Virus record (IMG/VR): IMGVR_UViG_3300006118_000005 | Coordinates: 1-34,947 of that record | Origin: a virus | Lineage: Duplodnaviria > Caudoviricetes | DNA length: 34,947 nucleotides | Reading direction: 5' to 3' (one strand) | Part shown: one piece after another, positions 1-34,947 of the stretch | Position numbering within the stretch: position 1 is the stretch's first letter | How the letters are laid out: each line of letters begins with the position of its first letter | The notes under the pieces: generated by a model | Databases searched by the model: none | Told to the model about the DNA's origin: nothing | What the model saw: only the letters and a program-made list of their open reading frames with translations | Made by a program: the position numbers and the translations under genes

Positions 1-120
1 GTCCTGTAACCGCCTTTTGGCATTGTGCCGGGTGTCCATCTGTTTTGACCCATTTGGGTGTTGTCAGACGGCTTTTGAGGGCGAACTGCATGAGCGTACT
101 TTTGCCCCCAGTTCAAATTG
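1..120. repeat. Terminal direct repeat, copy 1 (circular assembly overlap)
   Basis: 1-120 is identical to 34828-34947, and an ORF reads through the junction. Confidence 0.97.
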
Positions 121-173
121 TCTCCACCTTGCGGTACGCTAGACTTCTTCTCTAGGTCTTTGTAATCTCTCAT
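1..173 (-). CDS. 5' part of an 82-aa hypothetical protein spanning the circular junction (continues 34827->34752)
   Basis: ATG at 173 with AAGGAG SD. It translates MRDYKDLEKKSSVPQGGDNLNWGQKYAH... in frame with ORF 34752..34943. Confidence 0.85.
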   Translation of the reverse strand, partial: MRDYKDLEKKSSVPQGGDNLNWGQKYAHAVRPQKPSDNTQMGQNRWTPGTMPKGGYR

Positions 174-363
174 CGTTTCTCTCCTTGTTTTGAATCACCA
201 AATAACTGAACACCACAAATATCAGGAGGGTTGCTACCCTGTCCCACTCTGGACCCCACATCGTCCAACAAGCCAGTGCGCACGACATTGAAAGTGCCAA
301 AATCGTGATGAGCCGGTCTGTGATGACCCCTAACGCTAGACGTACCAAGGCTACTGCATCCAT
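139..363 (-). CDS. Small two-TM membrane protein (holin-like?)
   Basis: 74 aa, two hydrophobic segments and a charged C-terminus. AAGGGGATATTT precedes the ATG. Confidence 0.7.
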   Translation of the reverse strand: MDAVALVRLALGVITDRLITILALSMSCALACWTMWGPEWDRVATLLIFVVFSYLVIQNKERNDERLQRPREEV

Positions 364-403
364 AAATATCCCCTTCTTTGTAAAAGATATTCATAGTTTA
401 ACC

Positions 404-613
404 TTATTCGTCCTCGTCGCCAAGACCAAAACCACTGCCCCACTCATCATCTTGCATCTTCATTTTGATGGCTTCTAGCTTCAAAGCACGGTCTATCACT
501 TTAGTCTTATCCGTAATTGTCGCTGTGGAATCAATCATGACTGCCGCCAACATGGTGTTAATGGCTTTCTCCAGCTCAGGGTTTATGCCCTTTTCTTTGA
601 CTTTTTTAATCAC
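404..613 (-). CDS. Hypothetical protein
   Basis: 69 aa. The GTG start overlaps the upstream TGA (GTGA coupling). Acidic tail. Confidence 0.7.
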
Positions 614-750
614 CGCTTAGACTTTCTTTTGGATTTACGGGCTGAGGACAAAGCGGCGGCTACGGCTTGCTTTTGCCTGTAACCTTCTCTGACCATTTTC
701 TTGATGTTTTTGGATATTGTCTTTTGACTAGAGCCTTTTGCAAGTGGCAT
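610..750 (-). CDS. Small basic protein (46 aa, not in ORF track)
   Basis: [46 protein letters not shown]. It fills the gap between its neighbours and has a GGAG SD. Confidence 0.8.
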
Positions 751-751
751 A

Positions 752-2692
752 TCATTCTCCAAACTGTGATTTCAAACCAAAATAAGCGCCGGTACCAAGC
801 GCCCCAGCGCCGAGTAATTTACCGGTTCCCCAGATCAATTCACTTCTAGCTCTTGTAACGTCTTTTGCAGATTGCTCAACACGATTAGCCAAACTATTCA
901 TTTGCTCATAGACCTTTTGGTTTATGGTGTTTTGCGAGTAAAGTTTCTTAGCCAAGATTCTGCCTTGCGCGGCAACTTCAGCGTTGGTTTGAGCGCTGTT
1001 AATGTTTGATTGCAACGTCTCAAATTCTTTACTATTGATTTGCGCGGCTTTTTGTACGTCTCTTGCTTCTTTGCCAACCGTTTCAGCCGTACCGGCACGA
1101 CGAGTAGCTGTGCGAGTAGCCTGTGTAATCTGCTCCGCCATAGGCATAGAGTTGGTCAACTTGAGCATACTGTAATTGTCAAGAATAAACTTCTTGAGCG
1201 CGTCTGGGTTACCAGCGTATTTGCGCATTTCACCCGCAAAGTATTTCTGCGCTTGGTTTTCTGCAAAAGCACGATTGCCACCAAAGGCATCAATCAAGTT
1301 TTGGTACGCTTCTCTGTTTTGAAACACGCGACCGGGTATGCTCTCAGCCGGTACTTTGGCGTAATTCAAGCCTTCTTTAGCCGCTAATTGCTGGTCTATC
1401 AGTGCTTTCCCTACCTTAGACTGAAAAGCTCTCAAAGGCTCAGAATCAGCCTTGTATTGATTGAGGAACGTCTCAATGCCGGGAGAAAACTCTTTTTGAA
1501 TACCTTCAACCATCTTGGCAAGTTTTCCGGCTTGTTGCTGAGAAATGGCGTCAAAGCCTTCAGCGGGTAAGCCATAAGCTCTGTCGCCAAGGAAACGACG
1601 CAACTGCTCTAATCCTTCAAAGTTTCTAGGCACTTGTACAACTTCGCCACTGGCTTCATCCACCATGCGACCAGTCAGCGCTTTTTGCACTTCTTTTAGT
1701 TGAGAGATAATGGGTTGTACAGATGAGTTTTTAATTTCATTTTTGATGTAATCATCAACTTTTTTGTACGCCTGAGTATCTCTGTAACTTTCGCCTCTGG
1801 CTTCTCTTTCTTTAGCCGCGTTAAATGCCGCTGTCTTATTAGTCTCAGCGTTTTTGTTTCTAACGTTCTTTAACTGGTTGTAAACGTTGTCAGCGTAGGT
1901 TTTAATTCTGTCGCCAATGGTTTGTGATTCCTCAGGCACTGCTGTGAACTCACCCGCAATCTTTTGTGTTTTAGTACCGGGCGCCGCGGCATAAGCCTGT
2001 TCAGCACGACCAGCCTGTTGTGTTGCAGTCTTCTCAGCCGTTGTTGCTCTTTGCTCTGCTTGCGTCGCCAGTTGTTTAGCGGCTTGTGCTTCGCCTCCAG
2101 CTCGGTTAGATGCGTAGCTTCTCAGCGCATTAGCCAAGTCTCTAGCCTCTGTACCAAACGCCCTGTTAACAAGATTAGAGACGTAGTTGTAGCCTTTACT
2201 GCCGAGTTTTAATGCACCAGCTTCTAAACCGCCAACACTCAGCGCAGTAACAGCTTCACCGACTTCTTGTTTGAGAGGAGACGCGCCCCTTTGCTCAAGT
2301 TGTGAACGTACAAACTCCGCCGGTATAGCAGATGCCGCGGCACCCGCAGTAGCTTTAGCAAGTCCAGCACCCGTCTCAGGAATGACCGCTTCGGCGAGTT
2401 TTGCGGCGTATGGTGCAAATTTAGTCCCAGCAGACGCTGTTTTAAGCGCTCCAGCCGCAAGTCCTGTTGCCGGAACAGCAGAAGCATACATAGACGCTTT
2501 TTCCAAATAGCTAGGCTCTCCAGCTAATTCACCTTTGCGCGGAACAGTGCGCTCTCCGCCTGTTGGTATCAGTGCGGCGGTTTCAGAACCAACAATAGGA
2601 CCGGGAGACTTGGCTTTAGGCGCGGGCGCGTCTTCCCAACCACCAGTGTCTTTGGTTGTTGTTTTTGCCGGTGCGTCTTCCCAATCAGCCAT
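752..2692 (-). CDS. Putative internal virion / DNA ejection protein
   Basis: 646 aa, Ala-rich and helical, with duplicated N-terminal WEDAP motif. Last of a large-gene cluster after the tail genes. Confidence 0.65.
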
Positions 2693-2693
2693 G

Positions 2694-4301
2694 TTATTGT
2701 CCTTTTATCTTTCTTTGCAATCTGCCGGTATCAGAATTGATTCTGTACTCATACTTTTCTGGCTCATAAGAACCAAAAGCCTGTGTAGCCTGAAACTGGA
2801 TGTTTTGAGCACCACCGCCGCCTTGTTGTGCGCCAATTAAGGACTGCATACCGCGAATAGCGTCTTGGTCTTCAGCTCTGGTCTTCATGTCATAAGCCAT
2901 TGCTGTCAAGTTTTGACGAGTAATGTTTGCGCCGTTCTCAGCCGCCCTAGAAGCAATTGTTCTAATTTGCTCATCCATCAAAGCAGAGAAGCCTTCAGGA
3001 TTGAACTGGTCTTGTTTTAACAAATCGTTGAAACGTTTTTGGAACTGAACAGTAAAGCCTTTTGCTCCACCAGCCAGTGAACGCTCATAGTTAACCAAGT
3101 ATTCTGCGTACTTTTTAGCAAAAATAAGCGCCGCTTGACCGGATGGGTCCTTGGCTAAATCTGCTCCAGCGTCAGCCGGTAAAGGTTTGTTATTGGAGAA
3201 AGAATCAACATAAGTGTTGAAGAAACGCTGAATTTGACCTTCACGACCAACCCACTCAGGATGCTCTGCCACTTGCTGTTTAAGCGCGTAGGCGTCTCCA
3301 ATAGCGTTACCAGCAACCATAACGTTGCCTTGATTTTTCTTATCAACATTAGAGCCGGTAAATCTTTGAATATAAGAGCCAATATCGCCCATGCCTGTTT
3401 GAGCCTTGATTTGAGCCAAGTCTCTTTGCTGTTGCATAGACTCTTGGTGACGACGCTCTGCCGCGGCTTCAGTTTGAGCATGAAGTTCTTTTTGTTGCAA
3501 CATGGTTTCTGTTTTTTGCAAGTCTCCTTTTAGACTTTCCATGTAGTTGTAAAACTTCTCTACACCCTGCTTTTGCAAGATTTGTTTGCCAACTTGACCG
3601 CCCAGTTTAGCCGCCGCTTGATTAGCATAGGCTTCAGCTTCTTCTCTGTTGTAGGCAAGCGTTTTCATTGCTCTATCAGCGTCTTTATAGGCATCATCCA
3701 AAACTTGTTTGACACGAGCCATGTTTTTGTCAAACTCATCTTTTTCTTTTGTCCAAAGGTCTTGTCTGCCTTTTTGCCAACCTTGCATCATTCCTGACAT
3801 AGCGTTGAGGGACGCTGTTGCGCCCATCTTGCCTTGACCACCCATGGCTACGCCAATAACGCCGATTAGACTAAATAGCGTTGCTAAGTCTTGTACGTTG
3901 TCTTTAGTCGGGTGAAATTCTGGATAAGGAAACTTTTGACGAGTGTCTTGAATACTTTGTTCAATACGCTGTGCAGACTCTCTGTTTTGACGCGCAATAT
4001 CAGCTTTAGCTTGAGCCAAAAACTGTTCTTGTTGTTGTTTGTTCTCGCCAATTTGTTGCTCTAGCCCTGTTTGTTGCTGAAGCAATCCAAGCTGTTGTTG
4101 ACGTACTTTAGCTTCTTGACCAGCTACGTCTCTTAATGTTTTGCCACCAAAATACTGTTCTACATTTTGAGGCATACCCGGAATACCGCCCATGTTTGTA
4201 CCTAGCGCATCTCCCAAAGGAGGCGCTGGAGGTGCAGTAGGCACTTCCGGCAACGTATAAGCCGGAGCTAATGGCGGTTGTGAATTGGTTCCTATGGTCA
4301 T
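2694..4301 (-). CDS. Putative internal virion / ejection protein
   Basis: 535 aa, Gln-rich coiled coil with one hydrophobic segment. Position in the cluster. Confidence 0.6.
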   Translation of the reverse strand: MTIGTNSQPPLAPAYTLPEVPTAPPAPPLGDALGTNMGGIPGMPQNVEQYFGGKTLRDVAGQEAKVRQQQLGLLQQQTGLEQQIGENKQQQEQFLAQAKADIARQNRESAQRIEQSIQDTRQKFPYPEFHPTKDNVQDLATLFSLIGVIGVAMGGQGKMGATASLNAMSGMMQGWQKGRQDLWTKEKDEFDKNMARVKQVLDDAYKDADRAMKTLAYNREEAEAYANQAAAKLGGQVGKQILQKQGVEKFYNYMESLKGDLQKTETMLQQKELHAQTEAAAERRHQESMQQQRDLAQIKAQTGMGDIGSYIQRFTGSNVDKKNQGNVMVAGNAIGDAYALKQQVAEHPEWVGREGQIQRFFNTYVDSFSNNKPLPADAGADLAKDPSGQAALIFAKKYAEYLVNYERSLAGGAKGFTVQFQKRFNDLLKQDQFNPEGFSALMDEQIRTIASRAAENGANITRQNLTAMAYDMKTRAEDQDAIRGMQSLIGAQQGGGGAQNIQFQATQAFGSYEPEKYEYRINSDTGRLQRKIKGQ

Positions 4302-5437
4302 ACTGTCCTCTGATATGGATTAGCATAAGTCGGCACACCCGCCGCAATTCCAGCAAGTTGTGTATAGAAGTTAGTACTTGCTTGGTTAAGCGCTTGGTCA
4401 AGTTGCATACCTTGTTGAATAGCGCCAAGAGCAATGTTGTCACCAATTTGAGAGACTTGCAGACCGTAGTTGTACTGATTGTTTAGCAGTGTTTGGCGCA
4501 AGTTCTCAAGCGTTGCAGATGCTTGAGCCGCGCCTACACCGCCTGTATTAGCCACTTGTTGTTGTAATTGAGCCTGAGCCGCTTGATAAGACTGCATAGA
4601 CTGAGGTGTGAGTTCACCAGCCGCCGCCGCGCGTTGCAAGTTTGCGCCTGTTGCTTGATAAGGTTGTGCAATAGCTTTTTGTTGCGCAATTCCAGCATCT
4701 GTGGATGCCGCCGCTTGTTTGTTTTTATAAGCGCCAAGAAGTCCTAATCCACCGGCTAAACCAAGTCTAGCAAGGGTTGAATTACTCATTCCAAACGTTG
4801 TTCCCTCTTGAGTTGGTGCCGCTGTTTGTGCTTGGGGCGCGTTCATGCCGGGCAATTTGGGTTGACCAGATGTATCGTCTTGACCAAAAGGCGTAACAAC
4901 TCCGGGCGTTGTAATGCTGTAATCAGGCGCTCCAGTTAAAGAATAACCACTTGGAAGCACTGGGGCGCTTGGAGCTACACCGCTAGGTCTAAGTCCAACA
5001 CCGCCGGTAACTGGACCAAGAGAATAATTTAAACCTGAATCACTGGTACCGCCTATAACGGGAGCCGCCGCCGCAGTTGAAGGAATATAGCTTGCGCCTC
5101 CACCGGGTGCATATTGCGTAGCTTGACCGGCTTCAGGTAATTTGCCTCCGGGATACAAGTCAGGATTAGCCGCGGCAACTTGTTCAGGAGCTTGCGCTTG
5201 TCCGGTAGAGACGTCAAACACTTCACCGCCGCCATCATCAAACTCTAGCAAGCCTGTATGTGGGTTAATCGTGCCTGAACCACCGCGACTTTTAAGGTAC
5301 TCAGCTTCTTTAGGCGTAATGTGGGCAAGCAACGTATCTCTACCCCGACCTTTGGATTTCAAAATCTGAGCAAGACCTTTAAGGTCTATGTCAGCCATGG
5401 TTTCTGTTCTAAGGAGTTTTGCTATTTGCTTTGCCAT
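4298..5437 (-). CDS. Putative internal virion / ejection protein
   Basis: 379 aa. Contains GRGRDTLLAHITPKEA...GGSGTINPHTGLLEF, a motif I recognise from aquatic podovirus internal proteins. Gln/Ala-rich C-terminus. Confidence 0.65.
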   Translation of the reverse strand: MAKQIAKLLRTETMADIDLKGLAQILKSKGRGRDTLLAHITPKEAEYLKSRGGSGTINPHTGLLEFDDGGGEVFDVSTGQAQAPEQVAAANPDLYPGGKLPEAGQATQYAPGGGASYIPSTAAAAPVIGGTSDSGLNYSLGPVTGGVGLRPSGVAPSAPVLPSGYSLTGAPDYSITTPGVVTPFGQDDTSGQPKLPGMNAPQAQTAAPTQEGTTFGMSNSTLARLGLAGGLGLLGAYKNKQAAASTDAGIAQQKAIAQPYQATGANLQRAAAAGELTPQSMQSYQAAQAQLQQQVANTGGVGAAQASATLENLRQTLLNNQYNYGLQVSQIGDNIALGAIQQGMQLDQALNQASTNFYTQLAGIAAGVPTYANPYQRTV

Positions 5438-6184
5438 TTAAGTCACCTGATTTGGGTTTTTGAGTGATTCTCTGTTCCAAACGGAACGACTCTTTCCAAG
5501 GTCGCTAGAACCAAAGATGGGTGCGCCAATATCTCCTACGTTCAGAGCTTGAGCTAATGCAGATGAGCCGGGTGTTGTTGCGGCTTGTGGTGTAGCGGTT
5601 GTTGAGGTTGCACTAGGCAACGGCGCCCCAGTAGAGCCTGTTCCTCCAGATGCACCACTTGTTTGGCTAGGCAATAAATACTTATCTAGCGCGGTTGTAA
5701 TACCGGCTTTCTCCAATCCTGAAATAAGTTTATCTGTGGTGGATGCCCCGGCTTCAGGAGAACCAACAAGGTAATCTACTGAACCCGCAATGACACCTTC
5801 TTCAAGAGCCGTAGAAGGCTTGGTGCCTGTTGCCAATGCGCCACCAGTTGTTGCTAAACCGCCTGTAACCGCTTTATTAGCCGCCGCACTGCCTGTTCCT
5901 GTAACGTCCACACCTTGCAAAGCGCCTGTAATTCCACCGCTGACAGCGCCTCCAATAGCGCCTTTTTCTGCGGCTTTTGTAACGTCTTGTTGGTTAACCG
6001 CCGCACTAGCCGCACTAATTCCAGAGCTAATCACTGCTTGACCAGCCGCATAAGCCGCCGTGGCACTTGCGCCTTCACCAAGTAAAGCTGTGCCTATTGC
6101 TGGGGCTAATTCAGGAGCCGCAACCGTTATAACAACAGCCGCTATGGGTGCCGCGTATTGTTCAACCTTTTTCCAAAAACTCAT
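5438..6184 (-). CDS. Ala/Gly/Thr-rich putative ejection (pilot) protein
   Basis: 248 aa with glycine-zipper-like hydrophobic helices. Confidence 0.55.
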   Translation of the reverse strand: MSFWKKVEQYAAPIAAVVITVAAPELAPAIGTALLGEGASATAAYAAGQAVISSGISAASAAVNQQDVTKAAEKGAIGGAVSGGITGALQGVDVTGTGSAAANKAVTGGLATTGGALATGTKPSTALEEGVIAGSVDYLVGSPEAGASTTDKLISGLEKAGITTALDKYLLPSQTSGASGGTGSTGAPLPSATSTTATPQAATTPGSSALAQALNVGDIGAPIFGSSDLGKSRSVWNRESLKNPNQVT

Positions 6185-6528
6185 TGTGCGCCTCCTAATT
6201 GACTCGCTACTTTACCTAACATAACAAAATAAGCCAACATTTGATAATCCACACCTTCTTTGATTTCGCCGGGTTCAGCTATCTTATTTGTCAAAAGAGC
6301 CTGTTTAAAGATGGGATACAGCGTCTTATCTTTGATAGTTGCAAAAGCAAATTGACCCAAATCCACCAACATTTGCGGATTTACCCCCTCCTCTTGCATC
6401 AATTCTAATACTTTTTTCTTAAACCCATCATAAATTTTTTGGGGGGAGGAAGACTCTCCAGCAATAGGCTCAATAGGCTTGAGCGCCTGAGGAGATGATT
6501 TTGGTAGTTGTTCAGGTGTCGTTGCCAT
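6181..6528 (-). CDS. Hypothetical protein
   Basis: 115 aa, coupled to its neighbours. Confidence 0.75.
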   Translation of the reverse strand: MATTPEQLPKSSPQALKPIEPIAGESSSPQKIYDGFKKKVLELMQEEGVNPQMLVDLGQFAFATIKDKTLYPIFKQALLTNKIAEPGEIKEGVDYQMLAYFVMLGKVASQLGGAQ

Positions 6529-6529
6529 G

Positions 6530-6871
6530 TTAAGTTAGTCCTAGTGATGCCGCAATTTCTTGGTGAATATATAAGTGTGATGCAATCCAGTCGTAAAAAT
6601 CACTCTCATTATTCCAGTCTGTATCAAGCAAATTAAAGGGGTTATTAAGCTCCAAAAGGCTTGCAAAAGCCTGATGTTCGGCTTGATGAGCAAGCAACCA
6701 GTCATCTAAGTTATCTACATTGGCATCCGTCAATGGAAACACGGGAACAGATATTCCCAAGTCCATAAAAGTCTCCTGAAAGACTTTGTGCTGAGTACCG
6801 TTTTCAAACAAAAACTCTCCTAACGACTCTTTGTCGCCATACTTCACAATGGAGAGCGTATCAAAATTCAT
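6530..6871 (-). CDS. Hypothetical protein
   Basis: 113 aa, acidic, with repeated His motifs (HQAEH, HLYIH). ATGA overlap. Confidence 0.75.
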   Translation of the reverse strand: MNFDTLSIVKYGDKESLGEFLFENGTQHKVFQETFMDLGISVPVFPLTDANVDNLDDWLLAHQAEHQAFASLLELNNPFNLLDTDWNNESDFYDWIASHLYIHQEIAASLGLT

Positions 6872-7101
6872 TTATCCGCCTTTTCGTCCAGCTTGTCAAA
6901 AATTCTTTCAAGCACAGCATCAATCTTGTCAAGACGAGAGTTGATGTCTGACTTTGTAGCGTAATTGGTTGGCAACTCTACTTCGATTTTTTGGATGTCA
7001 TCTTTGAGCTTCTTTACAGAATCCCAAATCTCTTTACACCACCATCCAATTCCGCAAAGAAAAGCTCCAGCAATAAAGTTAAATATTTCCTGAAAGTTCA
7101 T
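6868..7101 (-). CDS. Membrane-anchored coiled-coil protein
   Basis: 77 aa: N-terminal TM segment followed by a heptad-like region. Confidence 0.75.
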   Translation of the reverse strand: MNFQEIFNFIAGAFLCGIGWWCKEIWDSVKKLKDDIQKIEVELPTNYATKSDINSRLDKIDAVLERIFDKLDEKADK

Positions 7102-7103
7102 GT

Positions 7104-8327
7104 TTACACAGCATAGTAGGGTATCTTCACAATAGTTCCGTTAAGGTCATAATTGATATAACCTTGCGGAACCAATGGCAAGGCAGATGTTGAAAATGTT
7201 GCTGTGTTAGCCGTGGTGGCTGTATGATTTGTAGTAGTGACGTTGATACTACCACTGTTAATTGTGACGTTGCTAATGCTTATATTAGATAAAGTGTTTG
7301 ACCACTGGTTGAGCGTACCGCCGCCAGTTGAAATTAAAACTTGACTGTTGCTACCCGCAGAGCCAGTAATTGTCAGCGCCCCATTGCCGTTAACGCCAAA
7401 TGCGCCAGTTGTAATTGCGCTTGTGCCGTTGCCGACCAAGAAAGAGCCGGAAGACAAAGATACTGCGCCTGTACCGCCATTAGCAACGGGAAGTGTGCCA
7501 GTAACTTGGCTTGTCAAACTGACGTTAGATAAAGTACCGCCAAGCGTAATATTTCCTGAGCTGGTTATGTTGCCAGTCAGCGTAATTCCATTGACAGAGC
7601 CATTACCTTGAACCTGAGTAACTGCACCAGTTACGCCAGATATTGTTACATTTGTTAAAGTTAAATTGCCAACAGTAGATGTTGTGCCGCCTAAAGTTAA
7701 CGTAGCGTTACCTAAAGTAGTAGCGCTATTTGACAAATAACTATTGGGGAATGTTGCGCCTAATCCGTTAATCGTAATGGTGTTGTTACCATTTAACGTC
7801 ATTGCGTCTGTTGTTGCGTTATTGCCTACAAAGTGAACGGCATTATTGGTTATGGTACCAATAACCATATCCACATTTCCTGAATAAGCGTAAACAACAT
7901 TAGCGCCGTAAAACTTTCCTGCTCCAGAAAAAGTGCTGGATGTAATTCCAAAATCACCGTAGGCAGAGCCAGTATCGTTAACAACCGTAAAATCAGTAGA
8001 TGCTTGATTTGCGTTGCTGAGGTTTTGTACAACTATTTGTACATAGCTGTTAACGTTTGACGCATAAGAAGCAATAATTCCTGTATCGGAATAAGACAAG
8101 TTGCCATAAGAAAATACGCCAACATTTGAGCTTGCCGAAATACTTCCTGTGCCGACAAAAGAATTAGCCGTTGTGATGTTGTCAACAACAGAACCGCTAG
8201 ATATTGTTACGTTGTAAAGAGTTAAGTTTGATAAAGACGACGTAGTGCTTCCAGCAGTAATTGTTGTATTACCTAGTTTTATTGGGAAACCATTGCTTCC
8301 ACTGGCGCTACTTACTGTTTTTAACAT
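7104..8327 (-). CDS. Tail fibre / spike protein
   Basis: 407 aa, S/T/G/N-rich beta-type composition. Contains the GTLPVANGGTG fibre motif and a C-terminal KIPYY motif. Confidence 0.75.
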   Translation of the reverse strand: MLKTVSSASGSNGFPIKLGNTTITAGSTTSSLSNLTLYNVTISSGSVVDNITTANSFVGTGSISASSNVGVFSYGNLSYSDTGIIASYASNVNSYVQIVVQNLSNANQASTDFTVVNDTGSAYGDFGITSSTFSGAGKFYGANVVYAYSGNVDMVIGTITNNAVHFVGNNATTDAMTLNGNNTITINGLGATFPNSYLSNSATTLGNATLTLGGTTSTVGNLTLTNVTISGVTGAVTQVQGNGSVNGITLTGNITSSGNITLGGTLSNVSLTSQVTGTLPVANGGTGAVSLSSGSFLVGNGTSAITTGAFGVNGNGALTITGSAGSNSQVLISTGGGTLNQWSNTLSNISISNVTINSGSINVTTTNHTATTANTATFSTSALPLVPQGYINYDLNGTIVKIPYYAV

Positions 8328-8329
8328 TC

Positions 8330-8668
8330 TTAGTCTCCATCACCCGGAGTGATATAAAGTGTTGCTGTGCCTGTTGTGCAATTTGCTGAGAAATAAGCAT
8401 TAGGCGCAAACGTAATAATCTCATCTGTTCCCGGCAACAAAGGCAAACAGTTAGCCTGAGTTGATGAGGGAATAGTCGCCGCACCAGCACTTGCTAATGC
8501 CGAAGTAGGTCCGTAGCCAAGAATTACAACAACAGTACCGCTATTGATAATTCTGTACTGATTGCCGCCAAGCGTACTAGATGGCACTTGAACGGCGCTA
8601 GACGCAGTAGTTGTTGCAGATATAACTACTGTGTTGCCACAAGGAGAGAATGGTGCGGATACAGCCAT
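8330..8668 (-). CDS. Small beta-rich virion protein (paralogue of 34405..34752)
   Basis: 112 aa, ends YITPGDGD. Lies between the two fibre genes. Confidence 0.7.
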   Translation of the reverse strand: MAVSAPFSPCGNTVVISATTTASSAVQVPSSTLGGNQYRIINSGTVVVILGYGPTSALASAGAATIPSSTQANCLPLLPGTDEIITFAPNAYFSANCTTGTATLYITPGDGD

Positions 8669-9516
8669 TACACACCTACCTTTGCTTGTAATGCCGCTAC
8701 TTGAGATTGCAAGGTTGTTACTTGAGCAGAAAGTTCTTGTAAAGCCGCAGTTAATTCTGCAACAAATCCAGCACTCATTCCGCCTGTAACTCCATACCTT
8801 TGTTCTTGACCATCATTAGAGGCGTTTTCAACAACATATTCAGGATAAATGGTTAAAACATTTTGAGCAATAAAACCTGCTTTTACATGCTCATTTGAGC
8901 CAATTCTGTCAAAAGATGAAACTTGAAGTTGTATGACTCGCGAAAGAGCGCCTGTGACTGGAGTAATGTTTGTTTTTTCTCTTTCGTCAGATAATGATAA
9001 AAATTGGGCGTTAGTTGCGCCATTGCCAACAATACCTCCCATCGCTCCACCACCAACTGTATAAAACTGAATAAAACGTTGATTACTATTTGTTGTTGAC
9101 GAACCTTTAAAAATGACAAGAGCAGGAGCTGGGTCGCTTGAAGTTGTTTGATCTGTGTTATATATAGTAAATATACCTTGACCACCTGAGAGTGAAATTC
9201 CATTTATAGAACCCGCAACAGAATTATTTGGGTTAGACGCACCCCCTATAAAAAATTGACCGTTTGGTAATACGGAAATTACAGATGCGTTTGCAGTAGC
9301 TACGTTGCTACTATTTATGTAAACAACACCGTTAGCCGAACCACCATTAAGACTAATAGTTGCATTGGTAAGCGTTACGTTGCCAAGTGTTGTTACTGTG
9401 TTTCCAAGACCAACTGTTGTGTTACCAATGGTTACTGGCGTATTAAAGTTGGCGTCAAGATTAGACAGCGCAATGGTTGTTGTTGCATTAGCAAAGGTAT
9501 AAGGTACACCAGACAT
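8668..9516 (-). CDS. Tail fibre with C-terminal intramolecular chaperone (peptidase S74) domain
   Basis: LSDEREKTNI...GFIAQNV...YPEYV followed by a terminal coiled coil. Confidence 0.85.
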   Translation of the reverse strand: MSGVPYTFANATTTIALSNLDANFNTPVTIGNTTVGLGNTVTTLGNVTLTNATISLNGGSANGVVYINSSNVATANASVISVLPNGQFFIGGASNPNNSVAGSINGISLSGGQGIFTIYNTDQTTSSDPAPALVIFKGSSTTNSNQRFIQFYTVGGGAMGGIVGNGATNAQFLSLSDEREKTNITPVTGALSRVIQLQVSSFDRIGSNEHVKAGFIAQNVLTIYPEYVVENASNDGQEQRYGVTGGMSAGFVAELTAALQELSAQVTTLQSQVAALQAKVGV

Positions 9517-9517
9517 A

Positions 9518-11728
9518 TTAGAACCTCACTCTTAATTCGTGTTCAAATTCAAAACCGTTAATGACAAATCCGGGATTAGACGACTGTATCGTTTGACCCA
9601 AATACTTGCCGTACTGAGACGCATCTGTCTTGTACAGCGTATATCCTGTTCCACCAGACCACCCAATCACTGTGGATACGTTGTTTTTCCAAAAAATTGT
9701 TGTGTTGTAGATGTTGTACCAAGTAACAATATTACTTAATGTATAAGCTGGGCTTGAGCCTTGCTCAGAATCTACCGTGACACTCAGTGTTGCATTTTCC
9801 AACAAAGTCGCTTCAACCGCAATCTTTAGCGCTTGCTTGGTGCGAATATTGTCTTTCATAGACATTAAAGCTGTTTGAACGTAACTGTTAATGCCTGAAG
9901 TTGTATCGTTATAAAGCTGGTACAAATTAGTTCCGTCGGTACCAAATAAAGCTACTTTTCCGCCAATTGGCGCAGAAACAATAAAGTCAAGATTGTTGAC
10001 TACGCTGGTAAAAAACCATTTTTTCTCAAAAAAGACAGCTTGAATATAACGATTAGATGAACTAACTCCAGCGCCGCCGGTGTAGTAAAAGTTAAATGCG
10101 GCGCACAAAATATTGTTAATCAGAACCTGACCAGCGTAAACGGGTCGAGTAAAGTCAATATTTGTGAAAATACCGTCCAGTGGGTCACTGATTTTGGATG
10201 TGGTAGAGCCTACCAGCGCATAAACGCCGTAGTTGTTCATGAACAGCACTGACCTAAAGTACGGGAAAATGGCATAAGGCAACTTGGTACCCACTGACGC
10301 AGAGACGTTGGTGTTGGTAAATATGGTCGAACCAGTAGAAGTTACCCTAACATCTGAAAAAACGTTGATGGAATCGTCCCCAAAAATGTACAAAAAGTTG
10401 TTGGCGGACAGTAATTGCTGAATGTTGCCGTGCAGTGTGGAGTCCGATATAGCCACAGACCCCGCAGAAACCGTTATAAAGTCGCTGTAAGACCCCGCCG
10501 CAGAGTAAAAGACTGTACGCCCTTGGGCAATCCAAACGCGCCCTGAGAACGACGATATGCCTACATTGGTGGTGCTATTCACATAAGCCGTAACAGTTGC
10601 CGCATTGGTGTATCCACCGCCGGTTAAAGTCACTGTTGGGGCGCTGGTGTAGCCACTACCCGGGTTGGTCATTACTATCTCAGTGACAATACCGCCTGAA
10701 ATAATTGCTGTTGCCGCCGCACCACTGCCGCCGCCACCGCTAAATCCTACTGTTGGCGCTGACGCATAGCCTGTACCGCCTGTATTAACGAGTACATAAA
10801 CCGTGCCAGTTGCAAAAGTGGTGTATCCCGCCACAGCAGATGCACCGCTACCACCGCCACCTGAGAACGTGATGGTTGGCGCAGAGTTGTACCCGGTTCC
10901 AGCGTTAGTCAAAACAACAGACGTTACCAAGCCGGTATCTACAACGCCGTTGGCTGTTGCGGTTGTACCACTAGGAGGCGCCGCAATCGTAATGGTCGGG
11001 GCACTGGTATAGCCTGAGCCGGGGTTTGTAATGGTGAGCGCCACCACATTTCCGCTTTGAATACTTGCTGAAATGGTTGCGCCTGAGCCTCCACCACCGC
11101 TAACCGACACGGACGGCACCGACGTATAGCCAGAGCCAATGTTGGTGATGTTGGTTGAAATAAGCGTTCCAGCGCCGGTTGTGATGGTTGCCACACCCGT
11201 TGCTTGTATGCCATTGGCATTATTGGGGGCGCTAATGGTGACTAGGGGCGCAGAGCTGTAACCTGAGCCTTGGTTGGTGAGTCCAATGACCGATACTGAG
11301 CCAACAGAGATTAAGTTTGTTGCATCCCAAGTAAAGTAGCCTTTGTATGGGTCAAGAATCAAAGCCTCGGTGTTTTTCCACTGACTGACGTTGATGTTGC
11401 CTGTTGTGCTGAATGTTCCGGCTGGCGCAACGTTGCCTTTGGATAAAGAGCCAATATTGACGTATTCACATGAGCCGTCTGACTCAAAAGCAAGCAAATA
11501 GTCATTTAGATTTAAGTTAACCGCAAACATTGCAATCACGGTATGACTAAAAGTCACCCCGGTATTGGTGTATGTTGGCGTAATTTTGAGGTTGGCATAA
11601 CCAACCGGCATGGCATTTTCAAGCCATGAGAACTCATCTTCTTCAATAGCGGTGCGGTTAGCCTTGGTGTTAACGCCTTTAAACTGCTTAACAACCTGAT
11701 AAGACTTTTTTTGCTCTGCTGATGCCAT
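9518..11728 (-). CDS. Tail nozzle / tail tubular protein B-like, with six inserted GxGY-SAP repeats
   Basis: 736 aa, beta-propeller-like segments (GRVWIAQGRTVFYS, LYIFGDDSI). Follows the adaptor gene. Confidence 0.7.
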   Translation of the reverse strand: MASAEQKKSYQVVKQFKGVNTKANRTAIEEDEFSWLENAMPVGYANLKITPTYTNTGVTFSHTVIAMFAVNLNLNDYLLAFESDGSCEYVNIGSLSKGNVAPAGTFSTTGNINVSQWKNTEALILDPYKGYFTWDATNLISVGSVSVIGLTNQGSGYSSAPLVTISAPNNANGIQATGVATITTGAGTLISTNITNIGSGYTSVPSVSVSGGGGSGATISASIQSGNVVALTITNPGSGYTSAPTITIAAPPSGTTATANGVVDTGLVTSVVLTNAGTGYNSAPTITFSGGGGSGASAVAGYTTFATGTVYVLVNTGGTGYASAPTVGFSGGGGSGAAATAIISGGIVTEIVMTNPGSGYTSAPTVTLTGGGYTNAATVTAYVNSTTNVGISSFSGRVWIAQGRTVFYSAAGSYSDFITVSAGSVAISDSTLHGNIQQLLSANNFLYIFGDDSINVFSDVRVTSTGSTIFTNTNVSASVGTKLPYAIFPYFRSVLFMNNYGVYALVGSTTSKISDPLDGIFTNIDFTRPVYAGQVLINNILCAAFNFYYTGGAGVSSSNRYIQAVFFEKKWFFTSVVNNLDFIVSAPIGGKVALFGTDGTNLYQLYNDTTSGINSYVQTALMSMKDNIRTKQALKIAVEATLLENATLSVTVDSEQGSSPAYTLSNIVTWYNIYNTTIFWKNNVSTVIGWSGGTGYTLYKTDASQYGKYLGQTIQSSNPGFVINGFEFEHELRVRF

Positions 11729-12589
11729 TTAGAAAAGACTCGAATAGGGGTCTGGCATCCTTCTTGTAAATGTTGTTGCCAGTACAGATTGCATTTGCTT
11801 GGTGTATTCTTGCTTGTATATCTCGGCTTCGCCAAAAGACTGTTCATAGTATTTGGCAAGATAAGCCGCATAAAACGGTACTGGTGAGTAATAAGGGTCG
11901 TTGATTGAATCTACATCGTTCAAATTAACCAACGGCGTTGGCAATATCACGGTGTCTAGCTCAATCGTATAAACTTGGTCCGGCACTGGAGAAATGTAAA
12001 TAGTCTGCTGACCATAGACAGAAAAACAAATAGGTCTGCCAATATAGTTTTGCCAAAAGCGCAACTGGGCGTTGAACTGGGTCCATGGCAAGTAGCGCAT
12101 GGGAACGCGAGTGTTGCCCCAGTACAAGTTGATATTTAAGACATCCAGCGTTTGCAAGCCGCTCGGCAAGCAAGAATACTGAATTTGCTCACAAGGAGCC
12201 ACATATTGCAAATACGCCGTTCCATTTTGAAAGGGCGTACTGGGTGGGTAATTCTGATAAATGGTGGACGAGCCACTAGGATAAGGGGGCGCTGTGGTTC
12301 CTAAAGTACCAGCAGTCGTAACCTGATAAATAAAAATATTTGAAAAAACATAGTCACCGAGGTTGACAGCTTGATTTGCGACCCAATTATATGGATATGC
12401 ACCACCGGGGACTGGGGTACATGGTGCTTGCGAGACTTGAACGGTACGCAAGCATCCTGTATCACGGACAAGTCTCTCTCTTGCAGAATTGATGTTGTCA
12501 ATTAACTGCTGGTTGGTGTAGAAGTTTGCGTTTGCATCATGCAACAAATTTCTAACAGAGTAAAGATAACCTGAGAGGGTTTGCGCCAT
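11729..12589 (-). CDS. Head-tail adaptor / tail tubular protein A-like
   Basis: 286 aa. Helical N-terminus (VRNLLHD...IDNINSARERL), central IYISPVPDQVYTI, helical C-terminus (YAAYLA). Confidence 0.7.
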   Translation of the reverse strand: MAQTLSGYLYSVRNLLHDANANFYTNQQLIDNINSARERLVRDTGCLRTVQVSQAPCTPVPGGAYPYNWVANQAVNLGDYVFSNIFIYQVTTAGTLGTTAPPYPSGSSTIYQNYPPSTPFQNGTAYLQYVAPCEQIQYSCLPSGLQTLDVLNINLYWGNTRVPMRYLPWTQFNAQLRFWQNYIGRPICFSVYGQQTIYISPVPDQVYTIELDTVILPTPLVNLNDVDSINDPYYSPVPFYAAYLAKYYEQSFGEAEIYKQEYTKQMQSVLATTFTRRMPDPYSSLF

Positions 12590-12601
12590 TGAACGTCCAT
12601 A

Positions 12602-12922
12602 TTATGCTGGGACATTTCCCCCCGCCTTCTTTGAGGAAGGCAGAGGTACTCTTTCCATCACCGGGGATAACGAGTGATTCTGTTGAGGAGGTTCCAAAGT
12701 AATTTGGATTTTCTCCAAAATTTCTAAACCTTGAGGCAAGTCATTTTTTGTTTTGATAAGTCCAAGGCGAGTGAGATAAACTTCTTTATCGTTGTCACCC
12801 CAGCCAAATATGTGTCGAATCGCTTCTTCCGGCGCCTCCACTGTTTGATTCACCGGAAATCTGTATTGTTGAAACGCATAGTCAAAAACTATGGGCTTCT
12901 CCCAATTATTCGTTACATACAT
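12602..12922 (-). CDS. Hypothetical protein
   Basis: 106 aa. AGGGGATAACT precedes the ATG. Confidence 0.75.
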   Translation of the reverse strand: MYVTNNWEKPIVFDYAFQQYRFPVNQTVEAPEEAIRHIFGWGDNDKEVYLTRLGLIKTKNDLPQGLEILEKIQITLEPPQQNHSLSPVMERVPLPSSKKAGGNVPA

Positions 12923-12945
12923 AGTTATCCCCTATCAAAAAAAAA

Positions 12946-13398
12946 TTAGAACGTTACAACGTCTCCGTACACGCGAATATCACAAGTGTTGGAGTTACCA
13001 GACACAGTGTTGATGTTCACATACAAAGCTGAAGTAACTGCACCTGATACAACCGTGTTTCCGTTATAAGGTGAAGCAATTGTCAAATCTTGGTACAAAC
13101 CAGTTCCTGTGAGTGTCACTTGGGCATTTGCAACAACAAGGTTTGCACCGTCGTTGGTTGTTCCAATAGACACATAAGCACTTGATAAGCTACCAGACGG
13201 ATTTTGCAGAGTAATTCTTCTGATTATGATTCCGCCTGAATTGGCTGTTGCTCCGCCCTTAGTCAAGCCACCGTTCAAAATGGGAAGCGCAATAACAGCA
13301 TTTCCCGCTGTATTGAGTTGAGTAGCTTGAATAACAGCCACACGACCATATCCAAAACTGTCAAGGTAAAACTGACTGACTGAATCTGGATTAGCCAT
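12946..13398 (-). CDS. Putative virion structural / decoration protein
   Basis: 150 aa, beta-rich, strong AAGGAG SD, downstream of the capsid gene. Confidence 0.65.
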   Translation of the reverse strand: MANPDSVSQFYLDSFGYGRVAVIQATQLNTAGNAVIALPILNGGLTKGGATANSGGIIIRRITLQNPSGSLSSAYVSIGTTNDGANLVVANAQVTLTGTGLYQDLTIASPYNGNTVVSGAVTSALYVNINTVSGNSNTCDIRVYGDVVTF

Positions 13399-13408
13399 GT
13401 GTTACTCC

Positions 13409-13747
13409 TTAGACGTTGTTGTAAGTGCCGGAAACTGATTGACCACTGTTAGAGCCATACAGCGTTACGGTAACGTTACCACTTGTTGACAATGCTTGAA
13501 CGTTTGCGCCATCAGACCACACAATACCAGCGGCACTTGCGGAGATAACGTTTGTCCAAGAAGGAGAGGCAAGGTTAGTCGATGTGTTGAATTGAATCAC
13601 AACGTTAGCTGTTGGCAACAACTGATACAAACCAACTGGAATGGTTGTACCGGATGTTGTTGCAGTAACGTTTGATGCTTCAAAGTACGCGCCGGCTGTG
13701 TTTGTCGCCGCATTGGCTAGGATGATTTTATTGGGTGAAAGTGACAT
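13409..13747 (-). CDS. Putative capsid decoration protein
   Basis: 112 aa, S/T/A/N-rich. TAAGGAGGT SD directly after the capsid gene. Confidence 0.65.
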   Translation of the reverse strand: MSLSPNKIILANAATNTAGAYFEASNVTATTSGTTIPVGLYQLLPTANVVIQFNTSTNLASPSWTNVISASAAGIVWSDGANVQALSTSGNVTVTLYGSNSGQSVSGTYNNV

Positions 13748-13758
13748 GATTTACCTCC

Positions 13759-14760
13759 TTATAGTGAAATAGAGTTGTAACCCGTCACCTGTGTCATGGT
13801 CTTAGGCTTGGTAGATACCAATTCTGCAATCATGAGAACAGCGCCAACATAACCAATTTGCCAGTTAGGCAGAGTGGACTCAAATCCTGTGAACACAAAC
13901 GAACCTTGCTCATGGATGTATAAGCTCAAGTAGTTCATGTTGAGGAAGTAAACAGTACCCTCTGGGCAATATGGGTCTGGATAGATTGGCACACCAGCAA
14001 CCATCAAAGCACGGAAAGCGGCTTGAGGACCGTTGCCGTCTGCATCAAATCCGTTGCCGGGAGTGATGACATACTGCTCTTGACCTACAAAGTCTTGTGC
14101 TAAGAGTGTCCAAGTACCAAATCCGCAAACACCAAATGTAGGTACTTCAGCACCTTTCTTAACAGTTCCAGCAATGTACTGAAGAATGTTTTGACGAGTT
14201 GGGTTTACATTACCAGCGGCATACTGGGCAGATTGCCACCATGTATAGCTTGAACGGGAGATGTTTCCGTATGTACCGGAAGAAGAAACTGCGGCGGGAA
14301 GACCAATGAACTGCTGATTGTTTGTTGTATTGGTGTACAACGCAGTAGCCATCGCATCCATCATGACGTTTGTCGCGTCATTCATACGAGCTTCAATGAG
14401 TGGGATGATTGCGGCGTCTTGCTGAACCGCACCTTCCATACCGAGGAACGGTACTGGGGCAATCATAAGTTTCAAATCAAATTCAGCGTTGTAAGCACCT
14501 TGCTGGACGGCAGGCTGGTTGAATGAACCAGAGTAGTCCGACCACTGGGCGTTCACAAATTGTGAGCCTTGAACTGGAACTGTTACTGAGGATACACCAC
14601 CGCTTGCTTGTTGACTGTTTGCAATCAACGCCGCAAGTAAAGGCGTACTGTTATAAAGTTGAACAACCAGCTTGGGGATGAACGCTCTACGAGTGACGTA
14701 AGTCAGCTCGGTATATTGCGAACTACCCGTTGCCGGAATAATACCGCCACCAATAGGCAT
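13759..14760 (-). CDS. Major capsid protein
   Basis: 333 aa, HK97-like features (LYNSTPLL, IGLPAAV, GVPIYPDPYCP, YFLN). Downstream of portal and scaffold. Confidence 0.85.
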   Translation of the reverse strand: MPIGGGIIPATGSSQYTELTYVTRRAFIPKLVVQLYNSTPLLAALIANSQQASGGVSSVTVPVQGSQFVNAQWSDYSGSFNQPAVQQGAYNAEFDLKLMIAPVPFLGMEGAVQQDAAIIPLIEARMNDATNVMMDAMATALYTNTTNNQQFIGLPAAVSSSGTYGNISRSSYTWWQSAQYAAGNVNPTRQNILQYIAGTVKKGAEVPTFGVCGFGTWTLLAQDFVGQEQYVITPGNGFDADGNGPQAAFRALMVAGVPIYPDPYCPEGTVYFLNMNYLSLYIHEQGSFVFTGFESTLPNWQIGYVGAVLMIAELVSTKPKTMTQVTGYNSISL

Positions 14761-14791
14761 AATTTATCTCCGAAAAAAAATATCCCCTGTT

Positions 14792-15325
14792 TTAAAAACC
14801 TATTGGTCTTACGTTTCCTTTGCGTAAGTCCATCAAGGCTCTTGATGCTTCATCCCTAGCCGCAGTCACTCTGTTTTTCCAGAAAGGCTTCAAGTCAAAC
14901 TTTGCAAGCGGATTGGGCTGATATGCTCCGCTGACAGACGTTGGCGTGGCTGATTGTTTCATCCACTCCCAGTAATCCGCCGCGGCTTCATGATTGGTAA
15001 TTCCTTTATCAATCATTACTTTTTCGATTTCAGGAATGTCATTTTCAGACAATCCTCTTTTCATAAGTTTTTGACGACGCGATTCCAAATCAGCTACCGC
15101 CTCTTTTTCACGCAACTTGTTTTCCAAGTCTTGTACTCTTTGCTCTGCGCGAAGCACTGCGTTATTGGTTTTTTGTTCAATATCAAGTTCTGGCAATGGC
15201 ATATTGGGATGAACTTCCCTAACCAAGCCTAAAAACTTAGGACGAATTTTAGGGTCGTCCGACATTTTTTTAACCAACATTGCGAGTTCATCTCGCTGTT
15301 CAAAGGTAAGGTCTTCTAAACTCAT
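14792..15325 (-). CDS. Putative scaffolding protein
   Basis: 177 aa, charged coiled coil, immediately upstream of the capsid gene. Confidence 0.6.
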   Translation of the reverse strand: MSLEDLTFEQRDELAMLVKKMSDDPKIRPKFLGLVREVHPNMPLPELDIEQKTNNAVLRAEQRVQDLENKLREKEAVADLESRRQKLMKRGLSENDIPEIEKVMIDKGITNHEAAADYWEWMKQSATPTSVSGAYQPNPLAKFDLKPFWKNRVTAARDEASRALMDLRKGNVRPIGF

Positions 15326-15343
15326 AAATATCCCCTGTTGTTA

Positions 15344-15529
15344 TTAAATTACTTTTTTACCGTCACCGGGCTTCTCAACGTGCATCTTGTTCTTAGGACC
15401 AACTTTAGCTGGGTTGCTAAGTCCACCTAAGTGAGCAAAACGTGGTTGGTTGGTGATGACGCCATGTTGCTGATTGTCAGAAATCGGGTTACGAGGCTGA
15501 CCAGCGGCGCGAGGTTTAAATAAATCCAT
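15344..15529 (-). CDS. Small hypothetical protein
   Basis: 61 aa, AAGGA SD. Resembles the junction-spanning protein. Confidence 0.75.
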   Translation of the reverse strand: MDLFKPRAAGQPRNPISDNQQHGVITNQPRFAHLGGLSNPAKVGPKNKMHVEKPGDGKKVI

Positions 15530-15541
15530 GATAGTTTCCTT

Positions 15542-16051
15542 TTACATTGGAGGAGGAGTTGCGCCACCAGCGGGAGGCATACCGGGAGGCATACCACCCC
15601 CAGCACCCGGCATTGGCGGCAAATTGGGAACAGCGGGAGCTTGAGACATTGCCCGACCTTCTGGCGTAGCGCCTCCAGCTTGGGGCAAATTTTGTAGCAT
15701 CTGAATAATTTCAGACTGCTGAAGTTCTTTGGTTTTGTTTTTCTTGGGACCGAGAACCGCGGTGAGAGAACGAATGGCGGCAAGTGCTTTTTGTCCTTCA
15801 TCGGATTCAGAGCCAAGGCTAGGCAGAGCTTGTTCAATCAAGTCCATTGCCATGGAGAGATTGACCATTGCGCCTTCACGATTGCCCATCTTGGGTTCAG
15901 GTGTTGACATAGGAGAAGCCATTGGCGGCGTCTCAGCATCCGACATATTGCCGGGTTCATTCGGAGGCGGCGTAATTGCTGGAGCTGACGATGCCCCGGC
16001 GCCTCTTTGCGACTTAATTAAATCCATCAGCTTATCTGGTGGGACGCTCAT
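15542..16051 (-). CDS. Pro/Met-rich hypothetical virion-associated protein
   Basis: Likely start MSVPPDKL at 16051 (GAGG SD). Central helical hairpin with disordered ends. Confidence 0.75.
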   Translation of the reverse strand: MSVPPDKLMDLIKSQRGAGASSAPAITPPPNEPGNMSDAETPPMASPMSTPEPKMGNREGAMVNLSMAMDLIEQALPSLGSESDEGQKALAAIRSLTAVLGPKKNKTKELQQSEIIQMLQNLPQAGGATPEGRAMSQAPAVPNLPPMPGAGGGMPPGMPPAGGATPPPM

Positions 16052-16196
16052 AAATTGCCTCAATCGTTAAAGTTAACTCAATTGACCCGAACTATAACAC
16101 TATGTCAAGTGGGGAGGCAAATTTTTATTCCCGCCCCCCCAAAGGAATGTTGGTTTTGGTCAAGCCAAATAACCTTAAGGGGCAAGCCCCGTAAGA

Positions 16197-16235
16197 TTAC
16201 TTGCGGCTCTTACGACCTTTACGCGCTTTACGCAT
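16197..16235 (-). CDS. 12-aa Arg/Lys micropeptide MRKARKGRKSRK
   Basis: AGGAGTGAACC-ATG CGT AAA GCG CGT AAA GGT CGT AAG AGC CGC AAG TAA. Confidence 0.65.
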   Translation of the reverse strand: MRKARKGRKSRK

Positions 16236-16315
16236 GGTTCACTCCTAGATAAGAGGAGGCGACCTATTTATGAGGGAAGGAAGCCACACCCTTTTTTTCT
16301 TCTCAGAAAAAACTT

Positions 16316-16486
16316 TCACAATCTGACTGTTTCGCGTCCACTACTTCTAGTGGTGCGCTGGGTACCGAGATTCGGTGTCCCTGTATTCCTGTACTGAATC
16401 GACGCCGGTTTAGACATCGCTTTCAAAGATTCTGTGCTGACCCTTGGTTGATCTGCTCTGGGTTGTGTAGATGTTCTTGTAGCCAT
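16316..16486 (-). CDS. Small basic protein (56 aa, not in ORF track)
   Basis: MATRTSTQPRADQPRVSTES...GRETVRL. The ATG overlaps the portal stop (TAATG). Confidence 0.7.
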   Translation of the reverse strand: MATRTSTQPRADQPRVSTESLKAMSKPASIQYRNTGTPNLGTQRTTRSSGRETVRL

Positions 16487-18114
16487 TACTGCACCGCCTT
16501 CAAATCTGCTTTCTTTTCCTTAGGAGCTGGGGCTTGCTGTGGTTGTTGTTGTTGCATAGCCTCGCGCTTTTTCAACTTGTCTTTGAGCAATTGTTTCATG
16601 GGTGGCTCAAGTAAGTCAAGTAGGGATTCTTTGTCAATGGCTTGCGCCTTGAATAAGTTAAACGCCAACTGACGCAAGTCCTCTGTGAAGATGGGCGAAT
16701 TGGAGTGCGCGTCCACTTTGACCGTGTAGTCTTTTGTGAATTGCTCGGCAATAAATTGATTGCCCGCATCGTCTTCCAAGTGTGTTTTGTCGTAGGCTTG
16801 CATGAGCTTGAGGTAAAGCGTTGCCACTTTTTCCAAGCTGTCCTCGACCACCAGTGCGCGTTTTTTGGCGCGTGAGGAACCCAGTCTAGCAAGCTGAGAG
16901 GCGTGACCAGCAGAACGTACACCTTGTTCGCCGCGACCGGAGAGAATGGCTGAGATGCCGGACGCTTCTTCAAACATGGCGTCCACTTCCTTAATCACTT
17001 CAAAGAGTTCGCTAGGCATATTAGGTGACAAACGGTCCACTTTGGCGTTTGGCATATCTGACATCAGCAGACCACCAGCGCGGTTTAGTGCAAAGTTTTT
17101 TTCATCCAAGATGCCGGTAAAACCAGAGAGTGCGGTTGGCGGATTGACTTGCTTGGAGAGCAAATCTTGAATCTCCGCCATACGGGAGTTTCTGAGTTCT
17201 TGCAGTTGTACAAGACGTTGTACTTCAGATTGACCCCAGTAGTAGTCGTACTGAGGATTGGGACAAAGCTGAACAAAGGGTAGTTCGCCTTTTAGGAAAA
17301 CACTTACGCCTTCTCGGTCGTAAATGACAACATCCGGGTCTGCAATGGTGACCATTTGATAGTCACGGGTTTCGTCGTTCCAAACCCACAACTCATACAT
17401 TTTGACGGTGTCTTCACTGACACGGGCTTTGTATCGGTTGTAGCCAGAGAGATTGATGTCCACATTTCCGTAGAGTTGCGGATTGGTGGATGACATGATG
17501 ATTTGCTCGACGCCGTCTGGGATGTCCTCAGAGCGTGTGTGAACAGCGCTTGAGACGCGCTTGACAATTTGTTCACGTTTGGGATGCGAGTAAAGTCGGT
17601 TGTAGAGTTCCGACTTGGTGATGTAGTAGGTTTGAACAATGGCTTCTTGACGGTCGGTGTAGGGCGCGTCTTCTCTCAGAACACCCATCGTTGCCGGTTC
17701 CACCATGTAGGGGTGTATGCCGTTTCTCATCACAAGTTTGATGTAACTGGTGTTGTAAACCAGTGACCAGTTTAGTGCTGAGGAAAAAACTTGATCTGCG
17801 TTAGAGTTGAGCCACTCATCATTGAGCGCCATGGTGAGCTTAGGGATTTTTAAGTGCTCACTGGGGTGAACGCCTGCACCGACGTTGATTGAAAAGCGCG
17901 TGGTTTCTGCTGAGTAGAGAAACGAGGTCAGTTGGTCAACGTGCGGAAATATTTTGTTAAACAGAGCTGGTGCATCATTGGGTCCGTTGCCAAAGAGGAA
18001 CCAACTCCGTAGGGACGAGTAATCAGCCTTCCTCTCCTCCAAAGAGACTTGGCATTTGGCAATCAAATCGCGGTAAAACCATTCTCTGTGAAGTGGGTCT
18101 GAAGGTATTCTCAT
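16486..18114 (-). CDS. Portal protein
   Basis: 542 aa between terminase and capsid. Contains LPFVQL...YYWGQSEV...LQELRN and EEASGIS...GVRSAG portal-type segments. Confidence 0.85.
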   Translation of the reverse strand: MRIPSDPLHREWFYRDLIAKCQVSLEERKADYSSLRSWFLFGNGPNDAPALFNKIFPHVDQLTSFLYSAETTRFSINVGAGVHPSEHLKIPKLTMALNDEWLNSNADQVFSSALNWSLVYNTSYIKLVMRNGIHPYMVEPATMGVLREDAPYTDRQEAIVQTYYITKSELYNRLYSHPKREQIVKRVSSAVHTRSEDIPDGVEQIIMSSTNPQLYGNVDINLSGYNRYKARVSEDTVKMYELWVWNDETRDYQMVTIADPDVVIYDREGVSVFLKGELPFVQLCPNPQYDYYWGQSEVQRLVQLQELRNSRMAEIQDLLSKQVNPPTALSGFTGILDEKNFALNRAGGLLMSDMPNAKVDRLSPNMPSELFEVIKEVDAMFEEASGISAILSGRGEQGVRSAGHASQLARLGSSRAKKRALVVEDSLEKVATLYLKLMQAYDKTHLEDDAGNQFIAEQFTKDYTVKVDAHSNSPIFTEDLRQLAFNLFKAQAIDKESLLDLLEPPMKQLLKDKLKKREAMQQQQPQQAPAPKEKKADLKAVQ

Positions 18115-18116
18115 TT

Positions 18117-18590
18117 TTAAGATGAATCTTTAGGTATCGAGAGGTTTTGATGGTCTGGAATATAACTTGCCGTAGTGGGTCCTGTCAAATTTCCGGCTTC
18201 TTTTGGCATTAAACCAACTTTTTCACCGGCAACGGAACGGAACATATTGCCTTTCAAGATGCTACCCATGTTAAGTCCCCCTTGTCCGCCCCAAATTGCG
18301 GCATTTCCGGGTCTGTCTTCTTGAACAGCGGCGGGTGGAGGCACGTTGTTGCGGGTAAAGTACCCGGCTTGATTGTCGCCTTCACGGGTTGTCTTGATGT
18401 CTGTCATGTTGAAGTCCAGTGCAAGCTGTTTTGCGTTGGCGTCAGTTGCCTTGGTTTTGTCGGATTTGAGTCCCGGCGCCTGTAAAAAGACCACCATAAC
18501 CTCTGCATTGCACTGTTTCATGGGGCATTTAGGCTCCCAAGCCTCAAAATACCCGTGTGTTTCGCACTTGTAATCCTTTAAAACACTCAT
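18117..18590 (-). CDS. Zinc-ribbon (FmdB-like) protein
   Basis: N-terminal DYKCETHGYFE...KCPMKQC. Confidence 0.6.
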   Translation of the reverse strand: MSVLKDYKCETHGYFEAWEPKCPMKQCNAEVMVVFLQAPGLKSDKTKATDANAKQLALDFNMTDIKTTREGDNQAGYFTRNNVPPPAAVQEDRPGNAAIWGGQGGLNMGSILKGNMFRSVAGEKVGLMPKEAGNLTGPTTASYIPDHQNLSIPKDSS

Positions 18591-18988
18591 TTAGTTCCCC
18601 TTTCTAATTGCTCATTTAATGACGGTTGGCTGTAATCTGCCTTGTTTACTAATCCTACCTTAACCTTTATCTCTCCATTCACCACAGTTAATCCCATTGA
18701 GCGTTTGACCATAGGCTTAGGATGGCGTCTGTACTCGGTAAACCGGGTGTTGTCTTGGTTTTGCATGACTGCAACTTCACCTTTTGCCCATGCTTTGTAT
18801 CCTTTCCAAACTCTGCGCTGTACAAATTCGCTGAGTGGCTCGGTGTTGTATAAAAACACATCGCGCAAGGTGGAGACGCTAATGCCGCAAAGGTCAGCAA
18901 AGAGGGCAATACTAATGCCGCGGTTCTTGTCTTTCAAGAAACGACGGATTAAAACCATGAGTTGACGTCTAGGGAGTGGTTGGTCCAC
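18587..18988 (-). CDS. Putative HTH DNA-binding protein
   Basis: ISIALFADLCGISVSTLRDVF is an HTH-like segment. Confidence 0.6.
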   Translation of the reverse strand: MDQPLPRRQLMVLIRRFLKDKNRGISIALFADLCGISVSTLRDVFLYNTEPLSEFVQRRVWKGYKAWAKGEVAVMQNQDNTRFTEYRRHPKPMVKRSMGLTVVNGEIKVKVGLVNKADYSQPSLNEQLERGTK

Positions 18989-20741
18989 CGTAAACTCCTA
19001 TGCGTTTTAAGTAATCAGAAACGTTTCTGCCCACTGCAATTTGCTCAGGCGTTTTGTCTTCTTGTGCGCGTGAGACTGATTTAGATATTTTGTTGGCAAT
19101 CAGCCTTGGTTGTACTTGCTCTGCGTATGCGGCGGCGCCAAGAGCAAGGGCTATGACCCTGTCATCCTTGTTGCGACCAGAGGCTTCAATGCTGGAACCC
19201 TCGCGAGTAATGGTTTTCATCTCCTCAATGGTATCCATGTCGTAGATGTCTAGCATACTGCGCTCAAACAAGTCCTTGGTATAGGTGAGCATACGTTCTT
19301 TTGTGGCTTGTGTGGTTGCCCAACCAATAGAGCCAGAGAGTCCACTCATGTTGTCGTTGCGTCTCCAAATGTAGTTTGACATTGAGCCGTACACATCCAT
19401 GAGTTGCTTGCCCACAGTACCCGCCATAGCGGCGGCTTGACGGCGTAAGTTCTTGAGTTCATTCAAGACCGCCTGACCCGGACCATTGATTTCAAGGTTT
19501 AGCGTTGAGTTTTTGTAGGCACCGGCTAAGTGAGCAATAACCCAAGCAAATTGGTAGGTGTTCATTTCACTCGTCGCGAAAACGGCAACTTGTTCCATGC
19601 CATCAGAGTAGCAACGACATACTTGAATACAGAATCGGTCTGCCCAGTCTGAGCTACCGTAGGCGGGGTCTGCGCCAATAACGTAGTAGGCGGTGTCGAT
19701 GGGTTCTTCAAAGACTTTGAGCGTGGCGAGTTTTTCTTTGGATTTGACGACGTCGGTGTCTTGGAAGTTGGCGCCAAAGACGTATCGGTAATAGTCGGGT
19801 TGGATTTTCTTGGCAATTTTCGCGGCATCGGTACACCTCGCATTAGAAAAGAAAGATTGTCCTGACATGACAAATGCGTAGTCTTCCGTTGGCGGAAACT
19901 CTTGGTACATCAGGGATTCATCCTTGATGCCCTCAGCCAGTTTCCATCTCCACCAAGCCATTTGCCTTGAGTTGATTTCAAAGTCGTAGAGTTTTTTAAT
20001 ATCGCGTACCCACTCTTTTTCCTCAGGGGTGAGTTTGCCGTCCCAGTAGGTTTTGTACACATCGGTGTCTGCCCCAGCAGAGTAGAACTCATTGCGCCAC
20101 CAACCGCAAAATATGGCACGTTGTGTCCTTGCCCGTTTGGCAGTGACGTACATATCGTGAAACATATTGAATCCCCGCGCTGTGGATTCAAAGATGTAGA
20201 GGCGATTGGGGTTGGATTCAGCGAGAGAAGCTAGGAGAGATGCCAAGCCTTCTTCGTCACCCCAAGAACTTGTTTCAGTGCCGTGAAGGTAGGTAATTGC
20301 CTTACCGCGACCCAAGCTACCTTTTGCTCGGAGTCCAGCGACTTGATAAAAGAGGCGACTTCTGTTCTTGAGAGAAAGCTGGTTACGGTTGTGCGCGACA
20401 AGTGGAATTTTGTACTCTTTAGGCAAACCGTCCATATACATGGCAAGGGTGGAGCGAAACATATCTCGGTTTTCTTCGGTATCGGTTGTGAGGGTACCTT
20501 GGAGTCCGTTGTTGATGAAGTGCCAGTAGAGGTCGAGGGCAAGGGAGATAGTAGTGATTCCAAGTTGACGTCCTTTTAAGATAACAAAGAAATGGACGTC
20601 TTCTTCAAGCCCTTTGGCTATTTCGCCCATGGTGTAGGTTTGGGTACCGAGGAGGTGGTCCATGTTCTTTAGACCTTGCTCTTTGGTTTCTATTTTGAGC
20701 TGGGCGCAAAATGCGTAAAACTGTTTGAGATTGAATTTCAT
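18969..20741 (-). CDS. terL: Terminase large subunit
   Basis: Walker A-like ILKGRQLGITT, variant Walker B LHGTE, coupling motif ESTA, nuclease motifs IGADPAYG and DDRV. Start at the ATG overlapping the upstream TGA. Confidence 0.92.
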   Translation of the reverse strand: MKFNLKQFYAFCAQLKIETKEQGLKNMDHLLGTQTYTMGEIAKGLEEDVHFFVILKGRQLGITTISLALDLYWHFINNGLQGTLTTDTEENRDMFRSTLAMYMDGLPKEYKIPLVAHNRNQLSLKNRSRLFYQVAGLRAKGSLGRGKAITYLHGTETSSWGDEEGLASLLASLAESNPNRLYIFESTARGFNMFHDMYVTAKRARTQRAIFCGWWRNEFYSAGADTDVYKTYWDGKLTPEEKEWVRDIKKLYDFEINSRQMAWWRWKLAEGIKDESLMYQEFPPTEDYAFVMSGQSFFSNARCTDAAKIAKKIQPDYYRYVFGANFQDTDVVKSKEKLATLKVFEEPIDTAYYVIGADPAYGSSDWADRFCIQVCRCYSDGMEQVAVFATSEMNTYQFAWVIAHLAGAYKNSTLNLEINGPGQAVLNELKNLRRQAAAMAGTVGKQLMDVYGSMSNYIWRRNDNMSGLSGSIGWATTQATKERMLTYTKDLFERSMLDIYDMDTIEEMKTITREGSSIEASGRNKDDRVIALALGAAAYAEQVQPRLIANKISKSVSRAQEDKTPEQIAVGRNVSDYLKRIGVYGGPTTP

Positions 20742-21466
20742 TTTTCCCAAGGCATGATTGCCCCGTATTTGTCTTTCATGAATTGATGACCAACATCAAA
20801 AAATTCTTTGGTGACCGATAGTTCATTGCCGCCAAGGCGAAAGTTAAAGGTGTGTTCTTTGGTTGAACAGAAATTGGGAAAGAGCTGTTTGGCAACGGCG
20901 TAAAACTCTCGGTCAACGCCCCATTTGTTTTGACCAAGAACGATGGCTATTTTCTTTAAGCACTCGGTCTTCATGCCCCACATACACCAGTCCACAAAGT
21001 TGGTGTTGTCGTTATCAAGCAAATTCCAAGGCTTGTGGAGGTCGCCAAGCGCCTCACAGCGGTCGTTGAATAGGTAGTTGCCGTCCTTGTCGTGGATGCT
21101 TCTAAGGGAGTACGCCCAGTCAACGCCGAGGTCTATTTTGTGCATGATGGATTCAACATGGTCTGCATCAAACCAGTCGTCATCATTGCAAAAGAAAGTG
21201 ACGTCTTCGTTGATAAGCTGGGGCGCGGCGGCAAGCCAACGACGTCCGTCTAGTCCGTTGCCTCCAATGTATCCGTCCCAGTAGCAAAGGTGGGTGGAGT
21301 TGTTGGCGTACTTATCAAACATTTTGCGGTAGGAGACGTAGGGCACTACGGCGTCCACAAGAATGTAATGCTCGACAGGAAATGTTTGCGTCTGAATGGA
21401 TTTAACGCAGTCTTCCAGTTCTGCTCGGTTTGTGGTCACGGTCACGACCGCGGCTGTCATAGTCAT
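20738..21466 (-). CDS. Glycosyltransferase family 2
   Basis: VVTVTTNRAELEDCVKSIQTQT...EHYILVD, plus the DxD-type motif FCNDDDWF. Confidence 0.85.
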   Translation of the reverse strand: MTMTAAVVTVTTNRAELEDCVKSIQTQTFPVEHYILVDAVVPYVSYRKMFDKYANNSTHLCYWDGYIGGNGLDGRRWLAAAPQLINEDVTFFCNDDDWFDADHVESIMHKIDLGVDWAYSLRSIHDKDGNYLFNDRCEALGDLHKPWNLLDNDNTNFVDWCMWGMKTECLKKIAIVLGQNKWGVDREFYAVAKQLFPNFCSTKEHTFNFRLGGNELSVTKEFFDVGHQFMKDKYGAIMPWEK

Positions 21467-21710
21467 CGTTATCCCCTAGTATCCAATTGGCTATTGCTTC
21501 ACAAGCGTCTCTGTTTTTGGCAACCCTGATTAGCTCATCGTAACGAACTTTAGAGTATTTCTCTTTCCATTCTTTTGCAAGAAGAATCTTGGCTTTGTCA
21601 TTTGTACAAGACAGCGCTCTGCGCATCTCACGGCGAATGACTTGTTGGTGTGCAAGTTTCTCCGCCGCCCAGATTTGTTCTTGTTCAGATGAAGCTGGTG
21701 CTTGAGCCAA
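21402..21710 (-). CDS. Hypothetical protein
   Basis: 102 aa with TTG start, helical. Fills the gap between its neighbours. Confidence 0.6.
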   Translation of the reverse strand: MAQAPASSEQEQIWAAEKLAHQQVIRREMRRALSCTNDKAKILLAKEWKEKYSKVRYDELIRVAKNRDACEAIANWILGDNDDYDSRGRDRDHKPSRTGRLR

Positions 21711-21912
21711 GCAAAGCCTTTATGCGTTCAATCTCTTTGTGTGCGTCCATGAGAAGACGAGCCGACTCAGTATGAACGCGCATGAGTTCGTTGAACAGCT
21801 CGGCATGACCCATGGCATAGACACGCTCCATGTATGCTTTTTTGATGTCATCGGCGGACATGGTCATCAAGGCGTTGTGTCCGTTGACTTTGGTGTTTAC
21901 AGCAGTCTCCAT
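21685..21912 (-). CDS. Hypothetical protein
   Basis: Likely start METAVNTK at 21912 (GGAGGAG SD). Confidence 0.7.
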   Translation of the reverse strand: METAVNTKVNGHNALMTMSADDIKKAYMERVYAMGHAELFNELMRVHTESARLLMDAHKEIERIKALLGSSTSFI

Positions 21913-22109
21913 ACTCTGACTCCTCCTTCCTCGCATCTTGCGATAAATTTAAAACCTAACTTTTTTCCAGCCCGGTAATTGGCATTGCAAACCACTTGCA
22001 GTTTGGCACCCTTCACAAAGAACGAATCCCCAACCGTCATCTGCTTGTAGGGGTAACGCGGTCTAGCTTGCGGTATGGGCACTTCTCTGTCAATGACTAA
22101 ATCATCCAT
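21897..22109 (-). CDS. Small putative DNA-binding protein (DUF7303-like)
   Basis: VPIP...RYPYKQMTVGDSFFV...GGVRVWR. Start at 22109 after GGGGATA. Confidence 0.7.
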   Translation of the reverse strand: MDDLVIDREVPIPQARPRYPYKQMTVGDSFFVKGAKLQVVCNANYRAGKKLGFKFIARCEEGGVRVWRLL

Positions 22110-22138
22110 CTTTATATCCCCGCTAAACAATGTGATGT

Positions 22139-22167
22139 AATATACCACATCTAATCATCATTATCAA
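22139..22167 (-). promoter_or_regulatory. sigma70 promoter of the leftward packaging/structural operon
   Basis: TTGATA-N17-TATATT with extended -10 TG. Confidence 0.75.
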
Positions 22168-22175
22168 GGACTACT

Positions 22176-22880
22176 ATGATTCGCACTTATAACGAATATC
22201 ATCTTGGCGACCAGTTAATCCATCTGAATTTTCTCCGCCGATTGGAGATACCGGCTACGCATTACTGCAAGGCGGAGTATCACAAGCAATTACAGCCCTT
22301 AGTCTTGGGCACAGACATTGTCCTTATGGACCTACCAGCCAAGCCAGAGGACGCCGTAAACGCTTGGATAGGGGCGGATAACTACTTCTACAACCATCCC
22401 ATGAAAGAGCACTGGGTTGAGTTCCATGTGGATTGGTTTAACCATCTTTGTGAACAAATGATGATTGATACTTTCACCATAGACAAGCATGACCTACTCT
22501 TTGACTACCCAGCCCTTATGGCAATCCAAGCCGAGCAGTACGACTATCTCATCATCAACAGCCCTCCCAAGAGCAATCAGCTACCCAGTTTTAACCAAGA
22601 TGCCTTTAAAAGAATGGCTCAGGAACTCCTTGATCAAGGACATACGGTAATCAGCACATATCCCTTGCAAATATGCCCAAATACGCTTGAAAAAGGCTTG
22701 GATGTGACCCAAATCGGCGTACTTTCCAAGGCAGTCAAACACATCATAGCCGTGGATACAGGTCCTCTATGGACCACCTATAACGTCCACAATAAGGATA
22801 AAGTGCTCAGTAGAACCGTTTATCACAAGTTTATGAAGACCGGTATGCTCAATACAGTCTATCGCCAAGAACTAATCTAG
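22176..22880 (+). CDS. GT-B fold glycosyltransferase (GT9 / heptosyltransferase-like)
   Basis: HLGDQLIHLNFLRRL and IAVDTGPLW match GT9 signature segments. Confidence 0.7.
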   Translation: MIRTYNEYHLGDQLIHLNFLRRLEIPATHYCKAEYHKQLQPLVLGTDIVLMDLPAKPEDAVNAWIGADNYFYNHPMKEHWVEFHVDWFNHLCEQMMIDTFTIDKHDLLFDYPALMAIQAEQYDYLIINSPPKSNQLPSFNQDAFKRMAQELLDQGHTVISTYPLQICPNTLEKGLDVTQIGVLSKAVKHIIAVDTGPLWTTYNVHNKDKVLSRTVYHKFMKTGMLNTVYRQELI

Positions 22881-23059
22881 GGAAAAACGTAAATTTTTTT
22901 TGGGGGGAGATGGGAGGTGTACTCGCCCATAACCGAACTCAGGACCATTCGAGTTTTCAGGCATGAATTTGCGCAAAGCATTGCGACGCATTAGCCAATA
23001 ATTGACCATATTAAGTACGGCGCCGGGTATCGGTTTGCGTTAAGTGCTTTGCAAGCGTT

Positions 23060-23345
23060 ACCCCTATTAAATATTTGAGAGAATAGAATGTAATACTATT
23101 TTCTAGTTATCGTTTTATTTCAATTACTAATAATTCAATTAGCAAATATTCTTTTAATCAAATATTTTCTTATAAGTAATAATTGTATTAAACAATAATT
23201 ATATACGAATATTTGGTAATAGGAATATTCTATCAATAATTAAATATTCATACAAATATTTATTGAATATTGATATTGACATAATCATTCTAATCTATAT
23301 AATTCAACTATTGATTAAATAATTAGTCAATGCAATTATCCATAA
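23060..23345. other. Very AT-rich non-coding region with eight AATATT copies
   Basis: Composition seen directly. AATATT at 23070, 23145, 23161, 23208, 23224, 23243, 23255 and 23266. Confidence 0.8.
23276..23303 (+). promoter_or_regulatory. Consensus sigma70 early promoter for ardC
   Basis: TTGACA-N16-TATAAT with AT-rich upstream sequence. Confidence 0.85.
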
Positions 23346-23363
23346 CTAACCGGGAAAATCATC

Positions 23364-24221
23364 ATGTCAAACAAAATTTATGAGTCAGTTACACAATCAA
23401 TCATTGAGCAATTAGAAAAAGGCGCTACACCATGGATAAAGCCGTGGAAGGCGGACAGCACAGCGGATAAGAATTTGATTAGCCAAAAACCATATCAGGG
23501 CGTCAATCGTTTAATCCTAGGATTGTCATCCATGGTTAAGGGATACGATACGCCAGTATGGGCATCATTCAAACAATTTGAGAGTTTAGGCGCCAATGTT
23601 CGTAAAGACGAAAAAGGGACAGCTATCGTTTGGTTTAGCCCTATTACCAAAGAAAATAAAGAGACGGGCGAAGTTGAATCGTTTAATGCTCTCAAAACTT
23701 ATTATGTGTTCAATGTTGCACAATGCGACGGGATAGAGATAACCAAATCAACGCCAGTTGATAAACCATTTAATCCAATTGATGCCGCCGAGCAAAGGAT
23801 TGTCAAAACTGGCGCCGTAATATCGCATGGCGGCGATAGTGCATTTTTTGCGCCGAGTGTTGATCGTATCCAAATGCCCCATAAATCGGCGTTTGACAAT
23901 GAATCAAGCTACTATGCCACTGTATTTCACGAATTAACGCACTGGACCGGGGCTAAACACCGATTAGATCGTACATTTGGCAAACGATTTGGGGACCCGG
24001 CTTATGCTTTTGAGGAATTAGTGGCGGAAATGGGCGCCGCGTTCTTATGTCAGGATTACCGGATTCAGGGCGAATTACGCCATGCCGGTTATATTCAAAA
24101 TTGGCTCAAAGCTATGCGCGACGATAGCAAGGCGATATTTAAGGCCGCCGCCCTTGCACAAAAAGCCGCCGATTATCTGAATCAATTAGACGTGACGGCG
24201 TCGATTGAATTAGTAGCATAA
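23364..24221 (+). CDS. ardC: ArdC-family antirestriction protein (ssDNA-binding + zincin-like domain)
   Basis: IIEQLEKGATPWIKPW, YQGVNRLIL, VRKDEKG, HELTHWTG and YAFEELVAEMGAAFL. Confidence 0.93.
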   Translation: MSNKIYESVTQSIIEQLEKGATPWIKPWKADSTADKNLISQKPYQGVNRLILGLSSMVKGYDTPVWASFKQFESLGANVRKDEKGTAIVWFSPITKENKETGEVESFNALKTYYVFNVAQCDGIEITKSTPVDKPFNPIDAAEQRIVKTGAVISHGGDSAFFAPSVDRIQMPHKSAFDNESSYYATVFHELTHWTGAKHRLDRTFGKRFGDPAYAFEELVAEMGAAFLCQDYRIQGELRHAGYIQNWLKAMRDDSKAIFKAAALAQKAADYLNQLDVTASIELVA

Positions 24222-24229
24222 ACAAACGC

Positions 24230-24254
24230 GCCGGGCGTTTTCCCGGCTTTTCTT
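24230..24254 (+). terminator. Rho-independent terminator after ardC
   Basis: GCCGGG-cgtttt-CCCGGC-TTTTCTT. Confidence 0.7.
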
Positions 24255-24271
24255 AAACTTAGGGGATAAAT

Positions 24272-24436
24272 ATGCAAAAACAAACATTAAACAAAGACGA
24301 TTTTTTATTAGCTAGTGACGTTGATGATAACGGTAATTTTTACTGGTTTATTTATAACTGGTCAACTTATGAACTACTCGCCTATTTTGACAATGAGGGC
24401 GACGCACAAACGTATTTTGACAATCTACCCGGTTAA
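24272..24436 (+). CDS. Small acidic/aromatic protein (54 aa, not in ORF track)
   Basis: MQKQTLNKDDFLLASDVDDNGNFYWFIYNW...; AGGGGATAAAT leader. Confidence 0.7.
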   Translation: MQKQTLNKDDFLLASDVDDNGNFYWFIYNWSTYELLAYFDNEGDAQTYFDNLPG

Positions 24437-24438
24437 AT

Positions 24439-24488
24439 AATGCTCGACTATTTGGGGGCGCCGCAATGCCCCTAAATGGGCGCGTATT
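24439..24488 (+). promoter_or_regulatory. Long intergenic stem-loop (RNase III site-like)
   Basis: About 19 bp with two single mismatches. Core CTATTTGGGGGC/GCCCCTAAATGG. Confidence 0.55.
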
Positions 24489-24518
24489 GCGTCAATTTAA
24501 CTAACTAAGGGGATAACC

Positions 24519-24776
24519 ATGGAATTTGAACAAATGCTAATCGAGGCGCCCTATACAGCGCTAAAAAATAGTTTATTGAATTTACCTAAAAACAAACGTG
24601 CTCAAGCTATTTCAATAGCACTTGAGTGGTCCGGGTCCGATATATTCGATTTAATGATTGATGCCTTGATTGATGCCAATTTTCACACCGAGGCGACAGC
24701 ATTACGCGCCGCATGGATAAACGCGCAAATTGACGCCGAGGCTCTCGCGCATGAGGCGTTGACTAATCAAGATTAA
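24519..24776 (+). CDS. Hypothetical early protein
   Basis: 85 aa; AAGGGGATAACC leader. Confidence 0.75.
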   Translation: MEFEQMLIEAPYTALKNSLLNLPKNKRAQAISIALEWSGSDIFDLMIDALIDANFHTEATALRAAWINAQIDAEALAHEALTNQD

Positions 24777-24780
24777 GGAT

Positions 24781-24861
24781 ATGACAATGAGAACAATTCT
24801 TTGGATTCACGTTTTGATTTTCGCGGCGTTTGTTTTAATCGGCACTTATTTACACCTATAA
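24781..24861 (+). CDS. Single-TM microprotein (26 aa)
   Basis: MTMRTILWIHVLIFAAFVLIGTYLHL; TAAGGA SD. Confidence 0.55.
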   Translation: MTMRTILWIHVLIFAAFVLIGTYLHL

Positions 24862-24871
24862 GGAGATAACC

Positions 24872-25006
24872 ATGAGCAAATTACCATTTGAGATTGAGGG
24901 CAAAGAACCCGAGACGATTACGCTAGACAAGGCGGATTTTATGATCTACCTAGCCGGGATGTTCGGGTTGGGTTTTGTACTCGCGCTACTCGCGTTTCGC
25001 GTATGA
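24872..25006 (+). CDS. Single-TM microprotein (44 aa)
   Basis: MSKLPFEIEGKEPETITLDKADFMIYLAGMFGLGFVLALLAFRV; TAAGGAG SD. Confidence 0.7.
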   Translation: MSKLPFEIEGKEPETITLDKADFMIYLAGMFGLGFVLALLAFRV

Positions 25007-25119
25007 TGGACGCCCTAGCCGACGGGTTCACGTTCGCGTGTGTGCTGTTGCTAGGGTTTGTCTTATGGCTAGGACTTTCCCTAATCGCAATTAAATTGTT
25101 ATCAGAGTTGGACCCTTGA
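25003..25119 (+). CDS. Single-TM microprotein (38 aa)
   Basis: MMDALADGFTFACVLLLGFVLWLGLSLIAIKLLSELDP; ATGA coupling. Confidence 0.6.
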   Translation: MMDALADGFTFACVLLLGFVLWLGLSLIAIKLLSELDP

Positions 25120-25121
25120 CC

Positions 25122-25298
25122 ATGATAAAAACCAATTGGCAACCCGTACCCGCTAAAAAACCCCGTACGCGTTCACGTTGTGAGGAGCTGGGGGTATGTC
25201 AACCAAACCCGGAAACGTGCCGTAAATGCCCCAATAAAAAGGCTATACGCGCGTCTAAGGATTTGCCGGTAAAGTTGTTCCCAATTTTATTTACATGA
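25122..25298 (+). CDS. Small Cys-containing basic protein
   Basis: RSRCEELGVCQ...CRKCP. ATG at 25122. Confidence 0.55.
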   Translation: MIKTNWQPVPAKKPRTRSRCEELGVCQPNPETCRKCPNKKAIRASKDLPVKLFPILFT

Positions 25299-25316
25299 TT
25301 AAATTTGTGGTATGAT
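25290..25316 (+). promoter_or_regulatory. Extended -10 promoter for the structured RNA region
   Basis: TGTGG-TATGAT (25306-25316) with TTTACA upstream. Confidence 0.6.
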
Positions 25317-25320
25317 TCGC

Positions 25321-25420
25321 GTGTTGTCGTAACGGTCAACAGTAGTTAAAGCGTTTACACATGCCTCTGTCCCTTTTATTTGGGAACCGTTACCGGGGGC
25401 AGTTGTAAGCGCTTTTTTTA
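25321..25420 (+). ncRNA. Structured RNA with loop-bulge complementarity and terminator (P4 CI / P1 C4-like architecture)
   Basis: Hairpin loop GTAACGGT (25329-36) is complementary to the 8-nt bulge ACCGTTAC (25386-93). Stems 25348-59/25404-15 and 25362-69/25394-401, followed by a U-tract. Confidence 0.6.
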
Positions 25421-25436
25421 TTGTCTAACCCATTAC

Positions 25437-25640
25437 GCGCAACCGCTCAGTCGTCGGGGAAACCAACGGCAAGGCTGAGGGACAAGGGACTATTGTGGGG
25501 AAGCTCTGAGACAGTTCCAAGGGTGGCGAGGCTAGTGCCCTAGAGTGAAAGACTGGCGGGTTATGCGCGGCTCCGTCCGAGTGTATGAAGGAAACCAAGC
25601 TATTCGCGGGGATGGCTAGGTTTTCGCTCACCATCCGAGT
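25437..25640 (+). ncRNA. Candidate multi-stem non-coding RNA
   Basis: Long-range stem 25437-52/25551-68 and hairpins 25520-41 and 25590-625, with many G-U pairs on the + strand. No credible sense ORF. Confidence 0.55.
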
Positions 25641-25680
25641 AGTTGATTTAATAATTAAATAATCGCTAATAAAAGAATAT

Positions 25681-25977
25681 ATGACTAAAGAAGAAATAAT
25701 TAGATTAGTTAAAAAAACTGATTTACTAGGAATCATTGATAGTCAATATTATGACAATGAACTATGGATTTTTGATGTAATGGAGTTTGCCAAGTTGGTG
25801 GCAAAGAGGGCGTTTACTGATGGTTTTTATGAAGGTTTTAAAGCATCTGGGGAAGGATGGAACGGGGAATATCCATTCAATGATAAAAACCTTGAAGTGC
25901 GAAACCATGCAAGTATTGTTGAAGATTTAGATGAATCGTGGAATAAATATATTTCAGGGGATAAACATGAAGATTGA
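25681..25977 (+). CDS. Hypothetical protein (nin-like region)
   Basis: 98 aa; MTKEEIIRL...EFAKLV module. Confidence 0.7.
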   Translation: MTKEEIIRLVKKTDLLGIIDSQYYDNELWIFDVMEFAKLVAKRAFTDGFYEGFKASGEGWNGEYPFNDKNLEVRNHASIVEDLDESWNKYISGDKHED

Positions 25978-26209
25978 TTTCGGCGAAACCCAATTAGAAA
26001 AGATACGCAGACTAGAAAAGCCTCATCGGTGGTTTGCATGGTATCCGGTAGAGGTAGGACACCATGACCATAGGTGGCTCGAATACGTTGAGCGTACTGG
26101 TTATCAATACTTTACCTTTGTTGAGTTTGGTTTTTATTGGTGTTGGACGTATAAAGCAATACCCAAAACTGTTGGGGATTTAGTAAAGGAAGATACACAT
26201 GGACATTGA
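25967..26209 (+). CDS. Hypothetical protein
   Basis: Start MKIDFG at 25967 (AGGGGATAAAC). Contains the HRWFAWYPV...RWLEYVER phage motif. Confidence 0.75.
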   Translation: MKIDFGETQLEKIRRLEKPHRWFAWYPVEVGHHDHRWLEYVERTGYQYFTFVEFGFYWCWTYKAIPKTVGDLVKEDTHGH

Positions 26210-26504
26210 TTTAATTTACCTAGTTGCTGAGAAGCTGGACAACATGGATTGTTTGCGCCGCAGTGATGAGACGGTCCTAACCGCCGCCAGTAATTTATTA
26301 CGCGACTTTGTGCGCGAGTTGGATATGGCGAGAATGTCACTGGATGAGCTAGTCAAACAGCAAAATACGCGCGTATGGCATGGTCTGACAGAGGCTGAAC
26401 GTAACGATGTAGTCTGGTCCAATACCCGCGCAGATGACATTAAGGAAGCGTATGACGTTGCAGTGGCTATTGAGCAAGCATTAAGGGAGAAGAACAATGG
26501 GTGA
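26199..26504 (+). CDS. Hypothetical protein
   Basis: 101 aa; WHGLTEAE...AIEQALREKN module. Confidence 0.75.
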   Translation: MDIDLIYLVAEKLDNMDCLRRSDETVLTAASNLLRDFVRELDMARMSLDELVKQQNTRVWHGLTEAERNDVVWSNTRADDIKEAYDVAVAIEQALREKNNG

Positions 26505-26697
26505 TATGGCTGAAGTATTTAATGAATGGAAAGCATATAAAAAAGAACGCAAACAGAGACTTGGTATGCCTTGCCCTGATTGCACAATTAAATTGCCAAA
26601 AGCGCAACCAAAAATTCTTATGCCAAACCAAAAGTGCTGGTGCGGTTATATAGACAAGCGACAAAGAGAAGCCAAACTCAAGGAGAAGAACACATGA
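26497..26697 (+). CDS. Small Zn-finger-like protein
   Basis: CPDC...CWCG. Confidence 0.7.
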   Translation: MGDMAEVFNEWKAYKKERKQRLGMPCPDCTIKLPKAQPKILMPNQKCWCGYIDKRQREAKLKEKNT

Positions 26698-26891
26698 ACC
26701 AAAATACGACGCTAGAGGCTTTAATTTACAACCGGGAGGCTAGGCTTAGGTCCCAGTTAAAAAAGGAGCATACGCTTGTTTTAAGGGCTAGGCTGGACGA
26801 AATACTACTGATGAAGCGCAAGCTAAAGGAATTAAACCCAGATTCAATCTTGTGGCGCAAACGACAAATACTATCGGAAGGAGACAAATGA
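26694..26891 (+). CDS. Hypothetical protein
   Basis: Start MNQNTT at 26694 (AAGGAG SD, ATGA overlap). Confidence 0.7.
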   Translation: MNQNTTLEALIYNREARLRSQLKKEHTLVLRARLDEILLMKRKLKELNPDSILWRKRQILSEGDK

Positions 26892-26903
26892 TTAAAAAAT
26901 ACA

Positions 26904-26932
26904 ATGACTAATCATCATAACTGTGCTACATT
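26904..26932 (+). promoter_or_regulatory. Putative sigma70 promoter of the recombination operon
   Basis: ATGACT-N17-TACATT with extended -10 TG. Confidence 0.55.
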
Positions 26933-26971
26933 ATCTACTCTTGTTCCATTATTAACTAACCGGGGATTATT

Positions 26972-27196
26972 ATGAATATCGTTGAGATAGAACCTTACAC
27001 AGAGGTCAAGCTGTGCGTTAACTGCAAATGGATGATGACCAGCGACGAGTGGCAACCCAAATGCAAAGCATCCGAAAGACGCGATCTAGTCACGGGTGAA
27101 TATCAATACTACTACTGCAAGACCGAAAGAGAGTGGGATACACCCAATGGTTGCGGTAAAGACGGCAAAAACTACGAACCTAACATTGAGGGGTAA
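26972..27196 (+). CDS. Cys-rich hypothetical protein
   Basis: KLCVNCKW...CKA...YCKTER...CGKDG. Confidence 0.75.
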   Translation: MNIVEIEPYTEVKLCVNCKWMMTSDEWQPKCKASERRDLVTGEYQYYYCKTEREWDTPNGCGKDGKNYEPNIEG

Positions 27197-27199
27197 ACC

Positions 27200-27415
27200 A
27201 TGGGAAGACCTACATTACAAGTCACTCGCCTACAAAAAGAGCTGAAGGATTGGATTTCTATTGCTGAGGACAATACCGCCAAACTGGACGACGCAACAAA
27301 CAAGTACGAACAAACCAGAGATGAGCTGGTTAAAGCGGAAAAGACCATAGAGTCTTTAATCTATCAACGGGCGCACCTCATCGCGCTCATCAATATCTTA
27401 ACCAAGGGGAAGTAA
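27200..27415 (+). CDS. Coiled-coil hypothetical protein
   Basis: 71 aa; GAGGGG SD. Confidence 0.75.
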   Translation: MGRPTLQVTRLQKELKDWISIAEDNTAKLDDATNKYEQTRDELVKAEKTIESLIYQRAHLIALINILTKGK

Positions 27416-28318
27416 ATGGCTAACGACAGAGCAGACTTTGAACCAGAGTTTCGCAATCAATACTGGTGGGCAACCGATTCCGCTGAGGCGGCTAAGGGCA
27501 ACGCCAATGATGTGGTGCTAACGAAAATAGGCGCTAAACCGCCGAAGGACCTAAGCCACATTGAGGCTGTGCAAATGGGTCATGTCATGCAACCTATCAT
27601 CGGACGGCTTGCACAAGACCGGCTCAAGGTAGAGCTGAAGGACGCTGACTACATGATGACACATCCTAAAGAATCATGGATGCGTTCACACTTTGACTTT
27701 ATATCCGCTGACGGAAAAATGCTTGTTGAGGCTAAGAACTACTCGGCTATGACCAGAAACAAGTACGACGCAGAAAGCGGCATCATACCGGCGTTCAACA
27801 TGGCGCAACTCATTCATCAATCGGCTTGCCACAACATCGAGCATCTGGTCCTAGCTGTGCTCTTTGGTGGTCAAGAGTTCCAAGTGTTTCAGTTCCACAT
27901 CACTGAGCAAATGCGCGACCAGTTGGTCAAGGACATGGCTAAGTTTTGGGCGGCTGTACAAACCAAGACACCACTGGACCCCGAGACAACAGAGCACACC
28001 AAGCTCATGTACAAGGCGGACGCCGGAACAGTGACAGTGGCTAATGCTCAAGTCGTACAAATTGCTGAGACGCTAAAGAACATCAAGGCGCAGATCAAGC
28101 AAATGGAGGAGGATGAGGACAAGCTACAAACCGCACTACAAAGCTATATGCAAAACCATGCGGAGTTGGTAGGCGTTGACGGCTCGGTCCTAGCGACATG
28201 GCGGTCTAGCAAGGCATCCAAGCGCTTTAATGCTGAAGTCTTTAAGTCCGCTATGCCCGACATTTACGAGCAGTTTGTATTTGAAACACCCGGCTCTAGG
28301 AGGTTTTTACTCAAATGA
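27416..28318 (+). CDS. YqaJ / lambda-exonuclease family nuclease
   Basis: AVQMGHVMQPII, RSHFDF...LVEAKN (PD-(D/E)xK) and QLIHQ. Close to the annealase gene. Confidence 0.85.
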   Translation: MANDRADFEPEFRNQYWWATDSAEAAKGNANDVVLTKIGAKPPKDLSHIEAVQMGHVMQPIIGRLAQDRLKVELKDADYMMTHPKESWMRSHFDFISADGKMLVEAKNYSAMTRNKYDAESGIIPAFNMAQLIHQSACHNIEHLVLAVLFGGQEFQVFQFHITEQMRDQLVKDMAKFWAAVQTKTPLDPETTEHTKLMYKADAGTVTVANAQVVQIAETLKNIKAQIKQMEEDEDKLQTALQSYMQNHAELVGVDGSVLATWRSSKASKRFNAEVFKSAMPDIYEQFVFETPGSRRFLLK

Positions 28319-28506
28319 AAGCATTTCCAACATCAATGAACGAAGGATACCCACAAATTATTCAAGGCGGCATGGACTTGCGAGACTGGTTTGCAGGGCA
28401 AGTATTACCTACGTTGATAGGCGGAGCGGGAATGGAAGACATTACAAAAGCCGCTTATAAATGGGCAGACGCAATGATGAAAGCAAGGGAGAATAAAGAT
28501 GAGTAA
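28315..28506 (+). CDS. Conserved small phage protein
   Basis: GMDLRDWFAGQ...AYKWADAMMKAR motif. Confidence 0.8.
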   Translation: MKAFPTSMNEGYPQIIQGGMDLRDWFAGQVLPTLIGGAGMEDITKAAYKWADAMMKARENKDE

Positions 28507-29401
28507 CCTAACACTTAGACAAGGCTTTGCGCCCCAAACCATGAATGAGGCAATTCAGTTCTCTGAGATGCTCTCCAAGTCTCAGATGGTCCCAAAACAA
28601 TATCAGAACAAACCTGAGGATATTTTGGTGGCTGTGCAGTGGGGCTATGAAATTGGATTAGCACCCATGCAAGCACTCCAAAACATTAGCGTCATCAACG
28701 GGCGCCCCAGTGTTTATGGAGACGCCGCCATGGCTTTGGTCCAGTCTAGCCCAGCTTGCGAGGACATCGAGGAGTTCATGGAGGCTGAGGGCACACCGAA
28801 CCCGGTGGCTGTCTGTATTGCTAAGAGAAAAGGACGCAAACCCGTCACTGCTAAATTCTCTGTGGAAGACGCCAAACGCGCTAATCTGTGGGGCAAACAA
28901 GGTCCTTGGACCCAGTATCCTAAACGTATGCTTCAGATGAGGGCTAGAGGCTTTGCTTTGCGCGACGCTTTCCCAGACGTCCTCAAGGGGCTAATTACTG
29001 CTGAGGAGGCACAAGACTACCCTAGCGACACTGTCGAGGCTCCTAAGCCCATTCCAAGGGCTGTGGAAGTGCTTGAGCAGTTTGAGGACGAACCGCCCGA
29101 GGGATACATTTCTCTCTTTGTGCCAAACAACCCCGACCCCTATTCATGGCACCCGGACACCGCTTCATGGATTAAGGCTTATCAACATCTTGTCCACAAA
29201 ATCAATTCTTTTCAAAAGCTCACCGCTGAGGAAAAACAAGAAAAGATTTGGGGGCTAGAGAAAGCTAACGCCGAAGTGGTTGAAGGCTTTGATAGTTTTG
29301 ACCGAGTCAAGCTCAAAGCGGCTATTGCTGAAGTTGGGGTTGACCCGTTAAAAAAGCCGCCAGTGTCTCAAGACGAGGTACCCAGCGAGAGCGAATCTTG
29401 A
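28499..29401 (+). CDS. recT: RecT-like single-strand annealing protein (0-frame product)
   Basis: GYEIGLAPMQALQNISVINGRP, AKRANLW...GPWTQYPKRML..RARGFALRDAFPD. Confidence 0.8.
   Translation: MSNLTLRQGFAPQTMNEAIQFSEMLSKSQMVPKQYQNKPEDILVAVQWGYEIGLAPMQALQNISVINGRPSVYGDAAMALVQSSPACEDIEEFMEAEGTPNPVAVCIAKRKGRKPVTAKFSVEDAKRANLWGKQGPWTQYPKRMLQMRARGFALRDAFPDVLKGLITAEEAQDYPSDTVEAPKPIPRAVEVLEQFEDEPPEGYISLFVPNNPDPYSWHPDTASWIKAYQHLVHKINSFQKLTAEEKQEKIWGLEKANAEVVEGFDSFDRVKLKAAIAEVGVDPLKKPPVSQDEVPSESES
29336..29381 (+). promoter_or_regulatory. Programmed -1 ribosomal frameshift signal (dnaX-type)
   Basis: SD-like GGGGT (29336-40), A_AAA_AAG in the RecT frame (29350-56), 6-nt spacer, then hairpin GTGTCTC-aagac-GAGGTAC (29363-81). 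Confidence 0.7.
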
Positions 29402-29589
29402 GGCACCTACAAAGTGGAAAAACAATCACACCACTTGAAGCACTCGAACAATTTGGTTGTTTCCGGCTTGCATCCCATATCGAAGTTTATCGAAAAGCAG
29501 GACACAGAATCTTTACAAAAATGGTTAGTGACGGCGGCAAAGAGTACGCCGAATACAAATATTTATCAGGAGAAACCGCGAATGGCTAG
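29356..29589 (+). CDS. Winged-helix/HTH domain, probably expressed as the -1 frameshift extension of RecT
   Basis: TQRERILRHLQSGKTITPLEALEQFGCFRLASHI. The frame is open from 29344 with no start codon before a mid-helix TTG at 29398. Confidence 0.7.
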   Translation, partial: AASVSRRGTQRERILRHLQSGKTITPLEALEQFGCFRLASHIEVYRKAGHRIFTKMVSDGGKEYAEYKYLSGETANG

Positions 29590-29842
29590 TAACTATCAAC
29601 CCGTAGAAAGTAAGGGCATACTCACGCCGAGCGCCTACTTGCAGAAACAAAACCCTAAGGCTCCCGACTTTAAGGGCAAAATCATGCACAAAGGCGAAGT
29701 GATTAACATATCCGCTTGGTGGCGTAAATCCCAGTACGGCGAGTTCTTAACGCTTGCTGTGGACACTTATCAACCGCCTGTCAACACACAGACTTATCCC
29801 CGGGAAGTAACGCCCAGAGGGGATGAGGACGTACCCTTTTGA
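29582..29842 (+). CDS. Putative single-stranded DNA-binding protein
   Basis: Start MASNYQ at 29582 (AGGAG SD). KAPDFKG...ISAW and the acidic C-terminal DEDVPF tail. Confidence 0.7.
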   Translation: MASNYQPVESKGILTPSAYLQKQNPKAPDFKGKIMHKGEVINISAWWRKSQYGEFLTLAVDTYQPPVNTQTYPREVTPRGDEDVPF

Positions 29843-29848
29843 TGCCCG

Positions 29849-29924
29849 GTCCCCGTAGTTCAATGGATGAGAATACGATGCTACGAACGTCGAGATGGAG
29901 GTTCGATTCCTCCCGGGGGCGCCA
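29849..29924 (+). tRNA. tRNA-Arg(ACG)
   Basis: 76-nt cloverleaf: acceptor GTCCCCG/CGGGGGC, anticodon arm CGATG-ctACGaa-CGTCG, T-arm GGAGG-ttcgatt-CCTCC, encoded CCA. Confidence 0.93.
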
Positions 29925-30302
29925 ATGAAGGCTATTCTGGTATTGCCGCTGAGTCCGAGCACCAACACCTATTACCGCAAATACAACAATATTATGGTGA
30001 TAGGTGCTGAAGGCAGAGCATTTAGGAAGGCTGTGCAAGAGTACGTTTTAGTCAACAAGATACCTAAGTTCAGGGACAGAAAATTGAAAATAACAATGGT
30101 GATTAGTCCAAGGGACAAGAGAAAGATTGACATTGATAACCGCATCAAAGCAGTTCTCGATTCCTTGCAAAAGGCTGGTGTATTCGATGATGATTTCCAT
30201 GTGGACCATTTAGAAATGATTCGCGGCGAAGTCATCAAAGGAGGACAGCTACTGGTCACGATAGAGGAAATACCCCCCATCAACTCAGAGGTGAGTCCCT
30301 AA
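29925..30302 (+). CDS. rusA: RusA-family Holliday junction resolvase
   Basis: LPLSPSTNTYY...PRDKRKIDIDNRIKAVLDSL..AGVFDDD. Confidence 0.9.
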   Translation: MKAILVLPLSPSTNTYYRKYNNIMVIGAEGRAFRKAVQEYVLVNKIPKFRDRKLKITMVISPRDKRKIDIDNRIKAVLDSLQKAGVFDDDFHVDHLEMIRGEVIKGGQLLVTIEEIPPINSEVSP

Positions 30303-30370
30303 GGGACAGTTAGGAAACTTACGGGGCAGAGGTTCTGAGTAGCCCCACCAACAATCAACCAAGGAAAACC

Positions 30371-31153
30371 ATGTCAAAAGATAAAGTCGTATCCATCAAA
30401 TCCGCAGAGAAACCGCCCGTTCATCTGTACATTGCAACACCTATGTACGGCGGTATGTGCGCAGGATTTTATACACAGTCTATCCTCAACCTACAAAACG
30501 TTTTTAAGAACACCGGCTGGACACTGAGCTTCTCATTCATGTTCAATGAGTCTTTGATACCAAGGGCTAGAAACGCGCTTGTACAAGGCTTTTTGAAAAG
30601 CGGCGCAACTCACATGATGTTTATTGACGCTGACATCAAATTTGAAGCAAGTCACATTATCCACATGGTTGAGGCAGACAAGGAGATTCTTTGCGGCATC
30701 TATCCCAAGAAGGAAATCAACTGGGATTCCGCTAAGAAAGCTATGGACGCCGGAGTACCCAACGACCAACTCAAACACTTTACTGGTTCATTTGTGGTTA
30801 ATCTTGTGGATTACTCCAACGAAGTCACTGTGCCTGTCAATAAGCCTGTGGAAATCTGGAACGGCGGTACCGGCTTCATGATGATTAAGCGCGAAGTGTT
30901 TGACAACCTTGCAGACAAAGTGCCTGAGTACACCAACAACATTATGGACCTATCCGGCACACTGAAGGCAGATACCATCAAAGAATACTTTGCAACCAGT
31001 ATTGAGGAAGAAACAAAGATACTGCTCTCAGAGGATTATCACTTTTGCAAACTGGCTAGAAAACACGGCATGAAGGTTTGGGCGGCTCCTTGGGCGCAAC
31101 TCGGACACATCGGTACTTATCTCTTTGAAGGTCAACTCACACCATCGCCATGA
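30371..31153 (+). CDS. GT-A fold glycosyltransferase-like protein
   Basis: IATPMYGG, NESLIPRARN, FIDADI (DxD), GTGFMMIKR and SEDYHFC. Confidence 0.75.
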   Translation: MSKDKVVSIKSAEKPPVHLYIATPMYGGMCAGFYTQSILNLQNVFKNTGWTLSFSFMFNESLIPRARNALVQGFLKSGATHMMFIDADIKFEASHIIHMVEADKEILCGIYPKKEINWDSAKKAMDAGVPNDQLKHFTGSFVVNLVDYSNEVTVPVNKPVEIWNGGTGFMMIKREVFDNLADKVPEYTNNIMDLSGTLKADTIKEYFATSIEEETKILLSEDYHFCKLARKHGMKVWAAPWAQLGHIGTYLFEGQLTPSP

Positions 31154-31839
31154 TTAACCACTTTACTGTTGTAGAGTCTATTTACGGGAAAATCATAGTT
31201 AATCGCAACTGTGATTTTCAAATAGATGCTCTTGCTAAAACCGGCAAAACTCATATAGAACATGAGTTGTATAACATTTTTCAATTTGTGGATAATTTGC
31301 CGCCAGATGCTATTGTCATAGACGCCGGTGCAAACATAGGGTTGTTCAGCATCCCTGTTGCACAAAGACGCAAAGACATTACGCTGATTGCTTTTGAACC
31401 TCAAAGAATTATTTATAACGCTTTATGCGGCTCTGTTGCGCTGAATGACATCAACAATATTTTTGTACACAACAAAGCAATTACAGAGCTTGTGAGCTAT
31501 GTTGTCTTGCCGTCTGTTGATTACAGCATGAAGATGGATTACGGCATGGTTAGAGTTCAACCGGGTCTTACTGACGAAAATATGTATATGCGCAACTTTA
31601 TGGTTGACGGCGTATCTATTGATTCTTTGAAGTTACCCAGATGCGACTTTATCAAGATTGACGTAGAAGGCTTTGAGATACAAGCCATCAAGGGCGCTAG
31701 AAAGACCATAGAGACGTTTAAGCCAATACTATGGGTTGAGTACCATATTGTTGGCATGGACGCCATTTGTAAAGCCGTTGGTGAAGGTTATACCTTTATT
31801 ATGGCGGACCCACTTAATATGGTCTGTGTTCCGTCTTGA
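31150..31839 (+). CDS. FkbM-family methyltransferase
   Basis: VIDAGANIGLFS, AFEPQ and FIKIDVEGFE. Confidence 0.92.
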   Translation: MINHFTVVESIYGKIIVNRNCDFQIDALAKTGKTHIEHELYNIFQFVDNLPPDAIVIDAGANIGLFSIPVAQRRKDITLIAFEPQRIIYNALCGSVALNDINNIFVHNKAITELVSYVVLPSVDYSMKMDYGMVRVQPGLTDENMYMRNFMVDGVSIDSLKLPRCDFIKIDVEGFEIQAIKGARKTIETFKPILWVEYHIVGMDAICKAVGEGYTFIMADPLNMVCVPS

Positions 31840-31868
31840 AGATAAATTGGAAAGAAGTATTGATATTT

Positions 31869-31899
31869 CTGGGGTGCTTGCTAGTAGTTTGCGCCCCAG
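31869..31899. terminator. Hairpin between convergent operons
   Basis: CTGGGGTGC...GCGCCCCAG. Poor U-tract on either strand. Confidence 0.4.
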
Positions 31900-32142
31900 T
31901 TATCTGCATTTCCATCGTCTCAAGGATGCCTTGGCTCTTGTCGCTGGTCCCTTGGATTTCTTAACCACACCTTTCATCCGTGCGCAAAATGAATTATGAC
32001 GACTCCCTTTTGACTGAGGAGCTTTTAGTTTGCTTCCTGTCGCTCTATTTAATTTGGCTCGACCCTTCGCTGTTAGACCAGCACCCCGTTTTGTCGATAA
32101 TTTTTCTCCTCGCTTTACTGATAGGCTGGTTGATTTAGTCAT
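31900..32142 (-). CDS. Small basic protein (DUF6321-like)
   Basis: GLTAKGRAK...LKAPQ...SFCARMKG...SLRRWKC. Confidence 0.75.
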   Translation of the reverse strand: MTKSTSLSVKRGEKLSTKRGAGLTAKGRAKLNRATGSKLKAPQSKGSRHNSFCARMKGVVKKSKGPATRAKASLRRWKCR

Positions 32143-32666
32143 TTGATTCCTAAATAGTTACGCACTTGGTCAAGTATTTGAAGTTGTTCAGGGGTGTACA
32201 TTTGTTTGGCATCTTTCCATTGGTCAAATGTATATCCTCTAAACATTTCAGGAACACCAGTCATTTTTGACCATTCTTCTGGCGACCTTTTTTCTCCTAA
32301 GTGTTGCTTATGAAACAAATATCTATTTTGCATCATCTTTGGGTCAAGAGACTGCTGAAATTTTTGATAAAGCTCTTGCAGTTTAGGGTCCGTATTTACG
32401 CCGTAATGACTTACATAATCACCTAATATATCAATAGGTTTTGTTTTTGAATTGAATACTTCAATTGCAACTTTATTATTTTTAGCCCAGCTAGGTAAAT
32501 CACCGCCCTGATAAAACTCAAGCATATATTTAGGCTTTGCCTGAGGAGAATACTTGTAAGCAATATCTTTATCCGCCAAATACGGATATTGTTCTTTGGC
32601 TACGTCTAATAATCTTGGGTCGTTTTGTTGAGCAACCAAGTTCATTATTTCTTTATCGTTAGCCAA
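32139..32666 (-). CDS. Hypothetical protein
   Basis: 175 aa, coupled to the endolysin gene. Confidence 0.75.
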   Translation of the reverse strand: MANDKEIMNLVAQQNDPRLLDVAKEQYPYLADKDIAYKYSPQAKPKYMLEFYQGGDLPSWAKNNKVAIEVFNSKTKPIDILGDYVSHYGVNTDPKLQELYQKFQQSLDPKMMQNRYLFHKQHLGEKRSPEEWSKMTGVPEMFRGYTFDQWKDAKQMYTPEQLQILDQVRNYLGIK

Positions 32667-33078
32667 TTTGCTTTCCTTCTTTCAGTTCAGCAAGCGTTAA
32701 GCCGCCGGTGTATTGGAAATGAGCAAGCTCTTTGAAGTGGACCCACTTACCCGCCCACTCTAGTCCAGCTTGTTCGCCAAGCTCTCCTACTTTACTCCAT
32801 ACTGGGTGGCTTCCGTCCCAGTCTGGTTTACCAGCCACCAAAGGCACAACATCCACAGCGCAACGCCAATTATGGAATGAATCACCGCCTTTAGCATTTG
32901 TAACGATTTTGCCTTCTGTTGTTCGTCCTTGGGCATACAAAGCATCCTGACTTTCAATATCACGATATGTGCTTGTAATAAGTAAGTCAATATCAGATTC
33001 TTTGCACAACTGTATAAAGTGTTCAACACGGCTTTTAACTTCTGGAAGTAATTCATTTAAGTCTCTTGAGTTAATCAT
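32659..33078 (-). CDS. Endolysin, M15 family (L-Ala-D-Glu peptidase-like)
   Basis: TYRDIESQDALYAQGRT...VTNAKGGDSFHNWRCAVD...WAGKW...ELAHFQ. Confidence 0.9.
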   Translation of the reverse strand: MINSRDLNELLPEVKSRVEHFIQLCKESDIDLLITSTYRDIESQDALYAQGRTTEGKIVTNAKGGDSFHNWRCAVDVVPLVAGKPDWDGSHPVWSKVGELGEQAGLEWAGKWVHFKELAHFQYTGGLTLAELKEGKQIG

Positions 33079-33575
33079 TTTGACCCCGCTGGAGTAGATT
33101 GATGCAGTAGCTGGTCCTTAGCTTGTGAACCAGCAGAACTACCAAAATAAAAAGCAACAACACCTGTCCAAGCAGTTCCTAATGAACCCAACATAATGTC
33201 AATTTGAGGCGTATGTTGCACTTGACCATACATTAAGCCAAAAAGTATTCCGAAAAACCCGCCTGTAATACCTATCGCAAGAATAGGAGGTATCCAAGAT
33301 TGAGTTGCAATCTGCATTGTTCTTGCAGAGCTTCTATCTTGTACAGCCAATTGCTCAAAGTCTAAACCTAGTTCTTGTGCCTTGGCTTTTAATTGAATCT
33401 CGGCTTGCTGAACGCTTGCAATCTGGTCTGCGGTGAGTTTGCCATCATCAAGCATTTTCTTTGCATCGTCTTGAGAAACTCCAAGCACTTTTGATACTGC
33501 TTCATACGCTAATCCTCCGAATGGACCGCCAAGGGCAGTGGCTATTGTGGGTGCAATTTGAGCTAACCAGTTCAT
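33075..33575 (-). CDS. Holin (3TM, gene-transfer-agent holin-like)
   Basis: Start MNWLAQIAPTIATALGGP at 33575 (TAAGGA SD). DRSSAR, two TM segments and FYFGSSAGS. Adjacent to the endolysin. Confidence 0.75.
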   Translation of the reverse strand: MNWLAQIAPTIATALGGPFGGLAYEAVSKVLGVSQDDAKKMLDDGKLTADQIASVQQAEIQLKAKAQELGLDFEQLAVQDRSSARTMQIATQSWIPPILAIGITGGFFGILFGLMYGQVQHTPQIDIMLGSLGTAWTGVVAFYFGSSAGSQAKDQLLHQSTPAGSK

Positions 33576-33576
33576 G

Positions 33577-33837
33577 TCAATCCTTACAATATTTTGGCAA
33601 GTACCCTGTATCTCTAAAGATTTTGTAGCACTCGATTTCCTTACTATTTTCCTCGAATTTCCTGTGAAACTCAATATACCAACGTTCCTCTCGCTTTCTC
33701 TCCTCTGTCCACAAGTGGATTTGGTACATCAAGCCGCCAATGGTGAACGCCACGACAAATACTGCAATACAGATTGCGACGCCAATCTTGATTTGATCGT
33801 GTCGCATACGCCTTTCGTATGATTCGAGGACATCCTT
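33577..33837 (-). CDS. TM-containing segment, probable -1 frameshift extension of 33729..34223
   Basis: The -1 frame continues KDVLESYERR-MRHDQIKIGVAICIAVFVVAFTIGGLMY from the A9 run at 33844-33836. Confidence 0.65.
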   Translation of the reverse strand, partial: KDVLESYERRMRHDQIKIGVAICIAVFVVAFTIGGLMYQIHLWTEERKREERWYIEFHRKFEENSKEIECYKIFRDTGYLPKYCKD

Positions 33838-34223
33838 TTTTTTTGCGCCTTGTCTAGTGCGTCTTGTTCTTTAACCAGTCTTGCTTTTTCTGCTTCAAAC
33901 TCGGTCCAAACAGCGCCAAGCTCAGGAGGAGATTCATAGACCAGCATTTGACGCAAGTCGTACTCAGCTTGTTCTAGTTGTTTTTTGCGCAGTACGTTCT
34001 CTAAGGCAATAGCTTGTAATGATTTTCCCTTAGGTGGGTTTTTCTTTAGCTCTGCGTCTGCTTTTTTAGCCGCGTCTTGATGGTCAAAAAAAGAGCCAAG
34101 TGCGCCACTTAGCTCATTAACAATTTGAACAACTTCCCCGCCTGTTTGTTTTATCTCCTTGTAGGCGGCGACTCCGCTTTTGACCGCGGAGAACGCCATC
34201 ATGGCAAGGGTAAACGGGTCCAT
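33729..34223 (-). CDS. Coiled-coil protein in the lysis cassette (0-frame product)
   Basis: MDPFTLAMMAFSAVKSG...; the helical pattern breaks down after AQKK. Confidence 0.75.
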   Translation of the reverse strand: MDPFTLAMMAFSAVKSGVAAYKEIKQTGGEVVQIVNELSGALGSFFDHQDAAKKADAELKKNPPKGKSLQAIALENVLRKKQLEQAEYDLRQMLVYESPPELGAVWTEFEAEKARLVKEQDALDKAQKKRMSSNHTKGVCDTIKSRLASQSVLQYLSWRSPLAA

Positions 34224-34408
34224 TACTGCGCGGGAGGTGCTGGAGGAGTTACGGTGTATCCGTTAGAAGTTAATAAAGCAATTGCGTCTTCAATCTTTTG
34301 CTCACCTTCAACATACTCAGCAAACTGCTTGGCAACATTGTGTTCGGTAGATTCCACAGATGCTCCAATCTTAGTAATAAAGTTTTGAAAATATTCTTGA
34401 ATGTTCAT
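34223..34408 (-). CDS. Hypothetical protein
   Basis: 61 aa, coupled at both ends. Confidence 0.7.
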   Translation of the reverse strand: MNIQEYFQNFITKIGASVESTEHNVAKQFAEYVEGEQKIEDAIALLTSNGYTVTPPAPPAQ

Positions 34409-34752
34409 AGTCCTTCTCCGGGTGTGATGTAAACAGTTGTTGTGCCAATAGAAATGACACGGGCATAAACGTTAGCTGTTGCGCTGACTTGCGGCGCTGT
34501 AACAACTTTCTGGTCAAAAGGAAGCACTGGAAACACTTGCTGACTCACTGTGTTTGTAGGCAAAGCAACGTTGAATGTACTGCTGGTGCTGATTTGCACA
34601 AAAGCCACATTAACAGTGTCTTGGTTTGTCAGCAAATACTGTTGGCAAGGTGTGTTTGCGGTTATGGTGCTCACAGTCGATTGCGAGTTGGCGGCACTAG
34701 CCACACAAGCAACCGTGTTGCCCATAGCCTGAAAAGCAATATTATTAGCCAT
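34405..34752 (-). CDS. Small beta-rich virion protein (paralogue of 8330..8668)
   Basis: 115 aa, ends YITPGEGL. Confidence 0.7.
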   Translation of the reverse strand: MANNIAFQAMGNTVACVASAANSQSTVSTITANTPCQQYLLTNQDTVNVAFVQISTSSTFNVALPTNTVSQQVFPVLPFDQKVVTAPQVSATANVYARVISIGTTTVYITPGEGL

Positions 34753-34947
34753 TAGTACACCTTTTTGCCGCCGCCAGAGGTAGGAGATAGCTTAGTGCTG
34801 TCTGAACCTTCAGAAAAATCAAATACGGTCCTGTAACCGCCTTTTGGCATTGTGCCGGGTGTCCATCTGTTTTGACCCATTTGGGTGTTGTCAGACGGCT
34901 TTTGAGGGCGAACTGCATGAGCGTACTTTTGCCCCCAGTTCAAATTG
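34752..34947 (-). CDS. 3' part of the 82-aa junction-spanning protein
   Basis: In frame with the ATG at 173 through the terminal repeat. Confidence 0.85.
   Translation of the reverse strand, partial: NLNWGQKYAHAVRPQKPSDNTQMGQNRWTPGTMPKGGYRTVFDFSEGSDSTKLSPTSGGGKKVY
34828..34947. repeat. Terminal direct repeat, copy 2
   Basis: Identical to 1-120. Confidence 0.97.

Follow-up and report, generated by a model that had tools for sequence, protein, structure and literature searches.

The structured non-coding tract that precedes the recombination genes of this complete tailed-phage genome belongs to a catalogued RNA family without assigned function, Rfam RF02932 (Betaproteobacteria-1), and is not a new class of RNA. 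All positions given below are those of the window, that is, the whole 34,947-nucleotide stretch of DNA that was analysed. Besides family membership, the analysis established a knotted fold on the plus strand, a 3′ extension of the element, a co-varying direct repeat, the architecture of an upstream leader, the exchange of the surrounding cassette between relatives and the lack of any recognisable replication protein in the genome. The explanation that we favour, tentatively and at slightly less than even confidence, is that the RNA may be an R-loop-forming origin or primer RNA working like ColE1 RNA II.

The tract is a member of Rfam family RF02932

The RF02932 covariance model was matched over its whole length (positions 1-120 of 120) by the 5′ knotted core of the tract at 25443..25561 on the plus strand, with a score of 78.5 bits (E 5e-13) lying above the gathering score of 49.4. 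Since the full model matched, the new class of non-coding RNA offered as one possibility by the original prediction does not hold for the 5′ 120 bases. The same prediction had allowed that membership in a known Rfam family of other function would speak against an origin; the family is indeed a known one, yet its Rfam entry is typed Gene; sRNA with no function assigned, and thus no other function stands against that idea. We take the family to go back to a survey of 224 motifs. Literature searches by family name and by accession RF02932 found no paper on the family; the name Betaproteobacteria-1 was not found in the main text of PMC5737381, the supplement of which lay outside the search, and the available part of the Minerva preprint (10.64898/2026.09.22.753630) held no mention of the RNA family.

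A pattern built on the core retrieved 95 viral loci, with 76 distinct cores including that of the window, to which were added 16 full-length hits from 65 genome loci, together with phage AP1 and one Burkholderia chromid. Fifteen of the 16 full-length GTDB hits were labelled Betaproteobacteria and one was a Devosia MAG. Conservation among the homologues showed that the element reaches ~25640, ~80 bases past the end of the Rfam model. The sequence strings on which the original prediction was built were all found at their positions, and the tract is G-rich as described (G fraction 0.35 vs 0.23 in the window). Position 25530 is a G in the window, whereas almost every homologue, along with three lake runs, has an A there. 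The possibility that a 103-aa minus-strand frame (25425-25736) is coding was considered and rejected, the frame having no family match and the homologues showing only short scattered shadow frames.

Comparative evidence supports a knotted fold on the plus strand

Seven helices were supported by both mutual information (71 sequences, mean identity 58%) and pair counts (53 sequences). Across the 53 sequences, 94% of 1617 cells were paired under the seven-helix model and 24 of 31 pairs were compensatory, a level that none of 500 shuffles reached and that compares with 32-45% in slid controls; because the core pattern fixed some columns and the fold was derived from the sequences on which it was scored, the invariant pairs among these are uninformative. 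At the 5′ end, P1 (25446-52/25473-79), pseudoknot PK1 (25469-72/25493-96) and P2 (25486-91/25513-18) were 94-98% paired, with all 13 aligned pairs compensatory. P1 corresponds to the pairing CTCAGTC/GGCTGAG, which had been read as an alternative structure; the pairing is real (5/5 aligned pairs compensatory) but is the first helix of the fold rather than an alternative to it. Pseudoknot PK2 (25503-07/25542-46) and two mutually crossing helices, P3a (25520-24/25537-41) and P3 (25531-36/25552-57), were likewise supported by mutual information or pair counts. The predicted hairpin at 25520-41 exists, its outer 5 pairs being conserved, and P3a contains a U.G pair that becomes C.A in 2 of the 53 sequences.

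All three hairpins modelled in RF02932 are present here, and the corresponding helices P1, P2 and P3 were 94-98% paired with compensatory changes. The Rfam model differs from the element described here in that it ends ~80 bases early and lacks PK1, PK2 and P3a, as well as the repeat and the leader described below. The 3′ extension past the model (25558..25640, plus strand), conserved in alignments, consists of P5 (25562-66/25581-85; 99% paired), conserved motifs and a P6 hairpin of variable register (25590-605/25610-625). The P6 region had z-scores below -1.5 in 49 of 53 sequences and, in the window, forms the hairpin foreseen at 25590-625, with 15 pairs and one mismatch. G.U cells are frequent, which argues for function on the plus strand. 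Folded alone, the tract was no more stable than shuffled sequences (z -1.15; not significant on either strand), and the structural support is comparative. RNAalifold, which cannot model knots, returned only P1, P2 and P3a.

Two features on which the original prediction had relied were not retained by the homologues. The long closing stem pairs in this copy by chance, 55% of cells being paired across 53 homologues and 377 of 500 shuffles scoring as high. The AT palindrome ATTTAAT-A-ATTAAAT is present at 25646..25660, but just 1 locus among the 343 fetched had it, and its reading as a conserved unwinding site was accordingly rejected; a lake contig carrying the RNA also departs from the window at 25644, before the palindrome. 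A possible long-range pairing (25522-26/25628-32) was supported by a compensatory change in one sequence (L319) but disrupted in another (L297), and it clashes with P3a. An extra-stable DNA mini-hairpin was also considered within the invariant core; this candidate was dismissed, its inner pairs not being retained in hits found without the pattern, and it was therefore not used as evidence for single-stranded DNA.

A direct repeat co-varies within the 3′ extension

The 3′ extension carries two copies of a short direct repeat on the plus strand, copy A in the P5 loop (25573..25582) and copy B at the 3′ end (25631..25640). The repeat word varies between phages, and A and B agree within each. Cognate copies scored 6.3 against 3.3 for non-cognate ones (p<1e-4 at 54, 42 and 29 clusters; 69 of 71 sequences parsed), the reverse-complement control was flat, and a cis complement of the repeat was not in excess (10 of 60 vs 6.6 expected). 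Two loci (L039, L071) bear matched insertions in both copies. In the main subtype, aligned as 41 pairs in 27 clusters after 6 of 47 had been left out for offsets, A/B identity was 0.73-1.0 over about 8-9 positions after the anchor and then fell to ~0.3.

Mismatches between the copies were directional. In the main subtype, G in A facing A in B accounted for 17 clade events and the reverse for none (p 1.5e-5), the other mismatches comprising T/C (4 vs 1) and 15 transversions; in a wider set (52 of 72 usable) the G/A direction was 26 vs 2. Towards its start, copy B is rich in A; conditioned on A in B, the G excess in A was not significant (p 0.12). Exactly these mismatches would be tolerated if copy A of the RNA paired with the template strand at B. 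Copy A is likely a guide that would pair with template DNA, and copy B its likely target on the template strand, the lake contig mentioned above keeping the RNA through B to 25644. G skew is seen over the 60 bases downstream (0.28 vs 0.07) and is counted in favour of an origin.

A likely promoter and attenuator precede the RNA

Reading of the sequence points to a likely extended -10 promoter (TG-n-TATGAT) at 25308..25316 on the plus strand, with irregular -35 spacing. Similar -10 hexamers were seen by eye at the same place in homologues; a consensus promoter scan did not list the site. Behind it lies a leader of ~100 bases (25322..25419, plus strand) that folds well (z -4.6) and comprises a segment X (25329-36) complementary to X′ (25386-93), a terminator stem (25348-25415) and a U-tract (25413-19). 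Short prefixes of the leader folded with X:X′ paired, sequestering the 5′ arm of the terminator, and longer prefixes formed the terminator. The X:X′ complementarity co-varies: across 29 distinct leaders it measured 7.4 nt for cognate segments compared to 4.7 nt otherwise, and permutations reached 5.7 at most. The leader is likely an attenuator that would control read-through into the RNA. Of 73 loci with enough flank, 43 had no adjacent primase and 30 had one; a leader terminator was present in 30 of the former and 4 of the latter. No minus-strand promoter-like site from which an antisense RNA might start was found over the RNA, and promoter-like sites in the region were at chance level (10 vs 12.1).

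The phage genome encodes no recognisable replication protein

The window is a complete tailed-phage genome, as had been predicted, the circle being closed by a 120-base terminal repeat; the IMG/VR record assigns it to the direct-terminal-repeat class, at 100% completeness. Most of the region was present in 20 freshwater or lake DNA runs. Among the 23 runs listed, no RNA run holding the stretch was found, a result that speaks neither for nor against expression. Virion genes occupy the minus strand. The plus strand carries ArdC, small genes and the RNA tract, followed, downstream of the cassette, by recombination genes at 27416..30302 (RecE-like, RecT-like, a small HTH_39 gene, SSB-like and RusA). 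The HTH_39 protein was named by an atlas search and has no assigned role; a tRNA gene lies at 29849-29921, between the SSB-like gene and RusA.

The claim that no replication protein is recognisable was confirmed by ORF and six-frame searches. No initiator, primase, helicase, loader or polymerase was detected in 60 ORFs with Pfam and PHROGs, no replication protein in 30 ORFs against NCBIfam, and none of nine families (DnaB_C, Toprim_3, Prim-Pol, IstB/DnaC, HTH_36, Phage_rep_O, DNA_pol_A, D5_N, phrog_678) in six-frame searches of the genome. As many small ORFs are still unnamed, a novel initiator may exist. Another candidate origin within the window is the divergent region near 23030-23360 (28% GC), which lies between divergent operons and holds a perfect sigma-70 promoter (23276-23303) and several inverted repeats. 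A strand-skew test at four-fold sites gave the predicted sign in 5 of 8 genomes.

The RNA often lies beside replication genes

The gene context of the RNA was scored in 84 distinct loci, some of the queries used to define context families having come from the counted loci themselves. The RNA lay near replication genes in 50 of these: 34 loci placed it directly after a Toprim primase, in an operon of ParB-like, SF2 helicase and primase genes, 7 elsewhere near an SF2 helicase or primase, and 9 close to replication genes of other kinds (O-like in 6, T7-like primase-helicase in 2 and ColE2-type Rep in 1). In cultured phage AP1 the order is repressor, ParB-like, helicase, primase and then the RNA, which is the lambdoid order. 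No replication gene was found within 4.5 kb in 25 loci (14 with full flanks; 6 in bacterial chromosomes or a chromid), and 9 were too short to judge. The link to primase is not obligate: 21 of 69 distinct primase loci carry the RNA, a figure that becomes 10 of 58 once the seed set is left aside. Other non-coding tracts are found in many of the remaining primase loci, several of them behind a similar leader.

Strict mutual exclusivity with initiator genes, which the original prediction had proposed to test, does not hold. In two genomes (G007, G008), which also encode an HTH_36 initiator, the RNA belongs to the capsid operon and precedes the capsid gene; in L039 and L071 the RNA is closely followed by an O-like or primosomal gene. 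An apparent set of six near-complete carriers without an initiator (150 of 273 representatives scanned) was corrected by the HTH_36 search. HNH-type genes adjoin the RNA in L029, L243 and L184, and no gene accompanies it in all contexts.

Diverged copies with long P5 insertions occur in bacterial chromosomes and a chromid (L184, L187, L199, L204, L230, L234, L178), where their neighbours are mostly genes of defence, restriction and transposons; the repeat can be made out in most of these copies, and L204 lies upstream of a ColE2-type replicase. Proteins of 109-143 aa corresponding to only the C-terminal part of O-like initiators (G001 27032-27289, G013, G014, L177:8601-8984) adjoin either the RNA or the sister cassette described below, and are absent from the window.

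The RNA occupies an exchangeable slot

Comparison with relative L097 and with lake contigs delineated an exchangeable cassette at 25124..25680, consisting of a small Cys-rich ORF, the promoter, the leader and the RNA. From 25681 to 34947 (9.3 kb), L097 matches the window at 100% identity, but it has a different leader and tract. In lake contigs the depth fell between 25132 and 25671, and loose ends were found at 25123 and 25681. The Cys-rich ORF (60 aa, 25116-25298) is shared only with the closest RNA-bearing relatives (2 loci clustered).

Among relatives found through RecE, the RNA was present in none of 80 loci. DnaA boxes were sought in the slot; of 36 distinct relatives with at least 2 kb upstream, 9 had 2-3 clustered perfect boxes and 4 had one, other relatives having different non-coding tracts. 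Stand-alone clusters of 2-3 boxes lie beside AT-rich DNA 300-800 bases before RecE in L112, L119, L130, L134, L139, L140, L157 and L163, and ~1850 bases before it in L109. It is possible that these clusters are phage origins driven by host DnaA. No initiator gene was found in the two whole genomes of this group that were checked (G020, G021); the O-like family was not found in G000, G009 and G020-G023, nor HTH_36 or DnaB in G000, G009 and G020-G022. The G007 initiator gene contains an internal DnaA-box pair of the same kind as in the slot.

Further non-coding tracts were observed in this slot and in that following primase genes. A sister cassette stands in place of the RNA, downstream of a leader of the same type (L097:150-385; L177:9110-9365; L345, L349, L357, L366, L371, L374, L378); it had no Rfam match in the members scanned and, by eye, has an imperfect direct repeat at its end (in L097, the copies are 53 bases apart), with about ten true members. 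A test of that repeat gave p 0.14, the 37 distinct pattern hits being mostly chance matches. A third family, sharing a short motif by eye, was seen in relatives of this phage (L111, L154, L167, L171) and after primase (L293, L298), lying behind a leader and terminator in both settings, the relatives concerned being primase-less. The first 400 bases after the primase stop hold further structured-looking families (L299, L306, L320, L334, L339, L341, L342; L276, L277; L282, L285), none of the five scanned having an Rfam match. Yet another tract, G-rich on the minus strand and followed by short AT-rich repeats, lies 400-1100 bases before RecE in L113, L116, L117, L118, L121, L123, L158, L164 and L174.

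A possible role in priming replication

We read the RNA as a putative origin because of its position after primase genes, its exchange with DnaA-box clusters, the co-varying repeat with its wobble asymmetry and the upstream attenuator. The RNA-primed origin of the original prediction, still a candidate, gains independent support from these features; the stem and palindrome cited for it are unconserved. Host RNA polymerase would start at 25308-16, and the leader would pass a fraction of transcripts beyond the terminator; in other phages, the RNA would be made as the tail of the helicase-primase operon. The core would then fold and present copy A in a loop. As the polymerase passes copy B, and with copy B of the RNA itself partly sequestered in P6, copy A would pair with the template strand at B over ~9-10 bases, G.T wobbles allowed, and nucleate a persistent R-loop. 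RNase H or another cut would yield a 3′ end for host Pol I or, alternatively, helicase and primase of the host or the phage would be recruited to the displaced strand. Counted against an origin are the initiators kept by G007, G008, L039 and L071, the absence of the RNA from most primase loci, the 25 of 84 loci without a nearby replication gene, the second origin candidate at 23030-23360 and the HTH_39 protein.

Other roles were weighed against the same evidence. Put-type antiterminator RNAs bind RNA polymerase and suppress downstream terminators, and the RNA might similarly bind or reset the polymerase at copy B (through pausing, antitermination or re-initiation) and so drive downstream genes. 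In this phage it follows a promoter and attenuator and precedes an operon, which would suit such a role, as would its position before the capsid gene in G007 and G008 despite their encoded initiator, and the 9 positions of the repeat approximate the polymerase RNA-DNA hybrid, which is given as ~10 nt in the accessible part of PMC5043065. Transcription control, however, leaves unexplained the exchange with DnaA-box clusters, the junction right at primase stop codons and the chromosomal-island copies without a close co-oriented gene behind them, and we consider it unlikely. Somewhat less likely again is that the element acts as a ribozyme, or else supplies the RNA component of a small mobile cassette disseminated by HNH nucleases encoded nearby; A and B would then be two similar substrate sites for cleavage or circularisation. 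Nested pseudoknots, invariant unpaired bases and the U.G to C.A wobble are what a ribozyme might show, and the patchy spread, the cassette exchange and the HNH-type neighbours of three loci are what a mobile element might show; yet no ribozyme or intron family matched at E<=5, the variable repeat has no partner inside the RNA, and this phage's cassette has no HNH gene. A ribozyme step could also form part of the R-loop origin explanation.

That the element acts as folded single-stranded DNA, either as a priming signal on the displaced strand or as a slipped-strand structure between A and B, appears quite improbable to us. The adjacent primases would fit, and covariation does not separate RNA from single-stranded DNA, as noted in the main text of PMC5737381; against this, 30 of the 43 loci that lack an adjacent primase have a dedicated promoter and terminator leader, the many G.U cells occur on one strand only and the wobble asymmetry runs one way. 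We give equally little weight to A and B being two binding sites for one protein or trans RNA, with the element a trans-acting small RNA as Rfam types it: two matched sites would suit a dimeric protein and the 60-aa Cys-rich ORF travels in the cassette, but no single gene accompanies the RNA in every context, the repeat word differs between close relatives, and L097 swaps the cassette against identical downstream genes.

Relation to known systems

As a putative origin, the element would work like that of ColE1 and be placed like those of Inc18 plasmids, but it is a member of neither group. As far as the available parts of PMC5043065 and PMC4412123 describe it, ColE1 RNA II shares with the element a folded non-coding transcript, which is predicted here, and the lack of an element-encoded initiator, the latter holding in this genome but not in G007, G008, L039 or L071. 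ColE1 needs an rG stretch pairing with a dC stretch of the template (PMC4412123, in the part available), and an internal stretch would likewise be predicted here to pair with template DNA near the 3′ end. Going by the same parts of these sources, the systems differ in length (~200 bases vs 550 in ColE1), in the pairing word, variable here and a G-tract in ColE1, in their control, apparently by an upstream attenuator here and by antisense RNA I in ColE1, and in setting, the element occurring in phages, often beside helicase and primase. No ColE1 RNA I or RNA II Rfam match was found at E<=5 in 24900-25800. The Inc18 origins of pIP501 and pAM-beta-1, as covered by the available text of PMC4981023, lie directly downstream of a replication gene, need transcription through the origin and use leader attenuation, an arrangement that the element would parallel; in contrast to the element, with its large knotted RNA, they need a RepR/RepE protein and a 52-bp origin. 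No RepR/RepE-type initiator was found upstream in the window, the upstream genes elsewhere being SF2 helicase and Toprim primase.

The leader alone is reminiscent of the phage P4 CI RNA/seqA leader (available part of PMC4825925), in that an upstream segment complementary to an exposed leader segment is coupled to premature termination ahead of replication functions; such a segment and a terminator are both present here. Unlike P4 CI, the leader has no Rfam match and no second downstream target was seen. The R-loop origins of phage T4, in the part of PMC4412123 consulted, also combine a phage promoter with a downstream element forming an R-loop, which here is predicted, but use an unwinding element and T4's own replisome, with no conserved knotted RNA described there.

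The extension, the knots, the repeat, the wobble direction, the leader and the slot exchange were not found in print, the survey supplement being outside the search. With them, an orphan Rfam family gains a longer knotted structure and a proposed, testable mechanism, and the slot that it occupies also houses further uncatalogued non-coding families. We regard as rather doubtful the broader proposal of a class of protein-free phage origins in which a knotted RNA with a variable 9-10-base guide would be re-threaded onto its own DNA and prime replication, possibly cutting itself, as one of several interchangeable non-coding cassettes replacing an initiator gene. The RNA may nonetheless provide a possible answer to how complete freshwater phages without a replication gene begin copying their DNA. 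If true, ColE1-style RNA priming would extend to tailed phages, with a phage-specific guide word, and small, mutually compatible replicons for Betaproteobacteria would become conceivable.

Follow-up and report, generated by a model that had tools for sequence, protein, structure and literature searches.

Comparative evidence for a programmed -1 frameshift that would join a winged helix to a RecT-like annealase in a family of phages

Comparison of related phage sequences points to a programmed -1 ribosomal frameshift in the gene for a RecT-like annealase, and we consider this mechanism, at the heptamer A_AAA_AAG of the genome described here, to be highly probable. The frameshift is conserved and very probably functional in the phage. 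Ribosomes that slipped back one base at the heptamer would make a 363-aa fusion of annealase and winged helix (286 residues before the shift and 77 after it) in addition to the 300-aa annealase that is predicted when no shift occurs. The window, by which we mean the whole stretch of DNA that was analysed (34,947 nt; Duplodnaviria, Caudoviricetes; IMG/VR record IMGVR_UViG_3300006118_000005), is a complete circular phage genome on the basis of a 120-nt terminal repeat. It encodes terminase, portal, capsid and endolysin, and its sequence is present in freshwater metagenome runs.

The annealase gene lies in a module with the order YqaJ-like exonuclease, small ORF, RecT-like annealase, HTH_39 frame, SSB-like gene, tRNA-Arg and RusA. 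The features on which the analysis draws are the following, in window coordinates:

27416..28318, + strand: YqaJ/RecE-like exonuclease, the upstream partner gene (PF09588, E 3.5e-7; phrog_434, E 2e-45)
28499..29401, + strand: RecT/Redbeta-family annealase, short form, 300 aa (PF03837, E 1.5e-7; phrog_561, E 3.7e-56)
29336..29340, + strand: Shine-Dalgarno (SD)-like 5' stimulator GGGGT, with a 9-nt spacer to the heptamer (GGAGT in the close relative L006)
29341..29343, + strand: TGA stop of the -1 frame, the 5' bound of the shift site, read from the sequence
29344..29589, + strand: -1 frame encoding a linker and then, from 29377, an HTH_39 winged helix that no start codon precedes (PF14090, E 5.4e-10)
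29350..29356, + strand: slippery heptamer A_AAA_AAG of the V_VVA_AAR class, RecT-frame codons TTA AAA AAG
29363..29406, + strand: candidate 3' stimulator beginning 6 nt past the heptamer, either an 11-bp stem (29363-73/29396-406) or an alternative 7-bp hairpin (29363-81)
29398..29401, + strand: TTGA overlap of an in-frame TTG (29398-400) with the RecT stop, the first possible helix-frame start and the basis of a re-initiation alternative
29579..29842, + strand: small SSB-like gene, preceded by an SD of its own and overlapping the last bases of the helix frame (phrog_18154, E 4.6e-6)
29925..30302, + strand: RusA Holliday junction resolvase, in the exo-recT module (PF05866, E 1.1e-10)

Much of this arrangement had been proposed in a first-pass annotation made from the letters alone. 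Its heptamer in the RecT frame is correct in phase and in all coordinates, and the GGGGT that it placed 9 nt upstream is there. Reading the sequence likewise confirmed that the -1 frame opens at 29344, with no ATG, GTG or TTG from that point to the first helix; in a Pfam search, position 1 of the HTH_39 profile (PF14090) falls at 29380. The lengths given for the two predicted products, RecT and RecT-winged helix, are right, and comparison with relatives strongly supports the pair. The TTG at 29398-400 that overlaps the RecT stop is absent from that annotation.

For that comparison, viral, metagenome and genome collections were searched for loci with RecT and helix queries. We obtained 278 loci in which the helix adjoins RecT, some of them one contig fetched more than once, and these yielded 113 distinct junctions. 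Because the junctions are akin to one another (the RecTs linked to the helix form 27 clusters at 75% identity), the counts that we give are not counts of independent events. All 113 junctions carry an in-phase V_VVA_AAR heptamer (92 C_CCA_AAG, 14 C_CCA_AAA and 7 A_AAA_AAG), which answers favourably the check, suggested in the earlier annotation, of whether heptamer and phase are conserved in homologous RecT-HTH pairs. The helix is in the -1 frame in 112 of the 113, that is, in every one of the 112 that are intact. The exception is L394, which scores in frame 0; we rejected it as an in-frame fusion, its frame being broken throughout RecT, helix and ssb in an indel-ridden contig. Searches that began from RecT, with no selection for the helix, agree, giving 15 helix-adjacent loci among 80 and the same result in 25 of 25 distinct junctions. 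The distance from heptamer to helix takes seven values in intact loci, from 21 to 39 nt, all of them multiples of three, and the tree of the cassette (slip site and helix with the adjoining RecT end) implies at least five heptamer changes, every one inside the V_VVA_AAR class.

The motif belongs to the junction with the helix. It is found in 0 of 91 distinct RecT tails without a helix, a control from which loci ending less than 250 nt past the RecT stop were excluded, and in-phase V_VVA_AAR occurs 3 times in 12,364 other RecT codons. By chance the overlap motif would be expected in 0.28 of 47 representatives; it was seen in all 47. Elsewhere, Pro-Lys pairs are encoded by C_CCA_AAR in 3 of 58 cases, so the heptamer is not accounted for by constraint on the protein. 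Upstream of it, at 5-16 nt, an SD-like motif is present in 108 of the 113 junctions, as against 251 of 1343 background windows (19%), and an SD-like 5-mer stands at exactly 9 nt in 73 of 88; the motif is missing in the other five junctions. The L092-L094 clade is without an upstream SD-like motif and has a strong stem 6 nt past the heptamer (z -2.8); stops confine the shift there to 25 nt. At least two tandem X_XXY_YYZ heptamers precede the helix in L138, L140, L154 and L167.

Stop codons narrow the site of the shift further. In 8 of 88 junctions a -1 stop stands immediately next to the heptamer, and in none does one follow it; the zero-frame stop can lie as little as 18 nt past the heptamer. 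Together these pin the shift to the heptamer. We also looked for a conserved start belonging to the homologous HTH genes themselves, an observation that the earlier annotation had named as contrary to its proposal, and saw none. No ATG lies between heptamer and helix in any of the 113 junctions; seven have an in-frame GTG, and 106 have no ATG, GTG or TTG at all. HTH_39 sequences located away from RecT, by comparison, have their own ATG in 34 of 36 cases, the remaining two being one with GTG/TTG and one junction with its RecT cut off.

Two explanations would dispense with ribosomal frameshifting, and we think both very improbable. In one, the helix is a separate small protein whose translation is coupled to that of RecT where TTGA (or ATGA) spans the RecT stop. 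The window has such a TTGA, and across 88 junctions the codon at this position, seven codons into the helix, is TTG in 44, and an ATGA overlap four codons in is found in 6 of the 88; yet the codon is CTG in 35, CTA in 6 and something else in 3, so that half the junctions lack the TTG. A start there would lose G1, Q3, R4 and I7, each conserved in no fewer than 18 of 20 representatives, along with half of helix 1 (residues 3-12). Because such starts remove conserved residues and part of a helix, re-initiation is unlikely as the main route, and may give a minor truncated product. RecT moreover stops ahead of the helix in several clades, and coupling leaves the heptamer, the SD and the open linker unexplained. 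The other explanation, to which we give even less credence, is transcriptional slippage on the run of A residues, or a fusion gene that is broken or mis-assembled. There are indeed six consecutive A in the window, and L394 does score in frame 0, but a long homopolymer is not kept: A6 occurs in 7 of the 113 junctions, while 106 have C_CCA_AAR with only three or four A. Against an artefact stand the state of L394, purifying selection on the helix beyond the overlap (dN/dS 0.17, 34 disjoint pairs), and independent contigs. Among the four runs examined of 24 listed, the A6 run is found without indel in contigs from DNA runs X5 and X6 and in one low-depth contig from RNA run X20; since these other contigs have no indel there, the heptamer is not an assembly error. 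The RNA runs gave low-depth contigs only.

Natural in-frame fusions of RecT and HTH, another check that had been suggested, yielded no clean case. There were 0 among 83 proteins with this C-terminal domain, and the best 150 of 9,483 helix hits likewise contained no such fusion; the searches scored about 8,000 candidates each, which makes the absence weak. Two candidates were set aside: P0001 is a doubtful singleton fragment whose C-terminal domain changes frame earlier, and P0058 is a multi-helix protein without RecT.

The weak part of the signal is its 3' structure. The earlier annotation had described a three-part layout of the dnaX/IS3 kind, of which the heptamer and the SD stand and the 3' hairpin is not family-wide. 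The proposed 7-bp hairpin, 6 nt downstream at 29363-81, does form in a 44-nt fold, but shuffled sequences do equally well (z -0.17) and it is not kept across clades. When more sequence is included in the fold, its 5' arm pairs with 29396-29406 to give a stem of 11 bp (z -1.74). Over nine close relatives the 11-bp stem is paired in 98 of 99 cells (99%), with one double change, a result that 152 of 500 shuffles match; the 7-bp stem is paired in 87% of cells, and neither stem has significant covariation. RNAalifold returned no consensus structure over 19 representatives. Downstream folds with z below -1 were obtained for 14 of 32 segments, as against 5 of 32 controls, and in the largest clade a conserved GTCCC could pair with the first helix codons (5 bp, 79% paired, no covariation). 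Of the testable features of a dnaX/IS3 -1 frameshift, then, the heptamer, the SD and the overlapping coding frame are all present, and 3' structure is the exception.

The annealase that carries this signal consists of an annealing domain (about aa 1-174), a flexible linker, a helical C-terminal domain (about aa 201-284) and a 14-aa acidic tail. Its RecT identity is given by a PF03837 match above cut-off. The N-terminal model matches Redbeta 7ujl (Foldseek E 4e-5; Z 8.8, rmsd 3.3, 134 aligned) and also LiRecT 7ub2, a fold from which we would expect the window's RecT to anneal ssDNA and to form oligomers. For the C-terminal domain there was no significant Pfam or PDB sequence match. Three annealase subfamilies carry the cassette, and that of the window shares only 25-32% identity with the other two. 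Along the cassette DNA tree there are 10 changes of annealase class, no fewer than with shuffled labels (bootstrap support is not fully settled), and the mixed pairs L128/L130 and L136/L148 are well supported. In these two pairs, and in L195/L385 and L012/L160/L162, a near-identical C-terminal domain, slip site and helix stand behind differing annealase subfamilies. The annealing domain has thus been exchanged, by intragenic domain swapping in RecT, and the C-terminal domain, slip site and helix have not been separated.

The model of the helix (pLDDT 88) has three helices and a beta wing. Its fold is nearest to uncharacterised phage HTH proteins and, weakly, to Stf76, the best solved match (E 0.018); the solved matches are winged-helix DNA binders, all with E above 0.01. 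DNA binding by the helix is thus predicted at the level of the family. Exactly one HTH_39 match per genome was found in the window and in 18 of 18 virus records of the frameshift type. Among related phages without the frameshift, only 4 of 19 had a match, in a first look that can miss divergent copies, and for this reason the helix is dispensable in relatives. We considered whether the stand-alone helix and the frameshift form exclude one another, and dropped the idea, as 15 of the 19 non-frameshift records showed no HTH_39. Stand-alone HTH_39 was present in the fetched flank of 39 of 125 unlinked loci. In MW202722, a freshwater podovirus (L398:1605-4116), a stand-alone HTH gene lies upstream of exonuclease and recT. 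Rhizobium phage RHEph01 gp19 (L402:2590-3261) is a 223-aa protein with an HTH_39-like match at its C-terminus, which indicates that other phage proteins, too, can bear HTH_39 as an in-frame extension.

An exonuclease homolog is upstream of RecT in 71 of the 75 linked loci with enough flank. Translational coupling of the helix frame to ssb was rejected: the offset between stop and start ranges between -20 and +13, and an SD of its own precedes the downstream gene. SD-like motifs also precede the start of the gene downstream of the helix in relatives. Between the ssb-like gene and rusA, tRNA-Arg(ACG) occupies 29849-29924, and the rusA ATG follows it directly. Elsewhere in the genome, a perfect sigma-70 promoter (23276-23303) precedes a gene for an ArdC-like anti-restriction protein that has a zincin domain (23364-24221), and a terminator-like stem (24230-47) comes after this gene. 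Several glycosyltransferase-like genes and an FkbM methyltransferase gene (20738-21466, 22176-22880 and 30371-31839) possibly serve surface or virion modification. We recognised no initiator, helicase, primase or polymerase gene in the subset of ORFs scanned. The RecT-slip-helix cassette was not found in cultured or annotated phages, no helix of the window's clade was found in cellular genomes, and none of the 9 cellular RecT loci inspected, of 12, has an adjacent helix. As to the host, there is no more than a hint, from phage-like contigs in Polynucleobacter and Burkholderiales bins.

What the two products would do together is a further question, and the reading that we favour, as probable though by a good deal less secure than the frameshift itself, is that they form a mixed filament in which a fraction of the subunits bears a duplex-binding helix. 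From known rules, tandem tRNA slippage on V_VVA_AAR, aided by the upstream SD, would produce both forms, and the rate of the shift would set their ratio. Both share the oligomerising N-terminal domain and are therefore likely to mix in one filament, so that the mixed oligomers with some dsDNA-binding subunits proposed earlier are a reasonable inference. Redbeta forms filaments and binds no preformed dsDNA, according to the part of PMC9772228 consulted; the added helix on some subunits, predicted to grip double-stranded DNA, would therefore hold the annealase at duplex DNA beside resected ends or recombination intermediates. A more specific form of this idea, which we offer tentatively and think unlikely as it stands, is that the long form is a site-targeted annealase. 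The helix would recognise a phage sequence, the origin or a genome end, targets that the earlier annotation had named as possible, and nucleate a filament there, with a fraction set by the frameshift starting recombination-dependent replication; the targeting cassette would be a module portable between unrelated annealase domains. A search of the genome for an origin or iterons that the helix might target gave neither a convincing repeat family nor a sharp skew switch.

Two other functions are compatible with a real frameshift. The long form could be a regulator whose helix binds a promoter or operator of the phage; the annealase part would then act as a scaffold for oligomers or as a sensor of ssDNA, and the shift would keep the long form scarce. 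This we regard as possible and rather doubtful. Stf76, the best solved fold match, binds its own promoter according to the source consulted in part, and stand-alone HTH_39 follows cI/cro or antirepressor genes in two cultured phages; but other stand-alone copies lie close to exo-recT in certain relatives and, in cultured phages, to ssb, initiator or rusA genes, a 286-aa annealase would be of little gain to a regulator, and an operator search was without success. Alternatively, the shift could swap protein-contact tails, exchanging the acidic tail of the short form for a winged helix that binds a partner (exonuclease, SSB or the host replisome) and not DNA, which we judge improbable. Acidic tails that often end in Phe, as in these short forms, resemble those of SSB proteins. 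The 74 distinct short-form tails have a mean net charge of -2.4 and 32 end in Phe, and ATT is the Ile codon behind this Phe in 29 of 55 cases, as compared with 2 ATT at each of two other conserved Ile positions. The Redbeta C-terminal domain, moreover, binds Exo and SSB, as stated in the portion of PMC11611040 consulted. The window's own tail (29357-29401), however, ends in Ser, tails of 6-7 aa occur, the overlapping Ile-Leu codons in part dictate the Phe or Ser, and kinship inflates the count. The mixed filament with duplex-binding subunits is the reading that we prefer.

The mechanism itself is already known from dnaX and IS3. The IS3 family joins a DNA-binding domain to a recombination protein by frameshift; in these elements the DNA-binding part lies at the N-terminus of every product, and shifting appends the catalytic part. 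The annealase resembles IS911 and IS3 in its SD and V_VVA_AAR signal and in its longer fusion product, and differs in that the annealase would always be made and the DNA-binding part added, and in that we found no conserved pseudoknot or stem. In E. coli, C_CC.A_AA.G was the most efficient of the heptamers tested (54% with the IS3 pseudoknot) and V_VV.A_AA.R heptamers are among the best, as given in passages of PMC4066793. With dnaX (tau/gamma) the window shares A_AAA_AAG, the upstream SD-like stimulator and two forms of a DNA-metabolism protein differing by a C-terminal extension, as the dnaX case is described in passages of PMC5009743. To call the shift dnaX-type, as had been done, is right for the class of mechanism and less apt otherwise: the family mostly uses C_CCA_AAG and has no conserved hairpin, the gene is a different one and phage-encoded, and the shifted product is longer, whereas in E. 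coli dnaX it is shorter (PMC4066793, in part). A review consulted in part does mention reversed dnaX candidates in which tau comes from the shift.

Among phage proteins, lambda gpG/gpGT and the Ig-like coat and tail extensions of T3, A2 and A118 are alike in that a fraction of the subunits of an oligomer gains a C-terminal domain by a -1 shift (passages of PMC5009743). Those are virion-assembly genes; ours is an early recombination gene to which a winged helix is added. The pairing of an exonuclease with a Redbeta-fold annealase that has a separate helical C-terminal domain is shared with lambda Exo/Redbeta, RecET and LiRecT, for which a 2023 review (PMC11611040) contains none of the words 'frameshift', 'helix-turn-helix' and 'isoform'. 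The helix itself is like other HTH_39 phage proteins (PF14090, phrog_4973) in sequence and fold, and unlike them in having no ATG, HTH_39 normally being a stand-alone gene of 60-110 aa with its own.

The earlier annotation knew of no described example, and the literature searched, which left some supplements and subscription journals outside, likewise holds no description of an annealase frameshift that adds a DNA-binding domain. The word 'RecT' is absent from the main texts of PMC3711429 and PMC10885494, from two supplements of PMC3711429, and from the part of the PMC5009743 text examined. What has not been found in that literature is thus the use of the known mechanism in a recombination annealase. 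Such a frameshift escapes notice in annotated genomes, since the helix is split or truncated by gene callers.

Nearly every phage frameshift described so far concerns a virion-assembly gene; the RecT junction, if the frameshift is true, is a widespread case in a recombination gene. More than 100 natural signals with heptamer swaps additionally form a series in which the rules of frameshifting can be tested. The finding further suggests that some subunits of annealases, the proteins that do the work in recombineering, can bear a duplex-binding domain, a point of relevance to how annealases find their substrates.
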